A stretch of 34,318 nucleotides of DNA from Candidatus Saccharimonadota bacterium (lineage in GTDB: Bacteria > Patescibacteriota > Saccharimonadia > QS-5-54-17). The DNA is taken from NCBI GenBank assembly GCA_007131065.1, contig SLRF01000049.1, positions 1 through 34,318 of the forward strand, read 5' to 3'. A model generated the notes under the pieces. The model made no database searches, had not been told where the DNA came from, and worked only from the letters and a program-made list of their open reading frames with translations. This document shows, one piece after another, positions 1-34,318 of this stretch. Position 1 is the stretch's first letter; each line of letters begins with the position of its first letter. The position numbers and the translations under genes are program-made.

Positions 1-675
<675 letters not shown>

Positions 676-686
676 AAATGAAGTTT

Positions 687-728
687 TGAAAGTTGAAAGT
701 TATAAAGAAAACTTTATAACTTTACAAG
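687..728. repeat. AAAGTT/TATAAAG palindromic box, copy A (in the 16S leader)
   Basis: There is a perfect 12-bp hairpin AAAGTTATAAAG-aaaa-CTTTATAACTTT (696-723). The 21-nt stretch 687-707 matches 4347-4367 at 19/21 positions. Confidence 0.8.
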
Positions 729-950
729 CTTTAAGACTCGTTGTTGCTGACATTGTTTTGTGTAACGTACATATGTAAAAACGTTTGCCCCACCTACCAG
801 CTAGTGGCTGGCGGGGCGGAATTGTTATTGTTTGTAGAAGCCAAAAGGCAACCACAAACAAACGGTTGTACTGCACAGTCTGAATTATCAAAGTTCACAC
901 GTCATTATGCCCCTAATTGCAGGACTGTCTCTCGCAAACGTGCAAATTAT

Positions 951-979
951 ATATTACCCAATCCAGCACCGCAGGTCAA
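951..979 (-). promoter_or_regulatory. candidate sigma70-type rRNA promoter
   Basis: The minus strand reads TTGACC (rc 974-979), a 17-nt spacer, then TAATAT (rc 951-956). This lies about 270 nt upstream of the mature 16S 5' end. Confidence 0.5.
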
Positions 980-1010
980 GCATATTATGCACCTCTATTA
1001 TCCGGTAATG

Positions 1011-1838
1011 CTACTTTTTGCGCCGCTTAGACTTTTTATTCTTTTTATCCAAGCGTCGTTGATGCTTTCTGAGTTGTTTCAATTTAGAGGACTGTTCTTC
1101 ATATTTTTGCTTAATCGAGAAGTAGAACTTCCAAGTCAATATAAGTTGAACCGTAAAAAATACCACAATCACTATTACCGACCACAGACGCCAGGATCCG
1201 GCTCTGCCAGTCTGGAATTGAAGCAATGACGTAAGTAGTCCGAAGAATCCCGGCAACATAAATGCATTCCACGCAACGGATGAAACTTTACCTATGACGT
1301 CTACTGAACGAAACCTGGTTAAAGCTACCCTCAGAGCTATACCCAATAATACTATTCCCGCAAACACCCCTAGATAGACAAGTCTCTCCGCGTCAGTAGG
1401 CGATTCTGCCAGCCAGGAAAGATTCTCCGCCCATTCACCGTAAGTAAACAGAAGACCAGTGACAATTCCCACCGCAGATCCTGCCACAACCTCGGAGGGA
1501 GTATGGCCTAGTATCTCTCGAACTAACGAATTTTTACCGGTAGTTCTAAGTAGGGCATTGATCACAACCGACTGCTCTCCGCTCGATCTCCTCACCCCAA
1601 GTGAGTCATAAATAACTATTGCTGCAATTACAACACTTAGACCAAATATAGGACTTTGGTACCCTTGTGTGGTCAGAGCTGCCGTAGCTAGTGCTATCAC
1701 CGTAGCCGAATGCGCACTCGGCATACCGCCCGATTGATAGAAGACCCTAAAATTCGGCTGGCCGTTAAACGCCCTGATGCTAAACTTTATAATCTGAGCA
1801 ATAAACCATGCGCCTAGGGCTACTAAAATCAGTTGCAT
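1011..1838 (-). CDS. divergent PAP2 family (DUF212/YuiD-like) membrane protein with extra C-terminal TM segments and a Lys-rich tail
   Basis: The N-terminal 135 aa (..SGGMPSAHSATV..DSLGVRRSSGEQSVVIN..ILGHTPSEV..) match my recollection of the YuiD/PF02681 pattern. The start ATG overlaps the gyrA stop (TAATG). Confidence 0.75.
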   Translation of the reverse strand: MQLILVALGAWFIAQIIKFSIRAFNGQPNFRVFYQSGGMPSAHSATVIALATAALTTQGYQSPIFGLSVVIAAIVIYDSLGVRRSSGEQSVVINALLRTTGKNSLVREILGHTPSEVVAGSAVGIVTGLLFTYGEWAENLSWLAESPTDAERLVYLGVFAGIVLLGIALRVALTRFRSVDVIGKVSSVAWNAFMLPGFFGLLTSLLQFQTGRAGSWRLWSVIVIVVFFTVQLILTWKFYFSIKQKYEEQSSKLKQLRKHQRRLDKKNKKSKRRKK

Positions 1839-4324
1839 TATTCCTGCTTGGCCTCAGTTTCTGATATTAAAGCGACGGAAACTATCTCATCATCAGCATT
1901 CAGTCTCATAATACGTACACCTTGGGTGGCGCGACCTATTACAGAGATCTCGGAAGCTTTCAAGCGAATAATGTGTCCTTTGCGGGATATTAACAGTAGC
2001 TCGTCTGAGTCTGGGTTGACTCGCACTACATTGATGACAGGACCGGTCTTCTTGCTAATGACACCTGCTTTCACGCCAAGGCCACCTCGTTTATGGACTG
2101 CGAATAATTTTACTTTCGTGCGCTTGCCGTAGCCATTAGCATGAACCACTAAAATTTGGGCATCGTCGTTAACTACATCGAATCCAACTACTCTATCGCC
2201 TTCTCGTAAGCGAATACCGCGAACACCTCTAGCGCTCCTACCCATAGGTCGGACGTCGGTCTCTTCAAATCTCAACCCTTGTCCATTTGCGGTAGATATC
2301 AATATCTGATCGCCTCCTCCCGTTAGGCGAACCCATTGCAATATATCGTCTTTGTCCAGCTTGATAGCTATGATTCCGTTCGTGCGAATATTAGCGAACT
2401 GCTCCAGTGAAGTCTTCTTAACTACGCCTTTTTGTGTGGCCATAAGTAGATATGAACCCTCTGCATCCCTGTCCTGTCCCAGCTTGATAATCGCACTTAT
2501 CCCTTCGTCGGGGTGTAGTTGAAGTAAGTTTACTATAGCCTGACCCTTGGCAGTTCTCGAAGCTACCGGTATCTCATATGCCTTTATTCGGAATACTCTG
2601 CCCATGGTCGTGAAGAAAAGTACATAGTCATGAGAATTGGCAAACACCATATGAGCTATAACATCTTCTTCCTTAGTGCCCATGCCGACTACACCCTTGC
2701 CACCACGCCCCTGGCTTCTGTAAGTATCGACTGTGGTGCGCTTAATGTAACTACCTTTGGTAAAAGTAATAACCACTTGCTCATTCGGTATCAATTCTTC
2801 ATCAGAGAACTTGCCGATTTCGTGCTCTACGATACTGGTACGACGTTCGTCTCCATATTTCTCTTTCATTTCGAGTAGCTCTTCCTTGACCACTCTCAAT
2901 ATCTCCTCGTCACTAGAAAGTATCTTCTCTAGTTCTTTTATTCTCGCTCGAACTTCCTTAAGTTCATCTTCAACCTTTTTCCGTTCAAGACCGGCCAGGG
3001 TCCTAAGTTGCATCGCCAGTATGGCATTAGCCTGGAGTTCGGAGAGACTGAATTGTTTCATCAAATTAGTGCGCGCAACCTCAGAACTCTCACTCGCACG
3101 AATGGTCTTAATCACCTCGTCAATATCGTCCAAGGCCAGTTTGAGTCCTTCTAGTATATGTTCGCGAGCTTTTGCTTTGCGAAGCTCGAACTCGCTGCGT
3201 CTTCGTATCACTACCTTACGATGCTCTAGGTACTCCCTCAGGATGGCTTCCAGGTTCAATACACGTGGCTGTATGCCGTCTACAAGAGCTAACATATTGA
3301 GATGGAACTTGGTCTGCATCGGAGTCATCTTGTATAGCTGGTTTAGTATCTTTTTCGGATAAGCGTCCTTTTTAAGGTCGATTACTATACGCACGGATCC
3401 GCGTGAGCTCTCGTCACGTAAATCAGATATACCTGTAATTTTTTTATCTTTTACTAGGTCCGCAATCTTCTCGATTAATGTAGCCTTATTCTGACCATAA
3501 GGAATTTCCGTAACTATTATCTGATGTGAATTCTTGTTCTCGACTATTTCTGCAACGGCTCGAACGGTAACTCCGCCACGACCGCTACCGTATGCATGCC
3601 TGATCGATTCCTTGCCATATATGATTCCGCCAGTAGGAAAGTCCGGACCTTTAACAAAATCCAATAGGTCATCGGTAGTGACCTCGTCATTTTCAATCAT
3701 AAACACTAAGGCGTCGACAAGTTCTGTCAGGTTATGTGGAGGTATATTAGTGGCCATACCGACGGCTATACCCATCTGGCCGTTTAGCAGAAGATTGGGT
3801 AGCTTGGCCGGAAGCACAGAAGGTTCGCCCTCAGATCCATCGAAATTAGGACGGAAATCTACGGTTTCTTTATCGATATCTGCAAGCATCTCCTCTGCAA
3901 TAGCGGTCATGCGTGCCTCGGTATAACGCATGGCGGCAGCGGCGTCTCCGTCCATGCTACCGAAGTTACCCTGGCCGTCCACCATCATGTAGCGCAGAGA
4001 CCATGGTTGCGCCATCCTAGCAAGCGAATCATAAATAGCAGAATCGCCATGCGGATGATATTTACCCATCACATCACCGACGATACGAGCGCTTTTGCGG
4101 TATTTCGTATTGTGCCTGATGCCGTTTTCGCCCATGGAGTACAGAATTCGCCTATGCACTGGCTTGAAACCATCACGGACATCTGGCAACGCACGAGCAA
4201 CTATCACGCTCATGGAGTACTCTAGGTAACTCTTCTCCATCTCCTCCACTAGATTCTGAGAGTGTACTACTCCTCGGTTATCTTTGATTGGCTCTGGTAG
4301 TATTGTGTTGTCTTTGTCTGCCAT
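1838..4324 (-). CDS. gyrA: DNA gyrase subunit A
   Basis: This is an 828-aa ORF with a full-length GyrA pattern: DGFKPVHRRILY, HPHGDSAIYDSLARMAQ, AAAMRYTEARM (catalytic Tyr) and C-terminal beta-pinwheel repeats. Confidence 0.98.
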   Translation of the reverse strand: MADKDNTILPEPIKDNRGVVHSQNLVEEMEKSYLEYSMSVIVARALPDVRDGFKPVHRRILYSMGENGIRHNTKYRKSARIVGDVMGKYHPHGDSAIYDSLARMAQPWSLRYMMVDGQGNFGSMDGDAAAAMRYTEARMTAIAEEMLADIDKETVDFRPNFDGSEGEPSVLPAKLPNLLLNGQMGIAVGMATNIPPHNLTELVDALVFMIENDEVTTDDLLDFVKGPDFPTGGIIYGKESIRHAYGSGRGGVTVRAVAEIVENKNSHQIIVTEIPYGQNKATLIEKIADLVKDKKITGISDLRDESSRGSVRIVIDLKKDAYPKKILNQLYKMTPMQTKFHLNMLALVDGIQPRVLNLEAILREYLEHRKVVIRRRSEFELRKAKAREHILEGLKLALDDIDEVIKTIRASESSEVARTNLMKQFSLSELQANAILAMQLRTLAGLERKKVEDELKEVRARIKELEKILSSDEEILRVVKEELLEMKEKYGDERRTSIVEHEIGKFSDEELIPNEQVVITFTKGSYIKRTTVDTYRSQGRGGKGVVGMGTKEEDVIAHMVFANSHDYVLFFTTMGRVFRIKAYEIPVASRTAKGQAIVNLLQLHPDEGISAIIKLGQDRDAEGSYLLMATQKGVVKKTSLEQFANIRTNGIIAIKLDKDDILQWVRLTGGGDQILISTANGQGLRFEETDVRPMGRSARGVRGIRLREGDRVVGFDVVNDDAQILVVHANGYGKRTKVKLFAVHKRGGLGVKAGVISKKTGPVINVVRVNPDSDELLLISRKGHIIRLKASEISVIGRATQGVRIMRLNADDEIVSVALISETEAKQE

Positions 4325-4346
4325 CAGAATCGCTCCGCTTTAGTTC

Positions 4347-4433
4347 TTAAAGTTGAAAGTTGTAAAGTCAAAAGATTACTCCATTTTAGAAGTGTTAACT
4401 TTACAAACTTTATAGACTTTATAACTTTATAAC
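4347..4433. repeat. AAAGTT/TATAAAG palindromic box, copy B (gyrB-gyrA spacer)
   Basis: The left arm is TTAAAGTTGAAAGTTGTAAAGTC. The right arm contains four tandem ~9-nt units (ACTTTACAA, ACTTTATAG, ACTTTATAA, CTTTATAAC). The arms are imperfectly complementary across a ~29-nt loop. Confidence 0.75.
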
Positions 4434-4437
4434 TCAT

Positions 4438-6450
<2,013 letters not shown>

Positions 6451-6475
6451 TTATTTACCCTCAAATATAGGCCTT

Positions 6476-6504
6476 ATTATACTGACAAACAGTGTCTCGG
6501 GCAA
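6476..6504 (-). promoter_or_regulatory. candidate gyrB promoter
   Basis: The minus strand reads TTGCCC (rc 6499-6504), a 17-nt spacer, then TATAAT (rc 6476-6481). This lies about 30 nt upstream of the gyrB ATG. Confidence 0.55.
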
Positions 6505-6521
6505 GTATATTCCAGAAGGCA

Positions 6522-9500
6522 TCAACCCTGGTGAATATTACCTTCATCGTCTATATATATTTCACCCGGTTTCAGATTGGCGATTGCCGGGTCGACATCG
6601 GCTTCTTGCTTCTTGGGTTCGCTAGTTTCGGACGGTTTTTCTTCTGTCTTTTCTCCACCGACATTAACTGGAGCACCGATGGTCCCTGTGACAATATGCT
6701 GACCAGATGAATCATCCGGCGTCTCATCATCTTCACTTGCCTCTAGGTCTTTGTCGGTCATTTTCTCGGATTCAGCTCCTTGATTATCACTAGAACTACT
6801 GTCATCGGTTTCACTAGATTCAGAACTACTAGCTACACTACTCAGAGAGGCGCCGATGGTCGCAAGGGCTTCTTCTGGGTCTTTCGAATCTTCATCATTT
6901 GTTTCATCAGTAGGCGTCTCTATAGACTCTATATCGTCCGTACTTATAGATGACTCTGTAGTAGTCGATGTATCATCCGCACTCTCGGACGATGTAGTGG
7001 CGTCTACTTGAATATTATCACTTGGTTCTGGCAACACCGTGCCATCACTCTCTTCGCTGGATGGCAATGCCGCTTCCTCTGCAGGAGCAGTGGGAGGGTC
7101 GACGGATAAAGGACTGCTAGATGAAGGTTGCGGAGAATCGACTGTAGGTTGTGGCGGCGAATCAATAGAGCTGGCAGTTTTCTCATCTCGTCGAGACGAC
7201 TCAACGGCCTTTACTGTATCTTCCTTGTGGGCAGGCTCCGCACGCGAAGGTACTTCTTCGCTCTCATCTTTTTTGAGGCTGGGTTTTTCGTCATTTGTCT
7301 TAAGTGCATTCTGATCGTTGCCCAATGTCTGATTGTCTACACTCTCGGAGCTGGTAGTCGCCAAAGTATCATCCTCTACATCTGAGACTTGTGGCTTCAC
7401 AACCCGCCCTACCTCGTCGACTCCTTCAGATGGAGAAACTTCCAAAACTGTATCGCTTAACGACGGCTTTTTTTCAGGAGGAGCTAATTTATTGGAGAAA
7501 TGCGACTTAGTAGACTCCTCGGAATAGGATATATTGTTGTTGTCTTTAAGCGCGTCAGAATCTTCAGGCGCATCGTCGATTCCGCGACTGGGTTCGACTT
7601 GAGACGGCTTGGTATCTTCAGGATTGAGACCAGAGCTACCCACATAAGCCTTGGGTCTCTCAGTATTCTTCGACACATCATCTCCGGAAGAACTTTGTTG
7701 CGTAGCATTGGCAGGAGTTTGATCGTGTGTCGTCTTAGCAGCCGCAAAGTTCGATCTCGGTGACGATGGGGTTTTCTGTATCGACGGCGCGCCTCCAGAT
7801 GAATCACCCGCAGCAGTAGAAGATGCCGCCTTCTGCTGCGATAGGGTCTGTTTTCTCTTGGCTAGCCATTCATCAAGGAACGAGCCGTCAGGAGAGCTAG
7901 CAGTAGACGGTGCCTGGGGTTGAGGCGTTGCTCCACTGCTCGAGCCTTGGGAAGATAGGCTATCGAATGGACTCGGTGCCTGCTTGACCGATAAGCGATC
8001 AAATATTTCCTTCTCTACTTCCGCTCTAGGGCGGGCATACTTGGCTGCCGAAAGTTTCTTCAGCGCTTCAGACAACTTCGGATTATCCGAAGCAAACGGA
8101 GGCAAAGTAGCTATATTGAATGGTTTCGTAGGTAAGCCCTCACTCATTAAGCGTATTGCTGCATTGAAGTTGGGCAGGTTGACAAGATCTCTCTCGGTAA
8201 AAGCCGGCGCGAACTGCTTAACTAGAAAGTCCGCATCCGCCGGACCTGTACGATAGCTCAGAATCGTACCGACATTTCCAAATACCGCATCTCTCACCTC
8301 CTCACTAAGCTGAGAGATGAATTGGTTGGCGACGATTAGGTTCATGCGGTACTTACGTGCCTCCGACAGTATAAAAGCAAAAGATTCAGTAGAGAAATTT
8401 TGAAACTCATCTACATACAGCGAGAAATCTTTCCTTTGATCTTCAGGAATGCTGGCCCTGCTCATCGCAGCTGCTTGGAATTTCATAACAAATATCATGC
8501 CGAGTAGCTGTGAGTTAAGCTCACCCAGCCTACCCTTGCTTAAATTCGCAATCAATATCTTATCGCTGTCCATCAGTTCGCGTAAGTCGAACGCGCTCTT
8601 GGTCTGTCCTATAGTATTTCGCATAAGCTGGTTGCTCAGGAATGCACCAAACTTGGACACGAACCAGCTCACTATCTCGCCAAAATCGTTGGACCTTTGT
8701 GATTGTGGCATCTCTTTTTGCCAGAATTCTCGCACCGACTGGTCTTCTACATGCTTGAGCTTCTGCCGTACAAACTGCGGATCACGGAACAGTTTAGGAA
8801 TATCTACAAAAGTCCCGCCCTCCGGACCGGCCATAACAGTCAGTGCAGCATTACGGAACAGGTGCTCATAGCGCGGACCTATGATACCGGTATGCTGCGG
8901 GTCGTATAGACGATACAACATATTTATAGCTTCCTGAATGAGAAAGTCTTTTTGGTCCTCGCTGTGGTATTCAAATATGTTTAGTCCTAACGGATGCTCT
9001 AGGTTGCCGGGATCGAAATAGATCACGTCCTCCGTACGGTCCTTAGGGACCATGCCCAGCATCTTCTCTGCGGCATCCCCGTGAGGATCTATAAATGCAA
9101 AGCCTTTACCATTGGTCATATCCTGAACCATCAGATTCTCCAACATAGTGGACTTACCGGTGCCTGTCTGTCCTACTATATATACGTGCCGCCTACGATC
9201 CTCGTCACTGAGGCGTATTTCTTTCTTAACTCCGTGATAAACGTTATGACCTATTACGAGACCTTCTTTACTTATTCGACTGGGACCTTCCACCTGCTTC
9301 GACGCCTGTCTCTGCAATTGAGTAGTCTTGGAGAACTGATCATCAGGAAAATGGAACAATGACGCCAATTCTACGCTGTTAAGTATCATGCTGCTCTTCT
9401 CAGGCGGGAAGAAACGAAAAATAAAATCCGTGACGAATTTCTCCATATTTTTTGCCGGCTGAAATTTAAATCCGTTCAAGCCGGGAGCGTCAAAAAGCGA

Positions 9501-10415
9501 AAACGCCGACACTAAGCTATCTACTATAGACTGGGCCTTGCTGGAAGTGCCAGAAGAAGCCACCACTCTAATCGTCGTTTCGTAGCCTGAAGATTTGGTC
9601 TTCTGCTCTATGGCATCCAGAACAGACTGCTCCTTGTTTGTAAGTTGTTTAGGTGCTTTCTGTTCATTATCACCGGAGCTCTCCGGGGGCTTAAAAGGGG
9701 CTTGGAGAAGAGCTTTGGTCGACGATCCGCCAGACTTTTCTCCTTTATTTTCCTGTTTCTTCCTGACTAGGCTCTCTGACGCCTTGGTCCATCCCTCTCG
9801 GGCGGGTCTAATAAGTATCTGCAAGCTGGCGCCGTCGCCATGATCTAGATTAGTTAAAGACTTGATAATTGCTTGCATGGCGTCCCGTTTTAGCTCATTG
9901 GCAGTGGCTATAGGATAAGAGTACGGTTGCTTTAGCACTACTTCTCCACCATAAGTACCACTTATCTTTCCGGTTTCTGAAAATACGTTATGATCCTCTA
10001 CTTCGTCGAGTTGCGCGCCTGGATAGGCAGTAAGTATGGCTTGCTTTACAACCGCGACTAGCGCCACTGGAACCGCTGCATATAAACGGATTACACCGTC
10101 TATAGCTACTATCTCAAGACCTATATGACGTTGTCCGAAGAATTTGCTCTTAAAACCTTTGGTAGCGGTACTAGCTATAAGGTTGTACAGAACTTCTGCT
10201 TGCGATATTCGCTCCTGTATTACATCTCTCACGTCACGACCGCCTACCTCGATATCGTCGCTCGATGGAGGAAGGCTTATCAATATCGGCACCATCTTAA
10301 TGCCTCTCTCTATGCCTTTAGCGAATCGCAAACCCCTTCTATATATGACGAAAATAGCCGCCACGATAGCGATTACTATTGCTGCCGCTGACGAGAAGAT
10401 TATAATCGCATCCAC
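6522..10415 (-). CDS. membrane-anchored VirD4/TraD/TrwB-like P-loop ATPase with a 485-aa low-complexity acidic tail
   Basis: There is an N-terminal TM helix. Walker A is VGQTGTGKS (about 9158-9183) and a Walker B-like motif is LYVDEFQNF. The architecture resembles type IV coupling-protein/HerA-like ATPases. The C-terminal residues 813-1297 (6525-7979) are Ser/Thr/Pro/Asp/Glu-rich. Confidence 0.8.
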   Translation of the reverse strand: MDAIIIFSSAAAIVIAIVAAIFVIYRRGLRFAKGIERGIKMVPILISLPPSSDDIEVGGRDVRDVIQERISQAEVLYNLIASTATKGFKSKFFGQRHIGLEIVAIDGVIRLYAAVPVALVAVVKQAILTAYPGAQLDEVEDHNVFSETGKISGTYGGEVVLKQPYSYPIATANELKRDAMQAIIKSLTNLDHGDGASLQILIRPAREGWTKASESLVRKKQENKGEKSGGSSTKALLQAPFKPPESSGDNEQKAPKQLTNKEQSVLDAIEQKTKSSGYETTIRVVASSGTSSKAQSIVDSLVSAFSLFDAPGLNGFKFQPAKNMEKFVTDFIFRFFPPEKSSMILNSVELASLFHFPDDQFSKTTQLQRQASKQVEGPSRISKEGLVIGHNVYHGVKKEIRLSDEDRRRHVYIVGQTGTGKSTMLENLMVQDMTNGKGFAFIDPHGDAAEKMLGMVPKDRTEDVIYFDPGNLEHPLGLNIFEYHSEDQKDFLIQEAINMLYRLYDPQHTGIIGPRYEHLFRNAALTVMAGPEGGTFVDIPKLFRDPQFVRQKLKHVEDQSVREFWQKEMPQSQRSNDFGEIVSWFVSKFGAFLSNQLMRNTIGQTKSAFDLRELMDSDKILIANLSKGRLGELNSQLLGMIFVMKFQAAAMSRASIPEDQRKDFSLYVDEFQNFSTESFAFILSEARKYRMNLIVANQFISQLSEEVRDAVFGNVGTILSYRTGPADADFLVKQFAPAFTERDLVNLPNFNAAIRLMSEGLPTKPFNIATLPPFASDNPKLSEALKKLSAAKYARPRAEVEKEIFDRLSVKQAPSPFDSLSSQGSSSGATPQPQAPSTASSPDGSFLDEWLAKRKQTLSQQKAASSTAAGDSSGGAPSIQKTPSSPRSNFAAAKTTHDQTPANATQQSSSGDDVSKNTERPKAYVGSSGLNPEDTKPSQVEPSRGIDDAPEDSDALKDNNNISYSEESTKSHFSNKLAPPEKKPSLSDTVLEVSPSEGVDEVGRVVKPQVSDVEDDTLATTSSESVDNQTLGNDQNALKTNDEKPSLKKDESEEVPSRAEPAHKEDTVKAVESSRRDEKTASSIDSPPQPTVDSPQPSSSSPLSVDPPTAPAEEAALPSSEESDGTVLPEPSDNIQVDATTSSESADDTSTTTESSISTDDIESIETPTDETNDEDSKDPEEALATIGASLSSVASSSESSETDDSSSSDNQGAESEKMTDKDLEASEDDETPDDSSGQHIVTGTIGAPVNVGGEKTEEKPSETSEPKKQEADVDPAIANLKPGEIYIDDEGNIHQG

Positions 10416-10432
10416 CTGTAAAAACCTACCGA

Positions 10433-10861
10433 CTATCTACTTGCTTTAATATCTCGGCCATAGCGCTTCTTGTGATATTCAATCTGTAACTCTTCAAAGG
10501 CCTTCTCCTGGGCGTGAGGGTCATCCTTCGTCTCATTTATAATATGCTTGGCTTTATCGACCCAAGCTTTCTCTATAACGTCTACATCATCCGCTAAGTC
10601 AGGTATGGAACTACTTTGCTGGGTAGTCGCAGTCGATTTGTCATCTTTCAGCGACTGACCGTCATCTGGATCCACTGGAGCGACTACAGTGGCGCCCATA
10701 TCATCATCGGCCTTATCCTTTTCTACCGACTTCTCCGCTTGAAGCTCCACCCCAGGAGTGTAGCGCTCCGGCTGAACTACCGGTTCAGCTTCAAGCTGAG
10801 GAAAATCCTGCTCGGGCAACTTCTGGGGGTTAATCTCCGGTGAGTTTGGTGACTGGCTCAT
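10433..10861 (-). CDS. hypothetical acidic protein (142 aa)
   Basis: This ORF is co-directional with the ATPase gene and lies 17 nt upstream of it. I recognise no family. Confidence 0.55.
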   Translation of the reverse strand: MSQSPNSPEINPQKLPEQDFPQLEAEPVVQPERYTPGVELQAEKSVEKDKADDDMGATVVAPVDPDDGQSLKDDKSTATTQQSSSIPDLADDVDVIEKAWVDKAKHIINETKDDPHAQEKAFEELQIEYHKKRYGRDIKASR

Positions 10862-10916
10862 ATGTAATGACAGTATATCGCGACTGTAGCGGCAGTAGCA
10901 AACTGCTTACGAAGTC

Positions 10917-13679
10917 TTATTTGTCTACCTTGGCACCTATAGGGCCCTCTAGAACTGCAAATATTTCCTTCATCTTCGACTCTATATCCCTGTCAGTTAA
11001 GGTCTTATCTACAGCAAGAATCTCTACGTTAACTGTTATCGATCTACCGTTTTTGTCGCGGTACTCCTCTTGGAAATCGAAATTTACGTTAGTTATTCTG
11101 TCTAGATGATCTGCTATATCCTGCCACTGGACATCTTCAGGCGCTACAAACGTTACGTCCCTATAACTGGATTGCAATCTAGGTATCGGCTCAAAATCAG
11201 GAGCGCTCCATAAGCGCAATAGGCTTTCGAGATTAATTTCCGCACAAGCTACCGTATTTTTAAGTTTCTTTTTTGTTGCTATGAGTGGATGTAACTCGCC
11301 ATATAGACCGACAGGTTCACCGTTTACTTCCATCGCTGCCTGCCTTCCAGGGTGCAGGTCGGTACGCTCATCACTAGATATATACCTAACCTGTAGATTA
11401 GCTGTAGATATAATGTGGTCGAGAACACCCTTCACCTTACTGAGACTATTTTCTCCTATGCACACTATTCCAACTACATCTTTTTCCTCTGGAAGTATTT
11501 CATCCAATTGAGCGTGGAAGATTCTAGCAAACTCAAAGAAGCCAAATTCCTTCTCTATTGTAGTATTATTTACTACACTATTTACTAGTCCTGGCAAAAG
11601 TGATCGTCGAAGATACGCCTGCTCTGAACTACGAGGATTCTTGAGTTTAAGATGTTCTTCGGTATTTCCAGCAAAAACTTCGATATCTCTATGGCTGATA
11701 AACGGATAAGTTGTAACCTCGTAAAGACCGGAGGCCTTAATATCGTTTCTTAGCGAATCTACCTTAGCTCTTTTAATATCCGGTCTGACATCTGTAGGTA
11801 TGCGATTAGGAAGTGTCGATGGTAGATTTTCTAGCCCAACAATCTTGATTACCTCTTCGTACACATCGGCGGAGTTAGATACATCGGGGCGCCACCACGG
11901 TACAGTAACTCTTATGTAATCATCTAAATTCTCAGCATACCTTCTCGCTCCCATGAACTGCGGATCTTCAGTTATGGCAGAAAGCGGCTGCTCTATAACG
12001 TACCTATCCTTCTCGGGTAATTTCTGCCACTCGCCATCTTCCCTTCGTATATAGTCGCGCGCCTCTATGATTGTATCCCCGCCCACATAAATTGCTACAT
12101 GAGATACGCCGTCGCGCTCTTTCTCATCCAGCTCCACCCATGGCCCGCCCCGGAAAAGCAGATCTCCCGGAGTGAGATTTTCAATGTCGATAGCTTCTCC
12201 GTTTTCGTACTGTTGATGCGCAGTATGGCCGATTGCTATGCCGATTAAGGAGTATATATAGTCAGTTAAATAAGAGCAGTCGAATGCATCCGTTCCATCA
12301 GTCTTAAATCGCGCCCCCAGCTTGTAAGGTTTATCCAGTAACTTACTAGCCTGCTCCTTAATATCGAATTTTTCGGCATCGAACCCTAGAGGCTGTAAGG
12401 ATTCAACTATCTCCTCCTTGGATAATTCCAGTCCTAAGAAAGAGTTTAGTGAGGTGACTCTAACTCCAACGTGCTGGATCCAAGGCCAGGCAGTACGTTC
12501 GCTCTGATAGCTTACTAATTCGGCATCAGTAATGTCCTTGAGCAACTCTAGCGCTCTATGTGTAGCAACCTTAACTGCCTGCAATGGCAAACCACGTTCA
12601 AAGCGAGAGCTTGCCTCGCTACGCAAACCGTTCCTCTTTGCCGTCTTGCGCACAAGAGTGGAGTCGAACGATGCGGCCTCCAGTAGTACCTCCTTAGTCT
12701 TAGCTGTTATCTCAGAATCTTCAGAGCCCATCACCCCTGCAAGGGCTAGAAGCTCTTTATCATCTGCTATCACTAGGTCGCTCGAGCCAAGCATCCTTTC
12801 TGTTCCATCAAGTGTTGTTATTTTCTCTTCATTTTCTGCAAAACGTATGTTGACCTTCCCTTTTATCTCCCCAGCATCGAAGGCATGCAATGGTTGTCCT
12901 GTTTCTAACATGACAAAGTTAGTAATATCTACCACTGCACTGACCGGCTTTATACTATGAAGCCTTAGGTAGTTTTGCATCCATGAAGGAGACGGTATCG
13001 ATGCGTCTTTTATTTTTAGCTTAGTCAAGCAATATTCAGGCACCTCCTCTTGTAGTTGATTAGCGAATAGATCATCTGTATGCTTTTCCTTCTCAAGTAA
13101 CTGCTCGAACCCCTCGAAAGTCAATGCAACTCCAGTATGTGCAGAGACCTCGCGGGCCACCCCCCGATAGCCCTGTAAATCCCAACGGTTGGCCGCCGTA
13201 GTAGTGTCGATAACTATTTGATCACTAGAATACACTTCGCTCAGTGGTAATCCCTCTTCAACTTCATCGCCAAGTTCTAGGATTCCATCATGGTCACTGC
13301 CCAGTCCTAGCTCCTGCTCACTACAAATCATGCCGTGAGAAGTCTTGCCACGGATTTCTGTTTGGTTGATTTTGTGCCCTCCCGGAAGTTCAGCTCCAAT
13401 TCTAGCCAATACTACTCGTTGGCCTTTGCGGATATTAGACGCGCCGCATATCACCTCTAGTTGCTCATCTCGACATGTTACGATAGCAATATTTAGCCTG
13501 TCCGCATTGGGGTGTGGCTTGATATCCTTAATGGTTGCAGTAACGATATTTGAGTCAAAATCAGGAGGATGTATTACGCCCTCCACCTCGATGCCAGCTC
13601 GCTCTAGAGCTTCGCTGACTTGAGTGACGCTTAGATCATCGCCTAGTAATTGGTTCAGTAGTCCGAGTACTATCTTCAT
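10917..13679 (-). CDS. pheT: phenylalanine--tRNA ligase beta subunit with an inserted NlpC/P60-like domain
   Basis: This 920-aa ORF has a tRNA-binding N-domain, B3/4, B5, core and FDX-ACB patterns. It is about 120-150 aa longer than typical PheT. The extra segment (aa ~438-587) has NlpC/P60 motifs. Confidence 0.95.
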   Translation of the reverse strand: MKIVLGLLNQLLGDDLSVTQVSEALERAGIEVEGVIHPPDFDSNIVTATIKDIKPHPNADRLNIAIVTCRDEQLEVICGASNIRKGQRVVLARIGAELPGGHKINQTEIRGKTSHGMICSEQELGLGSDHDGILELGDEVEEGLPLSEVYSSDQIVIDTTTAANRWDLQGYRGVAREVSAHTGVALTFEGFEQLLEKEKHTDDLFANQLQEEVPEYCLTKLKIKDASIPSPSWMQNYLRLHSIKPVSAVVDITNFVMLETGQPLHAFDAGEIKGKVNIRFAENEEKITTLDGTERMLGSSDLVIADDKELLALAGVMGSEDSEITAKTKEVLLEAASFDSTLVRKTAKRNGLRSEASSRFERGLPLQAVKVATHRALELLKDITDAELVSYQSERTAWPWIQHVGVRVTSLNSFLGLELSKEEIVESLQPLGFDAEKFDIKEQASKLLDKPYKLGARFKTDGTDAFDCSYLTDYIYSLIGIAIGHTAHQQYENGEAIDIENLTPGDLLFRGGPWVELDEKERDGVSHVAIYVGGDTIIEARDYIRREDGEWQKLPEKDRYVIEQPLSAITEDPQFMGARRYAENLDDYIRVTVPWWRPDVSNSADVYEEVIKIVGLENLPSTLPNRIPTDVRPDIKRAKVDSLRNDIKASGLYEVTTYPFISHRDIEVFAGNTEEHLKLKNPRSSEQAYLRRSLLPGLVNSVVNNTTIEKEFGFFEFARIFHAQLDEILPEEKDVVGIVCIGENSLSKVKGVLDHIISTANLQVRYISSDERTDLHPGRQAAMEVNGEPVGLYGELHPLIATKKKLKNTVACAEINLESLLRLWSAPDFEPIPRLQSSYRDVTFVAPEDVQWQDIADHLDRITNVNFDFQEEYRDKNGRSITVNVEILAVDKTLTDRDIESKMKEIFAVLEGPIGAKVDK

Positions 13680-14696
13680 CTAGAACTGCCTCAAAAATCT
13701 TATATCTGGACGCCACAAATCCCGTAAATCGGTAAGCTGGTATTTCACAGCGGTAATTCTCTCGAGCCCGAAGCCAAAAGCAAATCCGCTATACTCCTCT
13801 GGATCTACCCCTACGTTGCGCAGCACTTGTGGATGCACCATTCCGGCTCCACCCAACTCCACCCAACCGGTACCCTTACATACCCGGCAATGACGCCTCG
13901 AGGCCTCGTTACACACCATACAACTGGCATCCATCTCTACAGATGGCTCAGTATATGGGAAATAGTTAGAACGCAGTCGTAGCTCCGTATCTTCGCCGAA
14001 TAAGCCTTTGAGCATATACTCTAGCGTACCCTTGAGATCGCTTAGACTAATATCATAATCCACCACCAAGCCCTCTACTTGCCTAAAGCTCCATATATGC
14101 GTCGCATCTTCATCTTCGTTCCTATACACCTTTCCAGGCGCTATCACTCGTATGGGAGGATTATTATTTTCCATGTGTCGTATCTGCACACTAGAAGTGT
14201 GTGTCCGTGGAACTGCACCATTCTCTAGATAGAAAGTATCCTGCATATCTCTGGCCGGATGATCCGGCCCAATATTGAGCGCCTCAAAACAGTACCATTC
14301 GGTCTCTATCTCCGGTCCGTCTACCACCTCGAAGCCTAGCTGCATAAACAGCTCTACTACATCCCGCTCTAGCTGCTCCACTGGATGAAGGTGCCCTATG
14401 CCTGGAGATATGCCCGGCATAGTCATATCATAATGTTGACTCGATTCCTCTTGTAGCTTCTGGCTCCTCAACTGATCTATGCGATCAGACAGAGCTTCTT
14501 CCATTTTGTTCTTGATCTCATTAAGTCTAGCTCCCTCCCTCGCTCGCTTACTCTTGGGCAGTTCACTGATATTTCTAAGTTCCTTGGTTATAGAGCCCTT
14601 CCTTCCCAAGTATTCGATGCGCAAAGCCTCCACCTGACCTTCGGTTTCGGCTTCCGCTATTTTACCCTCTATATCGTTGAACGTGATTTCTTTCAC
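13680..14696 (-). CDS. pheS: phenylalanine--tRNA ligase alpha subunit
   Basis: This 338-aa ORF has a GTG start and class II motifs (..HPARDMQDTFY.., ..FRNEDEDATH.., ..GFAFGFGLERI..). Its TAG stop abuts the pheT ATG. Confidence 0.96.
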   Translation of the reverse strand: MKEITFNDIEGKIAEAETEGQVEALRIEYLGRKGSITKELRNISELPKSKRAREGARLNEIKNKMEEALSDRIDQLRSQKLQEESSQHYDMTMPGISPGIGHLHPVEQLERDVVELFMQLGFEVVDGPEIETEWYCFEALNIGPDHPARDMQDTFYLENGAVPRTHTSSVQIRHMENNNPPIRVIAPGKVYRNEDEDATHIWSFRQVEGLVVDYDISLSDLKGTLEYMLKGLFGEDTELRLRSNYFPYTEPSVEMDASCMVCNEASRRHCRVCKGTGWVELGGAGMVHPQVLRNVGVDPEEYSGFAFGFGLERITAVKYQLTDLRDLWRPDIRFLRQF

Positions 14697-15049
14697 TTCT
14701 GTACCCGCTGCATATAAAAATCAATCAATAACCCCAGTATCGTTAATAAGATGATATCCCTAATCCCCAACTGGCGCAAACTGCCCAGGGCCAATATCGC
14801 TACCAGCCACATGCTTATAAGAAAGCTCCTTCTCAAAGATAGATAAAAACCTTCCCTGCTACTGCCATACTTCCATCGCATAAGCACCAAGACGAAGACA
14901 CCACTCAGCCCTATCATTAGTGCAGTAAACCAAGCAGTCAGACCAAAAGGACCTAACTCAGCCGGACTAACTAAAAACATCATGACAACTAACAAGACCA
15001 ATATCAGTAGTGACCCGATTCGCACGTAGGGTATTAACTTATCCAACAT
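14693..15049 (-). CDS. hypothetical small membrane protein (3-4 TM)
   Basis: This 118-aa hydrophobic ORF has a stop that overlaps the pheS GTG start (GTGA). Confidence 0.6.
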   Translation of the reverse strand: MLDKLIPYVRIGSLLILVLLVVMMFLVSPAELGPFGLTAWFTALMIGLSGVFVLVLMRWKYGSSREGFYLSLRRSFLISMWLVAILALGSLRQLGIRDIILLTILGLLIDFYMQRVQK

Positions 15050-15055
15050 ATATGC

Positions 15056-15064
15056 AGTATAGCA
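15056..15064 (-). promoter_or_regulatory. extended -10 box (TGcTATACT) 6 nt from the start codon
   Basis: The minus strand reads TGCTATACTGCATATATG. This places the predicted TSS at or next to the ATG at 15049, which is leaderless geometry. Confidence 0.45.
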
Positions 15065-15086
15065 GTCAGAAGCGGCTTTTTTGGTA

Positions 15087-15114
15087 CGAAAAATAAAAAC
15101 TCCCGTAAGGGAGT
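15087..15114 (-). terminator. intrinsic terminator
   Basis: The minus strand reads ACTCCC-TTAC-GGGAGT followed by TTTTTATTTTTCG. Confidence 0.7.
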
Positions 15115-15519
15115 AGATGCAAAAAAATCAAAAAGAAGTTGACGAGACGACAAATCCGCCCAAATAAACAATGTATGTAGCGCTTGTCGCCCCGTCGTTG
15201 TACTGCAACTCGGGCGACTCTATCAAAAGATAAGAATTACCAGAGGCAGCGCGCCCTCCAGCAAGCAAATGCTTTATGGGCGTTGACGATCGCCCTACCG
15301 TTTTTTGGTAAGGCCGAACTGAGCAAGAGATTGTTTGAGTTTTTTACACTCTAGCGAAGTCCCAAAAAAACTACGCTTAATCTTCTGCTCAGATGGGCCC
15401 CACCAAAATAGGACAATCATCTCGAAAAGGAGGTATGTTGTCTGCAAGAGAGAACCCTTGCTGACATTTGTTAAGGTAAGCTTTTAATTTGAGTGGTGTG
15501 TTTGTTTTATTAAAAGCTT
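15095..15519 (-). ncRNA. unassigned promoter-to-terminator transcription unit (~425 nt), candidate ncRNA
   Basis: The unit is bounded by a TTGACA-17-TAACTT promoter (15526-15554) and the terminator at 15087-15114. It contains no ORF of 60 aa or more. It holds several long-range complementary segments. I could not match it to any RNA family by eye. Confidence 0.3.
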
Positions 15520-15525
15520 GATTAT

Positions 15526-15554
15526 AAGTTAGCATAAGCACTGACTCATGTCAA
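15526..15554 (-). promoter_or_regulatory. candidate sigma70 promoter
   Basis: The minus strand reads TTGACA (rc 15549-15554), a 17-nt spacer, then TAACTT (rc 15526-15531), inside a very AT-rich 250-nt stretch. Confidence 0.45.
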
Positions 15555-15733
15555 GAGTATTTATAAAAAATATGTTACAATTTATACAACACTCTATCTT
15601 ATAATTAATGTATATTTTTTATTATTTACGCGGTCTTGTGCATATAAATTTCATCGCCATAGACCAAACCAGGTGGCTCAATACCAGTCTAGATCACGAT
15701 AATTAACTGAACAGTATTTATATAACAGTTTCG

Positions 15734-16744
15734 TTATTTTCGCAGACCCAGCGCTTCTTGCACCATGAATAATTTAGAATCGGCTATTTGGCTCATGGCC
15801 TCTTCGCTTACTTCTACTTTTTGCAATATATCTACATCGTCCACTTCGCCCAACCTAGCTTGGAAGTTTTCGATTAGATCCACTACTCTATCCGCTACCT
15901 CGTTTTTAAGCGGACCGTATTGTTTATGTCCTATAAAATCATCCTTGCTGCCACCGAGTAGTGTTAATATATCGAGTAAATTACTAACGCCTGGCTGCTT
16001 GTCATGGTCGTAACTGACACTCTCTAGGCTGTCTGTAGTGGCTCCCATGATCTTTTTCCGAATAACATCCGGTGCATCCCGAAGAAATAGTACGCCCTTA
16101 CCGGTCTCGTCACTCTTGCTCATCTTCTTGGTCGGGTCTACTAAATCACGAATGCGTAGCCCTTGATCCTTGCCGAAGAACTCATGTTGCTTTTTAACCG
16201 GTAGCGGTAGTTCGAAAAGATTACCGAACCTACTGTTCATTCTCTCGGCTATATCCCTGGTAAATTCTAGATGTTGCGTCTGATCATCTCCTACGGGTAC
16301 GTACTTTGCATCATAGAGTAATATATCTGCCGCCATCAGTATGGGGTAACTGAATAGACCTACGCTGACCGAATCGGAGCCACCACCCTTGTCTTTAAAC
16401 TGTGTCATCCGGCTCATCTCACCAAAATACGAAAAACAGCTCAATATCCATGTCATCTCCGAGTGGGCGCGTATGAAGCTTTGGCGATAGACATGTATAT
16501 CTTCCACGCCTACTGGCAGCCCAGCCGCTATATAGGCCCGTATATTATCAAGTGCCTGTTCGTACAACTGTCCATGATCTATAGGCGTAGTGAAGCTGTG
16601 TAGGTCTGGTACGAAGAAATTAAATCTATACTCCCCTGTTTTTTGTTTAGCCATGTCGACCATGGGTAGCATCGCACCCAGGTAATTGCCTAGATGCAGT
16701 TCGTTATTGGCTCTTAGGCCGGTAAGTATGGTGGGCTTGCTCAT
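15734..16744 (-). CDS. trpS: tryptophan--tRNA ligase
   Basis: This 336-aa ORF has an HLGN (HIGH-type) motif in NELHLGNYLG and a KMSKS motif present. Its start overlaps the rmuC stop (ATGA). Confidence 0.95.
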   Translation of the reverse strand: MSKPTILTGLRANNELHLGNYLGAMLPMVDMAKQKTGEYRFNFFVPDLHSFTTPIDHGQLYEQALDNIRAYIAAGLPVGVEDIHVYRQSFIRAHSEMTWILSCFSYFGEMSRMTQFKDKGGGSDSVSVGLFSYPILMAADILLYDAKYVPVGDDQTQHLEFTRDIAERMNSRFGNLFELPLPVKKQHEFFGKDQGLRIRDLVDPTKKMSKSDETGKGVLFLRDAPDVIRKKIMGATTDSLESVSYDHDKQPGVSNLLDILTLLGGSKDDFIGHKQYGPLKNEVADRVVDLIENFQARLGEVDDVDILQKVEVSEEAMSQIADSKLFMVQEALGLRK

Positions 16745-17805
16745 TCTTCATCCTTTTGTGGTTTATCTACTACTAACGGCTCTACTACGGAATCCGTACC
16801 GGATATCCGCACTACATCTTTGTCTATTTTGCCGAGCTCTTTGTGTGCGTTATTGTAATGATTTACAGTAGTGCCTAGCGAATTACCGAGCTTATTCATG
16901 TACTCTTCATGGTTACTTACGTGCCTACCCAGCTCCACTACTCTCTTCTGTATGACTTTGACATTCTCTTCTACCTGCAGACTACGCAAACCCTGTATGA
17001 CAGTCTGTAAATAAGCCATGAAGGAAGTAGGTGACACTATTATTACCCTCTTCTCCTGGAAAGCGTACTCGATTAGATCTCGCGAAGACGTATCCCCAGT
17101 CCCCACCTTGTTTATTAGAAGATCGTAGTACACTCCCTCCGATGGGATAAACATAAATGCAAAATCCATAGTATCTAGATGTGGATTGATGTACTTGGCC
17201 GTCTCGTCTATCCGTAGCTTTAGATCTGCCTTGAAGGCCTTCTGTAGTTTTTCCCGCTCGGACTTATCATGAGTAGCAACCAGTCAATTGTAGTTCTCCA
17301 GAGAAAACTTTGAATCTATCGGCAATATCTTGTTCTTGTCTAAATAAATAACTGCGTCCACTACCAGCGATTTACCATCCTCTCCTTTGCCTAGATTGTG
17401 TTGAAGCGCAAACCGTTCCGGGGGCAACACGTTCTTTAACACCGTCTCAAGGTAATACTCCCCTAAGACGCCGCGCTGCTTTGGATTCTTCAAAATATCC
17501 TGCAGAGACTGTAGCTGGTCTGTAACATTTATAACTTGCTTGTTGGTTTCGTCCAGTTTAGTGAGGCGCTCAGTAACGTCTTTTATAATCTTGGAAGATT
17601 CAGTAAATTGTCGCGATACCGAATCACGCATCTGGGCCTGAGTTTTATCGAGGCGGTCATCTATCTTCGAAGTCAGATTATTGATTTGATCCTGTAGCAT
17701 TAAAAAGCTTTTGTCTTCGGGCGCTTTTGAACGTTTCTGGGATAACAACCAGACAAATAGTGCACCTATCAAGACTCCGCTTATAGCAAATATTGCCTGT
17801 TCCAT
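16741..17805 (-). pseudogene. rmuC: DNA recombination protein RmuC, interrupted by one in-frame TGA
   Basis: ORFs 17284-17805 and 16741-17169 are in the same frame. The 38 codons between them (LVATHDKSEREKLQKAFKADLKLRIDETAKYINPHLDT) continue an RmuC-like sequence. The only interruption is the TGA at 17284-17286. Confidence 0.8.
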
Positions 17806-17904
17806 TTGATAATTACCTATCTACACACTTTTATAACTGTTATTAGCTTACCATATCGCCCATACAGAAGACGGACAATAGGTCCGCAACAAGTCAACGT
17901 TAAC

Positions 17905-20283
17905 TCAGGATATGTCGGAAACATCCAACTCGGCACTGGATCCGGGCTCTATGCTACCCTCTAGTACTCTCTTAGCAACCACATTCTCTACTGTGCGCTG
18001 CATCATCCTACGCATCGGTCGCGCACCTAGGCGTGGATCATATCCTTCATCAACAATATAGTCTATTGCCGCATCACTAAGAGTCACACTTATGCGTTGT
18101 GACTGCAGATTAGCATTCACTTCACCTAGCAACAGAGTGACTACCTCTCTTAATTCTTGTTTATTTAGAGGTCGGAAAAGTACAACCTCATCGAAGCGAT
18201 TCATAAGTTCGGGTCGAAACTGTTGCGAATCTATGAGCTGATCAACAAACGACTCGCTAAAATCTTCGAGGTCTTTGCCTTGCTCGATATTGGACCTTAT
18301 GATGTCCGCACCGGCGTTCGAAGTAGTGATTACTATGGCGTCTTTGAAGCTAACACTTCGTCCATCCTCGTCAGTCAAAGATCCCTCATCCAGCATTTGC
18401 AATAATAAATTCTGCACCTCAGAAGAAGACTTCTCTACCTCATCTAACAATACGACACTGAAAGGAGCCTGCCTGACCCGGCCAAGAAACGAACCGGCAT
18501 TAGCAGACGTAGCTATTAAGCGATCGACACTTCCGGGTTGTGAATATTCACTCATATCGACACGTATAATCTTCTCTTCTCCGCCGTAATACACTCGGGC
18601 AAGAGCTTTGGTCAGCTCGGTCTTACCTACACCGGTAGGTCCTAGAAAAAGAAAACTGCCTACCGGTCGAGTGTTCGTTCTCACACCAGCTCTAGCGCGC
18701 CGTAAAGCATCTGCTACTACACCGACGGCGTAGCTCTGATTGATCATATATTTATGCAGTTGATCCTCGAGATGCAACAAAGTGCTACTCTCTTCCGGTG
18801 TAGCACTAGCTACTTTGACTCCGAGCATATTCTCCACAGTCTTCTGTACTGCCTCTCTATCTACCCAGCCTCCACCGACATTACCGGCAGCTGTTCGAAG
18901 CAGATTTATGGCTTTACCCGGAAACACCTGCTCAGTGATATATCTATCAGCTAGATCGTACGACTCCTTGATAGCGAGATAGCTTATAGTCGACCCTGTC
19001 TCCGCCTCTATCGAAAGTGCTTGATCCTGTAATACTTTCTCTACCGTGCCCCTGTCGGGCTCCTGAACAACTAGCTGGTTCACTTGCGCCGTCACATCAC
19101 TTGCTACACTATCCAGATACTGCCAGTCGGCAGGCCGGAAGGCGAAAAGCATACGCACCCTACCGCTACGCAGAATCTGCAACAAGACATTGGACATATC
19201 TACCGCCCCAGATTCGTTGCTAAAGAAACTATGAGCATCGTCGAAAAACAATATGATATTACCGGCCCGGCGCGCTTCGGCCACTATGTGAAGCAATAAT
19301 GACTCTAAATTGCCCGCTCTCTTCGCTTCGGCAACGATCAAAGAAGCATCGAGTGCAAAAACTTTGTGGTATTGCAGCTTAGTATTGCGGGGGTCTAGCA
19401 ACCTCTCAGCCAGGGCAAATGCTAGCGACGTCTTGCCTGAGCCGGTACCTCCTATCAGTGCGACTGTATTATTGTTCGGCTGTTGCAACGACTGCAACAT
19501 CTGCTCGAGCTGCTCAGAATGTGTCTGTAAATATAAATGTTCGTACGCCCCATGTTCCACCGCCCCACTAAGATCGTGAGCAAATCTATTAATAAGAGGT
19601 GTGTACCCGGCCGCCCAGTCCCGCGCCACTCCTCCGAACGAACGTTTCTGCTGTAACTTCTTCATAATCTTTTCGACCCGGACTTGCCAATGAGCAGCAT
19701 CTACTACATCTTCGCTTGTGAGCTTATTCTCGGCCAACCACTGCTCGGAATCCTCTATGCTAATTACCAGTGCCGGCACTAAGCACCCTATCGTAAGTTC
19801 GCTTAGATTCATCTGTCTCATATAAGACAGTGCTTCTGCCCATATAAACTTGCTGTCTTCTTGTCTATTGCCCAGGGACTGCTCAACGCGATTGCTGTCG
19901 AGGAATAGCCTATTCATTATAAATCCCCTCTGCCATGAGCCTTCCAGGCTACGCCATAGCTCCAATGGCGACTGATTGGAGCGTATACGTCGCAATAACT
20001 CTGCATCCGCTATTTTATCCAATTCTATTGCACCTTCGTTGCTTTTTTCGACAGTTAACTCCTTAAGATATAGAAGCCACCATAAATATAGTTGCAGTAG
20101 TAACAGACCGACCCCCAGGCCTATGTACTTCATATACAAAACGTCGCCCAGCCACCCAGTGACACCGACCGCAATCGCAATCAGTATCAATAATCGCCAA
20201 AATACTATACGTTTGCCACTAAACAAGCCCTTGTATCGAGATGATTGGGCTCTCATGGAGTGCTTATTGAATGTTATCTCCAT
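17905..20283 (-). CDS. membrane-anchored double-AAA+ Clp/Hsp100-like ATPase
   Basis: There are two N-terminal TM helices. D1 Walker A is GGTGSGKT. D2 is FLFLGPTGVGKTELTKALA...VVLLDEVEK. I prefer the ATG at 20283 as the start; it overlaps the upstream ORF stop in ATGGAGATAA. The ORF-track start at 20340 is the alternative. Confidence 0.85.
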   Translation of the reverse strand: MEITFNKHSMRAQSSRYKGLFSGKRIVFWRLLILIAIAVGVTGWLGDVLYMKYIGLGVGLLLLQLYLWWLLYLKELTVEKSNEGAIELDKIADAELLRRIRSNQSPLELWRSLEGSWQRGFIMNRLFLDSNRVEQSLGNRQEDSKFIWAEALSYMRQMNLSELTIGCLVPALVISIEDSEQWLAENKLTSEDVVDAAHWQVRVEKIMKKLQQKRSFGGVARDWAAGYTPLINRFAHDLSGAVEHGAYEHLYLQTHSEQLEQMLQSLQQPNNNTVALIGGTGSGKTSLAFALAERLLDPRNTKLQYHKVFALDASLIVAEAKRAGNLESLLLHIVAEARRAGNIILFFDDAHSFFSNESGAVDMSNVLLQILRSGRVRMLFAFRPADWQYLDSVASDVTAQVNQLVVQEPDRGTVEKVLQDQALSIEAETGSTISYLAIKESYDLADRYITEQVFPGKAINLLRTAAGNVGGGWVDREAVQKTVENMLGVKVASATPEESSTLLHLEDQLHKYMINQSYAVGVVADALRRARAGVRTNTRPVGSFLFLGPTGVGKTELTKALARVYYGGEEKIIRVDMSEYSQPGSVDRLIATSANAGSFLGRVRQAPFSVVLLDEVEKSSSEVQNLLLQMLDEGSLTDEDGRSVSFKDAIVITTSNAGADIIRSNIEQGKDLEDFSESFVDQLIDSQQFRPELMNRFDEVVLFRPLNKQELREVVTLLLGEVNANLQSQRISVTLSDAAIDYIVDEGYDPRLGARPMRRMMQRTVENVVAKRVLEGSIEPGSSAELDVSDIS

Positions 20284-20651
20284 ATTCCCGCCAATCCTAA
20301 GATCAAAAATACAACACTGGCTAGCGGTATAAAATACCACGCTAACAACAACGACATCCCCAGCACTGTAGTTACCGACAATGCTACAAGAGCTATTAGG
20401 AGAGTGATTGAACGGATTAAGAAGCCTAGGAAGCGCGATATCTGATTACCTATCCACCATTGCAGCCTCACTTGCAGAGGTGTATTGGGGCCAGGAATAT
20501 TCACTGTTTGCTTCCAGGGGGAGAACAGAGTTCTTAGTAATACTTTCACTGAAAAGCCTTCTGCTTGCCGGCGCAAAAGGTTAAGAAGCCACGAAAAAGC
20601 TGACCCTAAACCGCGGAGATACCACCACTGCCAAACTCTGAACATTAACAT
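20274..20651 (-). CDS. hypothetical small polytopic membrane protein (125 aa)
   Basis: This is a hydrophobic ORF that overlaps the Clp-like gene start by 10 nt. Confidence 0.55.
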   Translation of the reverse strand: MLMFRVWQWWYLRGLGSAFSWLLNLLRRQAEGFSVKVLLRTLFSPWKQTVNIPGPNTPLQVRLQWWIGNQISRFLGFLIRSITLLIALVALSVTTVLGMSLLLAWYFIPLASVVFLILGLAGIWR

Positions 20652-20693
20652 GTTTCCATTTTAGCAGGTGCAAGCGGTATCTACGAAAGATAT

Positions 20694-21191
20694 TTAGCTA
20701 ATCAGCATGCGCAGTAGCTTACTACGTTTACGCCTGGTACTTAATACCGGCTTTCTGTGTGCTGTATAGCGCTTAGATATAAACGAAGGCCAATTCTTGT
20801 GCAACCACTGTTGCTGCTGTTCGTATAGGTTCTCTAGTCCTCTCTCAGCAAATTCTCGTCTTACTACGCCTCCTGCATGGGGGTATTGGTGTTTTCTATC
20901 CTTAGATCCTGAATTAAAACCGTGCGCATAGTGACACAGTTCATGCACTATGACTGAACGAATTAGAAATTCAGGAACCTCCTCATCCCTAAACCACCCA
21001 TTAACTCTCACGATAGACTGGCCAGGATTATTCCTATCGACACTGATCGAACCCAGTCTTCGTTTAGCTCTGCGCCCGAATTCGACCCGTATGTGATTCA
21101 CTCTTTTTACGTCACTGAAGTGCTCGTTCCAGGTTGACTGAAATATATCCTCAAGCCACTCTTGGTCGCGTTGATTTACTGTCTGATTCAT
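20694..21191 (-). CDS. SprT/DUF45-like zinc metallopeptidase (HExxH)
   Basis: This is a 165-aa ORF with VIVHELCHYAHGF and a basic C-terminal tail. Confidence 0.7.
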   Translation of the reverse strand: MNQTVNQRDQEWLEDIFQSTWNEHFSDVKRVNHIRVEFGRRAKRRLGSISVDRNNPGQSIVRVNGWFRDEEVPEFLIRSVIVHELCHYAHGFNSGSKDRKHQYPHAGGVVRREFAERGLENLYEQQQQWLHKNWPSFISKRYTAHRKPVLSTRRKRSKLLRMLIS

Positions 21192-21206
21192 AATGATTAT
21201 TCTACA

Positions 21207-21224
21207 CTATCCATATATGGATAG
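21207..21224. promoter_or_regulatory. perfect 18-nt palindrome, candidate operator
   Basis: The sequence is CTATCCATATATGGATAG. On the minus strand it sits directly 5' of TAGAAT-7nt-ATG of the SprT-like gene. Confidence 0.4.
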
Positions 21225-21308
21225 TCGTAACTCATTCGAAAACTACGATTGAGTTGTATGTAGATTTCTACTATATAACAGGGTGTTTGTTGTGCTAATA
21301 TCAACGAT

Positions 21309-22913
21309 TTACATAGACTCAAGCGGTTCTATGCCGATAATTTCGAAATAATTTTCGAACATTTTCTTTATCTTTTCTAACATGTAAAGCTTTTGAGCAG
21401 CATCATTTTGGGGTAGGTCGAGTACATGAATTTCTTCATACCATTCGTGAAAAAGCCGCGCGAATTCTTGTCCGTAGAACGTAAGTTTATGCACTTCGTA
21501 TGTACGGCTCACAGTATCAAGCAGGTCCGGCAACAATGCGATTTGCTTTATCATTTCTTTCTCGATGGGTGCGATAGTAGTCATTTCAGAAGCACTATTA
21601 ATTTCACGCTCCCGGGCTTGACGTAAAATCGCATTCAGTCGCACGTAAGCATACATCACGTACCAGAATGGATTTTTCTGACTCTGCTCTTCTGCTAAAT
21701 CTAGGTCGAAATCCATATGGGTATCGCTACTACGCATAAGCATGAACCAACGCGCAACATCGGCGCCAACCCTATCGATTAACTCTCCAACGGTTACATA
21801 CTGCCCCGATCGTTTGCTCATCTTAAATTCTTGTCCGTTTTTGATGAGGCGCAGTTGTTGATGTGTTACCATTTCTAATTTTTTATCCGGATACAGTAGT
21901 GAAATCACTGCCCTAACTGAAGGAAACTGAGCCACATGATCCGGTCCTAGTTCTTTAATGGCTCGATCGAATCGACGTTGAGAAAAAATATTCACATGAT
22001 AAGCCACATCAGGTGCAAAATAGGACGGATCGCCATTGCTCTTGATGAACACTCTCTCTCTTCTTGGGTCTCCACCACGCTCAGTATTAAGCCACTGTGC
22101 ACCGTCCCGCTCGAATAGTAAGCCTTTCTCTCGCAATATGTCCATCGTAGCATCGAACGACCCATCCTCTATTAAGGAGGTTTCATTAAACCACTCATCG
22201 AACTCTATATTCATCTTCTTTATATCTGGCTGGATATATTCGGTAAAGATAGTTTTCGTAAGAAGTTTCTTAAGGGTGGCATCATCTTCCGTAGTAAGCT
22301 TCTCTTTGAAGTCTTGAGCAAGCTTACTTATATACTCCCCACTATACTGACGGTCCTCAACTTCTAGGAGGCCAGCTTCCACTTTTACTGATTCGAGCAA
22401 CTTGCTTACTTGTGTGCCAGCATCATTAAAATAATATTCACGAGTCACATCGTAACCCTGTGTGTCTAATACATTACTTAGTACGTCCCCTATGAAGCCG
22501 CCCCGAGCGTTACCGAGTGTAAGAGGTCCGGTCGGGTTTGCCGATATGAACTCTACCTGCACTTTCTCGCTTTGTTCCGGTGATTCATGATATCCAAAGT
22601 CGTCTGATAGATTAGACATGAACTGTAACCAATAATCGTCACTTAGAGTTATATTGATAAATCCCGGACCAGCTACTTCCGCTTCTGCCACCTCTTTAAT
22701 ATTGCTCAAATACTCCGCCAGCTCTTTTGCAATATCCCGAGGTGCTCGTTGAAGCTCTTTTTGCAACTGCAGGGCGGCATTACTCTGAAAGTCCCCAAAA
22801 CGTCTATCAGTAGACTCCACTGTCGCCTCGGCATCTATCGCAAACAACTCTTTTATGCCACTTGCGAGAACTGCACTCAAGTATGAACTGGGGTGGTTAT
22901 ATTTTGACTTCAT
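21309..22913 (-). CDS. argS: arginine--tRNA ligase (HIGH motif replaced by TLGN)
   Basis: This 534-aa ORF has ..EFISANPTGPLTLGNARGG.., a KMSKRSGQ motif and a DALR-type anticodon-binding C-terminus. Confidence 0.93.
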   Translation of the reverse strand: MKSKYNHPSSYLSAVLASGIKELFAIDAEATVESTDRRFGDFQSNAALQLQKELQRAPRDIAKELAEYLSNIKEVAEAEVAGPGFINITLSDDYWLQFMSNLSDDFGYHESPEQSEKVQVEFISANPTGPLTLGNARGGFIGDVLSNVLDTQGYDVTREYYFNDAGTQVSKLLESVKVEAGLLEVEDRQYSGEYISKLAQDFKEKLTTEDDATLKKLLTKTIFTEYIQPDIKKMNIEFDEWFNETSLIEDGSFDATMDILREKGLLFERDGAQWLNTERGGDPRRERVFIKSNGDPSYFAPDVAYHVNIFSQRRFDRAIKELGPDHVAQFPSVRAVISLLYPDKKLEMVTHQQLRLIKNGQEFKMSKRSGQYVTVGELIDRVGADVARWFMLMRSSDTHMDFDLDLAEEQSQKNPFWYVMYAYVRLNAILRQAREREINSASEMTTIAPIEKEMIKQIALLPDLLDTVSRTYEVHKLTFYGQEFARLFHEWYEEIHVLDLPQNDAAQKLYMLEKIKKMFENYFEIIGIEPLESM

Positions 22914-23076
22914 CGTTTTTCATTATACGCACCTTCACAGGTATAATCGAACACATAAGGGCCTCTTTAGGCGTGCAAGGATGAAGTATAATGAAGCACA
23001 CTATGCTTAGTTACGAACTTAAACTACCTATTACAGGTGACAATCCACCCGTCTACAACTCGGTGAGGCAAACTAC

Positions 23077-23511
23077 ATGAAAATCGTAGCCAAAAACAAG
23101 CGAGCTCGTTTCGACTACGACATAGAAAGCAGCGTAGAAGCCGGACTGGTATTAAAAGGCACGGAGGTTAAAAGCGTCAAGGACGGAGCAGTAAGTCTCA
23201 AAGGCTCCTACGTTCGCTTCGTAGGCGGCAGGCCAGTACTAACCGGAGCGCACATATCACACTACAAACCAGCTTCTAAGCAACACGACGCGGAACGAGA
23301 TCGCAGTATCCTATTGCACAAAAGCGAAATCGACAAATTGTTTGCGGCCCGACAAAACGGACGCTTCATAATTCCATTGGCAATTGGCATAGTGCGCGGT
23401 CTAGTAAAGCTCGAAATAGGAATCGGCACGTCACGCAAACAACACGACAAACGCGAGCACATCAAACGACGAGACAGTAAGCGCCAAATTCAACGCCGCT
23501 TGAAACGCTAG
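23077..23511 (+). CDS. smpB: SsrA-binding protein
   Basis: This 144-aa ORF reads KNKRARFDYDIE..GLVLKGTEVKS.. with a basic C-terminal tail. Confidence 0.95.
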   Translation: MKIVAKNKRARFDYDIESSVEAGLVLKGTEVKSVKDGAVSLKGSYVRFVGGRPVLTGAHISHYKPASKQHDAERDRSILLHKSEIDKLFAARQNGRFIIPLAIGIVRGLVKLEIGIGTSRKQHDKREHIKRRDSKRQIQRRLKR

Positions 23512-23535
23512 GCGTTGATTCAGTAAAAAATATTG

Positions 23536-23564
23536 TTGACACTAGCATAAGAGTTGTATATCTT
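23536..23564 (+). promoter_or_regulatory. candidate sigma70 promoter
   Basis: TTGACA (23536-23541), a 17-nt spacer, then TATCTT (23559-23564). Confidence 0.45.
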
Positions 23565-23570
23565 AGGTAT

Positions 23571-23747
23571 AAGCACTTTGAATAACTAAAGTGCTCAAAA
23601 ATAAAAACGTAAAATAAAGCTCCCTAAGCAACGGCTTCACCAAGCCGTTGCTTACCTAAAACCAACATAGCTAAAACAACAACCAACAACCACAAAACAC
23701 ACCAAATAAGATAACTCCGGAACTTTCCGGAGTTATCTTATTTTTAT
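23571..23747 (+). ncRNA. candidate sRNA or long 5' leader (two hairpins, CA-rich tract, terminator)
   Basis: No ATG occurs between about 23565 and 23745. There is an 8-bp hairpin AGCACTTT/AAAGTGCT and a perfect 13-bp hairpin TAAGCAACGGCTT-cacc-AAGCCGTTGCTTA. A ~55-nt G-poor tract (AACAACAACCAACAACCACAAAACACACC) follows, then an intrinsic terminator. Confidence 0.35.
23708..23747 (+). terminator. intrinsic terminator
   Basis: There is a perfect 13-bp stem AAGATAACTCCGG-aacttt-CCGGAGTTATCTT followed by ATTTTTAT. Confidence 0.8.
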
Positions 23748-23802
23748 GCCTAGAGCCATCACACTTATGGTATTTGTGCGGCAAATCATCTACCATAAAT
23801 GC

Positions 23803-25464
23803 ATGAGCATGACGAACGAAAAGTTGCGAGACAAGGAAGAACAAATAGCTAAAGACCGAGCTACATTGCTACGTGTCAGCTACACAGACACTCGCAATAT
23901 TCCCGAAGAATCATTCTTTCCCGACATTATGGATATCGATGCAATCGATAAATACCGCATCGTTCCCGTAGCTCAAAATGTACAGGACATTCAATTAGGC
24001 TTCAGCTTGGAAACCCCGCAAACAAGCTTGGAGGAGGTCCAGAAATTATTCCCGGAATTCCGAGTTTTTTTTACCTATATATCTCAATCTGGATATAACG
24101 AATTACGGGAACGATACTACCGGCACGCACACCGCAACGACCCGAAGCCCCCTAGCCCTAAAGAGATGGCCGACCAGCTTGCAGGGCAGATACTGGATGT
24201 TAATGAAAAAATAAAACAAAACACCGAGATAAATCTATTTGATGAAGCACTTCAAGATGCCCATCAGAGTGAATTATTTAAATTCCTAGCCCAGCAAGCC
24301 TTCCTACTCGACTCTTCAGATATACATATAGAGCCGGAGCAGGAAGGCGCCCGTATTCGTTTCCGTATAGACGGCAGGCTTCATGTGGTAGGCAGGCTGG
24401 AAAAAGAGCGATATAAGATACTGTTAAACGAGATCCAGATGAAGGCAAAAGTACGCTGGAATGCCGACTACCCGCAGACAGGTAGCACAACTATAGCCTT
24501 GATAAACCACGACAAAGCAAGCACCGAAGTAAATATGCGTGTAGAAACAGTGCCTGCTATTCATGGTAGCGACATAGTCATCCGCTTGTTCAATATGCAG
24601 GAAGAGTACCTAGATCTTAATAATCTAGGTCTGAACGACAAGCAGCACCAAGTGGTAAGCGACATCATATCCAGGCCCTATGGACTAGTTCTTACTGTCG
24701 GACCTACAGGGTCGGGGAAGAGCTCTACTCTATACTCGATAATAAAAGAGCTGAACTCCAATGAGGTCAAAATCGTCACCCTGGAAGACCCTGTCGAATA
24801 TGAGATATCGGGTATTACGCAGATACCTGTGGTCACTGACGACCGAGAGAAAGACACTGACGATGCTTTTATGAGCCGTCTGCGTGCCGTCCTGCGCGAA
24901 GACCCGGATATTATCATGGTAGGAGAGATTCGAGATGAGGAGACAGCCCGTACAGCCTTACAGGCATCTCTCACCGGTCATCTAGTACTATCAACCTTCC
25001 ACGCTACCAACGGTGCGGCCGCTGTAAGCCGCCTACTCGACCTAATAGACTATAACCCCCTACTCGCATCAGCTATCCGATTAATCATGCCCCAGCGGCT
25101 CGTCAGACGGTTATGCGAACACTGCAAAGAGGCGTACACACCGGACCAGCGCCTTGCGTCTACAATAACCCAAGCCCTGCAAGGCTTAACCGAGCAACCA
25201 CAAGAACTTACTCTGTACAGGGCTGTCGGGTGTGATCAGTGCCACAATATTGGCTACAAAGGAAGGATATGCGTACTCGAGCAGTTTCAAGTAAGTCAAG
25301 ATATGAACGATGAAATCGCGAGCAATGAAAGTATTACCGCCCACAGACTACAAGAACTTGCCGTTATGGACGGCATGGTGACCATGCTACAAGATGGAAT
25401 CCTAAAAGCACTAGCCGGACACACCTCTATAGAAGAGGTTTTCAGAGTCATAGAGCTACGATAA
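23803..25464 (+). CDS. GspE/PilB-family type II/IV secretion (type IV pilus assembly) ATPase
   Basis: Walker A is GPTGSGKS, with Asp/His boxes and a tetracysteine motif (CEHC...CDQC). I prefer the ATG at 23803 or 23809, because the ORF-track start at 23746 lies inside the upstream terminator U-tract. Confidence 0.9.
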   Translation: MSMTNEKLRDKEEQIAKDRATLLRVSYTDTRNIPEESFFPDIMDIDAIDKYRIVPVAQNVQDIQLGFSLETPQTSLEEVQKLFPEFRVFFTYISQSGYNELRERYYRHAHRNDPKPPSPKEMADQLAGQILDVNEKIKQNTEINLFDEALQDAHQSELFKFLAQQAFLLDSSDIHIEPEQEGARIRFRIDGRLHVVGRLEKERYKILLNEIQMKAKVRWNADYPQTGSTTIALINHDKASTEVNMRVETVPAIHGSDIVIRLFNMQEEYLDLNNLGLNDKQHQVVSDIISRPYGLVLTVGPTGSGKSSTLYSIIKELNSNEVKIVTLEDPVEYEISGITQIPVVTDDREKDTDDAFMSRLRAVLREDPDIIMVGEIRDEETARTALQASLTGHLVLSTFHATNGAAAVSRLLDLIDYNPLLASAIRLIMPQRLVRRLCEHCKEAYTPDQRLASTITQALQGLTEQPQELTLYRAVGCDQCHNIGYKGRICVLEQFQVSQDMNDEIASNESITAHRLQELAVMDGMVTMLQDGILKALAGHTSIEEVFRVIELR

Positions 25465-26721
25465 AGACTGTCGATACTCCCTGGCTAATACAGAGAAGAC
25501 TGCATTAGTCCAGGCATACCCTTTTTCTGTCGGATACAGTCCCTCTTTGGGCTCGGAAGATATATCTACTACATTGTATTTGTCGAAGAAGTCCCCCTTG
25601 CGCATAAACGAATCCAGATTAGTCTTAAGCCAGCGACGAGCCACTCGCTCCGCTATAGATTCATAGCCATATTTGGCTAGACCCTCTATAACTACTAGGT
25701 GTAGAGGCGCTAAACCGTTTGGATAACTCCATTGTGCAGGTTGGTGCTCAGAGACTGCCGGATACTCAAGTGCTGGCACTAGACCGCCGTTATATTCGAA
25801 TTTGTCTATATGCTCAGCCATACGAGCCGCCTGTTCTTCGCTAGCCAATCCGGTCCATAGACTATAGTAACTAGCTAGCGACCAAACGTTTGAGCTACGA
25901 CCGGTGCAATAGTTGTAATCAAAATAAAAGCCGGCATTCTGATTCCATAAATATGTGTCTATCGCCTCTTTTCTCTCTTTAGCAGCTTTCTGCCACTCCT
26001 GCGCTTCTTTGGGTTTGCCCGATATAAGTGCCGATCGCATAAAGTCCATCTCGCACTTATAGAGCAATGAGTTTAAATCTATCGGTATATGTTGAAGAGC
26101 CTTACCACTAAAGCGAGTCGTGTATTCCCAGCCAGACTCACATTCAGCAAGAGCATCCAGCTCATTGACATCATAATGACGGCTCAATCCTTTGAATACC
26201 TCTCGCCAGTGCGGGTGTCTGCTTCCTCTCCATACACTTCTGTACTCCTCTTTTGCAAGCTCCATACGCGGTGCCAGCCACTCTTTATTGCCTCCCCAGT
26301 CGTATAGATCCATTAGTAGTGATGTCAGCATTGGCGGATGTGAACGGGAGGTCGCATGGAAGCGATTGGCCGCAGGCACTACACCGAAGCGCCGTAACAA
26401 ATGAAGCAGATTATCTGCCTGTTCATACGCCTGATCTTCACGTTTTGTTCCTAGTAAGCCACGGACTATGAAGTATGTATCCCAGTAATGGATTTCGTCC
26501 TGCTTGATACTATTACTTCCACTTGTGCTTGGAGCAAAGTATGGATGAGGCAAACCTATCAAGGTGTCCTTATCTTCCGAATTGGACCTCTCCAACTCTC
26601 CCCATCGCGCCTCTATAAAGCCAAGTGCAGCTTCGATATTCTCAGACTTCAGTGCAGGCGGTGGTAGCACCACATCAGACGCATCTGTATTCTTGTGTGT
26701 AGTCTTTTTACTCACCCTCAC
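25456..26721 (-). CDS. GH37-family trehalase
   Basis: This 421-aa ORF has HYWDTYF, SHPPML, ESGWEYTTRF, PIDLNSLLY, QWSYPNGLAPL and GYAWTNAV blocks, which match my recollection of TreA-type trehalases. The start is GTG. The 3' end overlaps the PilB-like gene by 9 nt in convergent orientation. Confidence 0.85.
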   Translation of the reverse strand: MRVSKKTTHKNTDASDVVLPPPALKSENIEAALGFIEARWGELERSNSEDKDTLIGLPHPYFAPSTSGSNSIKQDEIHYWDTYFIVRGLLGTKREDQAYEQADNLLHLLRRFGVVPAANRFHATSRSHPPMLTSLLMDLYDWGGNKEWLAPRMELAKEEYRSVWRGSRHPHWREVFKGLSRHYDVNELDALAECESGWEYTTRFSGKALQHIPIDLNSLLYKCEMDFMRSALISGKPKEAQEWQKAAKERKEAIDTYLWNQNAGFYFDYNYCTGRSSNVWSLASYYSLWTGLASEEQAARMAEHIDKFEYNGGLVPALEYPAVSEHQPAQWSYPNGLAPLHLVVIEGLAKYGYESIAERVARRWLKTNLDSFMRKGDFFDKYNVVDISSEPKEGLYPTEKGYAWTNAVFSVLAREYRQSLS

Positions 26722-26783
26722 CTCTATTCTCTTTCACTAGTAATACTATAGCGCTTGTGGTTTGAGTGTGCAAAAGACAAATA

Positions 26784-27084
26784 AGCTGCGGGGAGTCGTT
26801 TCTCTTTCTGCTCGCTCCTGATTCGCTACGCTCATGTCGCTCGGCTAAACAAGGTATTCATAAAGCCAAGACTTTGGCTTTATGCCCTCTCGGGTGCGAT
26901 TCCCCGCTTTAATCCAAGCCACGAAAAAACCCAAGGACTGGCCTTGGGTGTTTTCGTGGTGGAGCTGCGGGGAATATTTAAAGATATAATCTTCAAGCTT
27001 TCTCGAAGCAAGCTCCTGCGAGAGCTTTTGATTATCTGCACCCCGTCGCTTCGCGACTTATCGGGGTGCGATTCGATCGTAATT
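26784..27084. repeat. degenerate tmRNA 3'-end fragments (integration scars) with a duplicated terminator hairpin
   Basis: Positions 26957-26975 are a 19/19 copy of the ssrA 3' end (27128-27146). Positions 26784-26794 are an 11-nt core copy. Inverted T-arm copies lie at 26892-26907 and 27062-27074. A second terminator-like hairpin lies at 26930-26948. Confidence 0.75.
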
Positions 27085-27118
27085 CAAACCAAAGAAAACA
27101 CCCGACCTTTCGGTCGGG
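27085..27118 (-). terminator. ssrA intrinsic terminator
   Basis: The minus strand reads CCCGACC-GAAA-GGTCGGG followed by TGTTTTCTTTGGTTTG, starting 9 nt after the CCA end. Confidence 0.75.
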
Positions 27119-27127
27119 CACTTTCTT

Positions 27128-27540
27128 TGGTGGAGCTGCGGGGAATCGCACCCCGGTCCGCGAGATAACTTCCTATCCTTCTACGAGCATAGTCGATTTA
27201 AAAATGTTCGGACGAATTCACCAAGAAACCGACAAAGAGAAATCGTCTATAGCCGTAATTAAAAATTTGACTGGGTGGATACGGCAACCGCCCTGTCTCA
27301 TCCGAATATATGACATCAGAAAACCGCTATTCGGAGATCACGGAACTGATGGCTGTGGCGTTTAGGCTACAGCTGTCGCAAGGTTTCGAGGCACGAAAGC
27401 TTCAGAAACTGAAGCTAACACACTGTTCACCTTGCTAGTAAATGCGTTTGCATTTGTTGTAGTTGGTCCAGCTAACGTGTAGACCAAACCGGCTCGCAGA
27501 ATAGGTTGTCAAAATACTCACGTCGAAGCTTGTCAGCCCC
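27128..27540 (-). ncRNA. ssrA: tmRNA (one-piece, about 413 nt)
   Basis: The minus strand begins GGGGCTGACAAGCTTCGACG and ends GGACCGGGGTGCGATTCCCCGCAGCTCCACCA (T-arm, acceptor, CCA). A candidate tag ORF starts at nt 90 and ends ..LATAVA-TAA. Confidence 0.92.
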
Positions 27541-27645
27541 ATACATATATATTTTAACATAAGAATACCCATATTATACCAGTGGTAATCTTTTACGCCC
27601 ATAAGGGGTTTTGATACAATAAACACAAGCACTACGAGGTAATCA

Positions 27646-28611
27646 GTGAAAAATACGAATACTCATAACCAACATGGTCCGGCGCCTACGCAGTTGCGTA
27701 AGCATTATTATATGGACTCCTTCGCTGTTATTGCTCCACAGCGCAGTAAGCGCCCCAACAATACTTCTGCGCAAGAAATCGTAAGTGAGAAAGACCAGGC
27801 ATCCCATCCCATAGAGGACGAAGAAAGTATATTCGAGATAAAAGACAAATCAGGAAATTGGCAAGTCAAGGTGGTAAAGAACGCCTTTCCCGCCTTTACT
27901 GATGACAACCCTGAAACCAAAGGAGAACACGAAGTAATTCTAGAAACCCCCAAACCAGATACTCCTTTCGCAGAACTATCAGTAGAAGAAATAACAGTAG
28001 TACTACGCACATATCAAGAGCGCATACGCCAGCTAGGGCAACGGTACGAATTCATTAGCGTGTTCAAAAATCATGGTAAACGCGCCGGTGCCAGTCTCAA
28101 CCACACCCATTCACAAATAATTGCTACTGATATTGTGCCTCCGGAAGTTCGCCGCGAGCGAGCTGCGGTCACCCAATATCAAGAAAAACATGGAACGTCG
28201 CCACTGTGCGATGTCATTCGCTGGGAGTTAACACAAGGAGAAAGGGTCGTAGCTCATACTAGGCACAACAGTACTATATGTCCATATGCTAGTCGCTTCC
28301 CGCTTGAAGCATGGATAGTTCCGAATCGTCAACACCACTCAATAGTAGATCTATCCGATGAAGAAATAACTTCACTCGCCGACCACCTTAAAGGCGTCAC
28401 TTCTGCTCTAACTGCCAATGCCATAGATTACAATTTTCATCTTGTAGAAGGTATTGACGGTCAAAGCAACCATTTCTATGTCAAAGTATTGCCACGAATC
28501 GCTTACCAAGCCGGGTTCGAGCACGACACTGGAATATACATCAACCCCATCAGTCCTGAATATGCTAGAAAGTGGTATCAAAAATACATCAAAATCCCAA
28601 ATGTTGTCTAA
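27646..28611 (+). CDS. GalT-like HIT-superfamily nucleotidyltransferase (galactose-1-phosphate uridylyltransferase family)
   Basis: This 321-aa ORF has a GTG start preceded by GAGG and an HxHxQ active-site motif (NHTHSQI). I did not see the N-terminal CxxC of E. coli GalT, so its substrate is uncertain. Confidence 0.7.
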   Translation: MKNTNTHNQHGPAPTQLRKHYYMDSFAVIAPQRSKRPNNTSAQEIVSEKDQASHPIEDEESIFEIKDKSGNWQVKVVKNAFPAFTDDNPETKGEHEVILETPKPDTPFAELSVEEITVVLRTYQERIRQLGQRYEFISVFKNHGKRAGASLNHTHSQIIATDIVPPEVRRERAAVTQYQEKHGTSPLCDVIRWELTQGERVVAHTRHNSTICPYASRFPLEAWIVPNRQHHSIVDLSDEEITSLADHLKGVTSALTANAIDYNFHLVEGIDGQSNHFYVKVLPRIAYQAGFEHDTGIYINPISPEYARKWYQKYIKIPNVV

Positions 28612-30091
28612 AGTATATGCCGCTGCCAGTGCCGGGTTCGAAGGTCAAATAGTAGAAGTCGAATGCGATATAAGTAGTGGATTGCCAGGAGTAACTATCG
28701 TCGGACTTCCCAATAAAGCTATCGATGAAGCCAAGGAGCGAGTACGTAGCGCTCTTAAAAACAACAAGCTCGATATGCCGACTCGTAAAATAACTTTGAA
28801 TCTAGCCCCGGCAGACATACCCAAAGACGGCACTGCCTACGATGTACCTATGGCGGTAGCAATCCTAAAGGCTAGTGAGCAAGTCGCCGGCGACTTCTCT
28901 GATCGAAGCCTATTCGTTGGAGAATTATCACTCGATGGTAAGGTCCGAGCAATACCGGGGATAATCAATTCCGTCCAGACAGCAAAACAGCGAGGATTCG
29001 AGGCGATATTTGTCCCCGAAGCATCCAAAGACGAAGCTAGGCTCATCGAAGGTATCACCATATATCCGGTCAAGACTATCCAGCAGCTGTACAAGCACCT
29101 AGTAGCTGAGTCCCATATCAAACCAGTTCCTGCGCTCAAGAAGCTACCTAGTAGCTCCATAAACAAACAGGTAGATTATGGGGATATCTACGGGCAAGCT
29201 AGAGCCAAACGAGCCCTGGAAGTGGCCGCAGTCGGAGGTCACAATATACTGCTCAATGGCCCTCCTGGAGCCGGCAAAACTATGCTTGCTCGCAGTCTAG
29301 TATCGATACTCTCACCCCCAGACCGAGACGAGGTCATATCGATAACCAAGATGCACTCCTTAAGTAACGCCCATGACAACAAGATAATATCCAACAGACC
29401 CTTCCGCTCCCCGCATCACACTACTAGCGATATAGCTATTATCGGTGGTGGTCAGAATCCGACACCGGGAGAAATATCCCTAGCGCATAACGGCGTACTG
29501 TTTCTGGATGAACTGCCGGAGTTCAAGCGTAGCGTCCTCGAGGTACTGCGCCAACCACTAGAAGATGGCCACGTTACAGTATCACGAGCGAAAAGAACCA
29601 TTACCTACCCCGCCGATTTCATGCTGGTAGCTACGCAGAATCCTTGCCCGTGCGGATTTCTAGATGATGAAATTCGTGAATGCAAATGCAGTCCCGCACA
29701 GATAGAACGTTATAAGAAGAAACTATCCGGACCCTTGGTAGACAGAATAGATATTCGCATTACGGTAGCACGAGTTGAACACGATAAGCTCCTTCGCCCT
29801 CAGTCCGGAGAAAGTAGCGAGACAGTCGCTGCTAGAGTTGAAAAGGCCCGAAAATTCGGGGCCGAAAGAAACGGCGGGCGCACCAACTCACAACTGGGCA
29901 ACTCTGAGATTAAAAAATACTGTAGCCTGGATACGGAAAGCGAAGCCCTGCTCGAAAGGGCCGTAAAAAAACTGGACTTATCGGCTCGTGGCTATATGCG
30001 TACACTGAAAATATCGAGAAGTATAGCCGATATGGAGTACTCCGATAAGATTCATGCGACGCACCTAAGCGAAGCACTGCAGTACAGATAG
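28601..30091 (+). CDS. comM: Mg-chelatase-like ATPase ComM/YifB
   Basis: The N-terminus reads MLSKVYAAASAGFEGQIVEVECD.., Walker A is GPPGAGKT, and there is a C-terminal Mg-chelatase domain. The start ATG at 28601 overlaps the upstream gene by 11 nt. The longer ORF-track start at 28454 lies out of frame within the GalT-like coding sequence. Confidence 0.9.
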   Translation: MLSKVYAAASAGFEGQIVEVECDISSGLPGVTIVGLPNKAIDEAKERVRSALKNNKLDMPTRKITLNLAPADIPKDGTAYDVPMAVAILKASEQVAGDFSDRSLFVGELSLDGKVRAIPGIINSVQTAKQRGFEAIFVPEASKDEARLIEGITIYPVKTIQQLYKHLVAESHIKPVPALKKLPSSSINKQVDYGDIYGQARAKRALEVAAVGGHNILLNGPPGAGKTMLARSLVSILSPPDRDEVISITKMHSLSNAHDNKIISNRPFRSPHHTTSDIAIIGGGQNPTPGEISLAHNGVLFLDELPEFKRSVLEVLRQPLEDGHVTVSRAKRTITYPADFMLVATQNPCPCGFLDDEIRECKCSPAQIERYKKKLSGPLVDRIDIRITVARVEHDKLLRPQSGESSETVAARVEKARKFGAERNGGRTNSQLGNSEIKKYCSLDTESEALLERAVKKLDLSARGYMRTLKISRSIADMEYSDKIHATHLSEALQYR

Positions 30092-30122
30092 ATATCTAAA
30101 AAGAACACTGACTCAGAGCTGT

Positions 30123-30431
30123 CTAGCTAACCAATATCTCCACCCAGTCACTAGGAAGCACCCCGGTCTGAGCGGACAGCCATACTGCTAGCTGGAATAA
30201 CACTAACGCGCCGAAAACCAACAGGCTGTATTTCATCAACTTAATCCTTCTGCGAGTATCCTCATCTGTGGTAACTGTATTAAGCTGACTGTCTTCATCT
30301 ACCTTGCCTGGCACCTTTTTAGGTGGGGATTTACGCATAGGTGCACTACTCGACTCCATTTTCGGAGAAGGCATGCTTCGCTTTTGCTGTAAGCGCTCTT
30401 TTTCTCGTCTGGTTCTACGTCTTTTGGGCAT
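30123..30431 (-). CDS. hypothetical protein, basic N-terminus plus one C-terminal TM helix (102 aa)
   Basis: The evidence is the ORF and its composition only. Confidence 0.45.
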   Translation of the reverse strand: MPKRRRTRREKERLQQKRSMPSPKMESSSAPMRKSPPKKVPGKVDEDSQLNTVTTDEDTRRRIKLMKYSLLVFGALVLFQLAVWLSAQTGVLPSDWVEILVS

Positions 30432-30514
30432 AATTAGATAGTACGAAATTTACATTGAAATTGCGAACTACTCATAAACCTGGTCATGTGTTAATGATGC
30501 TATATACTGGAAAT

Positions 30515-31000
30515 ATGATAGATGTAAACGTTGGTCTCGTTGTGCTTAGCGCTGTAGCTGTAGCAGTAGCCGGTATTAGTCTGTACAAGAGCTGGCAAAC
30601 CCAGAAACGTATAGAAGATATATTCGCCGGCCTAGAACATGACGATCAAGATATATCCCAAACTATAGAAAAATACTTCACTCAAATAAAAAGTACCGAT
30701 GCCAAGCTAAGTAAAATACAAAGCAATTACCAGCACTTATCCAAGATCGCCGCAACAAGCCTGCAGAAAACAGCCATCGTAAGATTCAACCCTTTCAAAA
30801 ATACTGGCGGCGACCAAAGCTTCGCGTTGTCCTTGCTAGACAATCACAACAGCGGTTTCATGCTCACCAGCATACACTCAAGAGAGGGTACGCGCGTATA
30901 TATTAAACCCATACACTACGGAACCAGCGACCATACACTATCCAAAGAAGAACAGTCCGCTCTCGATAGTGCTATGAAGGGAGTCGATAATGATAAATAA
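30515..31000 (+). CDS. DUF4446-family protein
   Basis: There is an N-terminal TM helix and then the block ..AIVRFNPFKNTGGDQSFALSLLD..GFMLTSIHSREGTRVY.. I prefer the ATG at 30515, which has TGcTATATACT just upstream. ORF-track alternatives are 30455 and 30494. Confidence 0.75.
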   Translation: MIDVNVGLVVLSAVAVAVAGISLYKSWQTQKRIEDIFAGLEHDDQDISQTIEKYFTQIKSTDAKLSKIQSNYQHLSKIAATSLQKTAIVRFNPFKNTGGDQSFALSLLDNHNSGFMLTSIHSREGTRVYIKPIHYGTSDHTLSKEEQSALDSAMKGVDNDK

Positions 31001-31049
31001 GATACTTAGATACTAGTGTATTTTTTGTTAAACGAACAGGAGGCAAGCA

Positions 31050-31415
31050 ATGGCTAAAAAATCACCAATCCAACCGGACACCGCAGACACGATTATATCC
31101 CGAGATCTACGAATCAAGGGTAATCTCAGTAGCGACAACGACATATGGATAGACGGCGTCGTCGAAGGGGACGTAACCACCCAGGGTAATATATCCGTCG
31201 GTGAATCTGGCAAAATACTGGGGGGAGTATCTGCTACAGAAATTCGAGTATCCGGCACAATCCATGGTGACATCAACGCAGTTGAATCGACGGTGTGCGA
31301 TAGCACTGCAGAAATCGATGGCGACATACATTCGCCTCGGCTCAGCGTAGAAAGCGGAGCAGTTATATCGGGCCGTATAGATATGGGACGATCAGAAACA
31401 AACGAGGAAGAGTAG
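31050..31415 (+). CDS. bactofilin-family cytoskeletal protein
   Basis: This 121-aa ORF has a repetitive beta-helix pattern (I.G.V.GD...). AGGAGG lies 7 nt upstream of the ATG. Confidence 0.85.
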   Translation: MAKKSPIQPDTADTIISRDLRIKGNLSSDNDIWIDGVVEGDVTTQGNISVGESGKILGGVSATEIRVSGTIHGDINAVESTVCDSTAEIDGDIHSPRLSVESGAVISGRIDMGRSETNEEE

Positions 31416-31425
31416 AGCTCCGAAG

Positions 31426-32202
31426 ATGTATCACTACATCGTAAATCCCAGTTCAGGCGACCGAAGTTTCGACGGTATAGCTTCGAAGCTAAAAGCAAAG
31501 TTGCGCCAATTAGGAATCGATGGACCATTCGATAAAACTATAGACGTAAAAGACACCGCCAAGATAACACATGCCGCTATAAGAAGTGGCGCTCAAACAA
31601 TAGTAGCTGTCGGTGGCGACAAGACTGTAAACGAAGTAATAACAGCAGTAAATGAATCCGGTAAATCCTCCACTTCTATTGGAATTATCCCGCTTGGACA
31701 CCGCAACACCCTGGCCGGCCAAGTAGGTATAACCGATTGGCAGCATGCCACTGAATTACTAGCCGCGCGAAGACTGCGGTCCTTCCGTCTTATGGATGTA
31801 AACGACTACAGTTTTATTCAGAGCTGTGAAATCCAAATGCCAAACGACGACTCATTAGACTCCTTGATAGAAGTGGACGGATCTTATCGCGTTAAGGCTC
31901 CTATGTCCCGATGCAGAATATCGAACACTAGATTAAGTAATCCACATCTCTCCGACGAGTTGCTTGTGCAGATTTATGGAGGTCAGCCCGAACCGGGGTT
32001 ATTCGACCGCCTAGTAGGCCGATCCAGGGATGAAAGAGATATATCTCAATTACACGCTCGTGTAATAGCACTGGAGCTTCCCGCCGATGTTACGGCCCAG
32101 GTGGACGGCAGACCTATCGTCGATAGACACTTCCGTATCCGTCTGTCACAAAAACCGGTACGTATAATATCGGCCCGCTACGATAACGGCGATAACATAT
32201 GA
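31426..32202 (+). CDS. diacylglycerol/lipid kinase family protein (YegS/BmrU-like)
   Basis: This 258-aa ORF has IVAVGGDKTVNEV, a variant of the GGDGT motif. Confidence 0.75.
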   Translation: MYHYIVNPSSGDRSFDGIASKLKAKLRQLGIDGPFDKTIDVKDTAKITHAAIRSGAQTIVAVGGDKTVNEVITAVNESGKSSTSIGIIPLGHRNTLAGQVGITDWQHATELLAARRLRSFRLMDVNDYSFIQSCEIQMPNDDSLDSLIEVDGSYRVKAPMSRCRISNTRLSNPHLSDELLVQIYGGQPEPGLFDRLVGRSRDERDISQLHARVIALELPADVTAQVDGRPIVDRHFRIRLSQKPVRIISARYDNGDNI

Positions 32203-32234
32203 GCAGCTACAAAAATCAAACCCCTGGCAGGGGT

Positions 32235-32263
32235 TTGACCACAGGTAAGTAACTTGCTACAAT
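32235..32263 (+). promoter_or_regulatory. candidate infC-rpmI-rplT promoter
   Basis: TTGACC (32235-32240), a 17-nt spacer, then TACAAT (32258-32263). The -35 element overlaps a hairpin (32217-32237) that follows the kinase gene. Confidence 0.55.
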
Positions 32264-32293
32264 CACCTAGCAAACAATTAAGGAGCCGGATTA

Positions 32294-32797
32294 ATCAAAC
32301 AGCCACGCCTAAACGAGCAAATTAGAGCAAGCGAGGTACGCCTCATCGATGCCGAAGGTAATCAGCTCGGCATCCTCAGCTCAAAGGAAGCACTTCAAAA
32401 AGCACGTGACGCAGGCTATGATTTGGTTGAAATGTCTCCCGATGCCTCTCCTCCTGTAGTACGCATGATCGACTGGGGTAAGCATCAATACGAGAAGACT
32501 AAGCAAGAACAAAAGGCTCGGCGCAAACAAAAGACGCATGAAATGAAACAGATGCGCTTTGGTCTCAAAATCGGCCAGCACGATTTAGACGTCAAGCTCG
32601 GGCAAATCCGCAAGTTCCTAGAAAAAGGCCACAAGGTCAAACTAACGGTTCGCTTCAGGGGCAGAGAAATCGTACACCCCGAACTAGGCAATGAGCTTCT
32701 CGACCGAATGGTAGAGGCATTGAGCGACATAGCGGTCGTAGATCAAGAGCCGTCTCTAGCTGGAAAGCAGCTAAATATGGTGATACGCAAAAAATAA
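32294..32797 (+). CDS. infC: translation initiation factor IF-3, non-canonical AUC start
   Basis: The conserved N-terminus NEQIRASEVRLIDAEGNQLGI lies upstream of the first ATG/GTG/TTG (32423). An in-frame TAA lies at 32279-32281. AGGAG (32281-32285) is 8 nt before the ATC at 32294. Confidence 0.85.
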   Translation: MKQPRLNEQIRASEVRLIDAEGNQLGILSSKEALQKARDAGYDLVEMSPDASPPVVRMIDWGKHQYEKTKQEQKARRKQKTHEMKQMRFGLKIGQHDLDVKLGQIRKFLEKGHKVKLTVRFRGREIVHPELGNELLDRMVEALSDIAVVDQEPSLAGKQLNMVIRKK

Positions 32798-32899
32798 TAT
32801 ATTTATAAAAAGTCTTCCCACCCTGTTTGAGACTCAACCAACCTATGGTAGAATCTCAGACAGTGTATATATGACTACTGTGAACGGAGTATTGTAACA

Positions 32900-33094
32900 A
32901 TGCCAAAGCTAAAGACACATCGAGGAGCGAACAAGCGAATAAAGCTTACCGGAACCGGCAAGCCTAAACGACGTCGTGCATTTAGGTCACACATGCTGAC
33001 CAAGAAGCGCAATTCCAGGAAGCGCAATTTCACGAGAGAGTTCGAATTCCAGGATGGTGACCGCAGTAATGTCAAGAAGATGTTAAAGAGGTAA
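32900..33094 (+). CDS. rpmI: 50S ribosomal protein L35
   Basis: This 64-aa ORF begins [21 protein letters not shown]. Confidence 0.95.
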
Positions 33095-33097
33095 AAG

Positions 33098-33451
33098 ATG
33101 AGAGTTAAACGAGGCGTTACCGCCAGGAAAAGACACAAGAAGCTACGCAAAGCCGCCAAAGGCATGCAACACAACCGGACATCTAGCCCTCGCATGGCTA
33201 GACAGGGTGTACAGAGGGCTATGCAATACCAGTACCGAGATCGTCGTAATCGTAAGAGAGATTTCCGTCGACTATGGATTACCCGTATTAATGCCGGTGC
33301 GCGTGAGCACGGTTTAAGCTATAGCCAGCTAATGAAGAAGCTAAACGATGCCGATGTCAAGCTCGACCGAAAGATACTAGCCCACTTAGCGGCCACTGAA
33401 CCCCACGCATTTAAAGGCGTTGTGGACTCAGTCAATAAATCATCTAAGTAA
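33098..33451 (+). CDS. rplT: 50S ribosomal protein L20
   Basis: This 117-aa ORF begins MRVKRGVTARKRHKK and contains LWITRINA. Confidence 0.96.
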   Translation: MRVKRGVTARKRHKKLRKAAKGMQHNRTSSPRMARQGVQRAMQYQYRDRRNRKRDFRRLWITRINAGAREHGLSYSQLMKKLNDADVKLDRKILAHLAATEPHAFKGVVDSVNKSSK

Positions 33452-33463
33452 TTTTTAAATCGC

Positions 33464-33505
33464 AAAAATAAAAAACCTGGAATCAAATGATTTCAGGTTT
33501 TTTAT
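33464..33505. terminator. bidirectional intrinsic terminator shared by rplT (+) and rnpB (-)
   Basis: An A-run, then CCTGGAATCA-aa-TGATTTCAGG (33476-33497), then a T-run. The element reads as a terminator on both strands. Confidence 0.75.
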
Positions 33506-33711
33506 TGCAAGACCACGTATAAGCCGGATTCTGTCATTGAAGATAGCTATCTATCTAGTCCCGATATTGCTATCGGGATCAAGCGGGTAGTTGCTTACCG
33601 TCGCCTGGGCTAAGCATATGACGGCTCGCTCCTTGCAGCGGACGGGGTTTACCTCCCTACAATGGTCACCCATCGAGGCTGTGGGCTCTTACCCCACTCT
33701 TTTCACCCTTA

Positions 33712-33836
33712 CCCCGCACCTGAAACCGATAGTGCTTATGCACTTACGTGTAACTTTTTGATATATCTCGATTAAACGGATATATTTCAAAAATCCACCT
33801 ACTTGAACGTAAGTTCAATCGGTTTCAGGTGCGGGG
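33712..33836 (-). repeat. P12 helix of rnpB: perfect 19-bp inverted repeat around an 87-nt AT-rich loop
   Basis: CCCCGCACCTGAAACCGAT (33712-33730) pairs with ATCGGTTTCAGGTGCGGGG (33818-33836). These arms share the 14-nt CCCCGCACCTGAAA with the P3 arms. Confidence 0.85.
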
Positions 33837-33940
33837 CGGTATTGTCTCTGTGGCACTTTCCCTAGGATCACTCCCGGTTGCCGTTAGCAACCGTCCTGCC
33901 CATGCGCTGTCCGGACTTTCCTCCCCGCACCTGAAATCAC

Positions 33941-34189
33941 TTAACGAAAGCCTACTCTTTTCTTCAGCTCCACTAGACCGCGACCGTATCGCTTGAGCTT
34001 ACGTTCACGTTCCTGAGCCAAAGCTTTCGTTAAAAATGCTTCGTAATACACAAGTTGCCAAGGTGTTCCAGTCTTAGTCGCGGAACTGTGGCCTTGGTTG
34101 TGTTGCTTAAATCGCTTCTGCAAATCTGCCGTTGAGCCGATATAGAAACTCCCGTTTTTCTTGCTCCTTAACAGATATACGTAATGCAT
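33941..34189 (-). CDS. small stand-alone GIY-YIG nuclease domain protein (YhbQ/YazA-like, 82 aa), nested inside rnpB P3
   Basis: The protein reads MHYVYLLRSKKNGSFYIGSTADLQKRFKQHNQG....LVYYEAF..ALAQERERKLKRY. This fits the GIY-(10)-YIG, Arg and Glu pattern of the UPF0213/COG2827 group. The ORF is intact and its TAA abuts the 3' arm of the P3 helix. Confidence 0.85.
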   Translation of the reverse strand: MHYVYLLRSKKNGSFYIGSTADLQKRFKQHNQGHSSATKTGTPWQLVYYEAFLTKALAQERERKLKRYGRGLVELKKRVGFR

Positions 34190-34252
34190 ACAGCGATTTT
34201 AGCATAGTGATTTCAGGTGCGGGGTAGCTATCCAGTGATCTTGCAATTAGAA

Positions 34253-34281
34253 ATTATAGAAGTCTATCGGCTTTTCTGCAA
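34253..34281 (-). promoter_or_regulatory. rnpB promoter
   Basis: The minus strand reads TTGCAG (rc 34276-34281), a 17-nt spacer, then TATAAT (rc 34253-34258). P1 starts 8 nt further on, at G 34244. Confidence 0.65.
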
Positions 34282-34318
34282 ATCAGATTCTTCATCAAGT
34301 ATAATGTTGACCTGTTCG

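Follow-up and report, generated by a model that had tools for sequence, protein, structure and literature searches.

GIY-YIG proteins encoded in rRNA gene insertions of CPR bacteria have been described by Tsurumaki et al. (2024, J Bacteriol, PMC11270868), whose passages on these insertions characterize them as resembling neither intron class and as scattered, seemingly outside a homing context; for non-intron CPR rRNA insertions with GIY-YIG, Brown et al. (2015) is cited there, and the 16S and 23S genes of Saccharibacteria are named as exceptions without insertions. That non-intron rRNA insertions of CPR bacteria can hold GIY-YIG genes is already published. When the same paper was searched by term, neither inverted repeats or palindromes nor RNase P RNA came up. 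The locus described here lies in a 34,318-nt stretch of Candidatus Saccharimonadota DNA (GCA_007131065.1, SLRF01000049.1:1-34318) that was analysed whole and is called the window. It resembles the CPR rRNA insertions in protein family and bacterial group, and related cassettes do lie within 16S and 23S genes (see below); it differs from them in its host, the rnpB gene of a Saccharibacteria-like genome, in its conserved arm core and in having one copy without an ORF.

A second described system is the bacterial rRNA IVS, excised by RNase III without religation and sometimes carrying an ORF (background in PMC11270868). Our locus is like an rRNA IVS in that an extended hairpin sits at a helix tip of a structural RNA, occurs sporadically among relatives and can enclose an ORF, with introns excluded; it is unlike one in its host (RNase P RNA), in the use of one arm sequence over many sites and in its GIY-YIG cargo. 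The ORF family of some rRNA IVS is 23S_rRNA_IVP (PF05635).

REPIN/RAYT systems and MITEs consist of palindromic non-coding hairpins found beside one gene that is flanked by inverted copies of the repeat, with variants that are genome-specific. The REPIN/RAYT systems (Bertels and Rainey 2011, PMC3116915) and MITEs share with our locus the short hairpins and the one repeat-flanked protein gene; here, however, the gene encodes a GIY-YIG nuclease and neither an HUH tyrosine (Y1) nor a DDE transposase, the hairpins lie within RNA genes rather than between genes, and the copy number is low. As in MITEs and DNA transposons, the ORF-less and the coding element have the same terminal inverted repeats, and a target duplication of fixed length is absent.

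Slx1 is a structure-specific endonuclease, and the SLX1/UPF0213 (YhbQ-like) proteins are the best sequence and structure matches of the nuclease found here (31-34% identity to the Slx1 nuclease domain, TM 0.64-0.72). Our protein differs from them in having 82 aa only, without a RING or partner-binding domain, in a subfamily-specific basic C-terminal helix, RYGRGLVELKKR, and in the location of its gene inside a palindrome. GIY-YIG homing endonucleases (I-TevI and the free-standing Seg proteins) share its catalytic fold (I-TevI, TM 0.53) and its insertion polymorphism in conserved genes, helices P3, P12 and P18 of rnpB being occupied or empty depending on the relative; unlike them it has no DNA-binding domain, no intron, and many sites instead of one cognate site. 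STRR repeats occur in rnpB P12 of heterocyst-forming cyanobacteria, and Rickettsia palindromic elements occur in RNA and protein genes. These too show repeat DNA tolerated in peripheral helices of functional RNAs, but their sequences are unrelated and no nuclease gene is attached to them. The searchable literature yielded no description of the conserved hairpin, of rnpB hosts or of the ORF-less copies. By analogy, the cassette may be called IVS-like in place and tolerance and REPIN/RAYT- or MITE-like in family structure; its nuclease, however, is of a type that those systems are not known to have. We consider it probable that P3 and P12 in the window each represent a copy of one palindromic cassette family of Patescibacteria.

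The RNase P RNA gene and its two inserts

The features of the rnpB region are as follows.

33467 to 33506, no strand assigned: bidirectional terminator-like hairpin in the rplT/rnpB interval, an inverted repeat judged to lie outside the cassette family
33504 to 34246, minus strand: rnpB, type A RNase P RNA, about 743 nt including two inserts (RF00010 plus P1/P2 pairing)
33712 to 33730, minus strand: P12 3' arm, AUCGGUUUCAGGUGCGGGG, of a perfect 19-bp inverted repeat
33731 to 33817, minus strand: P12 interior, 87-nt AT-rich loop, no ORF, three small hairpins predicted
33818 to 33836, minus strand: P12 5' arm, CCCCGCACCUGAAACCGAU, of the same perfect 19-bp inverted repeat, placed between J11/12 and GGGUGAAA in the Rfam alignment
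33923 to 33941, minus strand: P3 3' arm (cassette right arm), overlapping the stop codon and adjoining the P4 sequence AGGAAAGUCC
33941 to 34189, minus strand: GIY-YIG nuclease gene, 82 aa, UPF0213/SLX1-like minimal domain (PF01541)
34196 to 34204, minus strand: extended -10-like motif, TGCTAAAAT, 6 nt upstream of the ATG
34206 to 34224, minus strand: P3 5' arm (cassette left arm), CCCCGCACCUGAAAUCACU, of a perfect 19-bp inverted repeat
34253 to 34282, minus strand: rnpB promoter-like site, TTTGCA-18 nt-TATAAT (consensus scan, 10/12 matches)

The covariance model RF00010 matches the minus strand with 214 bits (threshold 100), and its alignment, which covers 33504-33965, contains the RNase P core sequences GAGGAAAGUCC, ACAGA and GGGUGAAA; the score together with the P4 and J11/12 core sequences identifies a bacterial type A RNase P RNA. 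An inverted repeat search pairs 34235-34244 with 33507-33516 as P1, directly followed by P2, so that the 5' end of rnpB is near 34246 and not at 33965, where the Rfam alignment ends because it is unable to bridge the P3 insert. As in the promoter-like site of the window, a TATAAT stands at the equivalent place upstream of rnpB in sister loci L001, L002, L013 and L090 (L-numbers denote related loci collected with the GIY-YIG protein as bait). CPR RNase P RNAs are known to bear large helix extensions and to be missed by covariance models (Lui et al. 2021, PMC8172020), a paper in which GIY-YIG goes without mention; an insert of this kind explains how such models miss or shorten CPR rnpB genes, here with an Rfam 5' end that is off by about 280 nt.

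The P3 arms enclose 264 nt, including the 82-aa ORF. Its product matches PF01541 with E = 1e-19 and 71 bits, against a curated cutoff of 22.6, and this score and the catalytic residues place it in the GIY-YIG superfamily; Y16, G18, R26, H30, N31 and E62 are invariant columns in an alignment of 32 sequences. A PDB sequence search returned 1zg2 (UPF0213, E = 1e-7), and an AlphaFold model (pLDDT 89) has its best structural matches in UPF0213 and the Slx1 nuclease domain, to which the protein is nearer than to I-TevI or UvrC; neither the model nor its structural matches reveal an obvious DNA-binding domain. Among the ORFs of the window, L001, L002, L089, L090 and L013, pN is 0.12-0.21 and pS about 0.8, the latter being synonymous saturation, which indicates that the protein is under purifying selection and that the lineages are old. 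Across four host sites, 13 of the 16 closest elements have TGnTAnnnT upstream of the gene, at -14 to -18 (mostly -15) before the start codon, and within the Saccharibacteria subfamily it reads TGnTAAAAT. The distance of 6 nt from motif to start codon and the lack of a Shine-Dalgarno sequence suggest that this leader motif acts as an internal extended -10 promoter from which a leaderless mRNA is made.

The sequence-only reading had described P12 as a perfect 19-bp helix (33712-33730 with 33818-33836) around an 87-nt, AT-rich loop with three hairpins and no ORF, and in each of these respects we find the same, the hairpins being those of the predicted fold. The inverted repeat can be extended to 27 nt at 89% complementarity; the loop has 32% GC, whereas the window has 46% and the remaining rnpB 54%; and the folding z-score is -4.8 for the loop only and -10.2 for loop plus arms. 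The only ORFs overlapping the loop are mechanical ones of at most 33 aa, none of them meaningful, and no protein remnant was detected when the loop was compared with four GIY-YIG proteins. The earlier proposal also asked for residual similarity between this loop and the ORF-bearing copy to be looked for, and nothing convincing emerged: the best match to the P3 insert in either orientation is 15/17 nt, in reverse orientation, and 6/1000 shuffles reach the same. Descent of the window P12 loop from an ORF-bearing copy thus has no convincing support, and calling it 'miniature' relies on its arms and on the family pattern.

The arms themselves are another matter. As the sequence-only reading had noticed, those of P3 and P12 share 14 nt, and this 14-mer, CCCCGCACCTGAAA, is present in 4 copies in the window against 0.08 expected (0/100 shuffles reach 4). 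Both helices start with CCCCGCACC, and both have arms that are 19 bp long and perfect, within the form that defines a hairpin-bracketed GIY-YIG cassette (arms of 12-30 bp with outer CC[C/A]NCAC(C)). These are the two copies visible in the 34 kb, and P12 very probably belongs to the same family as P3.

Beyond rnpB, the terminator-like hairpin had been read as made from the inner part of the P3 arm. Its stem, CCTGGAATCA (33476-33485) with TGATTTCAGG (33488-33497), is flanked by A6 and T6; it does hold an exact 11-mer in common with the P3 arm, ACCTGAAATCA, and a one-mismatch copy of it in the other terminator arm, and about 0.02 exact matches per window are expected from length alone by our own estimate; allowing up to one mismatch, the match search gives 0.5 expected. 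The family core CCCCGCAC, however, is absent from the stem (33476-33497), which therefore falls outside the cassette family, and the A6/T6 flanks are typical of an intrinsic terminator. Sister loci lend no support either: similarly styled terminators downstream of rnpB in L001, L002 (AAAAAATCCGGAATGAATCTGGATTTTTT) and L090 are unrelated to the arms of their own loci, and no arm-like sequence is found in the terminators of L001, L002, L090 and L094. The match was moreover chosen post hoc, many arm sub-words having had a chance to match somewhere. We regard a third, degenerate cassette copy in the rplT/rnpB interval as very unlikely; this is probably an ordinary bidirectional terminator with a coincidental 11-mer match.

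Arms, host sites and empty sites across Patescibacteria

Saccharibacteria and other Patescibacteria contain hundreds of relatives of the GIY-YIG protein, most of them about 82 aa long. A scan with one genome per species gave at least 560, from which 80 loci were retrieved and 78 ORFs evaluated. An inverted repeat (score at least 12) lies tightly around the ORF in 61 of the 78, and in 0/78 when the downstream flank is shuffled; 45 of those 61 bracketed ORFs have the outer core CC[CAT]NCAC (CCCCGCACC-like). The arm consensus of the family is CCC[C/A]GCACCTTTT, with the outer 9-13 nt conserved, and CCCCGCACCTGAAA is the window version of it.

The ORF cassette occupies diverse sites. In rnpB it lies in P3 at 16 loci, where the 3' arm is followed by AGGAAAGTCC, in P12 at L013 (Rfam, 215 bits) and at P18 in L026 and L043. 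It occurs in 16S rRNA (L025, L062; in L035 just beyond the 16S 3' end) and in 23S rRNA (L052, L040), five rRNA contexts being Rfam-confirmed and others read from flanking rRNA sequence. Outside these genes it is found in the rpsF operon leader (L089, L093), in a tRNA flank (L063) and at the starts of pilin-like genes; the host region of L003 has no Rfam match at E <= 1. The L089 copy has an arm, CCCCGCACCTGAAATTACT, that equals the window P3 arm at 18/19 positions and a protein 79% identical to that of the window, at a site outside rnpB. The ORF is oriented in the sense of the host RNA in all checked cases (19 rnpB by flanking motif and 5 rRNA by Rfam).

Empty sites are also available, since P3 in L013 is a native 6-bp helix (CTTGGG-TTTA-CCCAAG) and P12 in L014, L015, L018 and L031, all of which have the P3 cassette, is ordinary, short and of unrelated sequence. 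The arms form P3 and P12 entirely in the window, as an IVS would, and the native helices of these relatives differ in sequence from the arms, which shows that the arms are not ancestral.

Copies without an ORF were seen only near an ORF copy, but this apparent linkage could be inflated by the bait sampling, under which ORF-less copies far from ORF copies are under-sampled. Five rnpB genes (window, L001, L094, L033, L034) have an ORF-less P12 hairpin, each together with an ORF-bearing P3 cassette; in all five, P12 has perfectly paired arms of exactly 19 bp and an AT-rich loop of 84-92 nt. The window loop sequence shows no conservation with those of L094, L033 and L034, and with that of L001 it has in common the end beside the 3' arm only. 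ORF-less hairpins of the element type are also found at P18 in L094 (the third hairpin of its rnpB) and L080 (13-bp arms, 3-nt loop) and in the P15-17 region of L013, L026 and L043, and they are common outside rnpB, for example two within the 16S gene of L035. The sole clear case of a shared interior is L086, where an ORF-less copy and its ORF-bearing neighbour have 35 nt in common at 94%. A metagenome scan with CCCCGCACCTGAAA N{75,105} TTTCAGGTGCGGGG, a pattern narrow for an ORF-less census, gave a single match, L094.

The rnpB and rRNA copies lack target-site duplications; only the pilin, tRNA and start-codon sites show direct repeats, and these vary in length (6-13 nt). Viral contigs scanned with protein alignment contained no relatives, and a phage origin is unsupported by that scan. 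We reject an assembly artefact, the same architecture being present in independent NCBI, JGI, ENA and Logan assemblies.

The proposal of an insertion element with one autonomous and one miniature copy is thus borne out in part: the same arms recur at unrelated sites, empty sites exist and P12 itself carries the ORF in L013, while no convincing ORF remnant is present in the window P12 loop. It had been conceded that the idea would fall if no further copies existed anywhere, and they are found at many sites.

Alternative origins of the shared arms

Gene conversion between the helices had been offered as the alternative to insertion, and it probably does contribute. In L001 the P3 and P12 arms share 17 nt, including lineage-specific bases (AAAATG) absent from the window arms; lineage-specific CCCTT is found in both P3 and P12 of L034, and CCCCTCACC in both copies of L028. 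Across the family, the inner 10 nt of the arms agree at 6.4/10 positions within loci vs 3.8/10 between loci, which 0/5000 permutations reach, so some concerted evolution is likely; the within-locus likeness points to copying within the genome, gene conversion, or co-evolution with the resident nuclease. That concerted evolution alone is responsible, independent long P3 and P12 helices having been made identical by intragenic gene conversion, we nevertheless find rather unlikely. The identical core surrounds GIY-YIG ORFs at many non-rnpB sites, and it does so in genomes with a single such rnpB helix. The arms of L033 P12 and L094 P18 belong to a second subfamily (CACATA), unlike the P3 copies of the same loci, so that independent insertions occur too and conversion from P3 is not a general rule. 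Conversion accounts for the homogenisation of arms and not for their origin, and is best taken as a contributing process.

A different objection is that the arms are a signal of the host RNA, such as an RNase III site or a protein-binding duplex, kept by selection without mobility and with the GIY-YIG gene as a passenger. Despite saturated synonymous sites, the window, L001, L094 and L089 have exactly the same 14-nt arm, from which we conclude that the arm sequence itself is constrained, beyond pairing. The arm pairs bear on the same question: of 1159 scored across the family on the ORF-sense strand, 93% are Watson-Crick, and G-U pairs (39) exceed A-C pairs (12), so the hairpin matters as sense RNA. 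RNA helices ordinarily behave in this way, here with a core that is conserved in sequence as well, and the sequence-only reading went too far when it took the mismatch-free arms to exclude ordinary RNA evolution. Both observations would suit a host-serving module, as would the sense orientation of the ORF in every checked case and the recurrence of the 19-bp arm length. However, P3, P12 and P18 differ in presence and absence among close relatives, where an essential signal would not be dispensable, the occupied sites are functionally unlike one another (rpsF leader, pilin gene starts, tRNA flank), and the ORF-less loops are not conserved. We judge this explanation improbable.

Chance, or native G+C-rich P3 and P12 stems into whose existing loop a GIY-YIG gene landed, we can practically set aside. 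In the Rfam consensus, the 5' strands of P3 and P12 are rich in C and their 3' strands rich in G, and a few outer pairs could indeed be native. Against this stand the excess of the 14-mer in the window and the same arms in rRNA and non-RNA contexts, and the native P3 of L013 and native P12 of L014, L015, L018 and L031 differ from the arms in sequence, on which ground the ancestral-helix reading is rejected; the sequence-only reading had itself named ancestral arms in close relatives as the observation that would undo it, and the sister rnpB comparison shows otherwise. A group I or group II intron is likewise rejected (no intron family at gathering threshold or at E <= 1 in 33400-34318), as is a classical transposon with fixed target duplication, such duplications being lacking at rnpB and rRNA copies and variable (6-13 nt) elsewhere. 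The want of a fixed target duplication, and with it the poor fit to a classical transposase, also counts against assigning P3 and P12 to one mobile family.

A probable family of palindromic cassettes in structured-RNA genes

We return to the preferred explanation, that P3 and P12 are two copies of one cassette family. The cassette would consist of inverted arms of about 19 bp that enclose either a nuclease gene, with a short leader, the extended -10-like motif and the 82-aa SLX1/UPF0213-type GIY-YIG gene, or a gene-less, AT-rich filler of 60-115 nt. Copies would sit at the tips of peripheral helices in structured-RNA genes, the gene copy at P3 and the ORF-less copy at P12 in the window; in the transcript the arms would pair, replacing or lengthening the host helix, so that the RNA core could still fold. 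The identity of P3 and P12 would come from a common arm lineage (the G variant CCTGAAA, common to P3 and P12 in the window, L001 and L094) and from strong selection on the arm core, and not from helix covariation, with occasional gene conversion between copies probably helping to keep the arms alike.

How such cassettes might spread we suggest more tentatively. A structure-specific nuclease would recognise or cut a DNA hairpin or an empty helix tip and so provoke recombinational copying, which in RNA genes would leave no target duplication; the targets would be helix tips ending in C-runs and G-runs, and an ORF-less copy would rely on a nuclease supplied in trans. This nuclease-driven copying is an option that we hold to be less likely than not. 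The inserts might either be tolerated as extensions of P3, P12 and P18 or be excised by RNase III in the manner of rRNA IVS; a perfect 19-bp duplex would be compatible with such excision, though no proof of it. It is a speculative and rather doubtful further step that a minimal SLX1-like GIY-YIG nuclease and palindromic arms together make up an unrecognised class of prokaryotic mobile element, one that would act by recognition of structure plus a short core and copy the cassette (ORF-less copies in trans) into G/C-clamped helix tips, with the RNase P RNA thereby becoming gene-carrying and either greatly extended or split in two or three pieces.

For the unexplained non-intron GIY-YIG rRNA insertions of CPR bacteria, these results supply a concrete anatomy: arms of about 19 bp with a core, a promoter-like motif and a minimal nuclease. 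The nuclease and its hairpin are a compact pair, small enough for direct biochemistry, whose specificity might be guided by structure. The cassette occupies the RNase P RNA gene as well, in up to three of its helices, and does so in Saccharibacteria too, whose rRNA genes were reported to be free of insertions, which raises the question of whether an essential ribozyme may there be assembled from fragments after excision of the inserts.

The GIY-YIG gene of helix P3 and hairpins in other rnpB helices

The rnpB gene (RNase P RNA) of the window carries a GIY-YIG gene within one of its helices, preceded by a promoter-like motif:

33941-34224, minus strand: stretch of rnpB helix P3 that contains the gene for an 82-aa GIY-YIG protein
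34196-34204, minus strand: extended -10-like motif TGCTAAAAT, 6 nt 5' of the GIY-YIG ATG

Related elements from four different kinds of host site have kept the motif, and this conservation, together with its position so close to the start codon, suggests that the ORF is read as a leaderless mRNA from its own putative promoter.

Among the related loci, gathered from other genomes with the GIY-YIG protein as bait, hairpins were found in further parts of rnpB:

L080, about 3255-3283 (also L084): minimal P18 hairpin, CCCCGCACCTTTT-TTT-AAAAGGTGCGGGG in L080, with a 3-nt loop
L094, 12029-12098: P18 hairpin with a 30-nt loop and arms of the second subfamily (CACATA)
L026, about 2066-2170: extra long hairpin shortly 3' of P4, arms CACCGCACCAATCGAGAA / TTTTCGATTGGTGTGGTG

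The P18 position can hold a minimal hairpin of the element type, as in L080, L084 and L094. The L026 arms are similar to the cassette core, and the hairpin after P4 may be a fourth colonised rnpB site. The rnpB of L002, a Saccharibacteria contig, has large inserts in P12 and at its 3' end, neither of them of the element type. L002 also has, at 632-943, a member of the 23S_rRNA_IVP family (PF05635); this gene adjoins rpmB, outside any rRNA gene.

Cassettes and hairpins at other host sites

In L063 (2475-2843) a tRNA gene directly adjoins the cassette; the 13 nt with which the tRNA begins, GCGCCCATAGTCC, occur in a second copy on the cassette's far side. This arrangement looks as though the cassette had inserted at the 5' end of the tRNA, with an intact copy left behind.

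In L003 (1290-1860), and at equivalent sites in L009, L011 and L012, a short stem, located 3' of a TATAAT and 5' of a conserved 91-aa ORF, bears the cassette at its tip. The stem shows compensatory changes (ATGTGG/CCACAT versus GTGCAG/CUGUAC). No Rfam family matched this host region at E <= 1, and it may therefore be an undescribed Saccharibacteria leader or non-coding RNA.

The 5' ends of pilin-like genes hold a large class of hairpins that have the cassette core and no ORF:

L056, 2384-2867, 4216-4323 and 1423-1526; also L055, L020, L036, L037, L039, L060, L073, L077, L079 and L086: loci of this class

Both junctions of these hairpins are marked by the 8-nt direct repeat GGGTTTAC, and the prepilin leader is read in frame from the 3' arm and flank (TTG AAA AGT GGT GCG GGG TTT ACT TTC ATC GAA, giving (M)KSGAGFTFIE). 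The GIY-YIG ORF of L056 lies between two hairpins, not within one.

RNA genes of the window and their annotation

The 5' 677 nt of a 16S rRNA gene (1-677, minus strand) fit the bacterial model without large insertions, and cassette-type hairpins are absent from both this part and the tmRNA gene:

27128-27540: tmRNA gene

For rnpB (33504-34246), the 264-nt P3 insert is too long for the Rfam alignment to bridge. As a result the alignment ends at 33965, with P1-P3 paired wrongly, and the gene really begins ~280 nt upstream of the 5' end so placed. Truncation in automated annotation is to be expected for rnpB genes with such inserts.

Follow-up and report, generated by a model that had tools for sequence, protein, structure and literature searches.

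A GIY-YIG nuclease gene in a hairpin cassette at the P3 position of a Saccharibacteria RNase P RNA gene

RNase P RNA is one of few universal ribozymes, and the locus described here raises the question of how a gene for such an RNA comes to house an intact protein-coding gene. We analysed 34,318 nt of Saccharibacteria (CPR) DNA (GCA_007131065.1, contig SLRF01000049.1, positions 1-34,318), hereafter the window. A first-pass annotation of this DNA had placed a type-A rnpB on the minus strand and, nested at its P3, an 82-codon GIY-YIG open reading frame (ORF); both the host gene and the nesting proved to be real. Our literature searches found no report of a GIY-YIG, homing endonuclease or other protein-coding gene inside RNase P RNA, and nothing relevant on RNase P in CPR or on YhbQ with GIY-YIG. 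The novelty originally claimed was nevertheless overstated: non-intron GIY-YIG insertions in CPR rRNA genes have been published (PMC11270868), whereas the RNase P RNA case is unreported in the literature we found. Labels such as L001, L003 and L011 denote loci in other assemblies that were compared with the window.

The rnpB gene occupies positions 33507-34244 of the minus strand (738 nt including insertions at P3 and P12). It is recognized by a match to the Rfam model RF00010 on that strand (214 bits, against a gathering score of 100), by P1/P2 pairing and by its in-silico fold. With a tetraloop substituted for the P3 cassette and the loop of L001 for the P12 insert, the gene would be 368 nt long. 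CR-I (GAGGAAAGTCCGG), GGTAAGGGTGAAA and CR-V (ACAGAATCCGGCTTAT) were all found, and the elements from CR-I to CR-V follow one another in the annotated order. The 5′ strand of P1 (GCAAGATCAC, 34244-34235) pairs with 33516-33507, and the 5′ strand of P2 (TGGATAGCTA, 34234-34225) pairs with 33549-33541. P1 and P2 have equal geometry and different sequences in L011, L013, L014, L019 and L100, making six lineages with the window. The rest of the gene (33507-33922, minus strand) comprises CR-I, P5-P11, P12, GGTAAGGGTGAAA, P13/14, P15-P18, CR-V and the 3′ strands of P2 and P1, and aligns to the covariance model with high posterior probability.

Covariance-model matching thus recovered the gene but did not place P1-P3 as first described. 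Because the model cannot bridge the 264-nt insert, an ordinary cmscan wrongly puts P1-P3 inside the tail of the ORF (model start 33965), with many non-canonical pairs and posterior values of 0.3-0.7; the pairing of P1 and P2 comes from direct comparison of the six lineages. The ribozyme core folds identically in silico with and without the P3 and P12 inserts and, judged from its sequence, the catalytic core of rnpB is intact. A putative bidirectional terminator hairpin (AAAAAACCTGAAATCA / TGATTCCAGGTTTTTT, 33467-33506, with T runs on both sides) lies in the gap between rnpB and rplT. It was not called by a pattern scan, probably because its stem has few G-C pairs.

Between P2 and CR-I, at the P3 position, the gene contains a 302-nt module (33923-34224, minus strand) that consists of a left arm, a 16-nt leader, the GIY-YIG ORF and a right arm. 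The left arm (CCCCGCACCTGAAATCACT, 34206-34224) is the 5′ strand of the P3/cassette helix and is 100% complementary to the right arm (AGTGATTTCAGGTGCGGGG, 33923-33941), which forms the 3′ strand and directly adjoins CR-I. This inverted repeat (33923-33941 / 34206-34224, arms 264 nt apart) is perfect, as had been noted, but measures 19 bp and not 18 bp. The leader (ATGCTAAAATCGCTGT, 34190-34205) is followed by the ORF of 82 codons plus TAA (33941-34189); the final A of this stop codon doubles as the first base of the 3′ arm.

The ORF encodes a UPF0213/YhbQ-like protein of 82 amino acids that is a GIY-YIG catalytic domain alone, with no DNA-binding or other extra domain. The annotated domain was confirmed by a match to PF01541 (E 9.6e-20; 71.1 bits against a cut-off of 22.6; profile positions 1-70 of 78). 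Its nearest solved structures are those of UPF0213 protein BH0048 (1zg2, E 1.4e-7) and 1ywl (E 1.9e-4), followed weakly by SLX1. All cassette copies keep the YVY, FYIG, R and E motifs. The protein therefore resembles UPF0213/YhbQ/YazA and the Slx1 URI domain both in its best structure matches and in being a small single-domain protein. To our knowledge, UPF0213 genes in model bacteria are free-standing and have never been described inside RNA genes or between inverted repeats.

A pattern scan upstream of the ORF on the minus strand returned one promoter-like match, TTTGCA-18-TATAAT (equivalently TTGCAG-17-TATAAT; 34282-34253), located 8 nt ahead of P1, in agreement with the annotated view that the rnpB promoter is the sole promoter. 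TATAAT is equally far from P1 in L011, L013, L014 and L019. The 5′ arm and the ATG are separated by 16-17 nt, which rules out a separate ORF promoter between them because there is too little room. The ORF would be transcribed solely within the rnpB precursor. As annotated for this ORF, a Shine-Dalgarno sequence is missing, and none was found in the cassette in any copy compared. Most of the leader (34192-34204) pairs with ORF codons 25-29 (AGCGATTTAAGCA, 34104-34116, encoding K-R-F-K-Q), as identified by inverted-repeat search and covariation; leader and ORF pair likewise in L003 and L004. The start codon would be partly sequestered, leading to low translation, much as the start codon of I-TevI is sequestered in RNA structure. 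In a third helix, TTAACGAAAGC inside the ORF (34023-34033) pairs with the last codons and stop (GCTTTCGTTAA, 33941-33951).

The first-pass annotation took the long helix to be an elongated native P3 that houses the gene. That interpretation does not stand: helix and ORF form a self-contained module of ~300 nt that has the same arms and spacing outside rnpB, and P3 is short in relatives. The module is 299-303 nt long in nine copies from three kinds of locus, with arms 262-264 nt apart outside rnpB. Its recurrent parts are a closing helix of 18-20 bp (starting CCCCGCAC.../...GTGCGGGG), a leader of 15-17 nt and an ORF of 82-85 codons. In rnpB, the P3 cassette is present in at least seven lineages (window/L001, L011, L013, L014-17, L019-22, L100 and L144), and the proteins encoded there have 53-81% amino-acid identity to the window protein. 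Outside rnpB, the module was found in an rpsF leader (L003, L018) and at a hairpin apex in the leader that precedes a small ORF and dinB (L004-L010). Its sites, in rnpB, the rpsF leader and the small-ORF/dinB leader, are hairpin tips shortly downstream of promoters of strongly expressed genes.

Comparison of the cassette copies points to selection on both the protein and the RNA. Values of pN are 0.12-0.24 against pS values of 0.59-1.03 (at least 0.75 in 19 of 21 pairs), and dN/dS is 0.05-0.11 where computable, a pattern that indicates strong purifying selection on the nuclease ORF. Synonymous sites are saturated between the rnpB-borne copies, implying that many insertions are old and stably inherited, which suits domestication as well as ongoing mobility. 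In the closing helix, 8 of 18 pairs have changed on both sides and 96% of cells are paired across nine copies; in the 13-bp leader-ORF helix, five pairs have changed on both sides and 90% are paired. Taken together, the two helices have 93% of cells paired and 13 both-side changes, a result matched by 0 of 500 shuffles (slid controls are 36-46% paired). RNAalifold applied to the nine-copy alignment recovered compensatory changes in the third helix (columns 198-206 / 276-284), where a synonymous Thr codon position covaries with an R/G/S codon. The MFE of the cassette is -117.8 kcal/mol, compared with -77.7 +/- 4.65 kcal/mol for shuffles (z = -8.6). Covariation in these three helices, of which two lie within the coding sequence, indicates that the RNA fold of the cassette is also under selection.

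The closing helix would stack on the P3 stem and turn the insert into a self-contained peripheral domain, with the core (P1-P4, CR-I to CR-V) still able to form. An RNase III-type enzyme would then cut the insert out at the closing helix, or the insert would stay in place as an expansion segment. By analogy with known insertions we lean slightly towards excision, for which RNase III is a plausible agent; a helix of 18-19 bp is at the short end of the range for RNase III substrates. Excision would yield a structured nuclease mRNA and leave the ribozyme in two pieces, joined through P1, P2, the P3 stump and P4.

Intervening sequences (IVS) of 23S rRNA in Salmonella, Leptospira and Coxiella are excised by RNase III without religation, and the host RNA stays functional; some of their ORFs belong to the 23S_rRNA_IVP/S23p family. 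Like the cassette, IVS are sporadic helix-tip insertions in a stable RNA gene that can contain an ORF and whose complementary ends form a long stem. Unlike IVS, the cassette encodes a nuclease rather than a four-helix-bundle IVP, is also found in mRNA leaders, and has as host a ribozyme that would become two-piece; its excision is a prediction. Insertions in CPR rRNA are likewise reportedly removed from the mature RNA (Brown et al., 2015).

Alternatively, the insert might never be excised. The mature RNase P RNA would then be a continuous molecule of ~740 nt with a folded 264-nt domain at P3, and the same or the nascent molecule would serve as the nuclease mRNA. Lengths of P3 and P12 vary naturally in bacterial RNase P RNA (for example, through repeat insertions in cyanobacterial P12), and these peripheral helices tolerate extension without loss of function. 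We know of no natural P3 or P12 extension that encodes protein. Natural extensions of 26-46 nt are present in the relatives L075 and L014. A compact closed fold with covariation throughout would be expected of an RNA that persists as a folded domain, and the unaltered core fold predicted with both inserts in place is consistent with this account. A ribosome terminating at the TAA must, however, unwind the closing helix, which would make translation and ribozyme folding mutually exclusive on one molecule. In addition, the precedents, 23S rRNA IVS and CPR rRNA insertions, are removed from mature RNA (PMC11270868). We therefore treat retention as possible, with odds that fall short of even. Cleavage at the closing helix would mean that RNase P RNA is naturally fragmented in these bacteria; without cleavage, a single RNA would act as an essential ribozyme and also as an mRNA.

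Several observations bear on how the cassette arrived at P3. First, comparison with related rnpB loci revealed empty sites: P3 is short and empty in at least 11 related rnpB genes, including L135 (CCCCGCC-TAT-GGCGGGG) and L099. Second, decayed forms were identified. ORF-less P3 hairpins with cassette-like arms are clear in L048 and less clear in L066, L075 and L127, and the copy in L003/L018 is frameshifted by 1 nt close to the ORF start. The metagenome samples that yielded L001 also contain an rpsF-leader remnant in which cassette positions 1-10 and 276-302 survive; it matches the right end of the window rnpB copy at 27 of 27 bases. Third, ORF-less hairpins share their arms with an ORF-bearing copy of the same genome (at P12 in the window and L011, and in L100). 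Finally, ORF-bearing and empty genes are interspersed in an NJ tree of rnpB cores (13 sequences, identity distances, variable insertions), which suggests repeated gain and loss of the cassette, and cassette copies do not cluster by locus, a distribution that fits movement or exchange between loci.

Comparison of occupied with empty sites (L013 with L135, and the window with L001) revealed no target-site duplication at the junctions. Searches of viral contigs by arm pattern and by protein returned no cassette and thus gave no sign of phage carriage. A metagenome survey gave at least 120 matches, mostly from other phyla; 24 CPR-like rnpB genes among the matches listed were usable, and fractions derived from them are rough. 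A scan of genome contigs with GGAAAGTCCGGACNNCNCANGGGCAGG used too specific a pattern, and its sole match was an ordinary Actinomycetota rnpB (L012, 296 bits).

The second insertion in the window rnpB belongs with the first. P12 (33712-33836, minus strand) contains a 113-nt ORF-less insertion (33718-33830) whose arms repeat the cassette arm CCCCGCACCTGAAA. This 14-mer occurs four times in the window, always in rnpB, against 0.08 occurrences expected, and 0 of 100 shuffles reach four. The insertion had been annotated as an oddity of its own; it proves to be a hairpin with cassette arms and no ORF, and it is polymorphic between near-identical strains, with a 17-nt loop in its place in L001/L002. 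L011 has a P12 insertion with arms that match the P3 arms of its own genome. The P12 insertion is strongly folded (z = -11 against shuffled sequences). Beyond the arms, its sole similarity to the cassette is an 18/21 match to the ORF, in a nearly palindromic segment and with a score that 1 of 500 shuffles reaches, which gives a weak hint that the insert might be a decayed inverted cassette copy. A perfect pairing of 16 nt is also possible between the 5′ arm of P3 and the 3′ arm of the P12 hairpin. Such pairing would misfold the ribozyme, a cost that the explanation we favour leaves unexplained.

The locus contains a GIY-YIG cassette at the P3 tip and an ORF-less hairpin of the same kind at the P12 tip. 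We consider it probable that these elements target hairpin loops, are co-transcribed with the host RNA and are structurally insulated from it. Our best reading of the comparative data is that the cassette behaves like a small mobile element hidden in structured RNAs. These data suggest the loop of a CCCCGC/GCGGGG hairpin as the target. At the DNA level, the nuclease would most likely promote copying of the cassette into such loops in a homing-like process, which would account for the recurrence at CCCCGC/GCGGGG sites and for the matching arms of copies within one genome. At loci outside rnpB, CCCCGC/GCGGGG may be part of the target or may be carried by the cassette. Site-specific homing is not an obvious activity for this nuclease, because its 82 aa make up a catalytic domain alone, without a DNA-binding domain; characterised GIY-YIG homing endonucleases have one.

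Could the nuclease instead be a domesticated housekeeping gene? The GIY-YIG protein would then serve the host (for example, in DNA repair of the YhbQ/Slx1 kind), its gene being no longer mobile and fixed behind strong, constitutive promoters that belong to genes for stable RNAs and ribosomal proteins, and the helices would be a device for expression or processing (mRNA release, stabilisation or translational control) rather than transposon ends. This would be consistent with the strong purifying selection, with synonymous divergence that is saturated between lineages, with the conserved RNA structure within the coding region and with the occupation of one site in at least seven lineages, down to ~53% identity; the related UPF0213 and SLX1 proteins are also cellular enzymes and not homing enzymes. 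Domestication is hard to reconcile with an empty P3 in many related rnpB genes, with ORF-less remnants in P3, P12 and the rpsF leader, with the 1-nt frameshift in L003/L018 and with a P12 hairpin that is present or absent between near-identical strains. One identical architecture at three unrelated host loci, in copies that do not group by locus, also speaks against it, and such frequent loss and solo hairpins are unexpected for a housekeeping gene. We judge domestication to be unlikely.

The mobile-element reading can be compared with other selfish elements. Homing endonuclease genes (I-TevI, Seg proteins) similarly place a nuclease ORF at a fixed site and are present, absent or decayed among relatives. 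Here, in contrast, there is no intron or intein and no DNA-binding domain, and ORFs are intact over saturated synonymous divergence. MITEs and REP/RAYT elements share with the cassette inverted-repeat ends, ORF-less derivatives with shared arms and occurrence at several unrelated loci (three kinds here). They differ from it in that the cassette has no target-site duplication, has an apparently very low copy number per genome and is found at hairpin tips of transcribed RNAs. We know of no transposase role for GIY-YIG in MITE- or REP-type elements.

More tentatively, and with somewhat less than even confidence, we propose that the cassette represents an undescribed class of selfish element. Such an element would be a ~300-nt cassette with a bare GIY-YIG domain that has as its target the loops of CCCCGC/GCGGGG hairpins, in RNAs transcribed at high levels, borrows the host promoter and is self-neutralised by its closed RNA fold. 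Its closing helix would extend the host hairpin and be a probable RNase III site, and the Saccharibacteria clade concerned would have either a two-piece RNase P RNA or a combined ribozyme-mRNA.

Non-intron GIY-YIG insertions, 30 in all, occur sporadically at the top or base of stem-loops in CPR 16S and 23S rRNA genes (Tsurumaki et al., 2024; PMC11270868). The insertions described here are like them in their CPR host, PF01541 domain, non-intron nature, sporadic distribution and location in a stem-loop of an essential stable RNA gene, and unlike them in that the host is rnpB or an mRNA leader and not 16S or 23S rRNA. The terms 'inverted repeat' and 'RNase P' have 0 occurrences in that paper, which does not describe bounding repeats, conserved internal RNA structure or mRNA-leader copies (PMC11270868). 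The module, with its arms, leader, ORF and three helices, would link the unexplained GIY-YIG insertions of CPR rRNA genes to those of a ribozyme gene and mRNA leaders. The 16S sequence in the window (677 nt) is free of insertion.

A spliced or self-splicing group I or II intron with a homing endonuclease gene, as in phages and organelles, would be a familiar setting for a GIY-YIG ORF, a typical group I intron passenger, and the ORF weakly matches the NCBIfam model TIGR01453 'group I intron endonuclease' (32 bits against a cut-off of 56, through the shared catalytic motif alone). This reading is effectively refuted: only ~53 of the 302 nt are non-coding, one simple helix leaves no room for a ribozyme core, and a permissive Rfam search of 33480-34270 (E <= 1) found no intron family. 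GIY-YIG ORFs in CPR rRNA genes are also all in non-intron insertions (PMC11270868). A chimeric assembly or a dead rnpB pseudogene is extremely improbable: contigs of this population often end near rnpB (L001 shortly after it, L002 inside it), which suggests that the repeats trouble assemblers, but an artefact is rejected by the recurrence of identical junctions in independent ENA, Logan, JGI and NCBI MAG assemblies from lineages that differ throughout, compensatory substitutions separate the arms and P1/P2 of these lineages, and the conserved regions are intact, with scores of 186-218 bits despite the mis-modelled P1-P3.

The cassette at P3, whether mobile or not, has consequences for annotation. 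RF00010 aligns normally to relatives with an empty P3 (226-259 bits, compared with 186-218 bits for ORF-bearing rnpB genes), and the insertions cost ~40 bits of score and misplace the 5′ end of the gene. Through this lost score and misplaced end, automatic annotation of CPR genomes would mis-annotate or miss rnpB. If true, undetected genes of this kind could contribute to the apparently missing RNase P RNA in CPR annotations. In at least one lineage (for example, L144), the rnpB gene with its insertion falls below the standard covariance-model detection threshold.

We read an interrupted type-A RNase P RNA gene (rnpB, 33507-34244) on the minus strand of 33505-34282, within the 34 kb of the genome covered by the window. 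A promoter-like site (TTTGCA-18-TATAAT, 34282-34253) is separated by an 8-nt spacer from the P1 5' strand (GCAAGATCAC, 34244-34235), which is followed by the P2 5' strand (TGGATAGCTA, 34234-34225) and the left arm of a closing helix (CCCCGCACCTGAAATCACT, 34224-34206). A 16-nt leader precedes an ORF of 82 codons, ATG to TAA (34189-33941), and the right arm (AGTGATTTCAGGTGCGGGG, 33941-33923). Without a gap, the right arm is followed by AGGAAAGTCCGG and the remaining type-A RNase P RNA, to the 3' end GTGGTCTTGC (33516-33507) and a terminator hairpin. The arms are 19 nt each, 100% complementary and 264 nt apart. The rnpB gene scores 214 bits against RF00010 (gathering score 100), and the nested ORF matches the GIY-YIG domain (PF01541, E 9.6e-20); the nearest solved structures to its product are UPF0213 (1zg2, E 1.4e-7) and next, weakly, SLX1. 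The RF00010 and PF01541 matches and the complementary arms confirm the coordinates and description in the first-pass annotation, which had reported a GIY-YIG ORF nested in rnpB.

The proposed placement of P2, P3 and P4 holds, although a plain cmscan search does not recover it. The cmscan match begins at 33965, within the ORF tail, and its P1-P3 is full of non-standard pairs with low posterior probability, because the model cannot handle the 264-nt insertion. Four agreeing observations keep this from counting as counter-evidence. First, P1 (10-12 bp) and P2 (9 bp) form between the 20 nt that precede the left arm and, respectively, the gene's 3' end and the segment preceding CR-V. Second, this geometry is repeated, with differing sequences, in five other ORF-bearing lineages. 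Third, ORF-less related rnpB genes score 226-259 bits against RF00010 and align normally in P1-P3, versus 186-218 bits for ORF-bearing genes. Finally, P1 and the closing helix form in an unconstrained in-silico fold of the 742-nt RNA, whose core is the same as in a 368-nt version carrying GAAA in place of the cassette and the loop of L001, a contig from a near-identical strain, in place of an insertion in P12; the Rfam model itself spans 367 positions.

The window protein and its junctions are identical on two ENA contigs (L001 and L002), and homologues with 53-81% identity occupy the same P3 position in a Logan assembly (L011), two NCBI MAGs (L013, GCA_039738715.1; L014, GCA_964527485.1), further Logan and JGI contigs (L015-L017, L019-L022), a JGI metagenome contig (L100) and a widely sampled ENA organism (L144/L145). 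The same junctions on ENA, Logan, JGI and NCBI assemblies exclude an assembly chimera; the cassette is neither an artefact nor unique to the window. Homologue names all point to Saccharibacteria/Patescibacteria, and of the 11 protein clusters inspected for their genomic surroundings, 6 lie at rnpB P3. The entire rnpB and cassette of L019 are inverted relative to the neighbouring rplT and rnhA. In L144 (2001-3040, ENA ERZ27313581), whose rnpB carries a P3 GIY-YIG cassette and many insertions, ~680 nt separate CR-I from CR-V and there is no RF00010 match at the gathering threshold; CR-I, CR-V, P1, P2 and canonical cassette ends are readable, and the ORF predicted by gene callers is too long, running across P1-P3 to reach 103 aa. 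Such rnpB genes would go undetected or mis-annotated in CPR genomes.

The first-pass annotation treated the ORF as housed in P3. Its nesting there stands, but helix and ORF together form a module that also occurs outside rnpB. Module arms begin CCCCGCAC.../...GTGCGGGG with 262-264 nt between them, the leader is 15-17 nt and lacks a Shine-Dalgarno sequence, the stop codon touches or overlaps the right arm, and the total length is 299-303 nt. One copy, in L003 and L018, lies between the rpsF promoter and ribosome-binding site and has a 1-nt frameshift near the start of its ORF. At a second kind of locus outside rnpB, in L004-L010, the module caps a covarying host hairpin ~18 nt past a TATAAT box, within the leader (~250 nt) of a small-ORF/dinB operon. 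A host promoter lies just upstream of the module in every case, and in none does the module contain a promoter-like sequence of its own. Amino-acid identity does not group by locus: relative to the window rnpB copy, it is 78% for the rpsF copy, 72% for the L019 rnpB copy and 57% for the L100 rnpB copy. The 3' flank of the rpsF-leader cassette (GGGGCGGAGTCC, L003 3240-3262; GGGGCGAAGTCC, L149 1470-1490) resembles the rnpB-CR-I junction GGGGAGGAAAGTCC (window 33905-33926), a likeness that may be chance or part of a shared target site.

A metagenome scan for rnpB yielded at least 24 CPR-like genes among the matches listed. Among these listed matches, at least 11 of the 24 have a short P3 (for example L135, CCCCGCC-TAT-GGCGGGG, and L099, CCCCGCC-ATA-GGTGGGG), one (L100) carries a divergent 85-codon GIY-YIG ORF, and several have an ORF-less extended P3. 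The flanks of the empty L135 site closely match those of the ORF-bearing L013. The ORF-less P3 of L048 has cassette-like arms (CCCCGCACCTTTTGCAGA, 33 nt, TCTGAAAAAGGTGCGGGG); the likeness is less clear in L066, L075 and L127. ORF-less hairpins also occur elsewhere in rnpB. The window P12 contains a 113-nt hairpin whose arms repeat the cassette arm's first 14 nt, where the otherwise near-identical L001/L002 have a 17-nt loop on the same CCCCGC/GCGGGG stem. The L011 P12 hairpin arms match that gene's own P3 arms over 17 nt. Parallel to these P12 hairpins, L100 has, besides its P3 cassette, a hairpin just 5' of CR-V (105-168, rnpB minus strand), with arms (CCCGCACCATTTCA / TGAAAAGGTGCGGG) resembling those of its cassette. 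Outside its arms, the P12 insert resembles the ORF only weakly. Over 16 nt, the P3 cassette's 5' arm (window 34211-34226) is also a perfect complement of the P12 hairpin's 3' arm (33710-33725), a long-range alternative pairing that would misfold the ribozyme.

In the rpsF leader of L149-L151, from the same samples as L001, CCCCGCACCT is joined to TTTCGTTAAGTGATTTCAGGTGCGGGG, corresponding to cassette positions 1-10 and 276-302; this sequence is a deletion remnant of the cassette. Its right piece is identical at 27/27 bases to the right end of the window rnpB copy, including the lineage-specific distal arm, which shows that this population's rpsF-leader and rnpB copies had one sequence in common until recently. 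Overall, the comparisons show a pattern of cassette gain, inter-locus exchange, decay and loss. A crude rnpB tree of 13 sequences mixes occupied with empty genes. Separately, window 33505-34246 and L001 3260-3987 have no differences in ~490 nt 5' of P12, and differ by the P12 insertion and three substitutions in ~250 nt 3' of it, suggesting that strains of one population have recombined with a breakpoint at P12.

Both protein and RNA fold are under selection. ORF copies differ by 0.07-0.24 non-synonymous and 0.59-1.03 synonymous changes per site, the latter largely saturated (>= 0.75 in 19/21 pairs); dN/dS, where computable, is 0.05-0.11, and the protein is therefore functional. In an alignment of nine cassette copies, the closing helix (18 bp counted) has 96% of cells paired and 8 pairs changed on both sides, and a helix between the leader and codons 25-29 (13 bp) has 90% and 5 pairs. 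No shuffle (0/500) reached the observed pairing and covariation, and sliding the partner columns lowers pairing to 36-46%. A third helix, predicted by RNAalifold, joins ACGAAAGC (codons ~54-57) to GCTTTCGT (last codons); in it, position 3 of a Thr codon covaries with position 1 of an Arg/Gly/Ser codon. Within the closing helix, the 10 proximal bp hardly vary, even outside rnpB, suggesting that some factor recognises the helix base by sequence; the distal 8 bp covary freely. The 302-nt cassette RNA has a minimum free energy of -117.8 kcal/mol versus -77.7 +/- 4.65 for shuffles (z = -8.6), with the start codon inside a helix of the predicted fold. The P12 insert folds with z = -11.

At the P3 tip of this otherwise intact rnpB sits a discrete cassette that is recurrent and structurally closed and encodes a nuclease under selection; the P12 tip of the same gene carries an ORF-less form. 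The ORF would be transcribed from the rnpB promoter and its translation would be weak. The closing helix would stack on the P3 stem, allowing the ribozyme core to fold. We lean slightly towards cleavage of the cassette RNA, with an RNase III-type enzyme cutting the closing helix, following the precedent of 23S rRNA intervening sequences and CPR rRNA insertions (PMC11270868); retention as an expansion segment is a possible but less probable fate. At the DNA level, the nuclease probably promotes copying of the cassette into hairpin loops, given its recurrence at CCCCGC/GCGGGG hairpins, the absence of target duplications at insertion sites, the remnants, and the arms that match one another within a genome. 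This copying step is weakened by a protein consisting of the catalytic domain only and by the old age of many insertions. The rival reading, that the cassette is a domesticated gene, seems to us less probable.

The nearest published case comprises 30 GIY-YIG ORFs in non-intron insertions of CPR 16S/23S rRNA genes, mostly at stem-loop tops or bases (PMC11270868); the host there is rRNA, whereas here it is RNase P RNA. RNase P and inverted repeats do not come up in that paper. Literature searches for an ORF or homing endonuclease within rnpB returned nothing beyond papers on fungal mitochondrial genomes with an uninterrupted rnpB, and those for RNase P in CPR returned nothing. The cassette is the same sort of element as the CPR rRNA insertions, and its host RNA is new and more striking. 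Also newly described are the module anatomy, mRNA-leader copies, remnants and conserved internal RNA fold.

Relatives hold further GIY-YIG and stable-RNA associations. L008/L009 (292-791) encode a second, different GIY-YIG ORF (78 aa) that lies, with the following tRNA gene, within a perfect 22-nt inverted repeat (ACCTGCCTGCCGGCAGGCAGGC). This palindrome also occurs inside the expanded L144 rnpB (about 2432-2452, ACCTGCCTGCCGGCAGGCAGG) and may represent a separate palindromic repeat family in CPR genomes. L146 (1880-2320) encodes a homologue with 58% identity and a Shine-Dalgarno sequence, flanked by a duplicated 23-nt tRNA-Glu(UUC) 5' fragment and the intact tRNA gene, with a serine recombinase gene adjoining; here again the protein family is associated with a stable RNA gene. 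L013 has a free-standing ORF (132-443) of the 23S_rRNA_IVP family (PF05635), whose members typify rRNA intervening sequences, ~2 kb upstream of its cassette-bearing rnpB. An RNase H gene is immediately upstream of rnpB in Saccharibacteria loci (most CPR rnpB loci) and likewise in L012 (2911-4441), an unrelated Actinomycetota contig; this adjacency may be an old rnhA-rnpB linkage or coincidence.

Two other window genes are unusual. In the PheRS beta chain (10917-13679, minus strand), which comprises B3_4, B5, core and FDX-ACB domains, residues 450-541 form an NlpC/P60 peptidase domain (PF00877, E 2.6e-14) between B3_4 and B5, an unusual domain insertion for an aminoacyl-tRNA synthetase subunit. 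The tmRNA (27128-27540, minus strand) has a ~58-nt insertion in its coding region in the Rfam alignment, and its tag peptide as predicted by ARAGORN, ANAFTSKVNSVLASVSEAFVPRNLATAVA, is unusually long at 29 residues.
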